A stretch of DNA of 64,000 nt, taken from NCBI GenBank assembly GCA_963758295.1, contig CAVWUU010000004.1, positions 928,001 to 992,000 of the forward strand. Direction: 5' to 3'. Of the stretch, positions 1-64,000 are shown piece after piece. The position numbers and the translations under genes are program-made. The notes below the pieces were generated by a model. That model ran no database searches, was not told the DNA's origin, and saw only the letters and a program-made list of their open reading frames with translations. This DNA is from Candidatus Eremiobacteria bacterium (GTDB taxonomy: Bacteria; Vulcanimicrobiota; Vulcanimicrobiia; Vulcanimicrobiales; Vulcanimicrobiaceae). How positions within the stretch are numbered: position 1 is the first letter of the stretch; each line of letters begins with the position of its first letter.

Positions 1-443
1 ACGCGCATCACATGGCGGCGCCTTTACCGGACGGGTCGCAAGTCGCGCATGCTATCGGCGCCGCATTGAGCGATGCACGCCTTACACCCGACGAAGTCGA
101 AGCCATCAACGCTCATGGGTCTTCTACGCCGGCGGGAGATCGCGCCGAAATCCGCGCGTATCAAAAGGTGTTCGGTGAACGGACGGGCCGGATTCCGGTC
201 TGCGCCACCAAAGGTCAACACGGGCATGCGCTTGGAGCAACGGGCGCATGGGAAATCGTTATTTCAGCGCTGTCGCTCGAACGTCAACGGATCCCAGGTA
301 ACGTAAACTTCGTAGCGACGGACGACGGCTATCAGATCGGCTGCAGCTCCTCGCACGTCGAATCGACGGCGCGCACGCTGGTGAGCAACTCCTCTGGGTT
401 TGGCGGCATCAACGCCGCTTTGGTTTTACAGGCCGTGGAGTAG
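1..443 (+). CDS. Beta-ketoacyl-ACP synthase (FabF/KS-alpha-like), C-terminal part; 5' end outside window
   Basis: INAHGSST, KGQHGHALGA and SNSSGFGGINAALVL are KAS C-terminal motifs. Confidence 0.85.
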   Translation, partial: AHHMAAPLPDGSQVAHAIGAALSDARLTPDEVEAINAHGSSTPAGDRAEIRAYQKVFGERTGRIPVCATKGQHGHALGATGAWEIVISALSLERQRIPGNVNFVATDDGYQIGCSSSHVESTARTLVSNSSGFGGINAALVLQAVE

Positions 444-446
444 CGG

Positions 447-803
447 CTACTGCGGCTGCAAGAGCGCGATGACGTTATTTTCGCAGTCCATCGCGTAGCC
501 GAAGCGCCCGATGCCGGGAATGTCTTGCACGCGGGCCTGGCGACCGCCCTTCGTCGCAATGTCCAACATCGCTTGGTCGATGTCCGCGACTTCGATCGTT
601 GGAACCGGTGCTTTTACGACGTCTTGGCGCTTGGTGATCGCCGCCGGAATGCCGGCGCCGTCTTCACCGGCGCCGCCATGCGTCATGTACGCGGCCGGCG
701 CCTCCGGGTGCGGTACGAATTCCCAGCCGAAAACCTCGCGATAGAACTTCGCCGCTCGCTCGACGTCGTCGGCCGGCAGATGGAAATTGACGATCTTTGG
801 CAC
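447..803 (-). CDS. VOC/glyoxalase family protein
   Basis: ADDVERAAKFYREVFGW ... IPGIGRFGYAMDCENNVIAL. Confidence 0.85.
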   Translation of the reverse strand: MPKIVNFHLPADDVERAAKFYREVFGWEFVPHPEAPAAYMTHGGAGEDGAGIPAAITKRQDVVKAPVPTIEVADIDQAMLDIATKGGRQARVQDIPGIGRFGYAMDCENNVIALLQPQ

Positions 804-810
804 GATGGCG

Positions 811-1701
811 TTAGCCTTCGCGTTGCGCGATGAGGGCGGCCTGCTCCGGTGTGATAGTGCTCGTCACCAAAAACATTGCGGCTTCGCGCTGAGCATTCAC
901 GTGCGTCGCCGGAACCCAAGCGTTGGAAAACGACTGCCTCAGGCGATCGTTGATCGCGAGAACCGATGAAGCTTCAGAGACGCTGAGTTGCTGCGCGATC
1001 TCTGCAACGGCTTCGTGGACGGTCACTCGTCCCGCAACCGCAGCTGCGACCGCGCTATGAAGCACCCCGGTGGAACGGCTGCCGATTGCTTGCAGCGCGG
1101 AATCGCGTGCCGTACTTTGCGCCCCCGCGATAGCGTCCGCAAGAGAGGCGCTAACATCAACCGGCGATGCGCTTCGCACGTGCGCGGAATTCGCAAGGAG
1201 GCCGCGCGCCTCCAGCGTTGCGGGTGCGGGCGCACTCGGCGGTTTGGGCGAAGCGGGTCGCGCGCCCGGGCCAAGCGACGCCTGGTAGCTGGTTCTCCGC
1301 AGTTGCGCAAGCGCTCGCGGGTTCGAAGGCACGGTGCCTTTCGCCGCGATTATTACGCCGTTGCTCAAGTTGGGCAGCGTGAAGGTTTTGGCATCCTTGT
1401 CGCCCGGCGCATGACCGAGGACCGAGAAAAGTTGCGGATTGTCGGCGATCGAAAGCTTTTGGCCTTGCAAAAAGAACCAGTTCGCCGGCGCGAGGCTTCC
1501 AACGAAGCGGTGCGCTTCACCAACGATGGGGTTCGCAAGAACGCTCGCCGGAATGGCGTCGGGAATCTCCGGAACGAACTTGAACGCGCTCGACGCCACA
1601 GGATGTTGTGCGCTCGCAGGGGTCATTCCCGGGAGCACGTGCTTTCCGCATCCGGCAAGTACCGCCGCGCTCGCGGCGCTCAAGAAGTATAGACGCTTCA
1701 T
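811..1701 (-). CDS. Lipoprotein with degenerate phage tail-collar domain
   Basis: ATG at 1701 gives MKRLYFLSAASAAVLAGC (lipobox); internal VGEAHRFVGSLAPANWFFLQGQKLSIADNPQLFSVLG...FTLPNL matches the collar motif. Confidence 0.7.
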   Translation of the reverse strand: MKRLYFLSAASAAVLAGCGKHVLPGMTPASAQHPVASSAFKFVPEIPDAIPASVLANPIVGEAHRFVGSLAPANWFFLQGQKLSIADNPQLFSVLGHAPGDKDAKTFTLPNLSNGVIIAAKGTVPSNPRALAQLRRTSYQASLGPGARPASPKPPSAPAPATLEARGLLANSAHVRSASPVDVSASLADAIAGAQSTARDSALQAIGSRSTGVLHSAVAAAVAGRVTVHEAVAEIAQQLSVSEASSVLAINDRLRQSFSNAWVPATHVNAQREAAMFLVTSTITPEQAALIAQREG

Positions 1702-1711
1702 AGAATTGCCT

Positions 1712-2227
1712 CTAGCTCTGGGTCGGGAATATGCCGGTAAGCGCAATGCAGAAGGCAAGCGCCATGAACGGCTGCTGGTTTGCGTGAGGCTGACCTCCGC
1801 CGAGCGACGTAACCATTTGCGGCGACATCGCGACCATGTTACTGCTCCCGGTTGAATAGGCAAGCATCGGCGCCGCGTTGGCCGGATACGCATTTGCCGA
1901 ATTAAAAGAGTTGTTGTTTCCGGACTTTGCATCGGCTTGCGCGGGATGAACGTGTGCGGGCATCTCTGATGACGTCAGCGTATGGGTGATCTCGCCTCCG
2001 AGTTGGCCGAGCGTGTACCCGCTCCCCATGTGCATCGGCACGCGGCCTTGCAGGTTCGGAAGCGCGAACGTCGTTTGACCGTTCCCGCCGTACGTCGTCC
2101 CAAGCAACGCAAACAGCGGTTGATTCTGATTGATCGGCAAAAGCTGGCCGTTGCAAAATGCCCAGTTCTTGGGAGCGAAATTAAAGGTGTATATCTGGAT
2201 CTCGCCCAGAAACGGACTTAAGCTCAT
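1712..2227 (-). CDS. Phage tail-collar / microcystin-dependent protein (MdpB-like)
   Basis: FLGEI..FNFAPKNWAFCNGQLL..LFALLGTTYGGNG..FALPNLQGRVPMH..HANQQPF..FCIALTGIFP. Confidence 0.9.
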   Translation of the reverse strand: MSLSPFLGEIQIYTFNFAPKNWAFCNGQLLPINQNQPLFALLGTTYGGNGQTTFALPNLQGRVPMHMGSGYTLGQLGGEITHTLTSSEMPAHVHPAQADAKSGNNNSFNSANAYPANAAPMLAYSTGSSNMVAMSPQMVTSLGGGQPHANQQPFMALAFCIALTGIFPTQS

Positions 2228-2763
2228 CAGGTCCTCGGCGGATACACGCCTTGCAGCGCGATGCAGTAGTTAATAGTGAGATAGGGCATTAGATTGTTGT
2301 GCGGCTGGCTGCCGCCGGCAACGCTGACCATCGCCGGGTTCATCATCGCCATCGTGCTCGACGAATTGCCGTTCGAATACGTGAGATTCGGCGCGTCGTT
2401 GCCCAACATGGAACCGCTGGGGGACGTTTGCGTCGCGTGGAAGTGATTGCCGTCGGCCTGCACCGTGTGGGTGTGCGCGGGCATTTCAGCCGTGAGCAGC
2501 GAGACGGAAGCCGTTCCGCCGGTTTCGCCAAGATCGTAGAGCGACAAGCCCGGCCCTTGTCCGCAATGCATGGGCACCGCGCCTTGGAGGTTTGGTAACG
2601 CAAAATTGCTCCTGCCATCGCCGCCGTACGTCGTTCCGAGCAGTGAAAAGAGCGCGGTATTTTGCGTGATCGACATGATCTGCCCGTCGCAAAACGCCCA
2701 GCCTTGAGGCGCAAAGTTGAACGGAAAGAGGCAAATCTCGGCTACGAAGGGTTGATAAGACAC
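2227..2763 (-). CDS. Phage tail-collar / MdpB-like protein
   Basis: Same collar motifs (FNFAPQGWAFCDGQ, LGTTYGGDG, FALPNLQG, PHNNLMPYL); GTG start. Confidence 0.9.
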   Translation of the reverse strand: MSYQPFVAEICLFPFNFAPQGWAFCDGQIMSITQNTALFSLLGTTYGGDGRSNFALPNLQGAVPMHCGQGPGLSLYDLGETGGTASVSLLTAEMPAHTHTVQADGNHFHATQTSPSGSMLGNDAPNLTYSNGNSSSTMAMMNPAMVSVAGGSQPHNNLMPYLTINYCIALQGVYPPRT

Positions 2764-2773
2764 GAACGGCTCC

Positions 2774-3298
2774 TTACGTTGCGCTCGGAAACGTTCCGAA
2801 CAACGAGATGCAGAACGTCACGGCGAGAAACGGCTGCAAGTTTGAGTGCGGTTGTGAACCGCCCTGCGACGGCAGCATCGCAGGATTCATCACGCGTAAC
2901 AAAGGAGCACCCGAACTGCTGTAAAGCTTGTCCGGTGTAGTCGCGGCGTAATACGCGTTCGTGGGATCGCTTTGCGTGCCGCTATTGCCGTCGCCGACGA
3001 CCGTGTGCGTGTGCGACGGAATTTGCGATTGCACTAACGTTACGCTTTCGACGCCGCCTGTCTGGCCTAACGCGTACGAACTTCCGCCGCCGCTGCCCAG
3101 GTGAAGCGGAATGCGCCCGCGCAGATCCGGCAGCGCAAACGTCGAGCTTCCGTCTCCCCCGAATGTCGTGCCGATCAACTGGTAGAGCGTGTCGTACGTG
3201 GCTATGTCGAGCAGCTGCCCGTCACACGTGAGCCACCCGGCCGGCGCAAAGTTCCCGGCGAAGAGCATGATTTCACCAACGAATGGATCGCTAGCCAT
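2774..3298 (-). CDS. Phage tail-collar / MdpB-like protein
   Basis: ATG at 3298 after AAAGGA RBS; FVGEIMLFAGNFAPAGWLTCDGQ..IGTTFGGDG..FALPDLRGRIP. Confidence 0.9.
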   Translation of the reverse strand: MASDPFVGEIMLFAGNFAPAGWLTCDGQLLDIATYDTLYQLIGTTFGGDGSSTFALPDLRGRIPLHLGSGGGSSYALGQTGGVESVTLVQSQIPSHTHTVVGDGNSGTQSDPTNAYYAATTPDKLYSSSGAPLLRVMNPAMLPSQGGSQPHSNLQPFLAVTFCISLFGTFPSAT

Positions 3299-3312
3299 CG
3301 TCCTTTGTGCCT

Positions 3313-5444
3313 CTACGGTTTGTACGCCGCAGCCTGCGGCGGGTTTGTGGTGAAGTTGAGGAAGCCGGTTTGCTTCGGGCTGGCCGGCTCTTGCGCCGAT
3401 TGCACGGGATCGTAACAGGTGCACGGCGACGTCAATTGCGTAACGTCGAAAATGTAAACGCCTTGCTTCGCTACCATGTTGCTATCGCTTAACGTCACGA
3501 GCAGCTTAGTGCCGGAGAGGAACTTCAGGCTCGTTACGACCGGATTCGTTCCGTACACGAACGTGGCGCAAGTCGGATCGGCGCAAGCATCGAACGGGAT
3601 TACTCCGCCCACAAGCCCGCGCGCGGCAGTTCCGTCGTACACCTGAACTGCGGGCAGACCGTTGAAGTCTAGGCCCGCTACAGCGACGTATCCGCTGGAA
3701 CTCGCAGCAACTTTGTCGCCTTCGAAATCCGAATACCCGCCGTCGGAACCGATGAGCACGGACTTCACCTTTACTCCCGCAGCCGTATAGAAGTCCAGAT
3801 ACGCGGTGCTCGTCGCATTATTGTATCCGCTCGCGATCACCAACTGAGAATTGAATGAATCCCACGCCAGTGCATGCGGTGAAAAGATCGTCGAATCGGT
3901 CAGCGCCGTCTGCGCACCGTTGGGCGCGACCATGACGACCTTCGACGTGCTCGTACCGTCGGTAACGGCCGCGGCATAAGTTCCGCTTTGCGCTGCGCCC
4001 GGAACTGCAACGACGTCGAAGGTTCCCAACGTACCGCTTGCGTTAGAAATGTCACGCGATATGGGTGCGGCCGCATACGTATTGCCGAGCGTATAGGCAA
4101 CGGTGTTATAGGCGGCGCTCGCCGGAACGTTGCCGACCACGACGCTGGTGTCCGTGTTCAAAGCAATCGATTCCGGATCTTTAGCATTTGTCGACGTAGT
4201 GGTAGAGACGCTGGCGCCCGTGCTGATCGCGCCGGCCGGAACGCAGGCGAAGTCGCCATAGTCGCTCGGGATGCCGTCTCCGCCATTGGCGATGAGCAGA
4301 TCGCCGCTTCCGTCGAAGACCATAGCGCGCGGATTATCGACGTCGGGCTTGCCTTCGTTGAGGGAACTCGTAGTCGCCAGCGACTGAACGGCGTATGGCG
4401 AGAACGTATCCGAACCGCCGAGGGTCACGGTATAGAGATCGATTTTTCCGCTGTTCGCGCCGGTCTGTTCAACGACGGCGAGGAAGCTCGGCGGCGGTGC
4501 TGCGCCGGTAGAGAATGAGAACGATTTCGTTTGCGCAAAGGTGAGGCCGTCGCCGCCGTTCGCTGGGACGCCTTTAACGGAGACCGTAGCGCTGGTCACC
4601 GCAGAATTGCTCGGCGTGAGCGTGATGGTTTGCGCCGACTGGTTGATGGTGAACGAAACGTTACCCCCGGTGCCGTTGATCGTGCCCGCGGCGCTTTGGT
4701 ACGTGCTCGTATTATCGAGAATTTGAATTAGCGGCAGGCCGGGCGCCGTAATCGTTTTTCCGGCCGGATCGGTGAACGTTACGCTCATCGTTACCGGCGT
4801 GGTGCCTACCGATCCGAACGAAGCGCCGACGGGGCCGTTGGTGCATGCCGCCGTTCCGCTAATGGTCATCGCCGAAGCATTGGCATCAAGCGAGATGGCA
4901 TACGCATTCGCGGCGCCCTGACTCGTCGTGACCGTGGAAATTTGTTGCGAAAGCTTATTGCCGGTACCGCCGGCGGCATCCCATGCGGTGATCGTAATGG
5001 TGTTTATGCCGATCGGAAGCTGGAACGTTGCCGTGCATTTATAGTTGCCGCCGTTGGAGGGGTCGGTGCCGCATTGACCGGCGATCGATCCGTTTCCCGT
5101 CATGTTCGCGAAGTTTGCGACCTGCACGGCTTTTAGCGCTGCCGCGACGTTTGCGTAAATGTCGGCAATTGTGCCGGCATTTTTCGTATCCGTCACCTGC
5201 ACGCTGACCGACTTCGTGGCAGACGAGACGTACTTGCGGCGAGCGCACTCCTTTTGCGAAAGCCGTAGCTTTCTTTGCGGAACGTGAAACTGAACGTCGC
5301 AGGTGCCGAAGCAGCCTTCGATTGTGCGGACCCCGGCCCGCTTACGGCCGGGAGAGCAGAGGAACCGTGTCCGCCGCCGCACGCGCTAACGAGCGAAGCG
5401 GCCGACACAAACGCAACCGTGCGTACGAGCCGGGATCCAAACAT
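3313..5444 (-). CDS. Large surface lipoprotein (T/S/G-rich, C-terminal beta-propeller-like region); frameshift near 5250-5275
   Basis: N-terminus MFGSRLVRTVAFVSAASLVSACGGG (ORF 5193..5444) joins the 3313..5382 frame at RKYVSSATKS. Confidence 0.7.
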
Positions 5445-5456
5445 CGAGGTACTTTC

Positions 5457-6698
5457 CTAGTGGGTGTGCGGTTTCGAGTTAACGGTGATCGTCGCGGAGG
5501 TTACGGAGATCCAGAACGTTCCGTCATGGGTCTCGCTGCCTGCCGTGTTCGCCGTATGCTGGGTGATCGGATAGCCTGTGCCGTGCTCTTTAAGGCGCGC
5601 TTTACAGACGCCGACGCCCGTCGCCGTGATCGTGAACGCCGTTGCCGGGCTCGCGCTCGCGGTCGCAATTCCGCTACAGCCCGGGTCGAGCTGGAGGTCG
5701 AACTGCTGGCTGTACGGCGCATTCGTGAAGCCCGCTTCGGAACCGGTTACTACTTGCGATCCGCTCGCCTGCGAGAAGAACAGCGTTTGCTGACCCCAGT
5801 TGGAATCGCCGGCGACTCCGCCGTGCGCGGCAGTGTCGTCGGTCGTCCCGCTGAATGCGACATCGCTTACGGTCGATGTGAGCGTGCCGCCACCGGAAAT
5901 TCCGGTTCCGGACGCCGTAATAGTCGGATTGTTCACGGCTTGGCCGGTGTAATCGAGAGTCACCGCGTCGCCCGGGCTGGTTACCGTGACGCTCGTTGCG
6001 GCCGAGCCGCCGTTGAGGTGCAGCTTCGTTTGACCGGCCGCATCGTTGAGCGTAAGGGTGATGGGGTTATTGTAGTCAGCGCTGCCGACGATCTCGGCGC
6101 CCGACGCATCGAACGCAGCAACGGTCACCGCCGCCGCCGTCTGGGAGGTATTGGCAGCCAATGCCGGACCGGTAACGGTAACGCTTTGAACGACGCCGCC
6201 AAGCGTGACGGCCAACGGGTTGTTCGAACCTTGCGTAATCGTAAAGTTCGCCGTGAAGGTTGCCAACACGTCGTTGCTGCTATCGAGCACGGAAAACGTA
6301 TAGTTTACGTTTCCGGGGGGCGCGGCTACTTGAATGTTACACGTCGCCGTCCCGCTCGACACGCTGCAGTTCGCATTTGCGCCGCTGAAGACCAGTTGCG
6401 TGGTCGCATCGGCCGTAACCCAACTCGGCGCAGCGCCGCCGTTTACCGAGTTGACTTTGACTTCCACTTGCGTCGCGTTCGGCGAAACGTATTGCGGACG
6501 GTTGCCGGTCGGCGCGGTAACGGTGGTGCCGGCCGGTGCAACTTTCCACGTGAGCGACATCTTGGCGTATTGCGGCTGGCTCACTGGGCCCGTCGTGGGA
6601 TGCGGCGTCGGCGTAGACGATCCGTAAGGGACCGTGCCGCCGCCTCCGCACGCCGTGAGTGCGAGCGCCGTTGCCAGCGCCAAGAAACGAGTTTTCAT
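5457..6698 (-). CDS. Surface lipoprotein, beta-rich/Ig-like
   Basis: MKTRFLALATALALTACGGGG lipobox; T/S/A/G-rich body. Confidence 0.75.
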   Translation of the reverse strand: MKTRFLALATALALTACGGGGTVPYGSSTPTPHPTTGPVSQPQYAKMSLTWKVAPAGTTVTAPTGNRPQYVSPNATQVEVKVNSVNGGAAPSWVTADATTQLVFSGANANCSVSSGTATCNIQVAAPPGNVNYTFSVLDSSNDVLATFTANFTITQGSNNPLAVTLGGVVQSVTVTGPALAANTSQTAAAVTVAAFDASGAEIVGSADYNNPITLTLNDAAGQTKLHLNGGSAATSVTVTSPGDAVTLDYTGQAVNNPTITASGTGISGGGTLTSTVSDVAFSGTTDDTAAHGGVAGDSNWGQQTLFFSQASGSQVVTGSEAGFTNAPYSQQFDLQLDPGCSGIATASASPATAFTITATGVGVCKARLKEHGTGYPITQHTANTAGSETHDGTFWISVTSATITVNSKPHTH

Positions 6699-6959
6699 TA
6701 GTATTGAGGCCTTTCGTAACGAGGCGGCTCTAGCGACATAAAGCACCGCATAAAAGAAAATGCGCCGCTTGAAACCGCTCGCCACGTTACGGACATGATT
6801 AGCCCGGTCCTTTCAAACCGGAGCTAAGTGAACCCTAATACCCATGGTTTGTAAATTATCAGCAAACTCTCAACAAGGAACCTAATTTTACAACCTCGCG
6901 TTGCCCGGGTAGAAAGCGATTGTATCGCCTTCATCTCAATCGCAACACAGAGGTACACA

Positions 6960-7559
6960 ATGGTTCGACTCTTCACCGTCCTCTCGCTCGCACTCAGCCT
7001 CGGCGCTGCTTCCGTGGTATCGGCTAGCGCGCAAGTGTACGGCCAGTACGGCGCTCCTTCGGGCTCGTATCAACAAAGCTGCAACAACATCCAGATGCAC
7101 GGCTCGACGCTCTCGGCCTCATGCCCGAGAACCAACGGGCAGCGTGTCAACACTTCGCTTAACCTCGGACGCTGCAACGGCGGAGACATTTCGAATCAAA
7201 ATGGCAATCTGACGTGCAACGGCAACGGCAACGGTTACGGCTACAACAACGACGGCTACAACAATAACGGCCAGGGCCATCACCATCACCACCACAACGA
7301 TAACAACGGCAGCTACAACGGCAATTATAACGGCAACTACAATAACAACGGATACAATGGGGGCTACAACAACGGCTATGGCTCCTTGCCGCCGGGGTCG
7401 TACCAGCAAAGCTGCAATAACGTGCAGATGCGCGGCTCGATGCTTTCCGGTTCTTGTACGGCCGCGAACGGCAACCGCGTCTATTCGACGATCGACGTGA
7501 GCCGCTGCAGCAACAACGCCGTTAAGAACGACAACGGCCATCTTCGCTGCGGATACTAG
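6960..7559 (+). CDS. Secreted CVNH-like (cyanovirin-N homology) lectin with two repeats and an N/G/Y/H-rich linker
   Basis: Signal peptide; two copies of GSYQQSCNN.QM.GS.LS.SC...NG.RV....RC....N.NG.L.C; GAGG RBS. Confidence 0.7.
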   Translation: MVRLFTVLSLALSLGAASVVSASAQVYGQYGAPSGSYQQSCNNIQMHGSTLSASCPRTNGQRVNTSLNLGRCNGGDISNQNGNLTCNGNGNGYGYNNDGYNNNGQGHHHHHHNDNNGSYNGNYNGNYNNNGYNGGYNNGYGSLPPGSYQQSCNNVQMRGSMLSGSCTAANGNRVYSTIDVSRCSNNAVKNDNGHLRCGY

Positions 7560-7581
7560 GCCCATCGCAACAAAATCCGCC

Positions 7582-7614
7582 GAGGCACCGGGAATTCCGG
7601 TGCCTCTTCTTTTC
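7582..7614 (+). terminator. Rho-independent terminator
   Basis: GAGGCACCGG-gaatt-CCGGTGCCTC followed by TTCTTTTC. Confidence 0.85.
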
Positions 7615-7693
7615 TGTCCGGGCGGCTGATTGCGTCTTAGGAGGCACCAGCGGTATTCTAAGCACACCCGCGACTGGAAGCCCGAGGTAAAGC

Positions 7694-10200
7694 GTGCTCG
7701 ATATAGTCATCGCTGCTCCGCCATTGCCCACGTACTCGCTTCTCGAGTCGGACCTCGGAATGGGAGCGAGCTACGGAAATAGCGCCGTTTGGATCCACAC
7801 GAAGGGCACCGGCGCCCTCGAACGGGTCTTCCTCAATTCCATAGGGCGACCGCTGCTCGGGGGAATGTCGTTACGGTACGGCGCTCGTTCGCGATGGATT
7901 TCCGAAGTCGGACCGTCCAGGAATGGGCGTGATTCCGAAGAGAATTATTGCGGCCTTTTTGCCACGGTCGGCGCCCGCCGCTTCGAGCTTCATCCGGCAT
8001 ACCAGCGCGTTTCTTTTCAGCTAGCCGGTGTCGTGGATGTGGAAGAGACGACGTTTCTTCCCTTGTCCGACGCTCGTCCCGGCCACGACGATCCGCCGAT
8101 CGTGTATGTAACGGTGAGCCTTCGCAACCGCGATGACGTCGCGCATCACGTGCGCATCGTCGGATCGGCGATGTTCCGCGGATCAACGCCGCCCGACGTT
8201 CAGGCCTACTACGAAGAAAACGCGCGCGCCCTCGTCGCGTTCAATGCAAGTCACCCGGAGTGGGTGCGACTTTTCAGCGTGTCGGAAGAGCCGACCGGCT
8301 ATGCGGCCGACCTCGACTACGGCTCAACCTACGATCCAACGACTCTGCGTCCCGTCACAAACTCGGTTCACGCCCAGGGCGACTTGATCGGGCATTTGCA
8401 AGTTGACGTTTTACTCGAGCCCGGAGAGCGCCGGCAAGTGACTTTCACCATTGCGGTGGGCGCTTCGGGACCGGAGCAAGCGATACATCAATGCAATCTC
8501 GCGGAACCCGCCGACGTCGTGCTGGAGCGCTCCATCCGCAACCTGCAGGAGCAATTGCGTTACGGGCGGGTGCTCACCCCCGACGCGATGATCAACGAGG
8601 GCGCGCTGTGGAGCAAAGTCAACATGCGCCGCGTGATGGCGCCGCTACCCGCAGGGCCCCGCCTTCACCAACGAACCGGGAGGTTCGTCCAACGTCGTCG
8701 GGCGCGACTGCGCCTGGTTTGTCTACGGCAACGACCACTTCTGCCCGAGTTCTCGCGCGTCTTCTCGATACATTCGCCGCTTCGCAATACCCGAACGGCA
8801 AGATCCCCGAATACTACAACGCGCTCGACGGCCACGTGGAAGACTACGGCCTTAACATCAACGACGACACCCCGCTGTTCATCCTGGCGGTAAACCACCA
8901 TTTTCGCGCCAGCGGCGAACCGAGTGGCTGCGCGAGCATCTACCCCGCCGTCGCGCAAGCCGGCGCGCTACATCATCTCGCAGGAGGACGAGCGGGCGCT
9001 GGTCTTCTGCTCGGCCAACGATCCGCGCGGCAACGTCTGGGCGATCGCCGGTTGGCGCAACGTCATCCCCGAGTACAGCATCAACGGCGCGGTGACGGAG
9101 TTCAACGCCGAGTGCGTCGCCGCGCTGCGCGCGGCGGCCACCTCGCCGAGAACCTCGGCCTCCGGACGACGAGGCGCAGGAGTTCTTCGCGGGCCGCCGC
9201 AGCAGCTGCGAGCCGCGATGAATACGCATCTGCTCAACCCGGACAACGGCCTGTACTACCTCAACATCGACGTCGACGGCAATATTCACACCGACGTCAC
9301 CGGCGACGAGGTTTTCCCGGTCATCTTCCGGGTCTGCGACGAGGACACCGGCTTCCGCATCATCAGCCGCCTGAACTCGCCGAAGACTTCTGGACCTCCG
9401 CCGGCCTGCGCACGGCCTCGCGCGGCGACCCGCTCTACGACCCGCCGCTGATGGCGGGACTGATCGGCGGCGTCTGGCCGGGCTTAACGTGGTGGTACGC
9501 TTTCGCGCGCCGCGCGCTACCACCCGAAGTGTCATGGTCGCGCGCGTTGCGCTCCTCGTTCGCAGCATTACGCCGCCGACCCAAGCGCAACAACACCGTG
9601 CCGGGGCAGTTCAGCGAATGGTTCGACGGCGAGAGCCTGGTGAATCGCGGCATGCGGTTGTCGCCCTGGGAGCCGCCGCGTTTCTTGTGGGCCGCGGTGG
9701 AAGGCGTCTGCGGCTTGGTGTTACAGCCCGGCTTGCCGCGGATCAGCCCGCTCATCCCAGCCGATTGGACGTGGGTTGCGATCCGCGACCTGCCTTATCA
9801 CGGTGAACTGCTGTCATATTTCGTCGTTCGGGAAGGCAGCACAGGATTCCGGATCTTCTCCACCGCGCCCGTCGAGAGCGAATGGGACGTCGCCGTGTAT
9901 CAACGAGACGTATCGGACGAGGTCCGGCTCTACTCCGATAGCGCCGTTGCAATAGCGCTAGCCCGCGAAGGGGGCGCGGTTATAATCATCGGAAACACCG
10001 GTGCGCAAACGCTGCACACCCCGGTAACGTTCAACGTTCCAAAACCGCTCGCACCACACTTCCAGGTGCGTATCTACGACAGCGAACGTTGCGCCTGGGA
10101 AGAACACGGCGTACTCTCGCTCGAGGATTTGCACAGCAATTCTCTCGCGATCGGCGCCAACGGTTTCCGCCTGATCGAATTGTCGGTGGTAGAGTCGTAA
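7694..10200 (+). CDS. Glycoside hydrolase, (alpha/alpha)6-barrel (amylo-alpha-1,6-glucosidase-like); several frameshifts in 8640-9600
   Basis: Segments in alternating frames: RDCAWFVYG, QYPNGKIPEYY, DDTPLFILAV, GGVWPGLTWWYA, GQFSEWFDG, LSPWEPP. Confidence 0.7.
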
Positions 10201-10269
10201 CCAAGCCCCTTCGAGACTCGGTCGTCCATGCATCTTGTCATCTTCTCCGGAATCGAAGCGTGGTTATCC

Positions 10270-12108
10270 TTAGTTTGAGGCCGCCGCGTATTGCACGTCG
10301 GCTTCGACTGCATTGGTTCGCGGATCCGGCGCCTGAAGCGTGTAAGTGATGGTCATCGTTTGATGTTCCCAGCTGGCGCTATACGGAGCGGGTGACGGCG
10401 CCGAGAACGTCCACGTGCCGTCCGGCGCCGGCTTGCCGCTGGAGAAAACGATGCCCGTGCCTTGCAGCGTAACGCGATCGATGTATTTCAACCCCGTCCC
10501 TTGCAGCACGAGCGTTCCTTTCGGCAGATACGCTATTGCATGCGCGATCGACGGCATAGCGGGAAATATCTTGAAGGGAATTGGAGCGCTTGCGATACCG
10601 CCCGATTCCATCACGACCGCTGAACCGCCCGCGCCGCCGGCACTAGAGGCATCCAGCGTCGCCGTGATGCCGTCGGCAGTTCGCGCGAGATCCGTTACCG
10701 GAATCGCATGACCTAAGCCGTCTTGCACCGCGATTGACGCGACGCAGCTGCCCATCCCGCTCTTCCCGTCCGAGAACGTAAGCTTCGACGCTTTGCTCGA
10801 TTCGACGACCGACACGGCCGCCGCGTCATTCAAGCTCCACGTCGTTGGTCGCGGCATCACGATGTTCATTGGCGCGGACGTAAAGGCATCAAAGCCCCAC
10901 ACGCTTCCAATCGTTGCCGTCGCGCCATCAGCGATCGCCGCCGTCTGCTCCGGCGAAAGGCCGGCGTGATACCCCTTGAGCGGGTCGTACGAGGCGGGAA
11001 CGGTGAAGGATTGCGCCGGCGTCGTAAATTTTACGTTGTGTTCGCGGAAATAAATCGGGAGGCCGGTGAACGGCACGTTTGCGTCAAACGAGCCGCCGCC
11101 GACGCATACCGGCAGTTGCGCCACAGGCCCGTACGCCGGTTCTTGCGGATGCGTTGCTTGCGACCCGATTTGGAAATAAACGATCGTTGACGGCTTTGCC
11201 GCGCTTGGATCGTACGCCAAGTGTTCGTTCACATAGACGTCCGTCGAAGACGACCCGGGCTTCAACGCACCTGGGATGAAGACATAGTGTGCTTCGACAC
11301 GACGCTTTGCCAACAACTGATAGAGTCCACCGATGAGCATGCCATACGTTGCCGCGTTAATCGAGAGCTGATTTCCGAGCATCGACGTCACGTTAGCCGT
11401 TGTCGGCGCTTGATAGCTCGACGAAATCGCTTGGGCGGCGCAGGCATACTGCGTGCTCTGTGCGACCGAGTCGTTGAAACAGGCAGCATCGGCGAGGTCG
11501 TAGCCGAAGAGCGACTGCGTTGCCGAAGCAACGCGGCTGCGGCCGTCGTTCACCTGACCGGGCTGCAGCGACGAAAGAGAGTGCAGAAACGCGTCGAGCG
11601 TTGAGCGTTTGGCCATTGCACTAGCCGTGATCATCGCAGAATTGAGCAGCAGAGACCGATTGCTCAGCTCCGAGATCGCGCCGCGCGCGTCGCCGATGCC
11701 GAGGCCGCGCCGGTTCCCGTTCTCAGGCACCAGGAAAATGATCGGGGTTGCCGTTCCATCGTACGGAACTTTCCACACGTAGCCCGGTTTTGCGCGGCTC
11801 AGATCTTGATCGGCAATCGGAAATGACGGCCCGTGCTGCAGATAATTCTCATACATATCCGCGACAATGAGATGCCACCGAGGCGATTTGCTGTATTGAA
11901 CGCCTTTGGAAAAAGAAAGCTCTATGACGTCCCCTGACTTCAAAAAGGGAACCAGCGTCGCCGGCAATACGGTGCCGTTACGCGCGACACTTACGTTCAT
12001 GCTTGCGCCGAGGATGTTGAAAGCATTCGACGGCTTTTCCGGCGGCGACTGAGAAACCCCGAGCAGAACGACACAGGCTAGAAGCAGGCACAGTGCGCGC
12101 GATCGCAT
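10270..12108 (-). CDS. Secreted hypothetical protein
   Basis: 612-aa ORF with signal peptide; no family recognised. Confidence 0.7.
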   Translation of the reverse strand: MRSRALCLLLACVVLLGVSQSPPEKPSNAFNILGASMNVSVARNGTVLPATLVPFLKSGDVIELSFSKGVQYSKSPRWHLIVADMYENYLQHGPSFPIADQDLSRAKPGYVWKVPYDGTATPIIFLVPENGNRRGLGIGDARGAISELSNRSLLLNSAMITASAMAKRSTLDAFLHSLSSLQPGQVNDGRSRVASATQSLFGYDLADAACFNDSVAQSTQYACAAQAISSSYQAPTTANVTSMLGNQLSINAATYGMLIGGLYQLLAKRRVEAHYVFIPGALKPGSSSTDVYVNEHLAYDPSAAKPSTIVYFQIGSQATHPQEPAYGPVAQLPVCVGGGSFDANVPFTGLPIYFREHNVKFTTPAQSFTVPASYDPLKGYHAGLSPEQTAAIADGATATIGSVWGFDAFTSAPMNIVMPRPTTWSLNDAAAVSVVESSKASKLTFSDGKSGMGSCVASIAVQDGLGHAIPVTDLARTADGITATLDASSAGGAGGSAVVMESGGIASAPIPFKIFPAMPSIAHAIAYLPKGTLVLQGTGLKYIDRVTLQGTGIVFSSGKPAPDGTWTFSAPSPAPYSASWEHQTMTITYTLQAPDPRTNAVEADVQYAAASN

Positions 12109-12378
12109 CCGGGCGTTTTATGCGTTGGGCCTCCGGCGGCCTACAAGTTGGGTGCTACGCTCGTCCCGAGCGTACGCCAATGGCCCCTCCTCGGGGCATC
12201 CGTAGCGATAAGACCGCACAGCGTAGCAATGATGACGGTTTGAATGAATGCGGACGTAGTTAGACGCGTATTCTAATCAAACGCAGCGATACACGTCATG
12301 ACCATCGCGCCACGCGCAGACGCTTCGAACATTGATGCGGCAATCACGTGGCGGAAAGTGCGGGAGTGGTAAGCCTCG

Positions 12379-12642
12379 TCACGTGCCGGCGTTCGCCGCT
12401 TCAGTGATGACGGTAATGAGAATGCGCGCGTCATCTTTGTTCAAACCGTTCATCATGATGAACCCTTGCAACTGTGCCATGCTGACGCTTAGAACGGCAC
12501 CGCGACGTGCCGCCACGGTTACGTAGCCTTGAACGGCGGGTTCGACTTCGTCCATCGTACCGTTACCGGCGATAGTCCCAATATTGATAGTGCGTCCGGC
12601 CACGTCGTTGATTCGTACGTCGGAGAGCAGATGATAACTCAT
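12379..12642 (-). CDS. Hypothetical protein
   Basis: 87-aa ORF with protein-like composition. Confidence 0.45.
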   Translation of the reverse strand: MSYHLLSDVRINDVAGRTINIGTIAGNGTMDEVEPAVQGYVTVAARRGAVLSVSMAQLQGFIMMNGLNKDDARILITVITEAANAGT

Positions 12643-12807
12643 GTCGCCGGTGTTCGGGCGTCGATGCGACCCCGCCCTCTTGCTCTTGAAAGGCTGCCTA
12701 AACCGCTCCGAGTCGCGAGCGCGCGACTTCTTGTGCGCGGCGCAGGCGAGAGGGAAGTCGTCCCCGCCGCCATGGTTTCGAAGGAACGGTACAGCCTTGA
12801 TTTTAGG

Positions 12808-14314
12808 CTAAGGCACGATCGCAATGCCAGTTGGGGAACTCATAAAGGGAAATGAGCCGCTCGGCATCACAACGTTGCCATTCTGGTCATACACTGATAT
12901 AGATCCATTGAAGTTGCTACCAGCGCTGTCCGTCATGTAGTACTCCAGATTAGACGGATCAAATGCAATGCTAGTGTGAAGACGGCCATTCGGGTTGGGA
13001 AAACCGCCCGCTGTACTGACCTGGTTTCCATCTTCGTCGTAGACGGTCACAGTTGTATCGGCGTTCGTTACGTACAATCGCTTATTTGATGCGTCGAAGG
13101 CGATGCCAAGTGGTTGCACCAGGCCGGGAAAATCACCAGTTGTACTGACTTGATTGCCATCTTGGTCGTAAGCGGTTACCGTGTCGGTAAGCCGGTTTGC
13201 AACGTACAAGCGCTGATTCGATGCATCAAAAGCCACGGCACGAGGATCAGCAAGGCCCGGGAACGTCCCGCTCGGGACAATCGAGTTCCCTTGTTCATCG
13301 TAGACAAGTATGACCTTCGCCGATTCGAAGGCGACGTAGAGATGGCGGTTTATTGGATCGAATGCGATCCCAGTGGCTCCGCCAGCTGGCTCACCAGCAA
13401 ATGGCGCGCTCGTTAAGACCGGCTTTCCGTTTAAATCGTAAACTACGACGGCGTTTCCATTGGCCGATGAAAAGTATAAGAACTGATTGAATGAGTCGAA
13501 TGCGACAGCGGTTGGCACGCGCGCTGTTATATTTGGAAAAGTGCCCGCTACCGGCAGCAAATTGCCGTTTTCATCGTAACGTGCAACATAGGCTGGCACG
13601 TTCACGCATCCGTTGATCACATACACTTTCGTGCCGGGAGGCGTGGGCCCCGGGGTTGCGACCGGGGGTGTCGCGCAAGCGATTGGGCTTGGCGAGGGAG
13701 TTGGTGTTGGAGGCGGCGTGGGGCATGCAGCCCCTAGAGTGCCCGTAAACGGGATTACGACGTACGTGACGCCGTGGCGCATGGTGACACCATTAGCTCC
13801 TCCGCCAAAAGAAATCGTGGATCCGGAGACAGTGACGGCTCCGAGAATCCGTCCAGATCGACGCCGTAGAGTCGTACATCCAGACGTAAAACTTTCCTTG
13901 ACTCTTAGGAGTCGATGGCAACGTCATTCTGATCTTCGGAAAGGCGCTAAACGTAACGTCTGCCGACGTATTCATCGCGAAATATTCGAATGCCGTGCTG
14001 TTGCTAGCTGGAATGGCCGGCGTACCTTTCGGCGGCGAAATTGACACGCTGACGTTTAATTGCGTACCCGGCGGCGCATTGTTTTTTGGAACTGCGATGA
14101 TGCTAGTGATATTGCTCGCTGTTGGGAGCGCGTTCGAACCAGCTTGCGAGAGAGCAATCGAAACACTTAGGGGTTGCGTTACCGGTCCCGGATTGTTCGG
14201 CTGTGTTGGCGTCGTAGAAACACCCGGTCCATTTCCACTGCACGATACGAGAACTACGAGTAAACCGACTATCCCTCCACCGGACACCGTGGCGTGGATT
14301 TTATGACGGATCAT
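12808..14314 (-). CDS. Lipoprotein with six-bladed NHL/YncE-like beta-propeller; frameshift near 13840
   Basis: Lipobox LVSC, Pro/Thr linker, six repeats of YD.xGN...G.FP...P..IAFD..N..LYV. Confidence 0.7.
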
Positions 14315-14643
14315 CGTATCGTCCTCTCTGGGGACTTCACAGCAAAAACGAACCGGCTTTGCTATGAATGACAGTTAAGGAGCACAGCGAGGAATTTCTT
14401 CAGTAGATGTATGGTATCACCCGAATCATTGGGCTATATACAAGCGACCACTCCTGTATGACAGTGCGCTCCCTCTCGCTATCAGACCAATGCCAAGCTG
14501 AATCGACCGAACATTGCGTCGGCGCATATAGCGGCGTGATGAGTTTTCGGCGCAAAGTTTAATCGCCCGCAAACCGAGCAATGATTATCCCGGCGTGCGA
14601 GATTGTGCGTGTTTCTATTGTCTCTATTTGCTATATAAACTTC

Positions 14644-15252
14644 GTGAACAGTGAATTTGCGCTAGAAGGTGATACCGTGCGCCTCGAACCGCTCTCGCGC
14701 CATCATCGCAAGGGCCTGGCGGCGGCAGCTAATATTGACCGTTCCATCTATCAATATAGCCTTGTTCCTCAATCGAACGAAGAACTCGATGAGTACATCG
14801 ATACGGCGATCTCCTGGCGCAATGCCGGTAGCGCGGTTCCATTCGCTACTATCCGCAAGTGCGACGATGTGATTCTTGGTTCGACGCGGTTTTGCAACAT
14901 CGAGAGATGGCGATGGCCCCAGAAACATGAACGCCACGGACGCCAATTTCCGGACGCATGTGAAATCGGCTATTCGTGGTTGCGCGCCGATGCGCTGCGC
15001 AGCGGCGCGAACGCGGAAGCAAAGCTGCTAATGCTAACGTACGCATTCGAGCATTGGGGCGTCCTGCGCGTGTGCATCCACACGGACGTTCGGAACGAGC
15101 GCTCGCGTAGGGCCATCGAACGTCTCGGTGCACGATTCGAAGGAGTGCTTCGTTATAATAGCGTGGCGGCTGACGCTACGCCGCGCAACTCGTGCCGCTA
15201 TTCGATTGTACGCGAAGAATGGCCGACGGTGAAACGGCGCCTTAGTGATTAA
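14644..15252 (+). CDS. GNAT N-acetyltransferase, RimJ/RimL family
   Basis: VRLEPL, EIGYSWL, NAEAKLLMLTYAFE, NERSRRAIERLGARFEGVLR. Confidence 0.9.
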   Translation: MNSEFALEGDTVRLEPLSRHHRKGLAAAANIDRSIYQYSLVPQSNEELDEYIDTAISWRNAGSAVPFATIRKCDDVILGSTRFCNIERWRWPQKHERHGRQFPDACEIGYSWLRADALRSGANAEAKLLMLTYAFEHWGVLRVCIHTDVRNERSRRAIERLGARFEGVLRYNSVAADATPRNSCRYSIVREEWPTVKRRLSD

Positions 15253-15872
15253 GTGCGCAGTCTTCGCAAGCACTATGCTGTAAAACGTTCCCATGCGATA
15301 GAGGCAACCAGCGCAGTACGCCCCGAGCCGCTCCACGTAAAACCGCCGCCCTCATAGGCGTGACAGTTGTCCGTGTTGAGTACCACGCCGTGGCAGTGGC
15401 CCGTGCAGACTCCCTTGGTGGATCCCTCGATGTAGAATCCGGATGGCCAAGGCATGCTGCACGGCTCCGTCCCGCTCGTGCACACGTACGCACCCGACGT
15501 CACGATCGGGCTATCGCCCAGTATGTATCGGGCACTCGAAAGGTTTCACCGATCGCGATGCGCGACGGCCCTTATTGCCCCGCGTGCAGCCGGACACAAA
15601 CACGGAATCGTCACGTCGTATCAGCAATTGAACTGCGAAAGCTTCCAGTGCGACGCCGCGCCGAAATGCCGCGCGAACAACAGAACCGTGTTCATGGCCG
15701 ATTACAACTCGGAGGCGGCGGCTTTGACGCGCCGATCGCGTGCGACCTTGCGGACGGCATGGTCTTTTACGTAACTCACCTGGGCGGCCGTCGATCCTAA
15801 ACCTTAAAGAGACAAAAGGGATCAGCGAGCTATACTCGCTGCGCGAACACTCTGGCCTGGCTCCGATCATGC

Positions 15873-15910
15873 AAAAACGCCCGCATTACGCACGGGCGCT
15901 TTCATTTTTT
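15873..15910. terminator. Bidirectional terminator downstream of mazF
   Basis: AAAAA-CGCCCG...CGGGCG-CTTTCATTTTTT. Confidence 0.6.
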
Positions 15911-15924
15911 GATATCGAGCCTCG

Positions 15925-16263
15925 TTACGTGAGCTTCAACAATGCCGCGATGCGCGCGACGACTTCATCGACGAGAGACTCCGGCGCGATCTCTTCGAAA
16001 ACGGCGTTTCTAGATCTCCAATCGACGCTTCGAACGTGATCCGAAAGCACGACGCCATGCGTCGCCAGATCGCTCGGCAGCGGAACCTCGAACCGGAAGC
16101 CTTTGACCTTGCTCGTGATCGGGACGACCAACGCAAGCCCTACGACTCCGTTATAAGCGCTGGGACTCAACACGAGACCCGGGCGCCGATTCGCCTGCTC
16201 CGAACCCGACTGCGGCGAAAAGTCGATATAGACGATGTCCCCCCGGTCGGGCGTATACGGCAT
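15925..16263 (-). CDS. mazF: MazF/PemK endoribonuclease toxin
   Basis: PDRGDIVYIDFSPQSGSEQANRRPGLVLSP..YN..VPITSK..DHVRSVDWRSR. Confidence 0.95.
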   Translation of the reverse strand: MPYTPDRGDIVYIDFSPQSGSEQANRRPGLVLSPSAYNGVVGLALVVPITSKVKGFRFEVPLPSDLATHGVVLSDHVRSVDWRSRNAVFEEIAPESLVDEVVARIAALLKLT

Positions 16264-16266
16264 ACC

Positions 16267-16512
16267 TTACCAGACGTTCTCGGCGCCTACGTCGCCACCA
16301 AAATCAGTTTCTTCGTGGAGCGTTTCCGGCGTCACGCCCTCAAGCAATTCATCGAGAGTATATCGAGGCCGGACCGGATGGATGATGACGTATCCCTTTT
16401 CGACTTGGATGGAGACGCGATCGCCCTCTTGGAGCCCGGCAGTTTCGACAACACTTTTGGACAGGCGAACAGCCAAGCTGTTGCCCCAGCGATCAAGTAC
16501 CGTAGAAGTCAT
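16267..16512 (-). CDS. mazE: MazE/AbrB-fold antitoxin
   Basis: RWGNSLAVRL ... YTLDELLEGVTPETLHEETDFG..VGAE; directly upstream of mazF. Confidence 0.92.
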   Translation of the reverse strand: MTSTVLDRWGNSLAVRLSKSVVETAGLQEGDRVSIQVEKGYVIIHPVRPRYTLDELLEGVTPETLHEETDFGGDVGAENVW

Positions 16513-16555
16513 GCGTGCATACTTTCTGCGCCGTCCGTTGCGCCGAAACATCGAA

Positions 16556-16574
16556 GTATATACAAAGTATATCC
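16556..16574 (-). promoter_or_regulatory. Probable MazE autoregulatory operator
   Basis: Inverted repeat (minus strand GGATATAC-TTT-GTATATAC) about 45 nt upstream of mazE. Confidence 0.6.
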
Positions 16575-16753
16575 GAACCCCTGTTCGCTTTAACACCGAA
16601 CAGCAAATTAATTTACGCCCTTGGCTTTCGCCGCAGAGCCGCCGCTGGGTTGACGGTGATGATTTCGCGCTTGACCGCAGCCTCCAGCACGCGCCCAATG
16701 AGGGAATAGAGCCGCTGCTTCGCGACGTCGCCCCGGGGGCAGCGCTTGATCTT

Positions 16754-16926
16754 ATGCGACTATTGGTATGGCAGCGCTCTCCGAGAGGCTCAAGAGGGCG
16801 GCAAAGCTGACGGGGCTCAAATCAGGAATAGCGACACCGCAAGCCGATCTCGATCGCATCGAGCAACGATTGAAACAGGCTCGTGCCCTCGCCGCAGAGG
16901 CTAAGAGAAGCACTCATGAGCAATAA
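16754..16926 (+). pseudogene. Internally deleted RelE-superfamily (Gp49/HigB-like) toxin
   Basis: N-terminal remnant YGSALREAQEGGKADGA joined out of frame to C-terminal KSGIATPQADLDRIEQRLKQA; overlaps start of HTH antitoxin. Confidence 0.65.
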
Positions 16927-17275
16927 GACTGAAAAAATCAAGGTAACCGAAAGTAGTCGCAACGTGTTTGCCGATCTTGGACTGCCAAACGCCGACGAAC
17001 GTCTGGCGAAAGCGAACCTTGCCATCGTGATCAAACGCGAACTCGACGATCGCAAATGGACGCAAGCTCAGGCAGCGGAGTATCTCTTCCTCACCCAGCC
17101 GCAAGTCTCCAAAATTCGTAACGGACGACTCGAAGATTTTTCGCGCGACATGCTACAGAAAATCTTGCGCAACTTAGGGATCGACGTCGAGATTTCACTG
17201 CACAAGCGCGCAGACGGTGGGGATCGGAACGCTCCGCGTCCTCCAAGCCGGTTAGCGCATGAGTATCGAACCTGA
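16916..17275 (+). CDS. XRE-family HTH antitoxin (HigA-like)
   Basis: SSRNVFADLGLPNADE..KANLA..WTQAQAAEYL.LTQPQVSKI.NGRL.DFS; 3' end possibly frameshifted. Confidence 0.85.
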   Translation: MSNKTEKIKVTESSRNVFADLGLPNADERLAKANLAIVIKRELDDRKWTQAQAAEYLFLTQPQVSKIRNGRLEDFSRDMLQKILRNLGIDVEISLHKRADGGDRNAPRPPSRLAHEYRT

Positions 17276-17451
17276 CGGTGAAGCGGACATTCTACCTCCT
17301 ACCATGTGCTCCGACGACTGACGGTCGAGCGTAAACCCGATTCCTCGGAAATGCGGCCGGCCATTGAGCAATTCGACACATAATCATCTCGACGCAAGAA
17401 GCGGATAACCTGAACGGTGTGCCGGTTTTACAATCACGATCGCCCGAAAAT

Positions 17452-17487
17452 CAAAAGCCCCGCGAAATGTTTCATTTCGCGGGGCTT
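17452..17487 (-). terminator. Terminator downstream of tRNA-Asn
   Basis: Perfect AAGCCCCGCGAAATG / CATTTCGCGGGGCTT stem followed by a T-run on minus strand. Confidence 0.85.
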
Positions 17488-17492
17488 CGACA

Positions 17493-17568
17493 TGGCTCCG
17501 GATGCTGGACTCGAACCAGCGACCCGCTGATTAACAGTCAGCTGCTCTACCAACTGAGCTAATCCGGA
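17493..17568 (-). tRNA. tRNA-Asn(GTT)
   Basis: TCCGGATTAGCTCAGTTGGTAGAGCAGCTGACT-GTT-AATCAGCGGGTCGCTGGTTCGAGTCCAGCATCCGGAGCCA; 76-nt cloverleaf with CCA. Confidence 0.97.
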
Positions 17569-17758
17569 ACGTTGACTGCGGGATTGTATCGGATTTAGAA
17601 ACGTTCCGCAACCGTTTCGGGCCCTATTGCGGCAACTCCGTACCGAGCGGGCCGGGAGCCTCGTTCTGCGACCCGACCCGTACCCCTCCCGGCTTACCAA
17701 CGGCTTACAATCGTCCGACCAAAGTCGAGGGCAGCGATCGGCCAGGGGCCAAGCAGCG

Positions 17759-18442
17759 TCAGGCAGCGTTGTGAAAGATTATCCCCAGAGCATATCGCAA
17801 GCCGCCGTCGATGCTGCTCACTCCGTGTCGCATCTTCACGCGGTAGTATCCGGTTCGTCCGCGCACGGGGCGTTCGTTGGTACAGAATACGATCGCTTCC
17901 CCTTGCTTGGCGCGGATTACCATGGGCTTCGACTGCATGCGCGGGCGCTGTTCGACCAGCACGAATTCGCCGCCGGAATAATCGCGCTCCGGTTCGCTCA
18001 GCATGACGACCATTTGAAGCGGAAACGCGAGGTCCCCGTAAAGATCTTGGTGCAAGCAGTTATAGCCGCCGCTTTCGTACCGTAAAATCAGCGGCGTCGG
18101 CCGGCATTGTCCCGCCTCAGCGCATCGCTCCAGAAACGCATCAAGCGTCGCCGGATAGGAAACGCCGGAGCGCATTCGATCCATCCAACGGTTTGCCACG
18201 GGCGCAAGTTGCGCATAGACTTCGTGTCGCACCGAATCAATTAGCGCCGGCAGCGGATTCGCGAAATACTTGTATTCGCCCAAGCCGAAGTTGTGGCGTT
18301 CCATAACTACGCGGCTGCGAAAGCGCGCATCGTCGTCATAGAACGAAATCAGCTCCCGGCATTGCGTTTCGTCCAGCACGCGGCCGGCGCGGAAGTAGCC
18401 CTTCTCATCCAATTCACGCGTGAGCGCTTCTTCGTCGAACAT
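17759..18442 (-). CDS. 2OG-Fe(II) oxygenase (prolyl-4-hydroxylase-like)
   Basis: LHQDLYG (HxD), GGEFVLVEQRPRMQS, MRHGVS, RYALGIIFH. Confidence 0.9.
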   Translation of the reverse strand: MFDEEALTRELDEKGYFRAGRVLDETQCRELISFYDDDARFRSRVVMERHNFGLGEYKYFANPLPALIDSVRHEVYAQLAPVANRWMDRMRSGVSYPATLDAFLERCAEAGQCRPTPLILRYESGGYNCLHQDLYGDLAFPLQMVVMLSEPERDYSGGEFVLVEQRPRMQSKPMVIRAKQGEAIVFCTNERPVRGRTGYYRVKMRHGVSSIDGGLRYALGIIFHNAA

Positions 18443-18503
18443 CGCTCAATAATAACAAAAGCGGCCGGATTGCTCCGACCGCTTTCTTGCGGGACGAGGG
18501 AGC

Positions 18504-19107
18504 CTACCGTTGACCGCCGCCGGATTGACGGCGAATGGTCACGGTATTGTTCAGCGTGATCTGCACGTTCGAGCCGTGCGGCAGATCGAAGTTGGTCTTC
18601 TTGTTGACGCCGTAGAGCAGGCCGCCCGCCGCGCCCAGCGACGCCGCCGCCGCCCGTGTGGAAGATCGTCTTGCCGAGCACGTTGCCGAGCAGCATGCCG
18701 CCGAGCGTCGTCAGCGCGACGTGGCCGCCGTTGGCTTGTTCGGTCTTCCGCTGGTCTTGCGTCATCGTTGCCGAGATATCGACGGTGCTGCCGTCGGCCA
18801 AGCCGCAGGTAATCAAACTGCAGGCCGAGTGCGGGCTTCTTGCCCTGTCCGGCTGCCGTGACGCTCGTCACTTCACCGGCGATGATCGCGCCTTGAAACG
18901 CGGGGTCGCCGCTCGGATACGGCGGCACGACGTCCATCACGAAGCGATCGCCGACATGCGCGTTGCCGGTGTTGATGTCGTGCGCAGGCGTCCGTTGATT
19001 TGCGCTCCCTGGTAGAGCGTCAGCGTGCTCTGCGCCGACGCCGCGAACGTCGTTCCGACGAAGGCCGCGAGCGCTGCGAGCGCCATCAAGCCGTTGCGAA
19101 ATTTCAT
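18504..19107 (-). CDS. Secreted protein with glycine-zipper segment; several frameshifts
   Basis: MKFRNGLMALAALAAFVG signal after AGGAG RBS; TLGGMLLGNVLGK..GGGGVAG..GGLLYG reconstructed across frames. Confidence 0.6.
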
Positions 19108-19210
19108 TCTGTTCTCCTTTGTATGCGCGATGCATACTCGTCCTACAAACGCGAAGACCCCGCGGGTGCGTTCCGCAGGGCCTTGAAGTTTTCTGGCCGA
19201 TGCCAGCTAA

Positions 19211-20441
19211 CTATTTTGCGAAGTTCGGTACGCGCAGCGCCTCGCCGGTAAACCCGGTCGCTTCGCGCAGCGCGTCGACTTTATCGAGGCGCTCCCACGG
19301 CAGATCGAGGTCCGGACGTCCGAAGTGGCCGTACGCCGCCGTCTGCTTGTAGATCGGACGGCGCAGGTCCAGGTAGTGAATGATCGCGGCCGGACGCAGA
19401 TCGAAGACTTTCTTAACGGCTTCAGCGATCTGTTCTTCCGCGATCTTCGCGGTGCCGAACGTTTCGACGAGCACGCTCATCGGTTCGGCGACGCCGATCG
19501 CATACGCGACTTGCACTTCGCAGCGATCCGCAAGGCCCGCCGCGACGACGTTTTTCGCGACCCAACGCGCCGCGTACGCTGCCGAACGGTCCACCTTCGT
19601 CGGGTCTTTGCCCGAGAACGCGCCGCCGCCGTGACGCGCCATGCCGCCGTAGGTGTCGGCAATGATTTTGCGTCCGGTCAATCCGGCGTCGCCCATCGGG
19701 CCGCCGATGACGAAACGGCCCGTCGGATTCACGTAGATGCGCGTGTTCTCGTCCATCATCGCCGCCGGAATGACGTGCTTTGATGACGTGTTCCGTCACG
19801 TCTTTGCGGATCTGCTCGAGCGTCGCATCCGGATCGTGCTGCGTCGAAATGACGACGGCATCCACGCGCACCGGCTTGTCGCCTTCGTACTCGACCGTGA
19901 CTTGCGACTTGCCGTCGGGGCGCAGATACGGCAGCGTGCCGTCTCTTGCGAACGTGCGTCAAGACGGCGCGTGAGGTTGTGCGCCAGCACGATCGGCAGC
20001 GGCATCAGCTCCGGCGTTTCGCGGCACGCGTAACCGAACATCATGCCTTGATCGCCGGCGCCGGTCGATTCGAACTCGTCGCTTCTTGCCGGTGCGCGCT
20101 TCGAGCGACTTATCGACGCCCATCGCGATGTCCGGCGACTGTTCGTCGATCGACACGTTCACGCCGCACGTGTTCGCATCGAAGCCGACGACGGAATGGT
20201 TGTAACCGATCTCGCGGATCGTTTCGCGCACGAGACGCGGAATATCGACGTAGCTCTTCGTCGTGACTTCGCCCGCGATGTGTACCTGTCCGGTGATCGC
20301 GAACGTTTCAACGGCGACGCGCGACATCGGATCGTCGCGCAGCATCGCGTCGAGAATCGCGTCGGAAATTGCATCGGCGACTTTGTCGGGGTGCCCTTCG
20401 GTGACCGATTCAGAGGTAAAGAGACGGCGGTACTGATTCAC
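19211..20441 (-). CDS. metK: S-adenosylmethionine synthetase; frameshifted in assembly
   Basis: [66 protein letters not shown]. Confidence 0.95.
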
Positions 20442-20443
20442 GC

Positions 20444-22416
<1,973 letters not shown>

Positions 22417-22431
<15 letters not shown>

Positions 22432-23271
22432 GATCAGCGGCAGTTTCTCGCCCGACATATATGCGGTAATCTCTGCGTGCGCAATTGCATCGGCGGCAAA
22501 CGTAAACGTTCCGTTCTCGTGCACTTCACGCGCCGCGCGAACGAATGCGCCAAATGCCGCCCGAGCAAACGCGCCGCCGACACTGATGCGTTTTACGCCC
22601 GCCGCGGCAAGCTCTTCCACGGTGAACGTCGCACCCTTAAGGCCCATCACCACGTTTACCGGCCTATCGACCGCGGCGCAGACCTCACGAATCGCGTCTA
22701 AGCTAGGCAGCGCGGGAGCGTATACGACATCGGCACCCGCTGCTGCGTACGCCTGCAGCCGGCGAATCGTATCATCGAGATCCGCACGCCCGTGTAAAAA
22801 GTTCTCGGCGCGTGCCGTCAGGACGAACGGCAAGGACCGTGCGGCCTCGCAGGCCGCGGCTACTCGTGCCACGGCTTCTTCGAATCCGTAGATCGGATCG
22901 GCGGCATTGCCGGTCGCATCTTCGATCGAACCACCGGCTAAGCCGATTGCGACAGCGCGGCGGATCGTTTCCGCACAGGCCGGCGGCTCTGCGCCAAAGC
23001 CGTCCTCCAGATCGGCTGAAACGGGAAGATCCGTTGCCTCCACGATTTCGCGCGCATTCTCGAGCACTTCATCGCGCGAAAGACCGGCTGCCGAATCCCG
23101 GCGGCCGACTGAAAACGCGTACCCGGCACTCGTCGTCGCAATCGCTTCAAAGCCGAGGGCCGCCAGTATGCGAGCCGATCCCGCGTTCCACGCGTTGCCG
23201 ACGACAAATGCACCTGGGCGCTCGTGCAAACGGCGAAAAGCCTCGCACTTTTCGGTTGCGGATACCGGCAT
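22417..23271 (-). CDS. Isocitrate lyase / PEP mutase family protein
   Basis: NAWNAGSARI, IATTSAG, PVSADLEDGFG, GGSIED, LTARAE, AGADVVYAP. Confidence 0.9.
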
Positions 23272-23282
23272 CAGGCCAGCTC

Positions 23283-25958
23283 CTATTCGGGCGCCACGAC
23301 CACACGACTCAAGTGCGCGGGATCGATCCAGCGCCGCATCGCGTCGCGCAAATTTTGCGGCGTAGTCGAAAGCAGGCGCGTGTAGTACTGATACGTGTCG
23401 TTGGCGTCGATGCCGCTCTCGGCCGAACTCAGCAAGTCGTCTGCGACGCCGTTATAGGTATCGAGTTCCACGATGTCGCGCGCGATCAGCAGCGCTTTGG
23501 CTTGCTGAAGCGTCTGCACCGGCAGCACGTCGTGCCGCATGCGTTCGATCTCGGCAAGCGCCGCCGTCTGCGCGTGCTGCACGTTCTTCGGGTCGGATGC
23601 GAAGTCGATCGAGAACGTTGCGCCGCTGCGGCTCACGTCAAAACTTGAATCAATCGAATAAACGTAGCCCTTTGCTTCACGCACGTTGCGGAAAAGTAAC
23701 GAACCCGTTCCCTCGCCCGAAAGAATCGTATTCGCAAGCTCCAGCGCGACCACGTCGGGATCGCCGCGGTGAAGCGCGAGCGCCTGCGTGAGCGTAACGC
23801 TCGACTGCTTCGCGCTTGCGGATTTCACGGTAACGCTAGTCGCGCTCTTTCGATGTTCCAGGTTCGGGAATTTGAACGTTGGACGGGGTCCGGTGGCCTT
23901 CCAGCTGCCGAAGTACTGTTGCACGATGGCTCGCGCATGATTCGGATCCACGTCGCCGACGATCGAAATCGTCGTGAGGTCCGGGCGGTACGCGAAAGCA
24001 TACCACCGCTTCACATCATCGAGTGTAATAGAGGAAAGAGTCTTTTCCGTCGCCCGGCGGCGGCGGGGATCGCCCTTGGCGTAAATGGCATTCAAACGTG
24101 CAATCAGCGCCTGCGTTTCCGGACGGCCGTCCATGGCCACTGTAGTTTGCAACGCGTTCTTCTGCACGAGCGCGAAGTAATTTGCAGCGAATGACGGATG
24201 CAACTCGCCGTCGGCAAGCAGCGCAACCGCCCGGTCGAAATCTTGCGCACGCGCTTTCATGGCGAAATCCGTGCCGAGCGAGACGCTCGCCGCAATCGCA
24301 TCGAGTTGCGCTTGAAAATCCTTGTAGTCGTACGTCGTCGTTCCGAAATCGAGAAGGCTGGACGCGAGCGAAGCAACACCGTCCTTTCCTTTGGGTTCGT
24401 AGAGCTGCGGGCTCGTGTGAACATGCGCGCTGAGTACGATGGTCGGCAAGAGCTTCAGGCGCACCGTGAGCACCAAACCGTTGGAAGTTTCACGGTCTTA
24501 GTTTGTCGTCGACACGCGGCGCGTGGAGCGGCGCAGAAAAATACGGCGCCGTCCATTCGGGCAGCTTGGTGCTGCTCGTTGCGGTTACTTGGACGTGCTC
24601 TTTAGATGCATTGGGGTCGACGTGCGCGACCGTTGCGCCGGTGGTCGCAGAAAGATCCATCGTCACTTGCTGGCCACCCTCGACGTACTGTTTGAGCACG
24701 CGATTCACGTCCGCCACGGTGACGTTTGCATAGGCGTCGTACGACGCATCGGGCGACGGCATGCCTTCGGCCAATGCCAGCGACCAGTCAAACGCCTGGC
24801 CCGGAATGGATGCCGCAGCGTAAGCTTTAGATGCGAGCAAACGCGTACGCGCTGCCTCAACGAATTCCGGCGGCACCCCGCTTTTGGCATACTCGTCGAT
24901 CACGGCGCGAAGATCGGCGATCGCGGTCTTCGTGTCGCCACCCGGCCGCGCAATACCGAGCAGCATGCCGAACCCAACTTCGGGATACGCGCTCGAAACT
25001 GCGAACGCACCGAGGACTTTGCCTTGCAGCGTAAGACCCGTTAAGTCGCTGCGCCCGTTGTTCAGCGACGCAAACAACACTTCGGAGGCGGCATAATCTT
25101 TGTCGGTTGCGCCGGGAAGTCGAAAACCGAGCGCCACGATCGGCACCGGGAAGTCAATCTTCTGCGCGATGGTCGTCGATTTGACCGGGGTAACGACAAT
25201 CGGTTTGTGCGAAGGAACCGTCGCCGAAGGGACGGCTGTAAATGCGGTTTGCACCTGCGAGAGCGCCGCTTGGGGATCCACGTCGCCGGAAATCACCAGC
25301 GTCGCGTTGCCCGGGTGATACCACGTATGGTAGAACGCCGAGATGTCGGCCGCGGTCATCTTGTCGAAGCCGGCAATCGTCCCCACCGCGTCGCTTGCGT
25401 ACGGCGTATCGCCGAAGAAAAACGCCTGCAACCGCTGCGAAACGCCGTATAGCGGGCTGCTCTCGTGCGCGCGCACTTCCTGTTCGATCGCGCCACGTTC
25501 GGTTTTCCAGTCAGAAGCGCGAATCGCGGCGTTGGCCATACGGTCGGCTTCGAGCCGAAAGCCACCGGCAGATATGCCGACGGCATGGTGAAGTAGTATC
25601 GCGTGTATTGGTTCGTCGTTTCGGCATTGTATTCGGCGCCCGTTCGCGTAGCGATGTCGGCGAACTGATTGGCCGTCACATCGGTCGTACCACGGAACAT
25701 CATGTGTTCGGTCGCGTGAGCAATTCCGGGAATCGAGTCGTCGTCGGAGCCGACGTTATACGTCAACGAAGTCGTGACAACCGGAGCAAGTTTGTTGGGC
25801 ACGACGACGACGCGAAGGCCGTTGGGAAGCGTCGCTTGCCTTACGGAGTCGGAAACCGCGGCCGGCGAAGGCGCCGGCGATGCGGTTTGGGCAGCCGCCG
25901 GAGAACACAAAAAGACGCCGATTGTAAGAACGGCGGTCGCGGAACGGAAAAATGGCAA
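23283..25958 (-). CDS. Secreted M16 (pitrilysin-like) zinc peptidase; frameshifts near 25560 and 24490
   Basis: TLPNGLRVVVV, GIAHATEHMMFRGT (HxxEH), second M16 half; TTG start after AGGAGG. Confidence 0.85.
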
Positions 25959-25974
25959 GGGACCCTCCTGAATT

Positions 25975-26787
25975 TTACCCGGAAGCAACGCGTTCGAGGA
26001 ACGGACGGATATCTTCCTCGTGTACCTCCATACCGACGCCCCGGGCGTGGTAGCGAATATCGTGAAAATCCGACCCGGCCGTCATGACCAGCTTGTAGCG
26101 CTCCGCCAGTTCACGGAATTCCCGGACGTCGCCGGTGTCGTGAAGCGGATAAAAGACCTCCAGCCCCGCGAGACCTTCTCGTGCGAGTTCGTGGATGAGC
26201 GAGCGGTCTTTTAGGCGGCCGGGGTGTGCAAGCACCGCGACGCCGCCTGCAGCGCCGATGATTCGAATCGCTTCTTGGGGTGTGATGTGCGCCGACGGAA
26301 CGTAGCCCGGCTTCCCGCGGCGCAGCAAGTTGCGAAACGCTGAATCGACGTTTTCGACGAGCCCGGCGCGAATGAGCGCCTTGGCCACATGAGGGCGTCC
26401 GAGCGCCTTCGCCTTGGTGCCGCCTTCGCGCAGCACGTCGGCGACGCTGATCCCGTACCCGGCGCGGCGCAGCTGATCGACCATTTTCTCTACACGCGCC
26501 CGCCGCTCGGAACAATTGTTCTCGACCATCGCGACCAGTTCGTCGTTCGCAAGCGGCAAATTAAAGCCGAGAATATGGACTTCGTTCTCACGGTAAGTCG
26601 TGTTGATTTCTATCCCGGTCACGACGCGCGCTCCATTGCGCGCCTCGAAGTTTCCGTAGGCGGAAAGCGAGTCGTGATCGGTTATGGAAAAGGTTTCCAC
26701 ATTGCGCTCGCCCATGAAGTTGGCGAGCTCTTGAGGCGAAAGCGTTCCGTCACTCTCGTAGGTGTGACTGTGAAAGTCGACGATCAA
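25975..26787 (-). CDS. PHP domain phosphoesterase
   Basis: DFHSHTYESDG, ITDHD, GIEI, HILG, GRPH, LAHP, TAGSDFH. Confidence 0.92.
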   Translation of the reverse strand: MIVDFHSHTYESDGTLSPQELANFMGERNVETFSITDHDSLSAYGNFEARNGARVVTGIEINTTYRENEVHILGFNLPLANDELVAMVENNCSERRARVEKMVDQLRRAGYGISVADVLREGGTKAKALGRPHVAKALIRAGLVENVDSAFRNLLRRGKPGYVPSAHITPQEAIRIIGAAGGVAVLAHPGRLKDRSLIHELAREGLAGLEVFYPLHDTGDVREFRELAERYKLVMTAGSDFHDIRYHARGVGMEVHEEDIRPFLERVASG

Positions 26788-26797
26788 CGAGCGAGCT

Positions 26798-27103
26798 TCA
26801 ATTTGGCGATAGGTGGCGGCGCTCCACTGCAAGTGAAATGCCGGTACGCTCGTTGTCGCTTATTTCAACCGTAATGAATGAAGGGACGACGATCACGTCG
26901 ATCTCGCTCCCTTTAAGGTAGCTACGCGCGATCGCAACGGCCTTGATGGCCTGATTGATCGCGCCTGCACCGACCGCTTGAATTTCGGCATTATCCCGTT
27001 CGCGAATGACGGCAGCAAGTGCGCCGGCAACCGCATTAGGATTGCTGCGTGCCGAGACCTTAAGCGTACCCGGCGTGACCTGAATCATCTGGTCGCCGTT
27101 CAT
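26798..27103 (-). CDS. spoVS: Stage V sporulation protein S family
   Basis: LKVSARSNPNAVAGALA..EIQAVGAGAINQAIKAVAIARSY..ERTGI. Confidence 0.92.
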   Translation of the reverse strand: MNGDQMIQVTPGTLKVSARSNPNAVAGALAAVIRERDNAEIQAVGAGAINQAIKAVAIARSYLKGSEIDVIVVPSFITVEISDNERTGISLAVERRHLSPN

Positions 27104-27897
27104 GCAATGCCTCGCAGAAAGATTCGTTTTATGTCTGCGGCTTTGCCCGACACCCGGTCGATCGAGACGATCGCCGCGCAAAACTGCTTCGTACCGGTCT
27201 TTTGTACGTTGAAGCGCTCCGACATGCCGGTTAAGAAGCGATCTAATACAGCTCCAACCTCCATGCCGATGACGCCTTCGGTCGGGCCGGTCATGCCCAC
27301 GTCCGTGATGTAGGCAGTGCCGCCCGGCAGGACCTGTTCATCCGCCGTCTGCACGTGTGTATGCGTACCAAAGATAGCAGAGGCGCGGCCATCCAGGAAA
27401 CGAGCGAGCGCTACTTTCTCCGATGTTGCCTCGGCATGCACGTCCACAATGACGATGGGCGTTGCAACGCGCAAGTCCTCGATCAATTGATCGGCGCAGC
27501 GGAACGGATCGTCGACGGTCGGCATAAACGTGCGGCCCATGACGTTCAGCACGCCGACGGTTACGCCGTCCACGCTAAACGTGCCGCTGCCGCGTCCCGG
27601 AACGGTCGGCGGATAGTTCGCCGGACGAATCACCCGGTCGGTGTTATCTAGATACGTCTTGAAGTCGCGCTTGTCCCAGATATGGTTGCCGCTGGTAATG
27701 AAGTCGACGCCCGTTGCGAACATCTCCTCGGCGGTCTGCGCGGTAAGCCCAAATCCGCCGGCGGCATTTTCGCCGTTGGCAATGCAAGCATGGACGTTGT
27801 ATTGATCGCGGACAAGCGGCACACATCGTTTCAACGTGTCCCGCCCCGGCGAACCTACGACGTCCCCAATGAGCAGAAGATTTAGCGGGTCGTTCAG
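27100..27897 (-). CDS. ymdB: YmdB/TIGR00282 metallophosphoesterase
   Basis: LLIGDVVGSPGR (upstream of the called ORF), NGENAAGGFG, TSGNHIWD, DVHAEATSEK, GTHTHVQTAD, TDVGMTGP. Confidence 0.92.
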   Translation of the reverse strand: MNDPLNLLLIGDVVGSPGRDTLKRCVPLVRDQYNVHACIANGENAAGGFGLTAQTAEEMFATGVDFITSGNHIWDKRDFKTYLDNTDRVIRPANYPPTVPGRGSGTFSVDGVTVGVLNVMGRTFMPTVDDPFRCADQLIEDLRVATPIVIVDVHAEATSEKVALARFLDGRASAIFGTHTHVQTADEQVLPGGTAYITDVGMTGPTEGVIGMEVGAVLDRFLTGMSERFNVQKTGTKQFCAAIVSIDRVSGKAADIKRIFLRGIA

Positions 27898-28445
27898 CGG
27901 CGCGACGATGCCTTCGCTTTCCGTTGAGATTTCAAGAAGTAGACAAGCACTCGGGCTTCTTCGCGAAAGCCCACCAAACTCTTCGATTGCGCCGGATCGC
28001 GCAACGCCTCGATCGCGTAAAGCGCCGCCTCGTCCTGCGCGACCGGATCTGAATCCAAGTGATCCTCGGGAAGCGGGTTGCGTACGAGTGTATCGCCGTA
28101 CCGCTCTGCACAGAGCGTTACCAGCATCTCCAGTTCTTCTTTAGAGAACGTCTCCAGATCGCGCGTGACGTGAATGAATGTGGTCGTGCGATCGCTTTCG
28201 AACTCGACGCGAACCATCTGCGCTTCGTCTTTGGCCAGCAGCAGATACCCGCCGACGTGATCCTCGATGCCGTCGCGGAGCGCCGCCTGTGACTTCTTGT
28301 CGAGCCGGGACTTCACGGCAAACGTAAGCCGCACGGTGCGTTCGGCCGGCACCGACCGGATCGATGCGAGCTCAGGGAAGCGCACCAGCAACGCACATAC
28401 GAGGCTGACGGTGTCGGCATTTTCGACGGGTAGACGGCTATTCAT
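27894..28445 (-). CDS. Hypothetical protein
   Basis: 183-aa ORF coupled to ymdB; no family recognised with certainty. Confidence 0.7.
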   Translation of the reverse strand: MNSRLPVENADTVSLVCALLVRFPELASIRSVPAERTVRLTFAVKSRLDKKSQAALRDGIEDHVGGYLLLAKDEAQMVRVEFESDRTTTFIHVTRDLETFSKEELEMLVTLCAERYGDTLVRNPLPEDHLDSDPVAQDEAALYAIEALRDPAQSKSLVGFREEARVLVYFLKSQRKAKASSRR

Positions 28446-28586
28446 AATTTTTGGAGAGTTCTTACTTGAGGATATCCCGCAGAGTACGCCACCCGCCCAG
28501 GGCCGGGTGACTCATCTTTCGGGGGACGCCATGAATACGACGCGGGCTCAAGGCCACACCTGGCCCGTATACGAAAGCAAACCCGC

Positions 28587-29138
28587 ATGAAGGTACGGGA
28601 GTTGCCCGGAGCCTTTGCCCTCGGCCTGCTAGCTTCGGTCCTCGGCCACTCGGCCGCGTATGGAAACGGGCACACCATGGGCGGCCCCTACCACAGTCTT
28701 TTGATCGCGCTGGTCGATGCCGGCGTGGGCGCATTCGTGCTGGCCGCGATTGCCTTAGCATGGTCCTGCGCAGGGCGATGCCTCGACGGAAGCGTCTTAG
28801 CAGCACGCCTTGCAACCTGCCTGCCGGGCATCCCCTTGTTAGGTCTAGCCACGACCGGCTGGTACTGCTTGTTCGAAAGCATCGAAGGTGCGCATGCCGA
28901 CGACCCGCTGCTCTTAATCGCGCTCGCCCTCGGTCTTGCAGTAGTCGTCGTCCACGCCGCGGCAACCGCCGCCATCGCGGCCGTGGCAAAACTCGTCCTC
29001 GCCATCTTCAGGAACGCCTTCGTTCAGCGAACACGGGTCTGGCTATCGTGCTTCGAACTGCCGGTTTTCGTATCGCGAATCGCCACAAGCCGCAAGCTTT
29101 TCGTTCGCCCGCCTCCTTGCATGACGGTCTGCGCCTAA
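28587..29138 (+). CDS. Multi-TM His-bearing leader protein ending in RPPP (putative arrest peptide)
   Basis: About 4 hydrophobic segments; GHSAAYGNGHTMGGPYH; C-terminus LFVRPPPCMTVCA*; 48 nt upstream of TBDR. Confidence 0.7.
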   Translation: MKVRELPGAFALGLLASVLGHSAAYGNGHTMGGPYHSLLIALVDAGVGAFVLAAIALAWSCAGRCLDGSVLAARLATCLPGIPLLGLATTGWYCLFESIEGAHADDPLLLIALALGLAVVVVHAAATAAIAAVAKLVLAIFRNAFVQRTRVWLSCFELPVFVSRIATSRKLFVRPPPCMTVCA

Positions 29139-29186
29139 GGCGCTCCCCAGCTATCGTCACTAAAACTACATTTAATCGAGGAGAAC

Positions 29187-31576
29187 ATGCAACGATTGCT
29201 CGCGGCGTTCGTCGCCGTCTTGTTCTTTTGGTGCGCGCTGCCTGCGTCTGCTGCAACCAGCGGCGTCGTGCGAGGCACCGTGGTCTTCAAGAACAAACCC
29301 CAGGCCGGCGCAGCCGTTTCGCTTACCGGCGAAGGCTCGCGCTTCTCTACCACTACAAACGCGAACGGTGAGTTCGTCTTTCCGGAAGTGCCGTTCGGTC
29401 ACTATCACGTAACGATTCACTCGAGCGGTGCGGCCGATCGCACGATCGACATCGACGTCAGCAGCGACTCGGTCGCGCGCGTCGACGTGTCGCTCGACCA
29501 GCTCAAAGAAATCGCCAACACCAATGTCACCGCGCATGCCGGAGTGGGCGGAACGCCGGTATCCGTGACCGCCGTTTCGCGCGCGCAAATCGCCACGTCG
29601 CCGAACCGGGACAGCCTCGACCGGTTGATTCAAACGGTTCCCGGGATCGTGCGTTTTTCGTACAACGAGCCGGTAGCGCACGGCTTTCACGGCTTGACCT
29701 ATGAAATCGACGGGGCGCCGCTTCCGCAAGCGACGTCTTCCAACTTTGCTGAGTTGATCGATCCGAAGTCGATCGATTCACTCGAAATTTTCACGGGCGC
29801 CATGCCGGCGGAATACGGCGGCAGCCGCGCCGGCGCCATCGTCAACGTCGTGACCAGCCGCCTTTCCGACGTGCCACCGGGCGCATACGGGACGGTGAGC
29901 CTTGGCGGCGGCAACTACGCTTCCGCCGTCGGCAGCATGAACGAACTCGCGCGTTTCGGGAACACCGAAGTCTCCCTCAATCTGAACACGCAGCGCACCG
30001 CTCGCGGCATCGATGCGCCGACGTATCAACCGATTCACGACGACTCGTCGCAAAGCGATGGCTTTTTGCGAGTCATCACGCAGCTCAATCGCGCAATCGA
30101 CGCTGGCGTTCGATCTGTCAAATCAGTTCGCGCAGTTTCAGATCCCCATCAACACGGATTCCAATAATCCGAACGACCCAATCTTTCAGGTTCCGGGCAC
30201 GGACGACGTGCAGCGGGAGTACGACCGCTTCTTCAACCTGAATTACACGCGGAGTTCGAAGGACGGCAACAGCGTTTTCCAGCTGATTCCCTGGGTCCGG
30301 TACACCCGCGTTGCGTATGAAGGCGATCTGCCAAACGACGTACTTGCTCTTGCGCCCAATGGCTCTACCGATCCGAACGCTCCGGCGTTTGCCCAGCAGG
30401 TTGGCCTTGCGCAAGATAGGCGCGCGACGTACACCGGGTTGCGCATGTCCCAGCTGCACACCTCAGAACACCACAACGTGAAGGTGGGGCTCGACGCAAG
30501 CCGCGAGAACTTCGACGCGACGCAACTCTTCGGTTGCTACTCTGCAGATTGTAATCTGGCGCCGTCTACTCCGCCGCCCGCTCCGCCGTCGCCGCCTGGA
30601 TACTTCGGCTTTTCGACTGCGCAGCAACGTGCCGGATCGCAAATCGGACTTGTACGCGCAAGATCAATGGGAGCCGTCGCGCAGCCTCGCAGTTAACTAC
30701 GGCCTCCGGTACGATCATTCCACGGGATACACCGGCGGGTGGCAACTCAGCCCGCGCATCGGCTTCAATCTCTCCGATGGCGACCGCAACATCTCCACGC
30801 GTACTACGGCCGCTTCTACGCTGCACCGCAGTTGGAAGACGTGCGGCAAGATTGCGTTCTTTTTAGCGGATGCACGGGATCGCCGGCGTACGACTTAAAG
30901 CCCGAAGCGCGACTCTTACCTGGAAATGGGCGTCGCGCACACCTTCAACGCACACATGAAGGGTTACGTGAACGTTTTCAAGCGCACGGCCGTGAACGTA
31001 TTGGATACGACGCAGTTCTTGAACACACCGCTCTTCGCGGTATTCAACAACGCAATCGGTGAAGACACCGGCGTGGAATTCCGGTTAGAGGACTCTTCGC
31101 ACTCCGGCGACTCGTGGTTCCTCAGCGGCACCGTATCGGGATCGTATGCGGGCGGCATCTCCGGTTCGACGTTTCTGTTTCCGCCGGACGTGAACGGCGG
31201 ATTGCCGCTCACGTCGCCCGCGCAGCTTGCCCCCGAAGACCACGATCAAACGGTCGCGCGATCGAGAGGATACACGCACCGCTTCGGCGCCGGTCACGCA
31301 TGGTATGGGAGCCTGCAGGCAAACTACGGCACCGGCTATCCGGTCGAGTTTGAAAGCACGAACCAAGATCTAAGTGGGCGTTTGCCCTCGCACACGACCT
31401 TTGACCTCGGCTTCGGAAGGACGCTGCCGATCGACGCACGGCGCGGGCTCGGCGTGAGTCTCGACGTCGAAAACCTGTTGAACCATCAGTACGTCATCAA
31501 GATTGCCAACGGCTTCAACACGACGCAAATCGGGAGCGGCCGGCGGATTTTATTTCGCATAACCGCTCCCTTTTAG
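29187..31576 (+). CDS. TonB-dependent receptor with N-terminal carboxypeptidase-regulatory-like domain; frameshifted
   Basis: Signal peptide, TTTNANGEFVF..VPFGHY, plug IDPKSIDSLEIFTGAMPAEYGG, NYGLRYD, LSPRIG, VENLLN, terminal Phe. Confidence 0.85.
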
Positions 31577-31579
31577 AGG

Positions 31580-33877
31580 CTACTTCAGGTTGACCTGAAT
31601 CATGACGCTGCGGGGACGCGCATAGTGCGTTCCCTGCAGCGAGTTGTCCAGCGTCAACGCATAGCGGTCGTCGAACAAGTTCGCGATCGCGAGCGACATC
31701 GTGGCATGCGGCGAAAGCTGCACGCCTTTTTCCGCGTTGAAGATCAAATGCGGCGGAACTTTGCAGTTAATAACGTTCCCGTTGCAGTTTGCGGGGTCGG
31801 TCGAAAGACCGCTGCCGTACTCGCCGTTGAACGAGAACCAGCCGCCGTGCGTGTCGTTTAACAGCACGCCGCCATTGGCGTCCCAACGTTGATCGTGATC
31901 CGACTGCACGAACATGCCGCCCGGCAGAGCGCCGGCCGCGCAGTTCTGCAACAGCTGTGTTTCGCAGTTTTCGCTGTTTTGCGCCATGCTGTGCGTTAGC
32001 GAGAAGTACGCACGCCCGTCGCGTACAAGCGGATGCTGCAAATACGCGGTCATGATGTCGACACGTCCCTGCGGGAAGTTGATGTCCTGATGCAGGTTGG
32101 TAGCGCCGACCTGCGTGTCGTCGAGATAATCGGTCGAAACCTTATGGGAAATACGGATGCCCAGATCCGACGACCCGACGGCCGTGTGGCCGCCGATTTC
32201 GTATAGCGAATCACGCTGCGGCTTCAGGTCGAACACGGCCCCCGGACTGCTGCCGCTCACGTAGAGCGATGCGGCTGTTGCCGGCGAGACGTTCTCAAAG
32301 GAGAACGGAACGAAAAGCCGCCCGTAGTAGGCGTAGACGCTGGCTTTCTTTCCGAGGGTGCGCGTCAACTTGATACGCGGGCTAAACTGCGAGAAGCCGC
32401 TCTTAAAATCGGTCGAGCCCACCTGGAATGCGTCCATGCGCAGGCCGTAGTCGAGAAGATAATTGCCCATCGTCCAAGAGTCTTGCAGATACAGCTCCTG
32501 CTGGTGCGCGACGTTGGGCGACGTGTCGGTCGCGGTGAACGTGCCGCCGCTCGGATTAAGCGCGTTATCCGGTTGAAGCGTGATGACGTAGTCTTTGTCG
32601 ACGACGGACGCGTCCATAGATCGCTCCGGCACGCACTTCGTGTTTCGATGAACGCAACGCGTAGTCTGTCGTCCAGCGATAGTCATGCGACGTACGGTTG
32701 GCGAAAACCGAATAGTAGTTGCAGTCACTGAAGTCCGTGCAGACTCGTGCCCGCCGCGGGAGCAAGGTCGTTTCCGGGATCGTTGGTGTCGAGCAATTCG
32801 AGCGGCGAAACGACGGACCAAAGGACAGCGCCCCGTGATCGCCGATCGAGTGACGGTACTGCAGCGAAACGAACGTATCGTTCTGATATTCGTTGTCGTC
32901 GGTTGCGAGCGGCGCGGAGTGCGAAGTATCGATCGGAATCTGATAGGTCTGCAGCGTGTGCATGACGTCGAGATTGACTAGATCCGCACCGTGCATCGGC
33001 AAGCTGTAGCGCAAGAATTGGCTTGCGTCGCTGGCGTCGTCGTGCATCGCATCGATCACGGGCGGATCGATACCGCGGGCGTTGCGCCCGAACGACGTTG
33101 AAAGGCTTAAGGCACCGCGTCCGGACGGCGCATGATAGCTGAAGGTTCCGTCCGACGTATCGAAGGAGCCGCCTTCGGCGGAGAATTGATAGCCGGCCGC
33201 ACCGCTGTACGCGCGGGTTCCGATATTCAGGACGGCGGCAAATTTGTCGCCGTACTGCGCGGGATACGCGCCTTCGAGCGCGTCAAGGTAGCCGATATTC
33301 GCCGGATCGATTTCATTGCCGATCCACGGTTCAAGCTCGCCGGCATCTGCACGCCGTCGATGTAGTAATTGAGACCGTTGTGATCGCCGTTGATGTGCAC
33401 TTGGCCGTTCGAGCCGGCTGCTGCCGACGGCAGCTGCGCGAGAATTGAGGGCATGTACTGTCCCGTCGGCAGATGCGCAAGCTGTCCGGAATCGATCGCG
33501 ACGTCGGTCCCCGAGCGCTTGGAAACGGGGTTCGTAACGGTGACGGTGTGGCCGATGGTCTTCAGCGGCGTCAATGCAAGCGTAACGGTCTCGCCGGACG
33601 ACGTAAGCGAGACGGGCTCGCTGATCTTCTCATCGCCCTTCACGACCGTAAGCTGGTATCGTCCGGCGTCCAGAGTCGGGAACGCGAAGTGCCCCGCGTT
33701 GTCCGTTTTGGTGGACAGCGTGAGGTTTTCGCCCGCGGCTTGCACGACCGCGCCCGAAACGGGGTGGCCCGTGTCGTCGAAGACGATGCCGTTCAAAAAG
33801 ATCGGCGTTTGCGCCGGTGCGCTGAGCGGCGCAAGCGCTAAAAAGGCCCCAAGAAACAGGGCAGAAATCCGTGACAT
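31580..33877 (-). CDS. TonB-dependent receptor with N-terminal carboxypeptidase-regulatory-like domain; frameshifted
   Basis: TKTDNAGHFAF..LDAGRY, GAYPAQYGD, LYLQDSW..DYGLRMD, FSPRI, IANLFDDRY, RPRSVMIQVNLK. Confidence 0.85.
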
Positions 33878-33900
33878 GATTCTCCTAGCAAAGGTAGACG

Positions 33901-33921
33901 AAAAGACGCCTGTGACGGCGC
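33901..33921 (-). terminator. Attenuator-like hairpin between leader ORF and TBDR
   Basis: Minus strand GCGCC-gtcaca-GGCGT-CTTTT, 14 nt after the leader stop. Confidence 0.45.
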
Positions 33922-33935
33922 GGCCGGTTGACTAC

Positions 33936-34494
33936 CTAGCGGAGAGGTGGAGGGCGGTTGCCCCGGACCGGAACGTACGCGAAGTACGGCCCGGCAAGGC
34001 ACGCGGGGCGCGGAAGCGCAACGCGGCGTGCCGTGAACACGCGAGATTCGAAGCGGGCGAGAGTGGTGTGGTGCAGCCGCTCGCGTACGAACGCAAGCAA
34101 TGCCGAGGTGATAAGACTCGCAATCGCCACCGCGACGAGTGCCACCAGCGCGTTCGCTGCGTCGAGAGAACCTTCTCCGAAAAGCGTCACGCCCGCAAAT
34201 CCGAACTGGACGGCTGCGCTTACCCCGAAGAAGCGAAGGCCTTGGCCTTCGAAGGGCAGATCGTTGGCTAGCAACCCGCCGAGCCGCCGGAGCTCACAGC
34301 GGCCGGTCGCGAGGATGATGCCGCTAACGGCGAGGCAAAGCACCGCAATAACGCCCAAGTAGGCATGCAGCGGCGAAGCGGCTACGGAGAGCATGCTTTG
34401 GTGCAGCGCCAGCGCCTCGGCCGCGATGTGCGACACGATAGCGAGCGGTAAGGTGCAGGCCGGCATACAGCCCGGCAGCTCTAACCCTGGTCAC
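33936..34494 (-). CDS. Multi-TM His-bearing leader protein ending in RPPP (putative arrest peptide); true start probably GTG 34494 with a 1-nt frameshift
   Basis: SHIAAEALALHQ..PLHAYL; about 4 TM segments; C-terminus VRGNRPPPLR*; 58 nt upstream of TBDR. Confidence 0.7.
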
Positions 34495-34497
34495 GAT

Positions 34498-34514
34498 TTG
34501 CGATTGATTCTCAA
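34498..34514 (-). promoter_or_regulatory. Fur-family-like box
   Basis: TTGAGAAT-C-AATCGCAA imperfect palindrome, 3 nt before the leader start. Confidence 0.55.
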
Positions 34515-34588
34515 ATATTTGTCTTTCGTCCTGGCGGCCGGACAGGACTCCCCGTTTTGCCAGGCGGAATAGGGGCCACTCGTCAGCC

Positions 34589-35621
34589 ATGCATGAACTC
34601 TCACGCAGTACAACCGTCATAACAGGGGGCGCGGGCCTAATTGGCAGCGCCCTGATTTGGTTTTTGAACCAGCGCGGATACGAAGACATTATCGTCGTCG
34701 ACCGCTTAGATAATTCTGAGAAATGGAAGCATCTGGTTCCATTACGCTTCTCGGAATACGTCGATGCCGATGATTTCGCCGATCTGACAGCCGACCATCC
34801 GGACGCATTCGGCGACATTTCCGCGGTGTATCACCTTGGCGCTTGCTCTTCAACGACGGAGACGAACGCCGATTACCTTATGCGCAACAACTACGAGTAC
34901 ACCAAGCAGTTGGCGCACTGGGCATTGGAAAAAGACGCGCGTTTCGTTTATGCCTCTTCTGCCGCGACGTACGGCGCGCTGGAAAGCGGCCTCTCCGATA
35001 CGGCGGATCTGCGTTCGCTCCGCCCGCTGAACATGTATGCCTATTCGAAGCATCTTTTCGATCTGTACGCGCAGCGCACCGGACTCGGCGGCAGCATGGT
35101 CGGCTTAAAATACTTCAACGTTTTCGGCCCGAACGAAGACCATAAAGGCGACATGCGCAGCATCGTGCTCAAGGCGTTCGAGCAGATTCGCGATACGGGA
35201 TCCGTTCGGCTCTTCAAGAGCTATCGCCCGCGAATTCCGGCACGGCGAACAAGCGCCGCGACTTCATCTACGTCAAAGACGCCGTCGCGATGACCGTTGA
35301 CGTCGCGGAATCCGGTCTTACCGGCCTGGTCAATATCGGCTCCGGTGAGGCGCGCACTTGGCTCGATCTCGTGCGGCCGATCTTCGCTGCGTTAAACGTT
35401 CCCGAAAGCATCGAGTTCATCGAAATGCCGGAACAGCTTCGCAGCAAATACCAATATTCGACTTGCGCGCGACATGAAAAAGTTCCGCGCCACGGGCTAC
35501 ATGCGCGCGATGACGCCGCTCAGCGCCGCTGTGTCCGATTACGTTCGCAATTATCTTCGTGCCGGGACGCGTGCTCGATCCGTCCGATACGAGCGATCTC
35601 ATCTCACTCACCATTTCGTAG
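34589..35621 (+). CDS. rfaD: ADP-L-glycero-D-manno-heptose 6-epimerase; frameshifted 3' half
   Basis: ITGGAGLIGS, HLGACSSTTE, YASSAATYG, PLNMYAYSK, LKYFNVFGPNEDHKGDM, RDFIYVKD, KYQYST. Confidence 0.9.
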
Positions 35622-35628
35622 GGGACCG

Positions 35629-36383
35629 ATGCCAGACTCGAATTCGCGCGCCCGCCGCCGCCAGACGACTCGCGGTGGTCAAACGCCGCCGCCTCAACGG
35701 CGCGATCCGATGACTACCGTGTACATCTCGGTCGCCGTTATTCTCGTGTTGTTGATCGGCGGTCTTGCCTTTGCGCGTTGGCAACAAAACCGCGCGGTGG
35801 ACGCCGCACTCGCAACGCCGTCTCCGGCACCGATTGCGTCGGGCGAAAAGACGCCGGCACCCGTCCAGCTGGCGGACGGCAGCGCACTCGGCGCCGCATG
35901 ATCTTTAAGTCGTCGAACCAGGGCGCGAATACGGCTCAGGGCGGTCATGGACAGGCGGTCGACGGTATCACGTGCGCAGGCATGGAGTATATGACGCTGC
36001 ACGTGCATTCGCACTTGGCGATTTTCAACAACGGCAAACAGGTTCAAGTTCCGAAACTCGTCGGCGGAACGCCGACGTCGGGCGGCGGATGTCTCTACTG
36101 GCTGCACACGCACGACGCGAGCGGCATCATTCACATCGAAGCGCCGCAGCTGGCGCCCCCGGGACAGAGCGGCTTCACGCTTGGGAAATTTTTCGACATC
36201 TGGGGCGAGCCGCTGACCGCCGATAACGTCGGAGGCATCAAAGGCCCGGTTACGGCCTACGTCAACGGAGTGAAGTACGACGGCGACTTGAAGGCCATTC
36301 CGCTCAGAGCACATCAGCAAATCGTGCTCGAAGTCGGCAAAGTGGTACCGCCGCCGAACTACACGTTTCCGCCGAACGATTAG
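35629..36383 (+). CDS. Membrane-anchored His-motif (putative metal-binding) protein; probable frameshift near 35895
   Basis: TM anchor, then LHVHSHL..GCLYWLHTHDASGIIHIE..FTLGKFFDIWG. Confidence 0.7.
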
Positions 36384-36955
36384 CCTTTCAAGACCTTATC
36401 GATCTCGCGCTGCAATTCGCCGAACGAGATCTCACCGGAATTCAGATAAGAAACTTTCTTGTCTTTTCCGATCACAGCGATCGTCGGGAAGCCGCCCTGC
36501 AGATACAGGTTCGCAATCGAGAGCGTCGGATCGTAAGCGGCGATCGGATACTGGACGTGAAGCTTGTCCTTGAACGTAAGGACGTCGAGTTGCGAAGACG
36601 GTGACGTGCCGTCCATGCCGGTGTCGCTCCCGGGGATCGCGATGAAGTCGACGCGCGACTTGTACGCGCCGTAAAGCTTGTCGATGACGGCCGTTTCGCG
36701 TTGGCAATGCGGACACCACGTCGCAAAGACTTCCAAGAAGACCGGCTTGTTCGCCGTCGCAAGATCGAACAAGCCGTTCGTCGTTGCGGCGCGAAACTCG
36801 GGAGCCGGCCGGCCCATTTGGGCCGTTCCTACCGTCGGTGCTTGCGAGGCGTTCTGCAGTTGGTGCGACGGATGCAATTTCGTGTAAAGCACCCCGCCGA
36901 TAACAAGAATCGCGACGACGACGATCGAGATGGTGGCGAGCAGGCGTTGATTCAT
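36380..36955 (-). CDS. TlpA-family thioredoxin
   Basis: N-terminal TM; FATWCPHCQRE; GFPT. Confidence 0.88.
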   Translation of the reverse strand: MNQRLLATISIVVVAILVIGGVLYTKLHPSHQLQNASQAPTVGTAQMGRPAPEFRAATTNGLFDLATANKPVFLEVFATWCPHCQRETAVIDKLYGAYKSRVDFIAIPGSDTGMDGTSPSSQLDVLTFKDKLHVQYPIAAYDPTLSIANLYLQGGFPTIAVIGKDKKVSYLNSGEISFGELQREIDKVLKG

Positions 36956-37398
36956 TTCCTAACGAGTCTCCGGTCCAAGGCAAGCACTCCAGGTGCTCCG
37001 TAAGCAATGATGGCTGCGATTGCAGCGAGGATCAGATCGAAAGCGACGTGCGGCCAGTCCGCGGTTGCGGCGTCGGCCGGTCCAAAACATCCGCAGTTCG
37101 CCGGGATATGTCGAACGACCGCCGAGGCGATGGCTGCGGCATATAAAACAAACTGCGCCGCCGCCACCGCGCCGGCGACGCGCGTGAAGAGGCCGGCAAC
37201 GAGATAGAGACCGAGCAACACTTCAAAGTATGGCAGCACCAAGGCGAGCGGCGCGGTGATCGCTGCCGGCAGAAGGCGAAAGCCGGCAATAGCCGCGGCG
37301 AGATCGGCTGCGTGTCCGATTTTCAGCGCCCCGGCAACGATCAACACCGCGCCTAAGAGCACGCGGAGGATCAGCACGGCGATCGATAGGGTCGGCAT
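36952..37398 (-). CDS. MauE/DoxX family membrane protein
   Basis: LRVLLGAVLIVAGALKI..LPYFEVLLG..NCGCFG. Confidence 0.85.
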   Translation of the reverse strand: MPTLSIAVLILRVLLGAVLIVAGALKIGHAADLAAAIAGFRLLPAAITAPLALVLPYFEVLLGLYLVAGLFTRVAGAVAAAQFVLYAAAIASAVVRHIPANCGCFGPADAATADWPHVAFDLILAAIAAIIAYGAPGVLALDRRLVRK

Positions 37399-37464
37399 GT
37401 CAGCACGCTGCTTGCCAGGATGGCAACGATTTACCTGCGAGTGCCACAGGTGAGCGCCCAGAAA

Positions 37465-37479
37465 TGAAAATGGTTTTCA
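37465..37479. promoter_or_regulatory. Fur/Zur-like box
   Basis: TGAAAAT-G-GTTTTCA 7-1-7 palindrome between divergent mauE and NRAMP genes. Confidence 0.55.
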
Positions 37480-37509
37480 CGGATATTTCTCGGAGGGCCA
37501 AAGAGCCGA

Positions 37510-37525
37510 GTTAGGCTAACCTAAC
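37510..37525. promoter_or_regulatory. DtxR/MntR-family operator
   Basis: GTTAGG-CTAA-CCTAAC perfect inverted repeat 5 nt before the NRAMP ATG; resembles TTAGGTTAACCTAA boxes. Confidence 0.7.
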
Positions 37526-37530
37526 AACAC

Positions 37531-38811
37531 ATGGCCGCCGCAGAATCGCCCGCCGCTCCCGCCGCCCGCCGAACCGACTGGCGGCGCTGGCTTTTGCGGT
37601 TCCTGGCCGTCGCGGGGCCCGGTCTCGTCGTGGCCTTTGCCGACACGGAAGCCGGAAGCATCACGACTGCGGCAACCTCGGGAGCGCAGTACGGCTACAA
37701 ACTGATTCTGCTGCAATTGCTCCTGATCGTACCGCTATTTGTAGTGCAAGAAATGACGGTTCGATTAGGCGTCGTTACGGGCAAAGGCCACGCGCGCCTC
37801 ATTCGCGAGCACTACGGCATCGGCTGGACGTGGGTGTCGCTCGGGACGATGCTCGTTACAAATATTGCGGCGCTCGTCACCGAATTCGCCGGTATCGCCG
37901 GCGCAGCGATGATTTTTGGTCTGAATCCCGCACCGATCGTCATCGTTGCGGCGGTGCTGTTGATCGGCGTAATCTTTACCGCTTCGTACAAACGCGCGGA
38001 AACGTTTGCACTTGCGCTGTGCTTAGTGGAACTGCTGTTTATTCCGGCGGCTTTTGCGGCGCATCCGCCCGTGCACGAAGTCGTAATGAAAGGGTTGTTC
38101 GGAAGCCAGCCGCTCACCGATTACAACTACTTGCTGCTGATCGCTTCAAACATCGGCGCGGTTATTATGCCGTGGATGATCTTCTATCAGCAGAGCGCGA
38201 CCGTCGATAAGGGACTGCGCTTGAACGATTTGAATTTCGCGCGCGTCGACACGGCGCTCGGTGCGGTCTTCACGCAAGCGATCATGTGCGCCGTCGTAAT
38301 TACGACCGCCGCGACGCTCTTCGTCCGGCACATCCCGGTAAGCGACGCAGCGCATGCGGCCATTGCGCTCGAACCCCTCGTCGGACACCTGGCCGGCGTT
38401 ACGTTCGGCGTTGCGCTGATCGGCGCGTCGATGCTCGGCGCGTTCGTCGTCTCCCTCGCAACCGCGTGGGCATTCGGCGAAGCGTTCGGCTGGCGTTGTT
38501 CGCTCAACGACGGATTGCGCGCAAAACGGTTCACGGGACTGTTCGTGGCGTGCGTCGTCGTAGCGGCCGGCGTAGTGCTTATTCCGAATTTGCCGCTCGT
38601 GAAGATCACGGTCTACGTCGAGGCGTTCAACGGCTTCGTCCTCCCGATTGTGCTCGGTTTCTTGCTAGTGCTCGTCAACGACAAACGCGTCATCGGCGAG
38701 CGGCACAACCGCCCGCTGGGGAACGCGATCACCTTTGCGCTTTCCGGTCTGTGCATCGCGCTCGGCGTGTGGATGGCGTTCATGACGATTATCCACCCGG
38801 GCGGCAGCTAA
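37531..38811 (+). CDS. NRAMP-family divalent metal transporter
   Basis: GPGLVVAFADTEAGSITT, GAQYGYKL, QEMTVRLGVVTGKG, NIGAVIMPW. Confidence 0.9.
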   Translation: MAAAESPAAPAARRTDWRRWLLRFLAVAGPGLVVAFADTEAGSITTAATSGAQYGYKLILLQLLLIVPLFVVQEMTVRLGVVTGKGHARLIREHYGIGWTWVSLGTMLVTNIAALVTEFAGIAGAAMIFGLNPAPIVIVAAVLLIGVIFTASYKRAETFALALCLVELLFIPAAFAAHPPVHEVVMKGLFGSQPLTDYNYLLLIASNIGAVIMPWMIFYQQSATVDKGLRLNDLNFARVDTALGAVFTQAIMCAVVITTAATLFVRHIPVSDAAHAAIALEPLVGHLAGVTFGVALIGASMLGAFVVSLATAWAFGEAFGWRCSLNDGLRAKRFTGLFVACVVVAAGVVLIPNLPLVKITVYVEAFNGFVLPIVLGFLLVLVNDKRVIGERHNRPLGNAITFALSGLCIALGVWMAFMTIIHPGGS

Positions 38812-38848
38812 GTCATAGCCCGGCGCCCGCTATGGGCGTAAGCTACGC

Positions 38849-39445
38849 ATGATGAACCGCGTCGGAACGCTCGTGCTTGCATCGCTGCTCGGCCTTACCG
38901 GCTGTGCCGGCATGGGGCGCGCCGATGCGCGTTTCCAAGGGACATCCCTTCACGCCGGTCCCGCACCGGCGATTACGCTGACCGATGACCTGGGTCAATC
39001 CTGGTCGCTTGCGGACCAGCACGGAACGACTGTCGCGGTCTTCTTCGGCTACACCCACTGCCCGGACACGTGTCCGCTCACGCTTGCGAAGTTAACGCGC
39101 GCGGTAGCGCAACAGGGCGCTAACTCCGCCAACGTCGAGATCGCGTTTGTCACTGTCGATCCGGAACGCGATACGCCGGCGGTGATGCACCGATACATCG
39201 CGCACTACTCCGGCGCGCATATCGTCGGCCTTACGGGAACGCGATCACAAGTCGAGCAAGTGGAACGCGCGTATCACGTGTGGGCGCAACGAATTCCCGG
39301 CAAGCACGCCGGTATCGACGATTATGACGACGCCCACAGTTCCGTCGTTTACTTGATCGATCGCGACGGCAATCAACGCGTGATGCACGACGACGACGAT
39401 TCACTGCAGGCGTTTACCGCCGACATCCGCACGCTCGCCCGATGA
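38849..39445 (+). CDS. SCO-family copper chaperone lipoprotein
   Basis: Lipobox LTGC; FFGYTHCPDTCP; TVDPERDTP; HSSVVYLID. Confidence 0.92.
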   Translation: MMNRVGTLVLASLLGLTGCAGMGRADARFQGTSLHAGPAPAITLTDDLGQSWSLADQHGTTVAVFFGYTHCPDTCPLTLAKLTRAVAQQGANSANVEIAFVTVDPERDTPAVMHRYIAHYSGAHIVGLTGTRSQVEQVERAYHVWAQRIPGKHAGIDDYDDAHSSVVYLIDRDGNQRVMHDDDDSLQAFTADIRTLAR

Positions 39446-40391
39446 TCTTCGCGCTCGCTTTTGTCGCCGGCCTCATTCCCTTTCATGGGACGGTTTTGGC
39501 TGCGCCGAGCCCGCAAACGGCAATCGTTCGAAACGACGCAATTCCCGAAACGCTTCCGAGCACCACGCGCAATTACCGCATCGAACCCCAGGCGACGTTC
39601 GTTCCGGGCACCGGCATCGACGGATTCCTCGATAAGTCGACGACGCCGTGGACACTTCGCGACGCCGTCGCGGCGGCGCCGTTCTCTCCAGGCGCCCCGC
39701 AGCCTGACCGCGTCATTCCGGTAGACATCGGAAAGCCCTTACCGAGTGCCAAACTGGTCGACCAAAACGGAACGCGTTGTCGATCTTGCGAAGGCGTACG
39801 CCGGCAAGACGGTGCTCGTGACGTTCATCTTTACGCGCTGCCCCGACCGCACGTTGTGTCCCGCGATCAGCGGCAAATACGCCTACATGCAGTCGCATTT
39901 GGACCCGGCGCGGTTCGCATTGGTCGAGATCACGCTCGACCCGCCGTACGATTCGCCGGCCGTCCTGCGTGAATACGGGGCCGGTTACGGGGCCGATCCC
40001 AAGATTTGGCATCTGCTTACCGGGACCGGCTCGACGATCCAGCACATCCTGAACCAGTTCGGGATCGACTCGCTGCGCATCAGCTCGGCGAATTTCATCC
40101 AAAACGACAAGCCTCTTTATCGTCCAGCCGAACGGCAAGGTGGCCTATATCGCCGAGACGGGCGGCTGGGATCCCGACGGCGCGATCGCCGAGGCGCGCG
40201 CGATTTCAGGCATGTCGAGTAACCCGTTCGAGCGGCTTAAGCTCTCCCTCGTGGCGGGCGTGGTGGCCTTATGCGGCGGTTGTCAGTTTGCCGGCATCGT
40301 GCTTCTCGAAGTGTGCTTCTTCTTCGTTATCCTGGCGTTTGTTACGGCCGGGCTCTGGGTTGTCGGCCGCGTGCTCTGGAAGAATCAATAG
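39442..40391 (+). CDS. Second SCO-family protein with N-terminal extension and C-terminal TM; frameshifted
   Basis: TFIFTRCPDRTLCP, ITLDPPYDSP, WHLLTG reconstructed across three ORFs. Confidence 0.75.
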
Positions 40392-40454
40392 AGCTTTCGA
40401 GCAGGCGCTGAGGAGGCCGGGGGCCTTCTTCGCGGGTAAGAGGCCTTCGAATCC

Positions 40455-41021
40455 ATGGCAGCACCGCGAAAGCCTTTCGAACCGCCCTCCCCGGAGCAAC
40501 GGGCGTTCCTCGAACGTGCGATCGAGCAGTACGGCAAGGCGACCTATAACTTTGCCCTGCGGCTCACGCACAACGAGGCCGACGCTCGCGACCTGACTCA
40601 GGACGCGTTTATCCGGGTGTATCGCGCCTGGCGCAGTTTCCAGCCCGGCACATCGTTTCTCTCGTGGATCTACCGAATCGTCACGAATTTGCATCGAGAT
40701 GAACTTCGGAGGCGAAAAGGACGTTATCAAGAGGAGATCCCTGAGGATAATGCGCCCCAAGATTTCGGAGGAGAGCGCCCGCTTGCTGTTACGCCCATCG
40801 AGGAAATGGTCGAATCACAGTTTAGTGAGGCGGTGTCAAAAGCGCTTGAAGCACTTTCTCCGGATCAACGGCAAGTTGTAGTTCTCGCGGATATCGAGGA
40901 GTACAGCTACCAAGAGATAGCAGAGATCGTAGGCTGCTCCATCGGAACCGTTCGTTCTCGTCTCCATCGGGCGAGACACCAACTTCGAAAACTCGTTGAA
41001 CACTACTCGGCAAAATCATGA
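40455..41021 (+). CDS. ECF RNA polymerase sigma factor
   Basis: ARDLTQDAFIRVY, FLSWIYRIVTN, YSYQEIAEIVGCSIGTVRSRLHRAR. Confidence 0.95.
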   Translation: MAAPRKPFEPPSPEQRAFLERAIEQYGKATYNFALRLTHNEADARDLTQDAFIRVYRAWRSFQPGTSFLSWIYRIVTNLHRDELRRRKGRYQEEIPEDNAPQDFGGERPLAVTPIEEMVESQFSEAVSKALEALSPDQRQVVVLADIEEYSYQEIAEIVGCSIGTVRSRLHRARHQLRKLVEHYSAKS

Positions 41022-41545
41022 AACAAGAACAACATCCTAGCACCGAAAAATTAATCGATTACATCCACCGCGAACTCTCGCCGGAAGACGATGCCGCAAT
41101 TCTGATGCACGTCGAGTCGTGCGATGAATGCCGCGCGCGCTATCAACTCGAAGCACGCCTGTCGGAGTCGCTTCGGGTACACGCGCGCGAAACCGAACGC
41201 GAGCTGCCGCAGGGTGTAGTCAACGGTATTTGGGCCGCGATTGAATCGCCGCCCCAGCCCTCTCTCGCCGATCGCTTGCGCGCGCTCTTCCGGCCGGCGG
41301 TCGCCGTGCCCGTTACTGCGGTGGCGGCGTTGGCCATCTACTTCGGCGTTACGGCCACGCACCACGCCGGTTCCACGACGATGATCGACGCGGCGTACTA
41401 CCTGGACGATCACGCGGCGTTGACCAGCACCGTTCCCTTCGGTGAAGGCAACGCGGTGCCCACGCAGCTAGAAAGCGATCAAACGAACAGCGATGTCGTC
41501 GCAGTCAGCAACACCACCGTCATGACGGCGGACGTTGCGCGCTAA
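41018..41545 (+). CDS. Zinc-finger (HxxxCxxC) anti-sigma factor
   Basis: HVESCDECR plus one TM; overlaps sigma stop. Confidence 0.88.
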   Translation: MKQEQHPSTEKLIDYIHRELSPEDDAAILMHVESCDECRARYQLEARLSESLRVHARETERELPQGVVNGIWAAIESPPQPSLADRLRALFRPAVAVPVTAVAALAIYFGVTATHHAGSTTMIDAAYYLDDHAALTSTVPFGEGNAVPTQLESDQTNSDVVAVSNTTVMTADVAR

Positions 41546-42560
41546 GATCGCGCTGGCGGCGCTCGCAGCGATTTTCCTAGCGGCGCCGCATGCCGGCGCC
41601 GCGCCGGCGTCGCAGCCGGCCGAAGGGTTGTTGCGGGATGCGATGGGTGCACCGCAGCAGCTTTCATACGTCGGCGAAGTCCAGACGCTGCGTTTCGGCG
41701 CGCAGAAATCCGAAGCGGCAATCTACCGCATCGAACACAAGGCGCCCGATCTTACGCGCCGCTGGTATCTCGCACCCCAGGATCTTTACGGCGATTCCAT
41801 CATCTCGCGCGGCGATACGTCCTATTCCATCGACGTCAAACGCGATCACGTGGTCGTTACGCAAGACGATCCGATCGACGATCAAGTGGCCGAAGACGAT
41901 AACTTCGCGCTGCTGAACGCGAACTACAACGCCCTCTACGGGCCCGACGAAACATCCAACGGACGCGCGGTGAAGGTCGTGCTTCTGAATAATAAGCACA
42001 CCGGTCAGACGACCATGCGCGTGCGCATCGATGCAGCGAGCAAGCTGGTTCTCGAGCGTGAAACGTACGGCGCGAACGGCTCGCTGCTTGCACAGACGCG
42101 CTTCGAACAGCTTCGGTATACGAACGACATTCCGGCCGCGGTCTTCGACGTGCCGGCAACGCTTCCAAGAATTCAGGGCCCCAGCCGCGGCATACCGTCC
42201 AACAATCTTCAGGAACTGCTGAAAACCGCCGGCTTTTCGGCGCACGGTCCGAAGTATCTGCCGCTCGGTTTTACGCCGGTCGAAGGCGACGTTGCCGACG
42301 TAAAAGGTATTCGGACGTTACACCTGCTGTATTCCGACGGCATTCGCACCGTTTCGCTTTTTCAAAATGCGAAAGGCGCGGCGGTCGACATGTCGCGATA
42401 TCGCGTCAGCCAAGTCCATTTCGAGAATAAAGACGGCCAGTACGTTCAAGAAGGGCCGACAACGCTCTTGGCTTGGTCGGAACAGGGATTGCATTTCGCA
42501 CTGGTCGGCGATCTGGATTTGAACGAACTGCAGCGCATTGCTGCGTCGGTGGTTCCGTAA
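41535..42560 (+). CDS. MucB/RseB-like periplasmic sigma regulator
   Basis: Signal peptide; LolA-like N-domain; HLLYSDGIRTVSLFQ; ALVGDL. Confidence 0.8.
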   Translation: MRAKIALAALAAIFLAAPHAGAAPASQPAEGLLRDAMGAPQQLSYVGEVQTLRFGAQKSEAAIYRIEHKAPDLTRRWYLAPQDLYGDSIISRGDTSYSIDVKRDHVVVTQDDPIDDQVAEDDNFALLNANYNALYGPDETSNGRAVKVVLLNNKHTGQTTMRVRIDAASKLVLERETYGANGSLLAQTRFEQLRYTNDIPAAVFDVPATLPRIQGPSRGIPSNNLQELLKTAGFSAHGPKYLPLGFTPVEGDVADVKGIRTLHLLYSDGIRTVSLFQNAKGAAVDMSRYRVSQVHFENKDGQYVQEGPTTLLAWSEQGLHFALVGDLDLNELQRIAASVVP

Positions 42561-42561
42561 C

Positions 42562-42960
42562 GTGGCCGAGAAACGCCTTGAAGTGCTGCTCGCGTCAATG
42601 AAGCCTGAACTCGATGAGCAAGAGTGGTCGTTCGCTTCGGTCGACGCCACGTTTCCGGTAGCGCTCGCAAAACCGCTGATGGTTTTCCACGAACACGAAG
42701 GCGCCACGATTGTTGCGCCCGTCGCCGAACTTACGCGCTTTAAGATCCCGTACGAAGGCACATGGCGCCGCATTATCATTAACGCCTACTCGGCGCTGAA
42801 CGCCGTTGGTTTTCTTGCGGAAATGGCGCGCGCGTTGACCGATGAGAGCATCCCCGCCAACGTCGTGAGTGCCTACCATCACGACCATCTCTTCGTTCCG
42901 GCTGACCGCGCTGAAGATGCTCTGCGCGCTCTTACGGCGCTGGCCGCGCGCGGCGCTTAA
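42562..42960 (+). CDS. ACT-domain protein
   Basis: LLASMKPEL, EHEGATIV, SALNAVGFLA..IPANVVSAYHHDHLFVP. Confidence 0.85.
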   Translation: MAEKRLEVLLASMKPELDEQEWSFASVDATFPVALAKPLMVFHEHEGATIVAPVAELTRFKIPYEGTWRRIIINAYSALNAVGFLAEMARALTDESIPANVVSAYHHDHLFVPADRAEDALRALTALAARGA

Positions 42961-43961
42961 TCAAGTAACTCGTCGAATCGGCTAAGATACGAGCGTGCCT
43001 CCGCGGGAATAGACGCGCCGGCGGCCTTTCCGAGCGGATCCCTTTCATTTTTCGCGCCGGTAACCAGAACGCGTTCGATCGACTCGGCAAGCGAATGAAC
43101 GTCGTAGCCGCCTTCCAACACGTACGCCACGCGATTGTTGCAGTAGCGTTGCGCCACGGAACCGATGGCGCTTGCGAGTGCGGCGGCGACCTCTACGTCG
43201 ACACCTAGGTCACCAACCGGATCGCCTTTGACGTAGTCAAATCCGGCGCTCACTACGATTGCATCGGGCTTAACGAATTCGCCCGCGCGCTCCAGCAGCC
43301 GTTCCCAGATCGCAGCGAACGCTTCCGTCGCGATGCCGGAGGCAGGTAACGGGACATTCACGATCAGGTCCCGGCCGATCGATGCGGTTTCAAAACCGGT
43401 TCCGGGATACGCCGGCGACGCATGCGTCGAGAGATAGGAAATGCCTTCGCCGGCGATATCTTGCGTGCCGTTGCCGTGGTGGTAATCGAAGTCCACGATC
43501 AGCACGCGGCCGCCGTGCTGCGCTTGAAACGATCGCGCCGCAATCGCCGCGTTGTTGAAAAGACAGAACCCCATGCCGCGTTGCGATTCGGCATGATGGC
43601 CCGGCGGCCGAACCAGGGCAAACACCGGCGCATTGGCCGACACGGACGCTTCCATCGCCGCTATCGCGCCGCCGGCGGCACGGCGCGCAACCGCGAGCGA
43701 ATACCCGTCGACGACGACGTCGCCGGTCGAAAGATATCGCGCATCATGCAAACCATGCGTTTCGCGTTTGACGAGCTCGAGATAGCGCGCAAAGTGGACA
43801 CGCTCGATTTCTTCATCGGTTGCATCGCGCGCCCGAACCGTTTCGCCGAGCAGTCCGCGTTCGCGTAAAAGCGCGGCGACCACCTCCACGCGATCGGGCG
43901 ATTCTGGATGCCCGATGCCGCGGAGATGGTCGCCGTAGATTTCGTCGGTGACGACTTTCAT
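42957..43961 (-). CDS. Histone deacetylase family amidohydrolase
   Basis: HPESPDR, RPPGHHA, GFCLFNN, DFDYHHGNGTQ, SAGFD, LEGGY. Confidence 0.95.
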   Translation of the reverse strand: MKVVTDEIYGDHLRGIGHPESPDRVEVVAALLRERGLLGETVRARDATDEEIERVHFARYLELVKRETHGLHDARYLSTGDVVVDGYSLAVARRAAGGAIAAMEASVSANAPVFALVRPPGHHAESQRGMGFCLFNNAAIAARSFQAQHGGRVLIVDFDYHHGNGTQDIAGEGISYLSTHASPAYPGTGFETASIGRDLIVNVPLPASGIATEAFAAIWERLLERAGEFVKPDAIVVSAGFDYVKGDPVGDLGVDVEVAAALASAIGSVAQRYCNNRVAYVLEGGYDVHSLAESIERVLVTGAKNERDPLGKAAGASIPAEARSYLSRFDELLD

Positions 43962-43983
43962 TTTGCGCTTCTAGCGCGAACCT

Positions 43984-45507
43984 CTACTTCGAGTGTTTCT
44001 GCTTGTTCAGATCCGCGATCGCTTGCTGAATCTGGCCGTATTCTTTCGTGCCCTTGCGCATCTCGCCGAGGAGCCGTTTGTACGCCGAGAGCGCCTTCTG
44101 CTTCTGATTGGTCTGCTGGTACGACTTGCCGGCGATATACAGCAACTGCGGATTCTGATCGAGGAAACCGTGCGCAGCACGATCGAGCGCGTCGAAAATG
44201 GCCGAAGCTTCCTTGTAATTGCGCATCTCGAAATCGGCGCCTGCGATGCAGCCGAGCGTCGACGGCTGACGGTCGATCTGAAAGCTCTTGCTGCACGCGT
44301 CCTTTGAGGACGAGTAGTTATGCGTGTACGAGTACGCCTGGCCGAGCATCGCAAAACTTTGCGCGTCCGGCGCAACTTGCGTGAGGTGCTTCAGATAACC
44401 GACGGCGTCGGTCATCTTGCCGGCGCTCATTGCCACCTGCGCCATGCGGAGCAGGGCTTCGCGGTTGTCCTTATCGATGGTCAGCGCGGTTTGCCATTCT
44501 TGCTGCGCCTTTTGGATGTTCTTCTGCGAACCCCAGAAGTCGCCGTAGGAAACGTGCGCGGCGGCGACCTTCGGATACTGCGCGATCATTTGATCGAACG
44601 TGCTCTGCGCTTGGGCCGTTTTCTTTTCGTCGATGTAGTACGTTGCTTTGCGAACGAGGATCGCGACCTTTTGGTCGTCGCTCGTGGCGGCTACGACGGC
44701 GTCATCGTACGCCGAACTCGTCTTGGCGTCATCGTGCTGTTTCGCGAACAGATCGGCCTTGAAGACCAAGCCTTGGACATCTTTCGGATCGAGCGCAAGT
44801 TCACGATCGATCGTCTGAATCGCCATCGGAATGTTGTTCTGCTGCCCGTACGTCGTCGCGATCTGGAAGAGCGGCCGCGTGTCTTTGGGATCGAGCGTCG
44901 CCGCGTGTTCGAACTGCGCCCGCGCGTCGTCGTACTTTTGCTGCGCGGCGTAAACCGCACCGAGCGTGATGTACGATTGCGCGTCGTCCTTGTTCAAGGT
45001 CACGGCGCGCTTGGCGATGCGTTCTGCATCGGCGCCGCGATTCGTACGGAGATAGAGGTCGGCGAGGTTCGCGAGGACGCCGGCGTTGCTCGGATCGAGA
45101 TTTTCGGCCTGCTCGAGATCGCCAATGGCGTTGTCCACGCGGCCAAGCTGTTCCATTGCGAATCCGTCGAGGTAGTAGACCTGCGCCGTCTTATCGCCCA
45201 TCTGCAAGAGGTGCTGCGAAAGCTGCACCGCGTAGTCGGGACGATTGACGTTGAGGAATTGTCCCGCCAGTTCGACCATGGCTTGCTGGTCGTTCGGGTT
45301 GGCCTTCAGCTTTGCCTGAAGGCGCGGAATAGCAACGTCCGGCGGTTCCGGCGACGCCGTCGGCAAGGCCGACGCCGACGGCGAGGGGCTGGGCGATGCC
45401 GCGGCTTTGCCGCCGCCGAAGAGGCCGGCTTGAGCGCTCGGGGTCGTTGCAAGAGCGGCCGCTGCAAAAGCAACGACCATCGAGGCGATAAGAGCGAAAC
45501 GTTTCAC
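43984..45507 (-). CDS. Secreted tetratricopeptide repeat protein
   Basis: Signal peptide, Pro/Ser linker, multiple TPR-like repeats. Confidence 0.88.
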   Translation of the reverse strand: MKRFALIASMVVAFAAAALATTPSAQAGLFGGGKAAASPSPSPSASALPTASPEPPDVAIPRLQAKLKANPNDQQAMVELAGQFLNVNRPDYAVQLSQHLLQMGDKTAQVYYLDGFAMEQLGRVDNAIGDLEQAENLDPSNAGVLANLADLYLRTNRGADAERIAKRAVTLNKDDAQSYITLGAVYAAQQKYDDARAQFEHAATLDPKDTRPLFQIATTYGQQNNIPMAIQTIDRELALDPKDVQGLVFKADLFAKQHDDAKTSSAYDDAVVAATSDDQKVAILVRKATYYIDEKKTAQAQSTFDQMIAQYPKVAAAHVSYGDFWGSQKNIQKAQQEWQTALTIDKDNREALLRMAQVAMSAGKMTDAVGYLKHLTQVAPDAQSFAMLGQAYSYTHNYSSSKDACSKSFQIDRQPSTLGCIAGADFEMRNYKEASAIFDALDRAAHGFLDQNPQLLYIAGKSYQQTNQKQKALSAYKRLLGEMRKGTKEYGQIQQAIADLNKQKHSK

Positions 45508-45575
45508 GAAATCCAGGTCCTTTACAAGAGACGAACGCGGGAAGGCCCACGTTCGTCACGCTACCGTCGAAAAAA

Positions 45576-46553
45576 TTAGCCCTTCGCCGCCTGCACGAGC
45601 TTCGTGAGCTCGGGCACGATGGCGAAAGCGTCGCCGACGACCATCAGGTCGGAGAATTCGGCAATGGGCGACTGACCATCTTTATTGATCGAGACGATGG
45701 TTTGGGCCGAACGCATGCCGACCTTGTGCTGAATCGCCCCGGAGATACCAACGGCGATATAGAGATTTGGGCTGACCGTCTTTCCGGTCTGTCCGATCTG
45801 GAGGCTATAGGGCACCCAACCGGCATCCGCAGCGGCGCGCGATGCGCCGACGGCTCCGCCGAGCGCTTGCGCGAGAGGCTTCAGCATCGTATCGAACGGG
45901 TCCGGACCGCCGAGACCGCGGCCGCCGGCGACAACCACCGGCGCTTCCTCGAGCGCCAACTCTCCGGAACTCTCCTCGACATCGTTCTCGACCGTGAGCG
46001 CGTAGCTCTTGCCGGCCGGTTTATCGATTGCTTGCACCGTGGCGCCCGACCCGCCGGCCTGAACCGCGAAGGCGTTCGGGCGGACGGTGGCGACGCCGTA
46101 GTCACCCGGCTTGAGCCGGCACGTCGTAATCGCTGCGCCGCCCAGCTTCGGCATGATAGCGTCGACGGTACCGCCGTCGAATTTGAAATCGACGACATCG
46201 GCAACGATGCCCGCGTTGAGACGCGCAACCAGACGGCCGGCGACGTCTTTCCCGGTGAGCGTGTTCGGAATTAGCACGAGTGACGGCCCGATGGCGCGCG
46301 CGGCAGCTTCCAAATAATCGATGACCGGGTCGAGCAGATACTTCTCGACGTCGGGATCTTCGTTGAAGTGAACGGTATCGAGCGGATACGACGTAAGCGA
46401 TTTCGCCAACTGCTCCGCGCCCGCGCCGACGACGAGGGCATGCGCTTTACCGCCGAGCGCGTCGGCGAGCTTACGCGCTTCCGTCGCCATCTCGAAGGTC
46501 ACTTTCGGCGTTTGGCCGCCCTTGTGCTGAACATAGATAAGAACGTTTTGCAT
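45576..46553 (-). CDS. etfA: Electron transfer flavoprotein alpha subunit
   Basis: VVAGGRGLG, VGASRAAADAGW, QIGQTGKTVSP.LYIAVGISGAIQH. Confidence 0.95.
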   Translation of the reverse strand: MQNVLIYVQHKGGQTPKVTFEMATEARKLADALGGKAHALVVGAGAEQLAKSLTSYPLDTVHFNEDPDVEKYLLDPVIDYLEAAARAIGPSLVLIPNTLTGKDVAGRLVARLNAGIVADVVDFKFDGGTVDAIMPKLGGAAITTCRLKPGDYGVATVRPNAFAVQAGGSGATVQAIDKPAGKSYALTVENDVEESSGELALEEAPVVVAGGRGLGGPDPFDTMLKPLAQALGGAVGASRAAADAGWVPYSLQIGQTGKTVSPNLYIAVGISGAIQHKVGMRSAQTIVSINKDGQSPIAEFSDLMVVGDAFAIVPELTKLVQAAKG

Positions 46554-47341
46554 TAAACGAGTTTCTTCTCTTTAAGGAAGTCGAAGATCGCTTTGGCACC
46601 GCTTGCGGCGTCGGCCGCTTCGACGACTTGGCCTTTGCCGCGCACGGCGGGCGGCTTCACGTCGAGCAATTCGGTTTTTGCGCCACCCACGCCGACCGGT
46701 TGATCCAACCCGAGATCGCCGATCGTTAACGGCGCGATCGTCTTTTTCTTCGCGCCCATGATGCCTTTGAGCGAAGCGTAGCGCGGTTCACCGAACGTAA
46801 GCGCCGTCGTGAGGAGTGAACGCACCGGCCCACTGACGGTTTGATGACCCGTATCGGTTTCGCGTTGCACCGTGAGCTTGTCGCCCGCGATATCGACCTT
46901 CACCGCATTCGTAATCATCGGAAGCCCGAGGCGTTCCGCGATTGCGCCGGGCGTTGCGCCGGTGCTGCCGTCGTCGGAGAGTCCGCCGACAATTAGCAGA
47001 TCGAAGCCGACTTTCTTCAACGCATTGGCCATTGCGTAGGACGTGGCCCACACGTCGCTGCCTTCAAGGCCTGCATCGCTGAGCAGTACGGCGTCGTCCG
47101 CCCCCATCGCGAGCGCTTTACGCAGCGTCTCTTTCAGCGATTCAGGCGCCATGGCAAAAACGGTAACGGTCGTGTCACCGCCGGCTTTTTCTTTGATTTG
47201 CAGCGCCGCTTCTAGCGCATATTCGTCGTAGGGATTCAGCACCGTTTCAACGCCGGTGCGAACCAAACGCTTCGAGCCTGAGTCGATACGCTTTTCAGCG
47301 TTCGGGTCCGGCACGAGCTTGACCGTAACCACGATCTTCAC
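46553..47341 (-). CDS. etfB: Electron transfer flavoprotein beta subunit
   Basis: MKIVVTVKLVPD, LNPYDEYALE, ALAMGAD, EPRYASLKGIMGAKKK. Confidence 0.95.
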   Translation of the reverse strand: MKIVVTVKLVPDPNAEKRIDSGSKRLVRTGVETVLNPYDEYALEAALQIKEKAGGDTTVTVFAMAPESLKETLRKALAMGADDAVLLSDAGLEGSDVWATSYAMANALKKVGFDLLIVGGLSDDGSTGATPGAIAERLGLPMITNAVKVDIAGDKLTVQRETDTGHQTVSGPVRSLLTTALTFGEPRYASLKGIMGAKKKTIAPLTIGDLGLDQPVGVGGAKTELLDVKPPAVRGKGQVVEAADAASGAKAIFDFLKEKKLV

Positions 47342-47487
47342 GTGGAGATATGACCTCCTGGTATCCGCGGGGAAGAACCCGGCCCTATTGGGGTTGAGCG
47401 GCGCTCAACCCTCTAAAGAGGGCCGGATTTCCGAAGGTTTTTAACGTTGATAATTTTATCAGACACCGGCTGCCCACGAGGGGCGCC

Positions 47488-48564
47488 CTACTTTCGGTGG
47501 GTCGTCCGGCCGCGTTGATACTGCTTGGGGACGAATGGCTCACCGTCGCCAAGCTCGTCGGCGGCATCCCACGGCCAGCTCGGGTCGCGGATGAAGCTGC
47601 GGGCCAGCATGATGAAGTCCGCGGCCCCCGCCTCGAGGATGTGCTCCGCTTGCCTGGGTTCAGTAATCATGCCGACGGCCATCGTCGGCATGTCGGCCAA
47701 TTTTTTGATCTCCCCGGCAAACGGAACTTGGTAGCCCGGGCCGACGGCGATCTTCTGCTGTGGCACTAGGCCGCCGCTGGACACGTCGATGAAGTCGCAC
47801 TCCCGCTTCTTCAGCTCACGGGCGAACTGCACGCATTGGACGACGTCCCAGCCGTCGTCGACCCAGTCGGTCGCCGAGACGCGGACGCCCAGCGGTTTGT
47901 TCTCGGGCCATACCGCTCGGACGGCATCGAAGAGTTCCAACGGAAAACGCATGCGATTCGGCAAGCTTCCGCCGTACTCGTCGGCCCGATGGTTCGTCAG
48001 CGGCGACAAAAACTGATGGCCGAGATATCCGTGCGCGAAGTGCAATTCGACGACGTCGACGCCAAGACGCTTGCACCGCTCGGCCGCCGCGACGAAATCA
48101 TTGCGGATTTTTTCGAGCCCCGCTGCGTCGAGTTCGCGCGGCGTATGCCAGTCACCGTACGGAATTGCCGACGGCGCGACGGTTTCCCACGCGTCGTCGC
48201 CGCTCGCGGAACCTCCGCCATCCCACGGTGAGATCGTCGACGCTTTACGCCCGGCATGCGCGAGTTGCACGCCGATTTTGCTTTGGGTCCATCGTCTGAT
48301 GAACGCGATGACTCGCGACGTCGCTTCTTCGTTCTCGTCGCTGTAGAGCCCAAGGTCTTTCGCGGTGATACGCGCTTCAGGATTGACCGCCGTCGCTTCA
48401 AAGAAGACCAATCCCGGACCCGATAACGCGAAGTGCCCGAGATTGACGACGTGCCAATCGTTCGCGTTGCCGTTCACCGACGAATATTGGCACATCGGCG
48501 AAACTACGATCCGGTTTTCGAATTGGACGTCCCGCAACTGAATCGGCGAAAAGAGTTTGCTCAA
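47488..48564 (-). CDS. NADH:flavin oxidoreductase (Old Yellow Enzyme, YqjM/NamA type)
   Basis: NRIVVSPMCQYS, QLAHAGRKAS, HFAHGYL.HQFLSP, YGGSLPNR. Confidence 0.95.
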   Translation of the reverse strand: MSKLFSPIQLRDVQFENRIVVSPMCQYSSVNGNANDWHVVNLGHFALSGPGLVFFEATAVNPEARITAKDLGLYSDENEEATSRVIAFIRRWTQSKIGVQLAHAGRKASTISPWDGGGSASGDDAWETVAPSAIPYGDWHTPRELDAAGLEKIRNDFVAAAERCKRLGVDVVELHFAHGYLGHQFLSPLTNHRADEYGGSLPNRMRFPLELFDAVRAVWPENKPLGVRVSATDWVDDGWDVVQCVQFARELKKRECDFIDVSSGGLVPQQKIAVGPGYQVPFAGEIKKLADMPTMAVGMITEPRQAEHILEAGAADFIMLARSFIRDPSWPWDAADELGDGEPFVPKQYQRGRTTHRK

Positions 48565-48659
48565 TGCACTTCCTTATACGGCGGCGGCTTTGCTTGATAG
48601 GCCGTTATACCCGCGCGAAACCGCGAGGAACGCAGCAAGCAGCTATCCAAGCGCCTCTC

Positions 48660-49382
48660 ATGAATCGTCGAATTTTCGGGCTGCTCGCGGCTCTCGCGCT
48701 TTTAGGCGTCATGCCGTCCGCACCATTCGATATCGAAACGCTTTCCGTGGGCAAAGCTGCGCCGAACTTGCCCGCAAGCGGCGGACACCCCACGGTGATC
48801 GTAGCTTTCGCCTCTTGGTGCATCGCCTGCATGAAAGAAATGCCCGAAGTGGTTGCGGATTACGCGAAGTTCAAGGACCGCGTCAGTTTCATCGGCGTCG
48901 ACTATCTCGACAATCCGAAAGCCGGCGACGACATCGTGCGCAAATACGGAATACCATTTCCGGTGGTTCAAGCGCGCGCGGACGCCAACGCCCCCAAACC
49001 GGTCGATCCGAACGAGAAGGTCGAGAAGATCATGCTTCACGGCGTGACGCCGAAGATGCTTCCGGCGAGCGTCGAGGCTTTCGCGCGCCAAATGCCCGCC
49101 GATCTAGCGGTTACGCTTCGGACCGTTTCGGCTTATTGCGAGAAACACGACGATTCGGCATGCATGTCGTTTGCTAAGGATCACGGCGTGCAGTTGGATA
49201 CCGAGCCCGGCGTCACAACTACTGAGAGGAGTCAATCGTCGACGAAAAATAATGTCCCGACGCTTTCATTGCCGCATCTGTTCGTAACGGACGGATCAGG
49301 GATCGTGCGTGAGAGCATCGAGGGCTATGAGACTGACCGTGACAGCATCCAAGCTGCATTAGGGAAGCTTGGAATCAAGTAG
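48660..49382 (+). CDS. Secreted TlpA-like thioredoxin with an insertion
   Basis: FASWCIACMKEMP; signal peptide. Confidence 0.75.
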   Translation: MNRRIFGLLAALALLGVMPSAPFDIETLSVGKAAPNLPASGGHPTVIVAFASWCIACMKEMPEVVADYAKFKDRVSFIGVDYLDNPKAGDDIVRKYGIPFPVVQARADANAPKPVDPNEKVEKIMLHGVTPKMLPASVEAFARQMPADLAVTLRTVSAYCEKHDDSACMSFAKDHGVQLDTEPGVTTTERSQSSTKNNVPTLSLPHLFVTDGSGIVRESIEGYETDRDSIQAALGKLGIK

Positions 49383-49385
49383 TCG

Positions 49386-49748
49386 TTACTTCATTTCCTC
49401 GGCGCGGAGCCTTGCAATGCGCTCGATCAGTTCGTCCGGGACGGGCTTGTCGATCGGAAAGCGGATAGTACGGTTGTCGATTTCATAAGCTTCGAGTTCT
49501 GCCTTGAATTTCGAGAGGATGGTGTCGCTCGCGGGATAGAGCGAAACATGATGCTTCCATGCGGCGAAGTGCAGAACGAGACGGGCTCCCATTTTGTACG
49601 TCGGCATCTTGTAGGAGATCAGCTCTTCCGCTAATGGCGCGCCTTTCCGAACGGCGGCACGAAGCTTTTTCAGAGCGGCTTGCGCGCCGGGTGGTTGCGC
49701 CGCGATGTACTCATCCACAGACGAGATGGCGCGATTTACTGCGGGCAT
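49386..49748 (-). CDS. DUF1801 / YdhG-like protein
   Basis: SVDEYIAAQP..EELISYKMPTY..HFAAWKHHVSLYP..TIRFPIDKPVP. Confidence 0.85.
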   Translation of the reverse strand: MPAVNRAISSVDEYIAAQPPGAQAALKKLRAAVRKGAPLAEELISYKMPTYKMGARLVLHFAAWKHHVSLYPASDTILSKFKAELEAYEIDNRTIRFPIDKPVPDELIERIARLRAEEMK

Positions 49749-49892
49749 CCCGGACTCACCCCCATTTTCTGATTCGACGTCTTCGATGCGATGGATCCGT
49801 TCTTCGATTCCGCGACGACTTCCGCATCGACCCCGTGAGCGCACAACGAAAGGGTGATTCCCGGGTTCGTGCTGCCGGTCAAAGAGCCGAAG

Positions 49893-49918
49893 ACGGGGCG
49901 GCGCGGGTGCTGCCCCGT
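49893..49918. terminator. Stable hairpin, likely terminator
   Basis: ACGGGGCGGCGC / GTGCTGCCCCGT just downstream of the cupredoxin gene. Confidence 0.5.
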
Positions 49919-49936
49919 TCTTCTTCTGTCCCCGTT

Positions 49937-50986
49937 TTATGGAACGACGGTAATTTTGCCCGTCATTCTCGAGTTGTCGTGATAGAGGCAACCGTAGAGA
50001 TAGGTACCGGCCTTAACGAATTTTACCGAGAATTTTTGGCCGAAGATGAACGTGCCCGAGTTAACCACTTTGCTGCCGTCGATCGGCGTTATCCCCGGTG
50101 GCGCGACAACGTTGACCGCGGGATCCGGCGGCATCCCCGGTAACTGGGTAGCACCGGCCTTTGCAAACGTTACCGTGTGCGGCTCGTTACTGCTTTGATT
50201 GACCCACGTTAATACCGTTCCAACTTTCACCGTCTTGCTGCCGGATGTCGCAACGTCGGCGTAATTGCCGTTGTTCAAAAACCGCAAAACCGTGGCTTGA
50301 GTCGGCGGCCCGTGTCCCAGTCCCGGCGCGATCCCGGCTGCGAACGTGTTGCCATTCGGCGTGAACGGGAAGAGTGCGACCGACTGGACACCGGAGCGGA
50401 AATCTGCCCACTCGTCCTGCGCGCCGGCGCTCAAATAATAACCCGGCGTGTGCGGATACTTCGATCCCCTTGGCTGAACGACCACGGTGCTTTCCATGGC
50501 CGGCGAGTGAAACAGACACAGAATTCTGTACGTCCCGGCCGTCGGGAAATGCAACGTGAAAAACTGACCGCCAGCAAGGATTCCTGAGTTAACGAATTTC
50601 GTTCCGTCGATGATGTTACCGCCGGCCGGAACGAGATTTTGCGGAGCCGGGGGCGGCGGAACCGGCTGTCCTTTTGGCACGAACGATACGGTGTGCGCAT
50701 CGCCGCCCGAACCGCTAGCAATGCGATACGAAATCGAATCGCCTGCATTGATGGTTATCGTATTCGGATAGTAGTCGAGGTCCTGAATCGAATAGAAATT
50801 GAGCGAAGCACCCGTTTGAACGTTCCAGACGAGTGATGTATCGGGCTGCAACGTGGTATCCGCGCCAATCGACGCGCGATTGTCGGCACCGTAGACAGTT
50901 GGGAGGTCTGACTGTGACTGCATGCTGCTGCCACCCGCGCATGCTGATAATGCAACCACGAACAATAAGGAAAAGGCCTTTCGCAT
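49937..50986 (-). CDS. Lipoprotein with two cupredoxin (plastocyanin-like) domains
   Basis: Lipobox LSAC; AHTVSF..CLFHSPAM and PHTVTF..CLYHDNSRM. Confidence 0.85.
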   Translation of the reverse strand: MRKAFSLLFVVALSACAGGSSMQSQSDLPTVYGADNRASIGADTTLQPDTSLVWNVQTGASLNFYSIQDLDYYPNTITINAGDSISYRIASGSGGDAHTVSFVPKGQPVPPPPAPQNLVPAGGNIIDGTKFVNSGILAGGQFFTLHFPTAGTYRILCLFHSPAMESTVVVQPRGSKYPHTPGYYLSAGAQDEWADFRSGVQSVALFPFTPNGNTFAAGIAPGLGHGPPTQATVLRFLNNGNYADVATSGSKTVKVGTVLTWVNQSSNEPHTVTFAKAGATQLPGMPPDPAVNVVAPPGITPIDGSKVVNSGTFIFGQKFSVKFVKAGTYLYGCLYHDNSRMTGKITVVP

Positions 50987-51364
50987 GAAAGTTCTCCTCT
51001 GCGGGGCAACGATAGAATTCAATGATACTGCTGCACTTCGCGATCGGAAATAACCGAGCAGTACGGAAGACATCGAAAGCGGCCGTTTGCCTTCTTCGTT
51101 CCCGCGACCTTAAAAAGCGCTGCCCCCGGTCCATGGTCCCTCATCATAGGACCAGTGCCGTTTGCGATCTGACACACGACGAGGTTGTGCACGATCGGCA
51201 AAAAATCGGAGTCCATGGGTGCATTCCGCGAACTCCTTCAAGTTTTAATGCTGTCTCGCATCATTGAAGCACCCAATGTGATGTCGAGGTCGAACGGAGG
51301 CATCCCGGCGGACGCTGAAACGCATCCTGAAGGGCCGGCAATCGGTTCGGACTAAAGCAGTGAA

Positions 51365-51820
51365 ATGAAAAGTGCAGCGTATCTCTTCGTTGTGATTGCC
51401 ATTCTCTGCAGCGTTTCAACGGTGCAGGCCGACGAGAAGCAAACGCCCGGGTCAGGCATTCACATTCAAACTTGCAGTGCACAAAAAGGCCGACCGGCCT
51501 ATACCGATACGTACACCGACAGCGAAGGAAAGATCCGGACCCGTCGAGTCGAGGAAGAGGACTCTTACCTCAAGATCTTTTTCCGCAACACTGGGGCAGC
51601 CGTTGTTCGGGAAGTGGACTTCGGCTTAGTAGCACGCGACGAACTGGTCGACAAGGTCAAAGATGTCGGCACGTTCTCATCCGGAGTCTTAATCGAGCAC
51701 AAGTTCAAAGTAAGCCGCGATATCTTCCCGTTGCGCACCGCTATTCCATATTGCGCCGTATTACGCGTCAAATATGAGGACGGCCACATCTGGGCCAATC
51801 CAACACCGCCTAGCGAATAG
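51365..51820 (+). CDS. Secreted hypothetical protein
   Basis: Signal peptide; DVGTFSSGVLIEH..CAVLRVKYEDG.IW. Confidence 0.7.
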   Translation: MKSAAYLFVVIAILCSVSTVQADEKQTPGSGIHIQTCSAQKGRPAYTDTYTDSEGKIRTRRVEEEDSYLKIFFRNTGAAVVREVDFGLVARDELVDKVKDVGTFSSGVLIEHKFKVSRDIFPLRTAIPYCAVLRVKYEDGHIWANPTPPSE

Positions 51821-51899
51821 CAAAACTCCGTCAGACGCTTCGAATGGATCAAATTCGGCTCCTAAACCTGAAGCGCATACCGCGGCAGTGATGGTATGC

Positions 51900-52283
51900 C
51901 TACAGGCTCTTTCGCTTGTGTAGCGTTACCAGGTTGCCTTCCGTGTCTTGGATCATCGCCATGAAGCAAACAGCTGTCTCATGCTGCATAATCACGGGAA
52001 TGCCGCGTTTCTGAACCTGACGGACGGCCTCGTCAAGGTCGTCTACGGCGAATAAGATGCCGTTGCTGGGTTGAAACGGCATCACCGCACCGCCTCCACC
52101 CCATAGACCGAAGGTACTGCCGTCAGGCAATTCGTATTCAGCGCCGCGATTGTCCGGATATACGACAACCGGTTCGAGCCCAAGCACGTCGCGATAGAAC
52201 TCGACCGCACGCGATGCATCTTTCACCATATATCCGCTCAGGTCCATACCAGTAACATTGAACGCGCGTTCATTCATTCGCAT
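51900..52283 (-). CDS. VOC/glyoxalase family protein
   Basis: VKDASRAVEFYRDVLGL..FAVDDLDEA..DTEGNLVTLH; AGGAGA RBS. Confidence 0.88.
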   Translation of the reverse strand: MRMNERAFNVTGMDLSGYMVKDASRAVEFYRDVLGLEPVVVYPDNRGAEYELPDGSTFGLWGGGGAVMPFQPSNGILFAVDDLDEAVRQVQKRGIPVIMQHETAVCFMAMIQDTEGNLVTLHKRKSL

Positions 52284-52490
52284 GTCTCCTACAAAGACGG
52301 TACAACACGTGTTAAGCCGTGGTGGATTCAAGGCCAACTGCGCGATTGGGCGAAAATCCACAGTTATCCCTGGCTCAAGTTTTGGGCCTATCCCACCGTA
52401 GGCATAAAGCCTCTTCTGGCTAGCCTGCTTGCACTTCAATGATGTAAGCAGCGATATCCGCATTCGCCTGTGTCGTTCGGGAGCTTCAAA

Positions 52491-53567
52491 ATGAAATTGC
52501 GCCGACTCATCGCTCTACCGATACTGTTCTGCTTGGCATCATCAGTGTCGGCTTGCAGCGGCCCTGACGGTGGCGGCTCACCGCATGCTCTGCCCGATGG
52601 AAGTATCGCATATCGTCTAGGATCGCAGAAGCTCGCGAATGACAGCCACCTTTCCAGGAATACGTGGACCGAGCGAGCCTCAGATCCGATTGGGAGTACC
52701 GATCTTTCAGTTGGCGTGTCCGGCCATATTCTTTACGCGGTAGGCGGTGGTGGAAATGCGCCGTGCTGCCAACCGACATCGTGGCTAAACACCTTGGAAG
52801 CCTACAATCCGACCACGAATAGCTGGCGCGTGCTAGCGCCGATGCCAACTCCTCGTTGTTGCGCAGCAATGGCCGTGGATCGCGATGTCTTATATGTCGT
52901 CGGCGGCCAAGGAAACCAAAATATTGTTGGGACGGTTGAGGCCTACAACTCATGGACAAATAAGTGGACTACGAAGGCTCCGATGCCGACACCGCGATAC
53001 GCACTTGGCGTTGGATTCGTCCATGGCATCCTCTACGCCGTGGGTGGCGTACAACCGGGACCGGTAACTCCTGCGCTAGGGACGACCGTTGAAGCTTATG
53101 ATCCAAAGGCTAATAGTTGGATGACAAAAGCGCCGTTGCCGGTAGGCCGGACCAATTTACAGGTAGCTGTAGTTCACGAAGTTCTTTACGTGTTCGGTGG
53201 CGTTGGCGGCCCCAACGGTACGGCAGGTGAAAACACCGTTGAAGCTTATGAGCCGCGCACGGACACGTGGACTGCGAAGGCGCAAATGCCGTATTCCATA
53301 TCAAACGGCGCCGCGGCAGTAGTCGACGGAAAGATCTACGTCGCCGGAGGATGTACGGTCAGCAGCAGCACGCCGGCGCAGCAGTCTTGTTACAGCGACA
53401 TGGTGGAATCGTACGATCCGAAGCTCGACAAATGGAGCACGTTGAAACCGATGCTTATTGGAGTTGATGGTCCAGCGGGCGGATCGGTTGATGGGATTTT
53501 TTACGTCGTAGGCGGCCAAAATGCTCGCTTTATGAACATTGGTACAGTCCAGGCCTTTCGACCTTAA
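52491..53567 (+). CDS. Kelch-repeat lipoprotein
   Basis: Lipobox VSAC; six repeats of LY.VGG...VEAY.P.TN.W...APMP.PR. Confidence 0.9.
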   Translation: MKLRRLIALPILFCLASSVSACSGPDGGGSPHALPDGSIAYRLGSQKLANDSHLSRNTWTERASDPIGSTDLSVGVSGHILYAVGGGGNAPCCQPTSWLNTLEAYNPTTNSWRVLAPMPTPRCCAAMAVDRDVLYVVGGQGNQNIVGTVEAYNSWTNKWTTKAPMPTPRYALGVGFVHGILYAVGGVQPGPVTPALGTTVEAYDPKANSWMTKAPLPVGRTNLQVAVVHEVLYVFGGVGGPNGTAGENTVEAYEPRTDTWTAKAQMPYSISNGAAAVVDGKIYVAGGCTVSSSTPAQQSCYSDMVESYDPKLDKWSTLKPMLIGVDGPAGGSVDGIFYVVGGQNARFMNIGTVQAFRP

Positions 53568-53641
53568 GAACCGCTGCATTACGCATCGGCTTTTACCAAG
53601 GTGCACAGGAAGCCGTCACAAGGTATTGGGCGTTTTGATTA

Positions 53642-53976
53642 TGGGATGACCGGGACTCGAACCCGGACGCCCTTACGGGCTGCAGATTTTCGCACCACTA
53701 TAGCTTTCGCTACCGCAATCACGTTTGTGGTCCGGACTGTGCCATGACCATGCGGATTCAGTTCTAAGTGCTGAACCCGGTTAGGCCGCGCCCGTCCAGT
53801 CTCTACACTTTCTCGAGGTCGCTTTCACGAATCGAGCTTAGCTCGGCGTTGTCATGCGCGCGAAGCGCGCGAAGAGTTCACCGACTTTGAGCGCATCCCG
53901 CACGGCGTTTCCTATTCGTGCGGCTCAAGGAGTGTTACCTCAAGTCTGCTGTGTCTACCGATTCCACCATCATCCC
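53642..53976 (-). tRNA. tRNA-Leu(UAA), split by a group I intron (exons 53942-53976 and 53642-53690)
   Basis: 5' exon GGGATGATGGTGGAATCGGTAGACACAGCAGACTT plus 3' exon AAAATCTGCAGCCCGTAAGGGCGTCCGGGTTCGAGTCCCGGTCATCCCA give an 84-nt tRNA with long variable arm; CCA not encoded. Confidence 0.93.
53691..53941 (-). ncRNA. Group I self-splicing intron (IC3-like), 251 nt, no ORF
   Basis: Inserted after U34; TTGAGCC guide (U.G at the 5' splice site); GTAGAGACTGGACGG and ACAGTCC core (P7); terminal G. Confidence 0.9.
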
Positions 53977-53982
53977 ACGTAG

Positions 53983-54225
53983 CTACTGTCGATAGTGTTC
54001 GACAGTATCTGCCGAGCGCATATGCGCAATGTTTGGATCTTGTCCTGCATCGCGGCGCGCGCGGCGTTGACGAAGCAGATCCCAAAAACGATCGAGCTGC
54101 ACTTGAATGTCTTCTAAGCGCTTGCGGTCTTCTTCATTCAAATGTCCGCCGTCGCCGTGTTCGAGCAGGCGATGCTCTTCAGCCACGAGGCCCTCGATGT
54201 GGGTGTTGATCTGGTTGTCGTCCAT
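53983..54225 (-). CDS. DUF2630 family protein
   Basis: LVAEEHRL..LDRFWDLLRQRRARRDAGQDP..R..TVEHYRQ. Confidence 0.85.
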   Translation of the reverse strand: MDDNQINTHIEGLVAEEHRLLEHGDGGHLNEEDRKRLEDIQVQLDRFWDLLRQRRARRDAGQDPNIAHMRSADTVEHYRQ

Positions 54226-54313
54226 GGGTCTACCTCCGGGAAGCTGTTACTGCCATCCTTCCCCTACCCACCGCACGGGCGGGTGGCGCTAGGCTGCTAA
54301 AAAATCGGCAGCG

Positions 54314-54904
54314 GTGGGTATCCAAGTCACCGTGCAACAAGAGGATACCCCTTCAAAACCTTTCATCGTCGGCTTGATGGGCCATGCGTATGCAAGTGAC
54401 AACCCGCCGGCCTGGTGGAGAACCTTTGTATTCCGCGTTTTGACCGGTCGTCAGCTGAGCGTCTTCCTTTATCTCTTAACGTGTATGGCAGCTCACGACG
54501 AGTGCAGCCCGACGACCGAAGAGATTCGTTCCTTCGTGGGCCTGAACCGGCCGAACATGGTGTTCGAGGCACTCGACACGCTGGACGATTACGGCTTCAT
54601 CGTGCGCCACCGCCGCGTGCTGCCTGGCTCGAGCGGCCGCCGGAACCTCTATCAACGCCCGCCCTGGGAGTACACGATTCTACGCTTGATGCAGTTGGGA
54701 ATTCTGGACGAACGCCTGCGCGTGCGACACTTGGAATCAACGTACACGCCGGAGATCATGCACGAACTGGACGCAGCGGTGCGCGGCTTGTTGGGGGATC
54801 GTTACGAGAAGTATCTCTCGGACGACGACGCGGGGCGCCGCAAAGTGCTGATGGCGGCGCTCGCCGCAAAATCACAGGACCACCCGCACCTGCGGCCGGT
54901 CTAG
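54314..54904 (+). CDS. Winged-helix-like hypothetical protein
   Basis: LSVFLYL..SPTTEEIR..VFEALDTLDDYGFI..RNLY. Confidence 0.65.
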   Translation: MGIQVTVQQEDTPSKPFIVGLMGHAYASDNPPAWWRTFVFRVLTGRQLSVFLYLLTCMAAHDECSPTTEEIRSFVGLNRPNMVFEALDTLDDYGFIVRHRRVLPGSSGRRNLYQRPPWEYTILRLMQLGILDERLRVRHLESTYTPEIMHELDAAVRGLLGDRYEKYLSDDDAGRRKVLMAALAAKSQDHPHLRPV

Positions 54905-55821
54905 ATATCTTCCTGATCGCGTTGTTGCAACAAGTAGCCGAGAAGCAAATCGCTGCTCGTTGCAACGGCGCGATCTTTCGTTAAGATGTCGAGAATTGTT
55001 TCGATGATGATGATCCCCGCCGGCAAAATGTCCGCGCGCTGCGGATTCATGCCGGGGACGTCTTTTCGACGTTCGTAGACAAGCGCGCAGAGGATCGAGA
55101 GCGCGTGTTCGAGATCCTTGCGCGTTAGATCGAAGCGTTCGATGCCGCTGGTTCCACCGACGACCGACGCGGCCGTCATAGCGGAACCCCCAACGATCGC
55201 GAGTTTATCGACGGAACGGAAGTGCGCGACCGGTTCCAATGCTTCACGAGCGTATTCGCGCGCCCGGTCTACTACGACCGATGCAATGGCGCCGTCGTGA
55301 CCGGCGAGTTCCGGTACGCGCTCCGTTAGACGCACCGCTCCAATCTCGCAAGACACCGTTCTCTCGGCATGAGCACCGCGGCCGATCGCATATTCTGTGC
55401 TGCCGCCGCCGGTGTCTACGACGCCGACTTCCCGCCCGTGAAGATGTCCGAATTCGCTGATCGCTCCACGATACGACGCTTGCGCTTCTTCGTGGCCGGA
55501 AAGGACCCGCAGCTTCGCTCCCGTGATGCGTTTGATGGCGTCCGCAAAGGCTTCGCCGTTCTCGGCGCGCCGGACGGCCGAGGTTGCAATTACCGAGAGG
55601 CGATCGTACTGTCCGCGAATCTTTTCAAAGTGCGACTCAACGGCGTCCAACGTCCGGCGCATCGGCTCTTCGCCCAACAGGCCGCTATCGTGCAGTCCCT
55701 CACCGACGCGCGTGCCGGTCGCGTTCGCAAGAACCGTACGCGGGCGATCCCCCGAAAGATCGGCGACTAACACGCGGGTGGAGTTGGTGCCGATGGAAAT
55801 AACGGCATCCTGTCGACTCAT
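54901..55821 (-). CDS. Ppx/GppA family phosphatase
   Basis: SIGTNSTR, IATSAVRRAEN, LSGHEEA, DTGGGSTE, RADILPAG. Confidence 0.92.
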   Translation of the reverse strand: MSRQDAVISIGTNSTRVLVADLSGDRPRTVLANATGTRVGEGLHDSGLLGEEPMRRTLDAVESHFEKIRGQYDRLSVIATSAVRRAENGEAFADAIKRITGAKLRVLSGHEEAQASYRGAISEFGHLHGREVGVVDTGGGSTEYAIGRGAHAERTVSCEIGAVRLTERVPELAGHDGAIASVVVDRAREYAREALEPVAHFRSVDKLAIVGGSAMTAASVVGGTSGIERFDLTRKDLEHALSILCALVYERRKDVPGMNPQRADILPAGIIIIETILDILTKDRAVATSSDLLLGYLLQQRDQEDI

Positions 55822-55830
55822 CCGATGCCC

Positions 55831-56193
55831 TCACTGCTCGCTGTGTTTAGACTCGTATAGCGCGGCGCGTTTCTTCTTTTTTAGGAAATGGCGCTCAGCG
55901 GAAGGCACGCCGTCGGCATCGGCATCCCATGTTTCGGTGCTTCGCATATACTGCGCGATCTGTTCGTCGAGTACTTCGTCACGAATCTGCGGGGCGATCG
56001 TCACCATTGGTCGCCGCTCACCGGGATGCCGCACGAACATCAAGCGTTTATGGGCCGTAATGCCCCGTTCGTATTCCAGGCGATGCGCCTCAACGTCGCC
56101 GGCGGGGGCACTGGCGAGTTCGCCCGATTCCAGGCGCACCGTTGCGCCGTACGCGTTGACGTTGATAACGAAACCGTAGACGGGATCGTTCAC
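55831..56193 (-). CDS. Degenerate S1-domain protein (YabR-like)
   Basis: GFVINVNAYGATVRL; position between divIC and ppx. Confidence 0.55.
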   Translation of the reverse strand: MNDPVYGFVINVNAYGATVRLESGELASAPAGDVEAHRLEYERGITAHKRLMFVRHPGERRPMVTIAPQIRDEVLDEQIAQYMRSTETWDADADGVPSAERHFLKKKKRAALYESKHSEQ

Positions 56194-56522
56194 GGAGCGA
56201 TTGTTGGCGCAGCCGATGGGGCGGGACTAACGAAGATGATCGCTTCGTTCGGCGCAACTAGGCGCAGGCGGTCGTGAATTTCCGGGATGGTTCCATCGGG
56301 CGATTCCAACCGGCGCAATTCGCGCAACTGATGTTCGCGATGCGCATGCAGCGCGCTGATATCCGATTCGGTCGTGGAAAGCTCGCGTGCGAGCGCGACG
56401 TTTTGATTGACGACGCGCGCAAATTGCACGGTGACGAGCGTAAAAACGAGAAGCGCAACGAGAGCCGCAGTTATACGTCCGGCGAGGGATACAAACAGCG
56501 GAGCACGCGTGCGCTTTTTCAC
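56190..56522 (-). CDS. Septum formation initiator (FtsB/DivIC family)
   Basis: TM, coiled coil, then IHDRLRLVAPNEAII. Confidence 0.8.
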   Translation of the reverse strand: MKKRTRAPLFVSLAGRITAALVALLVFTLVTVQFARVVNQNVALARELSTTESDISALHAHREHQLRELRRLESPDGTIPEIHDRLRLVAPNEAIIFVSPAPSAAPTIAP

Positions 56523-56529
56523 GTGCCTT

Positions 56530-57498
56530 TTAGATCGCTTCCCGGCGCTGGTTTTGCCATGCGCCTAGCCGCCGATACTTCGAATAGCGCGCCTCCTGCA
56601 ACGCATCCGGCGTGAATGCCGAAAGCCGTTGCAATGAGGACCGGATTGCATCTAACACTTTTGCGATCGTGGCCGAACTTTCGCGATGCGCACCGCCGAG
56701 CGGTTCGGGAACGATTTCGTCGATAATTCCGAAGCGCTCCAGGTCCTCAGCGGTAAGTTTCAACCGCGCTGCCGCCTCTTCCGCCTTTGCCGCGTCACCC
56801 CACAGAATCGCGGCGCAGCCTTCGGGCGAAGCAACGGAGTACACCGAGTGCTCCAGCATGATGACGTGGTCGGCAATCCCAAGGGCAAGCGCGCCGCCGG
56901 AGCCGCCTTCACCGATGATCGTCGCGATGATCGGGACCCGCGCTTCCGTGAATTCGTAGAGGCAGCTTGCGATCGCCTCGGATTGCGCGTGCTCTTCCGA
57001 CGTGATGCCGGGATCGGCGCCCTTGGTGTCCACGAACGTAATTATCGGCACGCCGAGGCGAGAAGCCATATGTGCCAGACGCTTTACTTTCCGATAACCC
57101 TCGGGCGTTACCATTCCGAAGTTGCGGCGCAGGTTTTCTTTCGTATCGCGGCCGCGCTGTTGCGCGATCGCCATCACCGGCCGCCCCGCCAGCAGGGCGA
57201 AGCCGCCGACAATCGCGGGATCGTCGCGCATGAACCGGTCGCCGTGGAGTTCGTCGAACCGGTCGAGCTGCGAGATGTAATCGAGCGAGGTCGGCCGGTT
57301 GGGATGGCGCGCCATGTGCACCTTCTCCCACGGCGTTAGCGATCCAAAGACCTCGCGAAGTATCTCTTGATACTTCTGCTCGAGGCCGGTAATTTCGACC
57401 GACATGTCCACCGGCTGGCTCGCGTTGACGGCGCGCAGTTCGGCGATGCGGCGCTCGAGTTCTAAGAGACCCTTCTCGCGTTCGACGATCACGTTCAT
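56530..57498 (-). CDS. accA: Acetyl-CoA carboxylase carboxyltransferase alpha
   Basis: ARHPNRP, ELHGDR, RNFGM.PEGYRK, IGEGGSGGALA, YSVASPEGCAAILW. Confidence 0.96.
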   Translation of the reverse strand: MNVIVEREKGLLELERRIAELRAVNASQPVDMSVEITGLEQKYQEILREVFGSLTPWEKVHMARHPNRPTSLDYISQLDRFDELHGDRFMRDDPAIVGGFALLAGRPVMAIAQQRGRDTKENLRRNFGMVTPEGYRKVKRLAHMASRLGVPIITFVDTKGADPGITSEEHAQSEAIASCLYEFTEARVPIIATIIGEGGSGGALALGIADHVIMLEHSVYSVASPEGCAAILWGDAAKAEEAAARLKLTAEDLERFGIIDEIVPEPLGGAHRESSATIAKVLDAIRSSLQRLSAFTPDALQEARYSKYRRLGAWQNQRREAI

Positions 57499-58346
57499 GC
57501 GAGCACCTTCACGGATCCGCCGACGTATTCCAACAGGCGCACGATCGTAGCTTTGAGCTCGTGGCGGTCGACGACCATATCGATGTGTCCCTTCTCGAGC
57601 AGAAATTCCGCCGTTTGGAACTGATCGGGGAGTTTCTGACGGATGGTCTGCTCGATCACGCGGCGGCCCGCGAAGCCGATCATCGCGCGAGGTTCGGAAA
57701 TGATGACGTCGGACTCGAAGGCGAAGGACGCCGAAACGCCGCCCGTCGTCGGATCGGTAAGGACGGTCACGAACATGTTCCCGTCGCGCATGAAGCGATT
57801 CACGGCGGCGGTGGTCTTGGCCATCTGCATGAGCGCGTACATGCCTTCTTCCATGCGGGCGCCGCCCGAAGCGGTGAAGATGATGCACGGGATGGCGCGT
57901 TTCTGCGCTTCTTCTAAGAGTAAGGTTATGCGCTCGCCCACGACGGTGCCCATCGTGCCGCCGCGGAAGTGGAAGTCCATCACGCCGAGCGCGACTTCAT
58001 GGCCACCGATCTGTCCCAGGCCGCAGACCACGCCTTCGGACATGCCGCTCTTCTCTTTGTCGCCCGCAATCTTTACCGGATACGTCTTCTTGTCCACCCA
58101 GCCGAGCGGGTCTCCCGGCTGCACGTCTGCGCCGATCTCAACAAAATCGCCGTCGATCAACGAACTGATGCGGTCGTACGCCGCCATGCGGAAATGGTGG
58201 CCGCACTTCGTGCAGACGTAAAGATTTGCGGCGAGGTCGCGCCGGTACAGCACCTCGCTGCACTTGGGACACTTGCTCCAAAGTGCGGCATCGCGGGCGT
58301 CGGCGTTCTTGCTGCGACGGATGCGCAGCCATTCAGGAACGGCCAC
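57495..58346 (-). CDS. accD: Acetyl-CoA carboxylase carboxyltransferase beta
   Basis: WSKCPKC..CTKCGHH zinc finger, GGTMGTVVGE, SGGARMEEG, PTTGGVSASFA, GFAGRRVIEQT. Confidence 0.96.
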   Translation of the reverse strand: MAVPEWLRIRRSKNADARDAALWSKCPKCSEVLYRRDLAANLYVCTKCGHHFRMAAYDRISSLIDGDFVEIGADVQPGDPLGWVDKKTYPVKIAGDKEKSGMSEGVVCGLGQIGGHEVALGVMDFHFRGGTMGTVVGERITLLLEEAQKRAIPCIIFTASGGARMEEGMYALMQMAKTTAAVNRFMRDGNMFVTVLTDPTTGGVSASFAFESDVIISEPRAMIGFAGRRVIEQTIRQKLPDQFQTAEFLLEKGHIDMVVDRHELKATIVRLLEYVGGSVKVLA

Positions 58347-58352
58347 GGCGGC

Positions 58353-59069
58353 CTAACTCTTTCCCGGAAAGAGCCGCGCGCTGTAGAGCTTGCGCAGCTG
58401 CTTTAGATAGTTGAAGATTTCTTTTTGATTTAGCTTCGACTCGCCAACGATGCGGTCGGTGAACACGTATGGCACCTCGAGGGCACGGCCGTATTTGGCT
58501 TTCGCGACCACCTCCAGACCAATCTTAAATCCGATCGGGTCCAGTTCCACGCCATCGAGCGCTTCGCGTTTCACCAAGAAGTAGCCGCTGGTGATATCTT
58601 TTACGTTGGTCAGCGGGCGGGCCAGCCAGCAGGCCACTTTAGAGGTCACGATTCGCTTAGCCGGCCAATTGGTTATGCCGCCCCCTTTAACATAGCGACT
58701 GCCGATAGCCAGCCCATACTGCCCCGAGGCGAGCGCCTGCACCATTTGCGGCAAGATCTTGAGGTCGTGGCTGAAGTCGGCATCCATCGCGCCGAGCGCT
58801 TTCGATTCGGGACGCGCGTACTTCCAGCCGTCGATGACGCCGCTCGAAAGACCCAGCTTCCCGGGACGATGCAGGCACCGCACGGGTAGTTCCGGCGAAA
58901 GACGGTCTACGATAGCTCCCGTTCCGTCCGGCGAGTTGTCGTCAACGACGATAATTTCGCCGTCGAGGCCGTTCTTTTTGAAGAGTTCATCGAGCCCACG
59001 GAGCAGACGCTCGATACCGCCGGCTTCGTTATAGGTCGGAATGACGATGGAAAACGGGAAACTACTCAT
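58353..59069 (-). CDS. Polyprenol monophosphomannose synthase-like GT2
   Basis: SIVIPTYNE, VVDDNSPDGT, MDADFSHD, IGSRYV.GG, DR..GESK. Confidence 0.92.
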   Translation of the reverse strand: MSSFPFSIVIPTYNEAGGIERLLRGLDELFKKNGLDGEIIVVDDNSPDGTGAIVDRLSPELPVRCLHRPGKLGLSSGVIDGWKYARPESKALGAMDADFSHDLKILPQMVQALASGQYGLAIGSRYVKGGGITNWPAKRIVTSKVACWLARPLTNVKDITSGYFLVKREALDGVELDPIGFKIGLEVVAKAKYGRALEVPYVFTDRIVGESKLNQKEIFNYLKQLRKLYSARLFPGKS

Positions 59070-59124
59070 CTTCAATCGGCGCTATTACGACGGAAGGGAG
59101 CCGGTTTCCTGATACGTTGGAACG

Positions 59125-59769
59125 TTAAACCAAGCCGGTCCGCATCGCGCGAATCACGAGCTGCGTACGTGCGTTCACCCGCATCTTCGCGAAGATCTTC
59201 GAAACGTGGTTCTTCACGGTCTTATCCGAAAGGATGAGCCGCTGGCCGATTTCCTTGTTCGAAAGTCCCTCGACGATCAGGCGCACGATTTGGAGTTCAC
59301 GCGGGGAGAGCTCGTTGACGTCGCCACGAGTCCGCGTAGCGCGCTGGCGCAACAGCGCTCCCGCGAGGCGGCCGTCGGCATGAAACCCGTCGCTCACGAT
59401 CGTGCGGATCGCGCGGATGAGGTCGGCCGGCGACGTGTCCTTCACAACATAGCCGTCGGCGCCCGCCGCGATCGCGCGGAGCATCAGCTCGCTGCTCAGG
59501 TGCGAGGAGATCACACAGATCTTCGTGCGGCGGCTAGCCGTATGACACTGCGAAATGAGCAGCTCCAATTCGGCGAGGTGATCGTCCAAATCCAACACGG
59601 CGACGTCGGCGGCGGCATTCCGGAACTCCTCGGGATCGAACGTGCGCGAATCGGCGACTTGAAATTCGCCGTCTTGCGACAACACGGTGCTGATCGCTTT
59701 TGCAAGCAATACTTGCGGTTCGATGATATACACGGCCAGATTCCCGAGGCCGGTCGCCTGCGTATTCAT
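59125..59769 (-). CDS. NarL/LuxR family response regulator
   Basis: Receiver (VLDLD, AGADGYVVK) plus LSPRE..GLSNKEIG..TVKNHV. Confidence 0.92.
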   Translation of the reverse strand: MNTQATGLGNLAVYIIEPQVLLAKAISTVLSQDGEFQVADSRTFDPEEFRNAAADVAVLDLDDHLAELELLISQCHTASRRTKICVISSHLSSELMLRAIAAGADGYVVKDTSPADLIRAIRTIVSDGFHADGRLAGALLRQRATRTRGDVNELSPRELQIVRLIVEGLSNKEIGQRLILSDKTVKNHVSKIFAKMRVNARTQLVIRAMRTGLV

Positions 59770-59803
59770 AGGTTAACGGTATCCGAACGATGAGCCGTGC
59801 GCA

Positions 59804-60760
59804 CTACCCACTTTGGTGGATATTTCGCGTTTCGATAGGCTGTGAGGGATAGGGCAGAGCAAATTGTCCGAGCGGTACTACCTCGAAGTTTTTCGCGAGC
59901 GTCCGGAGCGAACGTTCGACGATCGATAGTTTCAATCCGAGATCCAAGTTCATAGCGGGGAAAAACGCCAGCTCCGGGCACTCGTTTCCGCTCAGAAAAT
60001 CCAGCGGATGCAAGAGAATCGAAGGCTCCGTGCGCGTGGCGCGGCAGAGCGCAATCGCGGTATTGAAATACGCCCTCGCAAGTCCCGGTGAAATCGTAGC
60101 GGCGTAGAGGACATAACTGATGTGAATCGGCAGCCGCGAAAGCGGCATCGTCGTCACCGGAATTTCCACTATCGAACTGCCGTTCGCGCGAACGCGATGC
60201 TGCCTGTTCGGTTGAAATCCGTCACTGAAGTGGCCGAAGAGGTCCTCACGGTCCCGCATCTCGTCCTTCGAGAGGTGCGTGCTCCGAAAATAGTACGCTC
60301 TCGCCAAGGGCCCAATGAACGTCGGAAGCGTCGAAGCATCGTATAAATAGCCGCGCCGCGCGAGAATGCTCAGAATCGCCGGCGAACAAGTAAATCCCGG
60401 TCCGCGAAATCCGTGCGGACGGCACCCCGTCGCCGCTTCGATACTTTCTTCGGCCCGCGCGAATTCTTCGTCGATCGACTCTTCGCTGTGGCGGTGCATC
60501 CACGGCTCGTGATGGAAGGAATGATTGCCGATTTCATGGCCGCGCCGCGATAGCTCATGCAGCATGTCGCGGTTGGACGCCAACGCGGCGTCTTGCCCAA
60601 CCACGAAAAACGTGATGCGAAGATTCAGGCGATCCAGGAAATCCAACACCCGGGGAACGAGCACATCGAGATAGGACGGGAACGACTCCCACCCCGCGCC
60701 GCCGTGCGTCTTCATATAAGACCACTTGTTGTCGATATCGAGTGACAGCGCTGCCTTCAT
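59804..60760 (-). CDS. Polysaccharide deacetylase
   Basis: LSLDID, TFFVVG, GHEIGNHSFHH, GFRGPGF, YDAS. Confidence 0.9.
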   Translation of the reverse strand: MKAALSLDIDNKWSYMKTHGGAGWESFPSYLDVLVPRVLDFLDRLNLRITFFVVGQDAALASNRDMLHELSRRGHEIGNHSFHHEPWMHRHSEESIDEEFARAEESIEAATGCRPHGFRGPGFTCSPAILSILARRGYLYDASTLPTFIGPLARAYYFRSTHLSKDEMRDREDLFGHFSDGFQPNRQHRVRANGSSIVEIPVTTMPLSRLPIHISYVLYAATISPGLARAYFNTAIALCRATRTEPSILLHPLDFLSGNECPELAFFPAMNLDLGLKLSIVERSLRTLAKNFEVVPLGQFALPYPSQPIETRNIHQSG

Positions 60761-62085
60761 ACGGTCGTCGCCTGCAGATGCGGGGCAACGCCGCGGGTCA
60801 CCGTAGTGAACACCGCGTTCGCCAGTTTAACCGTTTCGTTCACGTTTAGCGTTCCATTGACGATGTGTGCGCTGTTGACGAGATAAAGACCGGGCATGCT
60901 CGTCGCAACGGGAGGCAGCCGATCGGAATAATTTAACGTCGGAACCGGGAAAACGTAGGGAACTCGGGAGACTCGAAACGCGCGAATCGAGCCTCGCGAA
61001 AATCCACGATGCATTCGCTCGAGCGCGGAAACGAACGTTTCTTCAACCTGCTCGTCGCTCGCGATGTACGCGGGGTCGTCCGGAGTGACGTACTTCGGCA
61101 AATACACGAGCGACTTTCCGCGAAACGCTTCGCGATCCACGATTGCCGTCATTTCGATCACCGCGGTAAAGGGAATCGATGCGTCGGCAATGTTCGTAAT
61201 GTAGTAAGGCGTGATCGGCTCGTCGAGCAGCAGCGACGCGCAAACGATACCTTGATATTCGATCCCCGAAGCTAAGCCTAGTTCCGTTCGGTTTAACGTC
61301 GGACAAATGCGAGCGGCGAGGGGCGATGCCAGCGTCACGATCGCGCGGTCGAATCGCTCGAGACCCGAGGCGGCGGCTACGCGAAAGCCGCCTTGTGCCT
61401 CGGGCTCGATCGCCTCGATACGGGCGTTGAAGCGAACGTCAACACCAAGTTCGCTTAGTCGCCGTTCGAATCGGCGGAGAATGCGCGCATATCCTCCGCG
61501 GACGTAGCCGAACATCTCTTGCTTCATGCCGGTCCGCCGCGCCGCATACATGCGCGCAATGATCGCCCAGATAAACGCCGCAGAAGCCCGCTCTGCATAA
61601 GTGCCGAGTTTGGCTCGCAATAGCGGCAGCCACACCTTCTCAACGGTTTTACGCCCGCATTGCTGCGTAAGCCACTCGACCGCGGTAAGCCGTTCGAGCG
61701 GCTTCCAATCTTCAATGCGAGACGCGCGATAGATTGTCGCTGCAAGTCGCGCCTTTTGAACGGGCGACAACGCGGGAAACCGCGCATAGTCCAATACGGA
61801 AGAGAACGGGTGCATTTCTCCGTCGATGAAGAACCCCGTCTTCGTCGTTACCCATTGCAAAGCGTCGGAAAGTCCCAGCTCCGTCAACAGCTCGCGAAGC
61901 GCGAGATCGGAGGCAAGCGTGACGTGATAGTGGCGGTCCCAAACGACGTTGCCCAATTCCCATGGCGCTGCAAGTCCGCCGGAGTGCGATGCGGCTTCGA
62001 ACACCGTCACCGAATGACCGGCCTTCGCCAGCTTCAGTGCAAGCGTCATGCCGAGCATGCCGGCGCCCACAATCGCAAAACGCAT
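60757..62085 (-). CDS. FAD-dependent oxidoreductase (amine/protoporphyrinogen oxidase-like)
   Basis: IVGAGMLG..VFEA..GGLA..WDRHYH. Confidence 0.85.
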   Translation of the reverse strand: MRFAIVGAGMLGMTLALKLAKAGHSVTVFEAASHSGGLAAPWELGNVVWDRHYHVTLASDLALRELLTELGLSDALQWVTTKTGFFIDGEMHPFSSVLDYARFPALSPVQKARLAATIYRASRIEDWKPLERLTAVEWLTQQCGRKTVEKVWLPLLRAKLGTYAERASAAFIWAIIARMYAARRTGMKQEMFGYVRGGYARILRRFERRLSELGVDVRFNARIEAIEPEAQGGFRVAAASGLERFDRAIVTLASPLAARICPTLNRTELGLASGIEYQGIVCASLLLDEPITPYYITNIADASIPFTAVIEMTAIVDREAFRGKSLVYLPKYVTPDDPAYIASDEQVEETFVSALERMHRGFSRGSIRAFRVSRVPYVFPVPTLNYSDRLPPVATSMPGLYLVNSAHIVNGTLNVNETVKLANAVFTTVTRGVAPHLQATTV

Positions 62086-62086
62086 G

Positions 62087-62710
62087 TTAGTGCGCTACTG
62101 CGGCAAGTTGTTTTACCGTCAGCCGGTCGATCGAGTAACGCGCGTGGCATTCATGGCAAGAGACCTCTGCCGGTCCCTCGACGATGCCGGGCCCCGCACC
62201 CGTAAGCGGATATCCGCACGCGCAGACATAGCCGACCGCACGCGCCGGATTCCCGACGACGAGAACGTAATCCGGAACGTCGCGCGTGACGACCGAACCC
62301 ATACCTACCATCGCAAAACGGCCGATCGTAAGATTGCAGCCGATCGTGGACTGCGCGCCGATCGTCGCGCCTTCGCGCACCCGCGTCGGCAAAGTCTTCT
62401 CGTCGGGATCCGACGGCAATAAATGCATCAGATCCGGAGTGGTCGCACGTGGGAAGCGGTCGTTCGTGAAGACGGTGCCTGCCGCAATCATTACGCCGCG
62501 TTCGATCGTCACGTCGGTGCAGATGTACACGAACGCATTGATTTTCACGCGGTCGGCGATCGACACGCCGTACGCGATGTAGGTTTTCTCGCCGATGATG
62601 CAGTCTTCGCCGATTCGGGTCGAACAGCGAATGTGGACGTTGTCCCACACGGCGGTGTTCCGGCCGATCGTCACGTCGGGCTCGATGAGGGCGGTTGGGT
62701 GAACGGCCAT
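62087..62710 (-). CDS. Hexapeptide-repeat N-acetyltransferase (WbpD-like)
   Basis: VHPTALIE, VFTNDRFPR, GATIGA, VTRDVP..VVGNPAR. Confidence 0.9.
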   Translation of the reverse strand: MAVHPTALIEPDVTIGRNTAVWDNVHIRCSTRIGEDCIIGEKTYIAYGVSIADRVKINAFVYICTDVTIERGVMIAAGTVFTNDRFPRATTPDLMHLLPSDPDEKTLPTRVREGATIGAQSTIGCNLTIGRFAMVGMGSVVTRDVPDYVLVVGNPARAVGYVCACGYPLTGAGPGIVEGPAEVSCHECHARYSIDRLTVKQLAAVAH

Positions 62711-62711
62711 G

Positions 62712-63752
62712 TTAGGATGCCTCCACGGGCGCGGGCTCATCGAGTGGGACGATGTCGAAGTCGCTCAGCTGGCCTTCAATGCGCTGCCAGCGCGCGTCTT
62801 CGAGCGCGGCATACGCGGCTTGGATCACTTCGACCGAAGCAAGGGCATCGCGCGGGCTGATGATGAGTTCACCCTGGCCCGTAATCGCATCGCAGAAGTT
62901 TTCGATCTGAGCCGTGAAGGCTTGTACCTTGTCGTAACCGTTGCCGAACACGTGCCACTCCGGCTCGTCGCGCCGGCGGTACTTCGACTCGCGCCAGCCG
63001 ACCAGAATTGTGCCTTCACTGCCGTAAATCCGGAGGAACGTTTCGAGTTCTTTGTCGATGCTCCAGGAGAGATCCGATGCTCCCATGATGCCTTCGTCGT
63101 TGTGGACGAAGAGGCGAACCGTATCTTCGACGGCGAGACCCTGCATGCGGCGGCCTTCAACGATTTGAATATCGCGCAGATTTCCTAGGAAATAGCGTAG
63201 GATGTCGACCGCGTGAGTGCCGTTGTCGATGAGCACGCCGCCGCCGCTGATGGCCGCGTCAGAATTCCAGCGGTTTTGCATTTCGACGTGCGAAGTAAAC
63301 GCGTTCTCAACAAACACGACTTCACCGATGACGCCTTCCCCGATCAAGTCGCGCGCTTTGCGGACATCGGCGACGTAGCGGAACTTGGACGCCATCGTCA
63401 ATAAGGCGTTGTTGCGCCGCGCCGTCGCAAGCATACGTCGCGCGGCGTCTTCACTGGTCGCCAGCGGCTTTTCACACAGGACATGGCGGCCGCTTTGCAA
63501 CAAGCGGCACGCGATGTCTTCATGGTAGGCCGGCGGCGTACAGACGACGGCAGCGTGGAAGTGTTCGTTCGCGAGCAAACCCTCGAGCGATCGATAGGCC
63601 TCGCAGCCGATTCGGCCGGCAAACTCCCGCGCGGCGTTCTGCCGCACGTCGCAAACGGCCGTGATTTGGGCGCGTTCGGTGGCGGTAAAGGCCGCCTCAT
63701 ACGCGCGGGCAATCGCGCCCGTGCCGATCAGGGCAAACCGCAACGCACTCAT
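62712..63752 (-). CDS. Gfo/Idh/MocA oxidoreductase
   Basis: IGTGAIA, HVLCEKP, GGGVLIDNGTH. Confidence 0.9.
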   Translation of the reverse strand: MSALRFALIGTGAIARAYEAAFTATERAQITAVCDVRQNAAREFAGRIGCEAYRSLEGLLANEHFHAAVVCTPPAYHEDIACRLLQSGRHVLCEKPLATSEDAARRMLATARRNNALLTMASKFRYVADVRKARDLIGEGVIGEVVFVENAFTSHVEMQNRWNSDAAISGGGVLIDNGTHAVDILRYFLGNLRDIQIVEGRRMQGLAVEDTVRLFVHNDEGIMGASDLSWSIDKELETFLRIYGSEGTILVGWRESKYRRRDEPEWHVFGNGYDKVQAFTAQIENFCDAITGQGELIISPRDALASVEVIQAAYAALEDARWQRIEGQLSDFDIVPLDEPAPVEAS

Positions 63753-64000
63753 GCGGGTACCGCTCCTTCGCGGAGCGCTTTCGCAGCCCACTTGAACGCG
63801 TCCGCAATATACTCGACGTCGTCTTCCGTATACCGGTCGTTCCACGGCACCACCAGAACGCGTTCGAGCGCTTCAACCGTTCCGGGATAGTGGTCGAGGT
63901 CGTAATCGAGTGCTTCGCGACGCGCGACGCTGAACGGAAATTCGCTCTTTCCGAACGTACGACGCTTCTGAAAGACTTCGCACATAAAGGCGGGCTTCTG
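63749..64000 (-). CDS. DegT/DnrJ/EryC1/StrS aminotransferase, C-terminal fragment
   Basis: YPGTVEALERVLVVPWNDRYTEDDVEYIA; operon context; start outside window. Confidence 0.65.
   Translation of the reverse strand, partial: QKPAFMCEVFQKRRTFGKSEFPFSVARREALDYDLDHYPGTVEALERVLVVPWNDRYTEDDVEYIADAFKWAAKALREGAVPA

Follow-up and report, generated by a model that had tools for sequence, protein, structure and literature searches.

Nascent chains that stall their own ribosome at the membrane are an established means of controlling a downstream gene. In SecM, MifM, and VemP, a C-terminal stall on a membrane-targeted nascent chain opens a helix that sequesters the next gene's Shine-Dalgarno (SD) sequence, and the stall is released by pulling force from membrane machinery. 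These three monitor Sec or YidC activity and precede sec or yidC genes. CutF, from the cutFOG operon of the proteobacterium Rhodobacter capsulatus, is described as a small DUF2946 protein with a signal peptide, a CxxxC motif, and periplasmic Cu sensing, in which a PPP motif near the stop codon is combined with a stem-loop shielding the SD of the following multicopper oxidase gene (PMC9973294, bioRxiv 10.1101/2025.02.05.636593). CruR, a DUF2946 upstream ORF of Bordetella pertussis (bp2923-bfrG), is reported to control a TonB-dependent receptor (TBDR); its account gives a signal peptide, CXXC, a RAPP motif three residues from the end, a conserved ligand-to-arrest spacing of 45 residues, a 162-nt spacer, and Rho-dependent termination (PMC9426467). 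Four Streptomyces lividans peptides (SLIV_18480, SLIV_27375, SLIV_33595, as well as SLIV_33605) have four predicted transmembrane (TM) helices and an arrest motif near the C-terminus, and their arrest is described as demonstrated in vitro and in vivo; for SLIV_18480, a His/Met metal site is predicted and the gene that follows is related to metals (PMC12992588). The RAPP-like class is defined by an irreplaceable Arg and a small residue at x of R-x-P-P. According to the same source, proline at x is partially to fully permissive in ApdA/ApdP, the arrest of ApdP survives the A-to-P substitution, and RAPP arrest is refractory to EF-P (PMC12992588). The strongest XPPP staller in E. coli is reported to be RPPP, in an EF-P-dependent manner (PMC4176338).

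The window analyzed here, a 64,000-nucleotide stretch of a Candidatus Eremiobacteria bacterium assembly (contig CAVWUU010000004.1, positions 928,001 to 992,000), carries two convergent leader-receptor pairs (Table 1). An earlier note, made from the sequence alone, had described both leaders as polytopic proteins ending in RPPP ahead of TBDRs. All of its leader, motif, and receptor coordinates were reproduced, including the gaps of 48 nt from the ORF1 stop to the receptor B ATG at 29187 and 58 nt from the ORF2 stop to the receptor A ATG at 33877, and the His strings and the 'EG' after TM3 that it named are present in both leaders. The RPPP of ORF1 is followed by six codons (CMTVCA) and the stop, and that of ORF2 by two codons (LR), so that its tail reads NRPPPLR. 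For ORF2, the true start is likely GTG 34494 rather than ATG 34466, because the first 13 codons there match the N-terminus of homologs; the two starts are in different frames, which would imply one further frameshift, an indel near 34455.

Table 1. Features of the two leader-receptor pairs, in window positions
Feature	Position	Strand	Description
Leader ORF1 (type B)	28587..29138	+	183 aa; four-TM membrane protein, C-terminal RPPP
RPPP codons of ORF1 (CGC CCG CCT CCT)	29106..29117	+	proposed stall site
5' arm, predicted SD-masking helix of ORF1 junction	29113..29128	+	last Pro codons and next 11 nt
3' arm, ORF1 junction	29168..29183	+	contains receptor B Shine-Dalgarno (GAGGAG)
TonB-dependent receptor B	29187..31576	+	signal peptide, CarboxypepD_reg, Plug, barrel
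TonB-dependent receptor A	31580..33877	-	signal peptide, CarboxypepD_reg, barrel
3' arm, ORF2 junction	33881..33899	-	holds receptor A Shine-Dalgarno (AGGAG)
5' arm, predicted SD-masking helix of ORF2 junction	33930..33945	-	last PPP nt through stop codon
RPPP codons of ORF2 (CGC CCT CCA CCT)	33945..33956	-	proposed stall site
Leader ORF2 (type A)	33936..34494	-	176 aa if started at ATG 34466
Imperfect palindrome TGCGATTGATTCTCA (7-1-7, Fur-box-like)	34499..34513	.	just upstream of ORF2

A TBDR consists of a Plug domain and a 22-strand barrel behind a signal peptide. The downstream genes proved to be such receptors, as the earlier note had claimed: CarboxypepD_reg with Plug and/or TonB barrel domains was found in both, the family features being a signal peptide, Plug (PF07715), and barrel (PF00593), with CarboxypepD_reg as an additional N-terminal domain. 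None of the substrate-specific NCBIfam models or equivalogs came near its cut-off for either receptor. Comparison by tblastn with the intact receptors of a same-genus genome (G002) revealed two frameshifts in each, leaving both in three frames here: receptor B changes frame near 30092 and between 30650 and 30906 (intact ortholog at L027:6795-9182, minus strand), and receptor A near 32615 and 33330 (intact ortholog of 782 aa at L027:4367-6715). These frameshifts are probably assembly indels, because hldD, metK, and one efp copy are also frame-split in this assembly; the sequence around the sites has no obvious homopolymers, and real pseudogenes are the alternative to assembly error. At named Eremiobacterota loci, 17 of 18 ORFs downstream of leaders contain CarboxypepD_reg, either alone or along with Plug and TonB barrel domains, and three more loci likewise have a receptor of this type behind the leader. 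Type A leaders also stand ahead of an RND pump (L022), and one type B leader (L033) precedes an unrelated 303-aa protein.

The two leaders had been called very divergent, which is accurate for a pairwise comparison (BLASTP E 0.03 only); they are nevertheless not unrelated, since profile-profile comparison with hhalign gave 95% probability and E 3.6e-8 over 167 columns, with the same conserved residues aligned. As judged from these alignments, ORF1 and ORF2 are distant paralogs. Conservation in ORF1 centers on H21, H36, P80, E97, E100, H103, and the RPPP, and the type B alignment (A3; n=53, including the protein of the window) has invariant columns at L14, H21, P80, E97, E100, H103, R174, P175, P176, and P177. 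The corresponding set in ORF2 is H13, E17, H34, L70-P71, Q87, E98, and the RPPP. Family members are 180-230 aa long, with four conserved hydrophobic blocks in the leader alignments. The earlier expectation of about four TM segments and a hydrophilic tail was borne out for ORF2 by AlphaFold2, which predicted four long helices (2-20, 32-54, 76-98, and 103-138), with pLDDT of 85-92 for the TM segments, and disorder in the tail (139-176). Foldseek found no match to the ORF2 model in the PDB under E 1, a result uninformative on fold novelty for a simple helical bundle.

We found no Pfam or NCBIfam family for either leader, and the organism names attached to homologs, which do not cover the RAPP-bearing branch, were Eremiobacterota/Vulcanimicrobiota only. 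At E <= 1, the DUF2946 profile PF11162 matched none of 23 type A leaders and none of 29 type B leaders, and a six-frame search of the leaders' own genome with it returned no match at either leader (best E 0.115, elsewhere). The predicted architecture is four hydrophobic helices with a cytoplasmic tail, not the DUF2946-like single export signal with a small exported domain. Neither window leader contains CxxC or CxxxC, and GEGCxxC occurs in just 20 of 125 scored representatives; the residues conserved across the family are His and Glu. Separately, the ESM Atlas returned unnamed clusters only, with DUF6412 at 0.79 as a weak lead and, again as a lead only, a neighboring cluster, likewise unnamed, that occurs most often in Actinomycetota. 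A six-frame scan of the genome for other ORFs ending in RPPP yielded 21 hits and, as judged from the two with family-like tails, no third leader. These two candidates were rejected, both lying in non-coding frames over real genes.

The earlier note had also held that the shared motif looks selected, and this was upheld. RPPP was present in 59 of 61 close homologs, the exceptions being one RSPP and one LPPP. Among 150 representatives drawn from the 172 clusters found by the type A profile, 123 had RPPP within 20 aa of the C-terminus, two had RAPP, three carried LPPP in its place, and seven had RPPP followed by a longer tail of 38-75 residues; these counts overstate independence, the loci being phylogenetically related. 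When 148 representatives were aligned with hmmalign, the Arg position was occupied by R in 130 and by L in 3, with 15 gapped; in the final two Pro columns, each of the 133 sequences with a residue had P. The motif codons of 40 leaders made use of all six Arg and all four Pro codons, and this synonymous variation argues that selection acts on the peptide. Two representatives (P0185 and P0217) carry NRAPP, and relatives sharing 39-48% identity with them carry NRPPP, so that RAPP and RPPP interchange inside one clade. The family thus carries the core of the RAPP-like class, R-x-P-P near the C-terminus of a small membrane protein.

Distances to the motif were also constrained. The end of TM4 lies 43-47 residues from the Arg in 118 of 128 members, though the linker sequence varies, and E98 lies 76-80 residues from it in 107 of 121. 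A conserved segment of ~8 residues precedes RPPP, with an aromatic residue at -7 and N/S at -1, and typical members have 0-13 variable residues after it. Across the long ORFs of the genome, RPPP did not appear to be avoided (20 observed vs 17.4 expected, O/E 1.15), a count from a crude ORF set contaminated by spurious high-GC ORFs. If RPPP is tolerated proteome-wide, the motif alone should be no strong arrest signal, and the upstream context would be needed. EF-P normally relieves PPP stalls, and this genome encodes it at two loci.

A new line of support, beyond what the earlier note had observed, is a predicted SD-masking helix anchored at the motif. The receptor SD pairs with 5-20 nt at or right after the RPPP codons, within the footprint of a ribosome stalled there. 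By inspection of minimum free energy folds, all 24 junctions had the SD paired to the segment next to RPPP, and in an unrestricted scan of ~430-500 upstream windows per junction, the best SD partner began -10 to +8 nt from the end of the PPP codons in 14 of 24. Mean duplex energy was -17.66 kcal/mol for cognate arms vs -11.07 kcal/mol for swapped arms (0 of 20000 permutations as low), a pairing signal partly inflated because Pro codons (CCU CCN) are inherently complementary to GGAGG. Of the 297 paired 5'-arm nucleotides, 241 fell no later than +11 nt relative to the end of the PPP codons. RNAalifold independently recovered the same helix from 10 junctions, with 87.8% of cells paired vs 30-43% when the alignment was slid, and with covariation of 0.325 vs 0.194 in shuffled alignments (0/500).

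The two junctions of the window are less distinctive. The ORF1 duplex, whose 3' arm sits 4-19 nt ahead of the receptor ATG, is weak at -11.2 kcal/mol and ranks 18 of 455 upstream windows. The ORF2 duplex (-18.3 kcal/mol) is the top one among 24 arms for its own ribosome-binding site (column rank 1) and ranks 5 of 453 in the upstream scan. With 14-nt windows, an equally strong or stronger upstream partner was found for 72% (ORF1) and 62% (ORF2) of background genes, and the helix at the window's own junctions is unremarkable and weak. A masked ribosome-binding site that a stalled ribosome would open is a strong feature family-wide and a weak one at the ORF1 junction.

Plain translational coupling, which would need only translation of the leader and no ribosome stall, would also look like an SD that is masked by the preceding gene's 3' end. 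The leaders could be stable inner-membrane proteins of an ordinary kind, such as a partner that binds metal or assists transport for the receptor, with RPPP as a structural or interaction motif of a cytoplasmic tail. The confidently predicted four-helix bundle with its conserved polar residues is consistent with this, as are a length of 180-230 aa that exceeds classical leader peptides and may indicate a function of their own, the apparent tolerance of RPPP elsewhere in the proteome, and the unexceptional helix energies in the window. We nonetheless consider it unlikely: one would not expect a binding motif to switch to RAPP inside a single clade, to stay 45 residues from TM4 across a linker that is disordered and not conserved, or to fall on the SD helix's 5' arm, as it did in 14 of 24 unrestricted scans, and an RND pump or a 303-aa protein downstream is easier to reconcile with a portable regulatory module than with an obligate partner of the receptor.

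The reading we favor, and regard as fairly probable, is that the RPPP leaders are RxPP arrest or pause leaders that unmask TBDR translation, as CutF and CruR do. In silico, it is supported by peptide-level motif conservation, fixed spacing, receptor synteny, and the covarying SD helix at the motif. The leader would be translated and would insert in the inner membrane as a bundle of four helices, and peptide-bond formation would slow or arrest at the C-terminal R-P-P-P, the R-x-P-P core of the RAPP class, with the end of TM4 ~45 residues from the peptidyl-transferase center. The stalled ribosome would cover the RPPP codons plus some 11 nt beyond them, the 5' strand of the sequestering helix, so that the receptor ribosome-binding site would be exposed and the TBDR translated; on release, the helix would re-form and receptor translation would be switched off. 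Stall duration may be tuned by the nascent bundle, through metal occupancy of its periplasm-side His/Glu (in some members Cys) residues, with the pulling force of TM4 insertion as an alternative or added tuner. From the sequences, we infer the arrest itself, its signal, the stall-on direction, metal sensing by the conserved His/Glu residues, and import of a metal or metal chelate by the receptors.

A more specific version, in which the nascent bundle is a co-translational periplasmic metal sensor, is tentative and somewhat doubtful. It would place a His2-Glu2 site, with or without Cys2-His, at the periplasmic ends of TM1, TM2, TM3, and TM4. While the ribosome is held at RPPP ~45 residues past TM4, site occupancy would determine if the TM3-TM4 hairpin packs, thereby pulling the chain off the arrest; bundle closure would thereby become a mechanical signal upon which the SD helix closes again and the uptake receptor is turned off. 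The two paralogous sensor-receptor pairs of a genome would represent two specificities, layered over a cytoplasmic Fur-type repressor.

In the Fur family, operators are promoter-region inverted repeats with a 7-1-7 layout, as in TGATAAT-N-ATTATCA. The palindrome TGCGATTGATTCTCA, placed between ORF2 and the divergent hldD gene, differs by two mismatches from TGAGAATNATTCTCA, and most related loci carry a copy of the latter (<=2 mismatches) upstream of their type A leader. Just three matches to TGAGAATNATTCTCA occur in the whole genome at <=2 mismatches; at <=3 mismatches, the 32 matches equal the shuffled expectation of 36. A Fur-like operator here would add transcriptional metal control.

Alternatively, the stall could act on transcription, with the paused ribosome blocking Rho loading on short, C-rich, G-poor intergenic RNA and its release allowing Rho to terminate ahead of the receptor gene. 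CruR is described as using such a mechanism for a TBDR (PMC9426467), rho is encoded in the genome, and, by reading, the intergenic stretches of the window and of several loci are, apart from the SD, rich in C and poor in G. With spacers of just 31-107 nt and a covarying SD helix that would be superfluous, we consider this very unlikely; Rho-based and SD-masking mechanisms could coexist. That PPP simply ties leader and receptor expression to EF-P activity, as in CadC and partly in CutF, and so reports translational or physiological state and not a nascent-chain signal, is highly improbable: in E. coli, stalling at RPPP depends on EF-P (PMC4176338), EF-P is described as taking part in CutF regulation (bioRxiv 10.1101/2025.02.05.636593), and efp is present here, but the conservation of His/Glu residues on the periplasmic side, the constant distance between TM4 and the motif, and the RAPP variants, RAPP arrest being reported as refractory to EF-P (PMC12992588), would all be left unexplained.

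Under the arrest-leader reading, CutF is among the closest described systems in design. As far as the CutF accounts go, the two share a proline repeat near the stop (GPPPRL vs NRPPPLR in ORF2), an mRNA helix that shields the next SD and is opened by a stalled ribosome (here predicted), a nascent chain exposed to the periplasm with metal ligands (here putative), and the presence of EF-P. Unlike CutF, the leaders have four TM helices, putative His/Glu ligands, no DUF2946 match, TBDRs downstream, and organism names from Eremiobacterota only. With CruR, as reported, they share an R-x-P-P upstream ORF ahead of a TonB-dependent transporter and a conserved spacing, here 45 +/- 2 residues from the TM4 end to the Arg; they differ in having RPPP, a polytopic leader, 31-107 nt spacers, and the SD-masking helix. 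The Streptomyces four-TM peptides, compared by description only and not by sequence, are reported with RAPP/RGPP cores in Actinomycetota, ahead of YcnI-type, thioredoxin, or ECF sigma genes and not TBDRs (PMC12992588). In contrast to SecM, MifM, and VemP, the genes downstream of our leaders encode outer-membrane receptors and, in one branch, an RND pump. The proposal of a polytopic leader with a C-terminal RxPP controlling a TBDR is supported by each in-silico check that the earlier note had suggested, namely motif conservation, conserved spacing, and the lack of a DUF2946 match, and further by the covarying SD helix. The label 'candidate new system' went too far, since CruR, CutF, and the Streptomyces peptides had already established the principle in print.

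If this reading is true, stall-based control of metal uptake would extend past proteobacterial DUF2946 to an unrelated polytopic family in a barely cultured phylum, and the core in this family would be RPPP, not RAPP or RGPP. The published genome-wide survey extracted RAPP and RGPP ORFs only, and 'RPPP' appears 0 times in its main text (PMC12992588); an RPPP class would therefore have been missed, and RxPP leaders elsewhere may be under-counted. With a fixed 45-residue tether from TM to arrest site, an SD helix whose arms covary, and a pair of paralogs in each genome, the family would be a natural test case that makes testable how extracytoplasmic ligand binding reaches the peptidyl-transferase center. 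It would also give a first functional handle, with a probable link to metal, on an unannotated gene pair and its receptors in Eremiobacterota.

At both loci, the arrangement proposed in the earlier note, two operons of identical design, was observed: each has a four-TM leader with a C-terminal RPPP, a Shine-Dalgarno (SD) sequence, and a CarboxypepD_reg TonB-dependent receptor (TBDR). The coordinates proposed for the two leaders, here ORF1 and ORF2, were exact on re-check. Both downstream genes encode an N-terminal signal peptide, then a CarboxypepD_reg domain, then a TonB Plug and/or barrel, and the operons converge, with the receptor genes ending at 31576 and 31580. None of the substrate-specific receptor models came near its cut-off against the TBDRs, and neither leader matched a Pfam or NCBIfam model. 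We refer to ORF2-like leaders as type A and to ORF1-like leaders as type B.

Features of the window, the rest of its genome, and related loci (positions are those of the window, G000:C4:928001-992000, unless a contig or locus is named)
Feature	Position	Strand	Remarks
metK	19211-21716		N- and C-terminal domains in separate ORFs
183-aa ORF	27894-28445	-	divergent from ORF1; without Pfam or NCBIfam family
ORF1 (type B leader)	28587-29138	+	183 aa; ends ...RKLFVRPPPCMTVCA, stop
Receptor ATG after ORF1	29187	+	preceded by Shine-Dalgarno GAGGAG
Receptor ATG after ORF2	33877	-	preceded by Shine-Dalgarno AGGAG
ORF2 (type A leader)	33936-34466	-	176 aa; ends ...VRGNRPPPLR, stop
Palindrome	34499-34513		7-1-7; near TATTGAGAATNATTCTCAATA
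hldD	34589-35293		truncated at profile position 205/316
Redoxin, Nramp, SCO1/SenC genes	36380-39445		2-5 kb from ORF2
Nramp-family metal transporter	37531-38811
SCO1/SenC copper chaperone	38849-39445
ECF sigma, zf-HC2 anti-sigma, MucB/RseB-like	40455-42560		trio, next after the preceding genes
efp, one of two loci	G000:C4:1336728-1337280		in two frames
Gene after type B leader	L033:11-919	-	303-aa signal-peptide protein, begins ...AHVVCGDRVFPTTLTMDDPGVSDE; without Pfam or NCBIfam family
Type A leader locus, RND pump	L022:3-1439	-	G055
Type A junction, f3	L013:2014-2114		inner hairpin
Type A junction, f3	L014:1413-1515	-	inner hairpin

Each window receptor lies across three frames (29187-33877), with two frameshifts apiece when compared by tblastn with the intact receptors (782 aa and about 795 aa) of a genome of the same genus, G002. 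If these frameshifts are real, the window receptors may be pseudogenes. Given how many genes are split, metK, hldD, and efp among them, and a completeness of 82% in 6 contigs, an indel-rich long-read assembly seems likelier than pseudogenes, and the splits are probably indel errors. The first 13 codons of the ORF2 homologs match the ORF2 region from a GTG at 34494, in another frame than the ATG at 34466, which we likewise take for a probable indel error.

The leaders belong to a family whose homologs, where a source is named, are assigned to Candidatus Cybelea, Eremiobacteraeota or Vulcanimicrobiota. A whole-genome search found the family in 22 of 61 relatives (2 of the 22 are unpublished genomes). 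Within the phylum, type A was present in 64 of 301 genomes (4 of the positives unpublished), all in two taxonomic families: 44/206 genomes of f1 and 19/22 of f3, with 0/72 genomes searched in 19 other families. In f3, both types occur side by side and divergently oriented, with a separate receptor gene behind each leader. The earlier note had called the two leaders very divergent, which holds by BLASTP (E 0.03 only) but not as to kinship, given that profile-profile comparison of the types gave 95% probability and E 3.6e-8 over 167 columns. The shared landmarks are a TM1 His, joined by a Glu in type A; a His where TM2 begins; L-P within the cytoplasmic loop; a Glu where TM3 ends (GEG or ExxE..H); TM4; and a tail of ~45 residues leading to RPPP. 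As the loci are phylogenetically related, counts across them are not independent.

Conservation of the motif in homologs was borne out for both leaders. All seven ORF2 homologs (56-81% identity) end in GPY[FY]AYVP.[RH]GNRPPP plus 0-6 residues, while 50 of the 52 ORF1 homologs end in RPPP, with RSPP and LPPP in one each and a tail consensus of RRRF[AV]RPPP followed by 0-11 residues. The type A profile matched 172 clusters at E <= 0.001 among 1.84 billion cluster representatives. Among the 150 listed and classified, RPPP stood no more than 20 residues from the end in 123 and was followed by 38-75 further residues in 7; LPPP was present in 3, RAPP in 2, 14 were fragments or had no tail, and 1 was a spurious tandem-repeat protein. 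This last, the predicted protein P0106 (1175 aa), matched the profile tail and consists of ~13 identical tandem copies of an 88-aa unit ending ...GKRGERPPPPPTYLSI; its probable origin is an artefact of assembly or of rolling-circle amplification, and it has no relation to the leaders. When 148 representatives were aligned to the model, Arg filled the first motif column in 130/133. Across 40 leaders, the motif Arg is encoded by any of six codons and the motif Pro by any of four (CCT was enriched, at 33% versus 14% elsewhere in the same ORFs), and because the codons vary freely, it is the peptide that is conserved. One clade has NRAPP in two members and NRPPP in their relatives, an exchange that is a direct link between RPPP and the canonical arrest core, RAPP. 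Among XPPP motifs in E. coli, RPPP stalled most strongly when EF-P was absent (PMC4176338), and the RAPP-like arrest-peptide survey (PMC12992588) describes recovery of RxPP (x = G, A, S or P) from random-library screens and arrest retained by ApdP after an Ala-to-Pro substitution. On these grounds, RPPP is a credible arrest core.

AlphaFold2, given the type A alignment, returned a model with a pLDDT of 76.8 and helices at 2-20, 32-54, 76-98, and 103-138; the loop joining TM2 and TM3 contains a short amphipathic helix, and residues 139-176 are a disordered tail. With four TM helices and a C-terminus that has to be in the cytoplasm, H13, E17, H34, and E98 would fall where TM1, TM2, and TM3 reach the periplasm. 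Counting residues present in the 148-representative alignment, these positions are His in 104/120, Glu in 116/120, His in 122/130, and Glu in 132/140, respectively. The TM3-TM4 turn in f3 reads GEGCPFCGHD; its Cys pair occurs in 20/125 scored representatives and is absent from both window proteins. The distance from the TM4 end to the motif Arg is 43-47 residues in 118/128, and that from E98 is 76-80 residues in 107/121. The linker itself shows little conservation and has many Arg, Ala, and Pro residues, with conservation before RPPP limited to the last ~8 residues: an aromatic at -7, with type A having N or S at -1 and type B having RRF[AV]. A fixed tether of variable sequence is what a ruler from the membrane to the peptidyl-transferase centre would look like. 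In force-profile studies, the pull of an inserting TM helix peaks when roughly 40-45 residues separate it from the arrest point.

In the minimum free energy folds of 24 non-redundant junctions, the receptor SD pairs, by inspection, with a stretch that coincides with the RPPP codons or directly follows them in 24/24, an RNA element absent from the earlier note. In a scan of each 14-nt SD window along all upstream windows of that length (about 430-500 at each locus), the best partner began from -10 to +8 nt relative to the last Pro codon in 14/24 loci, where ~4% would be expected from position alone; the window junctions ranked 5/453 (ORF2) and 18/455 (ORF1). Compared with 499 SD-bearing genes of the same genome (~85 upstream windows each versus 19 for leaders), leader junctions were stronger (median -14.75 vs -11.1 kcal/mol, Mann-Whitney p 2.5e-4); the window's two junctions were unexceptional against this background, and the ORF1 helix is weak. 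Swapping arms between loci weakened the mean duplex from -17.66 (cognate) to -11.07 kcal/mol, with 0/20000 permutations as low as the cognate value, so the complementarity is locus-specific and more than CCUCC against GGAGG. Of the paired 5'-arm nucleotides, 241/297 fall at or before +11 nt from the last Pro codon, which is about the leading edge of a ribosome with the third Pro codon in its A site; as the 5' window of this count was confined to -9 to +21, we take the evidence on position from the upstream-window scan instead. RNAalifold on ten type A junctions returned the same outer helix and an inner hairpin across the stop codon, with double changes in half of the pairs, 87.8% paired cells (30-43% with the partner slid), and covariation of 0.325 versus 0.194 in shuffles (0/500). 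Leader-receptor spacers span 31-107 nt and PPP end to start codon 47-119 nt, with receptor starts partly assigned by the SD rule and by eye; the motif-to-start distance varies, yet SD pairing is conserved. In f3 type A junctions, the SD-masking helix encloses a small conserved hairpin with the leader stop codon as its loop (GCAUCAGCC-UAA-GGCUGAUGC and variants), which may account for the semi-conserved ...AS[AL] leader ends in that family.

Most loci (L002, L003, L005, L008, L010, L013, L014, L016, L017, L020, and L028-L038) carry, ahead of the type A leader, a conserved 7-1-7 palindrome that we take to resemble Fur-family operators. In f3, it sits in the divergent promoter region common to both leader types. 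Only three sites in the genome match it equally well. With up to 3 mismatches allowed, the genome has as many sites as shuffling leads one to expect, so a palindrome regulon, if any, would be small.

We infer arrest and sensing by the leaders. A ribosome slowed or arrested at RPPP would occupy the 5' arm and free the receptor's ribosome-binding site, and on release of the stall the helix would close again. The periplasm-side His/Glu residues, fixed tether, Fur-like box, and CruR and CutF precedents point to modulation of the stall by metal occupancy and/or TM4 insertion force. The polarity logical for an uptake receptor would be CruR-like, with metal binding causing release and turning expression off; it may also be reversed, as in CutF. 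A stable membrane protein with plain translational coupling remains as an alternative, as do attenuation through Rho and EF-P tuning of the stall; efp and rho are both encoded in the genome.

The proposed arrest at RPPP has the same stall-opens-RBS design as cutF-cutO and, as summarised in the CutF work (PMC9973294; bioRxiv 10.1101/2025.02.05.636593), secM-secA, mifM-yidC2, and vemP-secDF2. The TM4-to-RPPP tether recalls the constant CXXC-to-RAPP spacing described for CruR (PMC9426467). Membership of DUF2946, the CruR/CutF family, did not hold up on profile match, architecture, or CxxC, although the leader family shares a working principle with those proteins. In form, the published proteins that the leaders most resemble are the Streptomyces lividans four-TM arrest peptides with RAPP or RGPP, for which PMC12992588 reports arrest in all and a predicted His/Met metal site in one. 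The same survey, which extracted RAPP and RGPP and no other motifs, also places such uORFs before TBDRs in a wide range of Gram-negative bacteria, nearly always with a signal peptide; 'RPPP' is absent from its main text. A full-text literature search found no work in which arrest peptides or TBDR leaders were combined with RPPP or with Eremiobacterota/Vulcanimicrobiota, though supplementary tables could list such ORFs. Of the "candidate new system" of the earlier note, a conserved and probably undescribed family stands, while the principle, that of CruR and CutF, is not new.

Among named Eremiobacterota MAGs, the downstream gene is CarboxypepD_reg TBDR-like in 17/18, the exception being in L033, and TBDRs follow in three further loci. 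One type A branch (L022) stands upstream of an AcrB/AcrD/AcrF-family RND pump with no TBDR, an arrangement that recurs in L021 of the unpublished genome G048. The L022 leader is divergent, with an NRPPP end and AVAIESIMESAEHG in TM1 where others have AHLAxEF. The leader family is real, well conserved, and computationally coherent, and its placement before an RND pump suggests a portable regulatory module.

Follow-up and report, generated by a model that had tools for sequence, protein, structure and literature searches.

The window analysed here, a stretch of 64,000 nt, carries on its minus strand a tRNA-Leu(UAA) gene (53976..53642) in which U34 and A35 of the anticodon are parted by an insert of 251 nt. 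When introns are allowed, ARAGORN (-i) makes one call at the locus, a tRNA-Leu(taa) with a 251-nt intron written as 'gactt-Intron-aaaat', that is, U34^A35. The insert is a genuine, well-conserved group I intron. The locus is laid out as follows:

53976..53942, minus strand: 5′ exon (ARAGORN -i), 35 nt, tRNA nt 1-35 with G1 at 53976; acceptor 5′ strand, D arm, 5′ half of the anticodon stem and loop bases C32 U33 U34
53941..53691, minus strand: group I intron, 251 nt, first base G (53941), terminal omega-G (53691)
53690..53642, minus strand: 3′ exon, 49 nt, discriminator A at 53642; A35 A36, 3′ half of the anticodon arm, long variable arm, T arm and acceptor 3′ strand
53983..54225, minus strand: DUF2630 gene, its stop codon 6 nt ahead of tRNA base 1

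The split gene and its surroundings

What 53976..53642 encodes in two halves is a type II tRNA, with GCAGACUU at the end of the 5′ half and AAAAUCUGC at the start of the 3′ half; once rejoined, the exons form the anticodon arm GCAGA-CUUAAAA-UCUGC with anticodon UAA. Columns of the 5′ exon are either invariant or covarying among 28 relatives. CCA is not encoded at the 3′ end of the gene. The intron is not overlapped by any ORF of at least 60 aa, and lowering the threshold to 20 aa yields seven mechanical ORFs of 21-57 aa in the intron scan, too short to leave room for a homing endonuclease, which we reject as a component of the intron; the same scan at 20 aa gives no maturase ORF. An earlier interpretation drawn from the letters alone (the sequence-only reading) had described an ORF-free group I intron at U^AA of this gene and had proposed running ARAGORN with introns, which returned the call given above. 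Its coordinates, insert length, TTGAGCC guide and terminal G all agree with ARAGORN -i and with our own reading of the sequence, and the identification itself is upheld by ARAGORN -i, a profile, a covariance model and comparative structure. It had also warned that standard tRNA finders may miss the gene. Indeed, on the window both ARAGORN with default settings and Rfam at gathering scores report the same tRNA-Asn only and pass over the split tRNA-Leu.

The assembly comprises 3.03 Mb in 6 contigs (82% complete, 60.4% G+C), and the window lies within a contig of 1.4 Mb. The neighbouring genes are ordinary chromosomal ones, encoding DUF2630, a Kelch-repeat protein, Ppx/GppA and AccA. The host was placed through synteny and the degree of AccA identity. 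Its AccA shares 63-68% identity with the counterparts in genomes named Candidatus Elarobacter, Candidatus Eremiobacteraeota and Vulcanimicrobiota, compared with 43% for an Acidobacteriaceae genome and 40% for a Melainabacteria genome, and in all three of the former accA lies 2-7 kb from their own split tRNA-Leu. NCBI taxonomy assigns Elarobacter to class Vulcanimicrobiia of the Vulcanimicrobiota, a phylum that we take to be Eremiobacterota/WPS-2. By these sequence comparisons the host, a soil bacterium, groups with Vulcanimicrobiota, a phylum that has been little studied, and is not a cyanobacterium, as the sequence-only reading had supposed. A genomic island attached to the tRNA 3′ end was considered and rejected, the 23-nt 3′ end occurring only once in the window.

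The DUF2630 gene is likely co-transcribed with the split tRNA-Leu. In 53400-54500 we found zero promoter-like and zero terminator-like sites. A relative (L153) has a DUF2630 homologue upstream of an intronless tRNA-Leu(UAA). Among the 20 listed sequencing runs matching 53500-54300 none is an RNA run; all 20 are soil or rhizosphere DNA, and the best of them contains 0.23 of the words sampled from that interval.

Anatomy of the intron

Intron nucleotides are numbered from the 5′ splice site, so that the window coordinate equals 53942 minus n. The helices are distributed along the minus strand in this order:

53924..53944, minus strand: P1, exon CUU (53944..53942) and nt 1-4 with nt 12-18 (the guide holding UUGAG)
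53898..53923, minus strand: P2, nt 19-25 with 38-44; tip G30-C35 and GAAA loop nt 31-34
53889..53894, minus strand: P3 5′ strand, nt 48-53, followed by J3/4 AAA (53888..53886)
53843..53884, minus strand: P4, P5 and P5a; P4 nt 58-63 with 94-99, P5 nt 67-68 with 89-90, P5a a lineage-specific GC hairpin (nt 72-86) read by eye from the sequence
53812..53836, minus strand: P6, nt 106-110 with 126-130; P6a closes a GAAA loop (nt 112-123)
53797..53803, minus strand: P7 5′ strand, G139, bulged A140, G141 to G145, within invariant GUAGAGACU
53788..53793, minus strand: P3 3′ strand, nt 149-154, forming the P3/P7 pseudoknot
53746..53787, minus strand: P8, base nt 155-158 with 193-196; distal stem of 9 bp, nt 163-171 with 181-189
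53734..53739, minus strand: P7 3′ strand, nt 203-208, CAGUCC
53694..53731, minus strand: P9, nt 211-215 with 244-248, enclosing P9a (nt 229-233 with 238-242) and its GAAA loop (234-237)
53691, minus strand: omega-G, intron nt 251

The TTGAGCC guide corresponds to intron nt 14-20, and the UUGAG within it pairs with exon CUU and intron GA. This places a U(-1).G16 wobble pair at the 5′ splice site, with U at 53942 and G at 53926. We followed these pairs through 74 introns aligned with MAFFT (38 from the window intron's own lineage and 36 others), treating P7 as a pseudoknot. In P1 the C-G pair is found in 74/74 introns, the U-A pair in 72/74 (U.G in the other two) and the U.G pair in 74/74, with covarying distal pairs; the terminal G (53691 in the window) is an invariant column of the intron alignment (G257 of its first row). 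P3, P4, P5 and P7 are paired in 100% of cells, with changes on both sides in 4/6, 3/6, 2/2 and 1/6 pairs, respectively. One P5 pair is U-A in 37 sequences, C-G in 31 and G-C in 6, and the last P7 pair is G-C in 39, A-U in 22, U-A in 7 and C-G in 6. Compensatory changes also affect 6/7 pairs of P2, 5/5 of P6 (91% paired), 2/4 of the P8 base (99.7% paired), 5/5 of P9 and 4/5 of P9a. Among the 28 relatives the GGAAAC at the tip of P2 is invariant and the distal stem of P8 covaries. The base of P8 carries a conserved CCUAA...AUGG motif, which we take to be like a tetraloop receptor; by analogy, the tetraloop-and-receptor contacts would presumably join L2 with P8 and L9 with P5, and G141-C207, beside the bulged A, would be the G-binding pair.

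Taken as a whole, the P1-P9 structure with its pseudoknot is paired in 94.6% of 3861 cells, compared with 30.6-40.9% when partners are slid by 1-3 columns, a control that favours the counted structure, which was derived from the window's own sequence, and that draws on relatives which are not independent of one another. Both sides of the pair change in 36/54 pairs, and 0/500 shuffles reach any of the five measures. RNAalifold, given 28 pre-tRNAs of the same lineage, recovered unaided the tRNA arms together with P1, P2, P3, P4, P5, P8, P9 and P9a, and 26 of the 83 pairs of its consensus are compensatory. The fold of the single sequence is not exceptional (z -1.42), as expected for a pseudoknotted RNA, and adds no support. 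The intron thus shows what defines group I by structure: a P3-P8 core, the P3/P7 pseudoknot, compensatory changes, a terminal G, and U.G where the 5′ exon ends. It also has conserved GAAA loops capping P2 and P9 and a conserved CCUAA...AUGG motif, and P5 bears a short hairpin only; the putative label IC3 follows Williams 2020 (bioRxiv 10.1101/2020.01.27.920355) and analogy with the subgroup.

Detection by sequence and covariance models

To search with sequence, we used an nhmmer profile of 36 tRNA-Leu(UAA) introns from other lineages (Pseudomonadota, Acidobacteriota, Bacteroidota, Cyanobacteriota and others), leaving out five loci of the window intron's own type. It matches 53694-53929 on the minus strand (E 4.7e-30), and in the 3.03-Mb genome (E 2.2e-28) this is the only noteworthy place. 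A covariance model, R1, was built from the P3-P7 cores of 26 introns from outside the phylum, with the RNAalifold consensus as its structure. Its sole match in the window is at 53726-53899 on the minus strand (102 bits, E 2.5e-23, model positions 1-154 of 154). Part of both scores arises by construction, the training loci having been picked by a 17-nt core motif that is also in the window. That the profile matches in a single place in the genome, and R1 in a single place in the window, indicates that the locus is not a chance resemblance.

Rfam's own group I model behaves differently. RF00028 (Intron_gpI) gives no match here at its gathering score (50 bits), none at E<=10 on 601 bases and none in the whole genome, in a search that is positive in 8/14 control genomes; locus L001 gives no match either. 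As controls, four cyanobacterial tRNA-Leu introns score 65-86 bits, two Acidobacteriota tRNA-Leu introns and one cyanobacterial tRNA-Met intron 51-56 bits, and a Phenylobacterium intron 44.9 bits. L111, a close relative of the window's intron, reaches 32.1 bits (E 5e-5). Not one of RF00028's 12 seed sequences is bacterial (Williams 2020), and we consequently read the blank as a gap in sensitivity and not as a negative result. The sequence-only reading had counted the lack of a group I model hit against itself; on RF00028 the hit is indeed lacking, whereas the covariance model made from outside introns does match.

Proposed splicing reaction

The anatomy suggests how the gene would be expressed. 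Minus-strand transcription would yield a precursor, which probably also takes in the DUF2630 gene lying 6 nt upstream, and its intron would fold into P1 to P9 with the P3/P7 pseudoknot. Once the guide UUGAG has paired to CUU at the exon end, P7 would bind a free guanosine, which would attack after U(-1) of the U.G pair. The terminal G (53691) would then occupy the same site, and the freed exon end would join the 3′ exon, an event predicted to restore the anticodon UAA.

The intron could be real and yet lack autocatalysis in vivo, folding and splicing only with the help of a protein or chaperone of the host, as is the case for many plastid trnL introns. The lineage-specific extensions on P8 and P5 are in line with such a requirement, as is the silence of RF00028 here against the 65-86 bits of cyanobacterial introns. 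However, core helices and joining segments are all kept, with P3, P4, P5 and P7 fully paired across the 74 introns, no maturase ORF is present, and the GAAA loops on P2 and P9 and a receptor-like motif on P8 are conserved, the contacts through which small Azoarcus-type ribozymes fold by themselves. We therefore judge dependence on a protein to be quite unlikely, and a putative self-splicing intron remains the preferred reading.

Relation to known tRNA introns

According to reviews (PMC4033280), most group I introns of tRNA genes are still cyanobacterial, and alpha- and beta-proteobacteria contribute a few. Separately, a 2002 paper in J Bacteriol reportedly describes a tRNA-Leu intron of a gamma-proteobacterium. 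A survey counted 5292 intron-split tRNA genes in 80413 bacterial assemblies, across phyla, and for metagenomic assemblies belonging to unnamed phyla gave a figure of 0.49 split genes per genome (Williams 2020). That survey lists Leu.3Ug as one of four classical IC3 classes.

A scan with the core motif yielded, among its first 120 loci, at least 41 tRNA-Leu(UAA) genes that an intron interrupts at that very position. Of these, 16 came from Pseudomonadota records, 7 from Acidobacteriota, 5 from Cyanobacteriota, 4 from Bacteroidota and one each from Chloroflexota-labelled, Binatota and Bdellovibrionota records; 5 were of the window intron's own type (two Vulcanimicrobiota, one Eremiobacteraeota and two under other names), and 1 came from a record without a name that falls in the cyanobacterial clade. 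Thirty-five of the 41 derive from records not named cyanobacteria and lie outside the cyanobacterial clade. The view in the sequence-only reading that introns at this site are only sporadic outside cyanobacteria and plastids has to be abandoned in the face of these counts, and of the fact that Leu.3Ug was already a classical class (Williams 2020). We found no literature linking the phylum, as Eremiobacterota or WPS-2, with group I introns.

Leu.3Ug is the closest known system. It occupies the same gene at the same site (CUU/intron/AAAA), has U at -1 and G at omega, is small and ORF-free, and was likewise found by ARAGORN in intron mode and poorly served by Rfam Intron_gpI (Williams 2020). The window intron shares the U34/A35 insertion and is homologous to members of the class by nhmmer and R1, whose training loci have the 17-nt motif in common with the window. 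Compared with Leu.3Ug as published, what is found here is a feature of a whole class with its own intron subfamily. The window intron is a new member, and part of a lineage-wide subfamily, of a known class.

The cyanobacterial and plastid trnL intron (Anabaena, Nostoc; Paquin et al. 1997; PMC4476775) has the identical site, the UUGAG guide, the U.G pair and the same set of helices, and is likewise patchy, with intronless alleles among close relatives. In contrast to it, the window intron has a non-cyanobacterial host, falls in a separate clade, draws no match from RF00028 (65-86 bits there) and has several swapped core pairs, for example a last P7 pair that is G-C here and C-G there; it also lacks the P6 extensions of the Nostoc type. 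Membership in the cyanobacterial/plastid lineage was accordingly rejected on account of the Vulcanimicrobiota host and the separate clade, a sister relation between the two being unrejected (p-AU 0.475).

Several motifs are presumably common to the window intron and that of Azoarcus: a G+C-rich sequence, GAAA loops on P2 and P9, a receptor-like P8 and the GUAGAGACU core. The Azoarcus tRNA-Ile(CAU) intron, an IC3 intron (Tanner and Cech 1996; Reinhold-Hurek and Shub 1992; by cryo-EM, PMC13168695), is also a small bacterial tRNA intron, but it resides in another tRNA and after the anticodon, not inside it. At 251 nt the window intron has a longer P8 and P5a, in a comparison made by description.

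Distribution within the phylum

To establish how widespread the intron is, we used it as a BLAST query on sampled genomes of the phylum. It is found in 166 of 401 genomes (a tally that takes in G000 and G359, flagged as unpublished), in two families and in 47 of 116 genera. Family f1 has it in 150/296 genomes and family f3, of the same class, in 15/30, compared with 0/74 genomes of 19 other families. All of the 30 best loci are tRNA-Leu(taa) genes with an intron of 218-285 nt at the same site. The loci fetched from f3 also have it at that site (10/10), although ARAGORN misreads four of the ten as tRNA-Trp owing to a very short P1. R1, which is more sensitive, was applied to 151 genomes and matched in 36/71 of f1, 6/9 of f3 and 4/70 of other families; the fetched matches from other families sit in tRNA genes different from tRNA-Leu(UAA).

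Where the intron is absent, the genome often has an uninterrupted tRNA-Leu(UAA) gene instead. In one of them (G049) this gene lies downstream of a DUF2630 homologue, and when it was used as a query about 117 of the 150 listed matches spanned it whole (counted by hand, and taking in the flagged genomes G233, G238 and G248). The uninterrupted matches that we fetched, down to 77% identity, are all plain tRNA-Leu(taa) genes (18/18). Presence varies even inside genera, with 42/80 genomes of g4 and 21/33 of g2 bearing the intron. Split and unsplit genes occur together in five genomes (G325, G186, G268, G160 and G294), which could be mixed bins or could have two real copies.

Inheritance and origin of the intron

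In a maximum-likelihood tree of 71 tRNA-Leu introns, the 35 introns of the Vulcanimicrobiota lineage form one clade (support 92/97) on a branch of length 0.69, and six introns of cyanobacterial type form a separate one (100/100). Along the intron tree the genus label switches 12 times, by our own count the fewest switches that 13 genera allow. The family label switches twice where a single switch would be the minimum, three f1 introns (from g34 and g53) lying among f3 introns. The latter position makes some transfer within the class possible. Judged from these sequences, the pattern fits an intron that would be an old resident of one Vulcanimicrobiota class, inherited mostly vertically and lost many times, with perhaps a little transfer inside the class.

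Recent horizontal acquisition, from cyanobacteria or from another phylum, would account for presence and absence within single genera (42/80 in g4, 21/33 in g2) and of the five genomes with both split and unsplit genes. It is nonetheless very improbable. The introns of the lineage form one long-branch clade (92/97, 0.69) apart from the cyanobacterial one (100/100) and group by host genus, the locus is syntenic with DUF2630 and AccA in relatives, no homing endonuclease is encoded, and the window shows no repeat of the tRNA 3′ end of the kind that marks an island.

When the introns of the Vulcanimicrobiota lineage are made to form a single clade with the cyanobacterial ones, the log-likelihood falls by 3.09 units (p-AU 0.475), and the roughly 220 alignable positions are too few to resolve the deep branches. 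With deep branches this weak, common descent with the cyanobacterial intron is neither shown nor excluded. The sequence-only reading had proposed a phylogeny against cyanobacterial trnL and expected the intron to bear on the question of ancient versus horizontal origin; the tree does separate the two clades, yet it leaves ancient versus horizontal undecided. The bearing on that question is hence weak, a lineage that stands apart from the cyanobacterial clade being set against a joint clade that is unrejected at p-AU 0.475. We think it unlikely that the intron has been present since the ancestor of the class and shares with the cyanobacterial intron a descent from an early bacterial tRNA-Leu intron. 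If this were true, the 'cyanobacterial' intron would be one survivor of an older bacterial intron that was once widespread.

Decoding of UUA

ARAGORN finds 45 tRNAs in the genome. Their leucine anticodons are cag, caa, tag, gag and a sole taa, that of the split gene. Standard wobble lets CAA decode UUG and nothing else; reading UUA therefore takes a tRNA with anticodon UAA. This codon is in regular use, occurring 2863 times in 1591 ORFs of at least 300 codons (3.8 per 1000 codons, 4.3% of Leu codons). The search for a second tRNA-Leu(UAA), one of the checks suggested beforehand, gave none by ARAGORN in the assembled 3.03 Mb (82% complete), and four intron-bearing relatives with single-contig genomes (G045, G136, G143 and G145) contain no uninterrupted copy when searched with the intronless gene. 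As the sole visible tRNA-Leu(UAA) is split, decoding of UUA most likely depends on splicing. Moreover, the combination of no other taa tRNA, UUA in use and no uninterrupted copy in the relatives indicates that the split gene is very probably functional and spliced. In a bolder reading, likewise unlikely, splicing could gate the decoding of UUA, a minor codon whose only visible tRNA would need a guanosine-dependent reaction.

It is hardly credible that the locus is a tRNA pseudogene in decay whose intron is dead. CCA is not encoded and the scan gave no promoter-like site, but both families conserve the exons and the core, with compensatory changes, and this is the only tRNA-Leu(UAA) found in a genome where UUA is regularly used.

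Altogether, we are highly confident in reading the locus as the genome's working tRNA-Leu(UAA) gene, its anticodon interrupted at U34^A35 by a compact, ORF-less group I intron, IC3-like and of the 'Leu.3Ug' class, that would be an old and mostly vertically inherited resident of its bacterial class.

Implications

For the debate on the origin of the trnL intron, these data add a class-wide and mostly vertical lineage outside cyanobacteria, and do not settle it. For ribozyme work, they supply dozens of natural, compact and G+C-rich variants of 211-285 nt with swapped peripheral hairpins. As to the organisms themselves, default tRNA finders and Rfam miss the gene, with the consequence that genomes of the phylum appear unable to read UUA. 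A census of tRNAs in Vulcanimicrobiota, or an inference from their codon usage, should allow for the intron, which 166 of the 401 sampled genomes carry.

Group I introns of the phylum's tRNA genes

The covariance model R1, built from the P3-P7 cores of 26 tRNA-Leu(UAA) introns of other phyla, matched further group I introns in non-Leu tRNA genes of the phylum (loci L190-L196), whose host tRNA types were predicted with ARAGORN together with a reading of the borders.

Predicted hosts of these further introns (R1, ARAGORN and border reading), by genome
tRNA-Met(CAU)-type: G006, G071, G134
tRNA-Tyr(GUA): G013
tRNA-Asn(GUU): G004, G013
tRNA-Thr(CGU): G009

According to the R1 matches, two genomes of family f3 carry the tRNA-Leu intron as well as a second group I intron in another tRNA gene. 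At four loci of the same family, all of genus g77 (L155, L156, L160 and L163), ARAGORN run with introns allowed (-i) shifted the intron of the split tRNA-Leu(UAA) and miscalled the gene as a tRNA-Trp(cca). This happens where P1 has just some 4 bp (CUU|CCAAUUGGAG); the usual CUU/.../AAAA borders are seen in the four sequences. Five genomes (G325, G186, G268, G160 and G294) each gave matches both to the intron and to a whole, uninterrupted tRNA-Leu(UAA), the latter confirmed with ARAGORN in G325 and G186. These double forms may reflect mixed bins or true double copies.

A dispersed repeat within the introns of relatives

The tRNA-Leu introns of four relatives hold copies of a repeat core, CTGAGC-NN-GTCGAAGG, within their peripheral loops:
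L025: P1 loop
L026: P5
L028: P5
L027: P9

Because of these positions, the outer hairpins of the intron seem to tolerate, or to attract, this element. It is a dispersed repeat with 137 copies of the core in the 3.03-Mb genome from which the window comes, 97 of them on contig C4, and its 92-nt unit often forms tandem arrays. The 64-kb window holds no copy, and an Rfam search with the repeat returned no family match except weak, sub-threshold ones. Two examples outside the window are:
contig C2, 31450-31950 (L182)
contig C1, 509300-509950 (L183)

Genomic neighbourhood

The split gene lies beside the following genes of the window:
53983-54225, minus strand, DUF2630 gene, its stop 6 nt ahead of the tRNA
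56530-57888, minus strand, AccA homologue (452 aa)

The AccA homologue bears an N-terminal stretch of about 130 residues ahead of its Pfam ACCA domain, and three named relatives retain the AccA/tRNA-Leu neighbourhood. The tRNA list of the genome from which the window comes also includes a tRNA-SeC(tca) gene (contig C1, 541859-541952), and the organism therefore probably makes selenoproteins.
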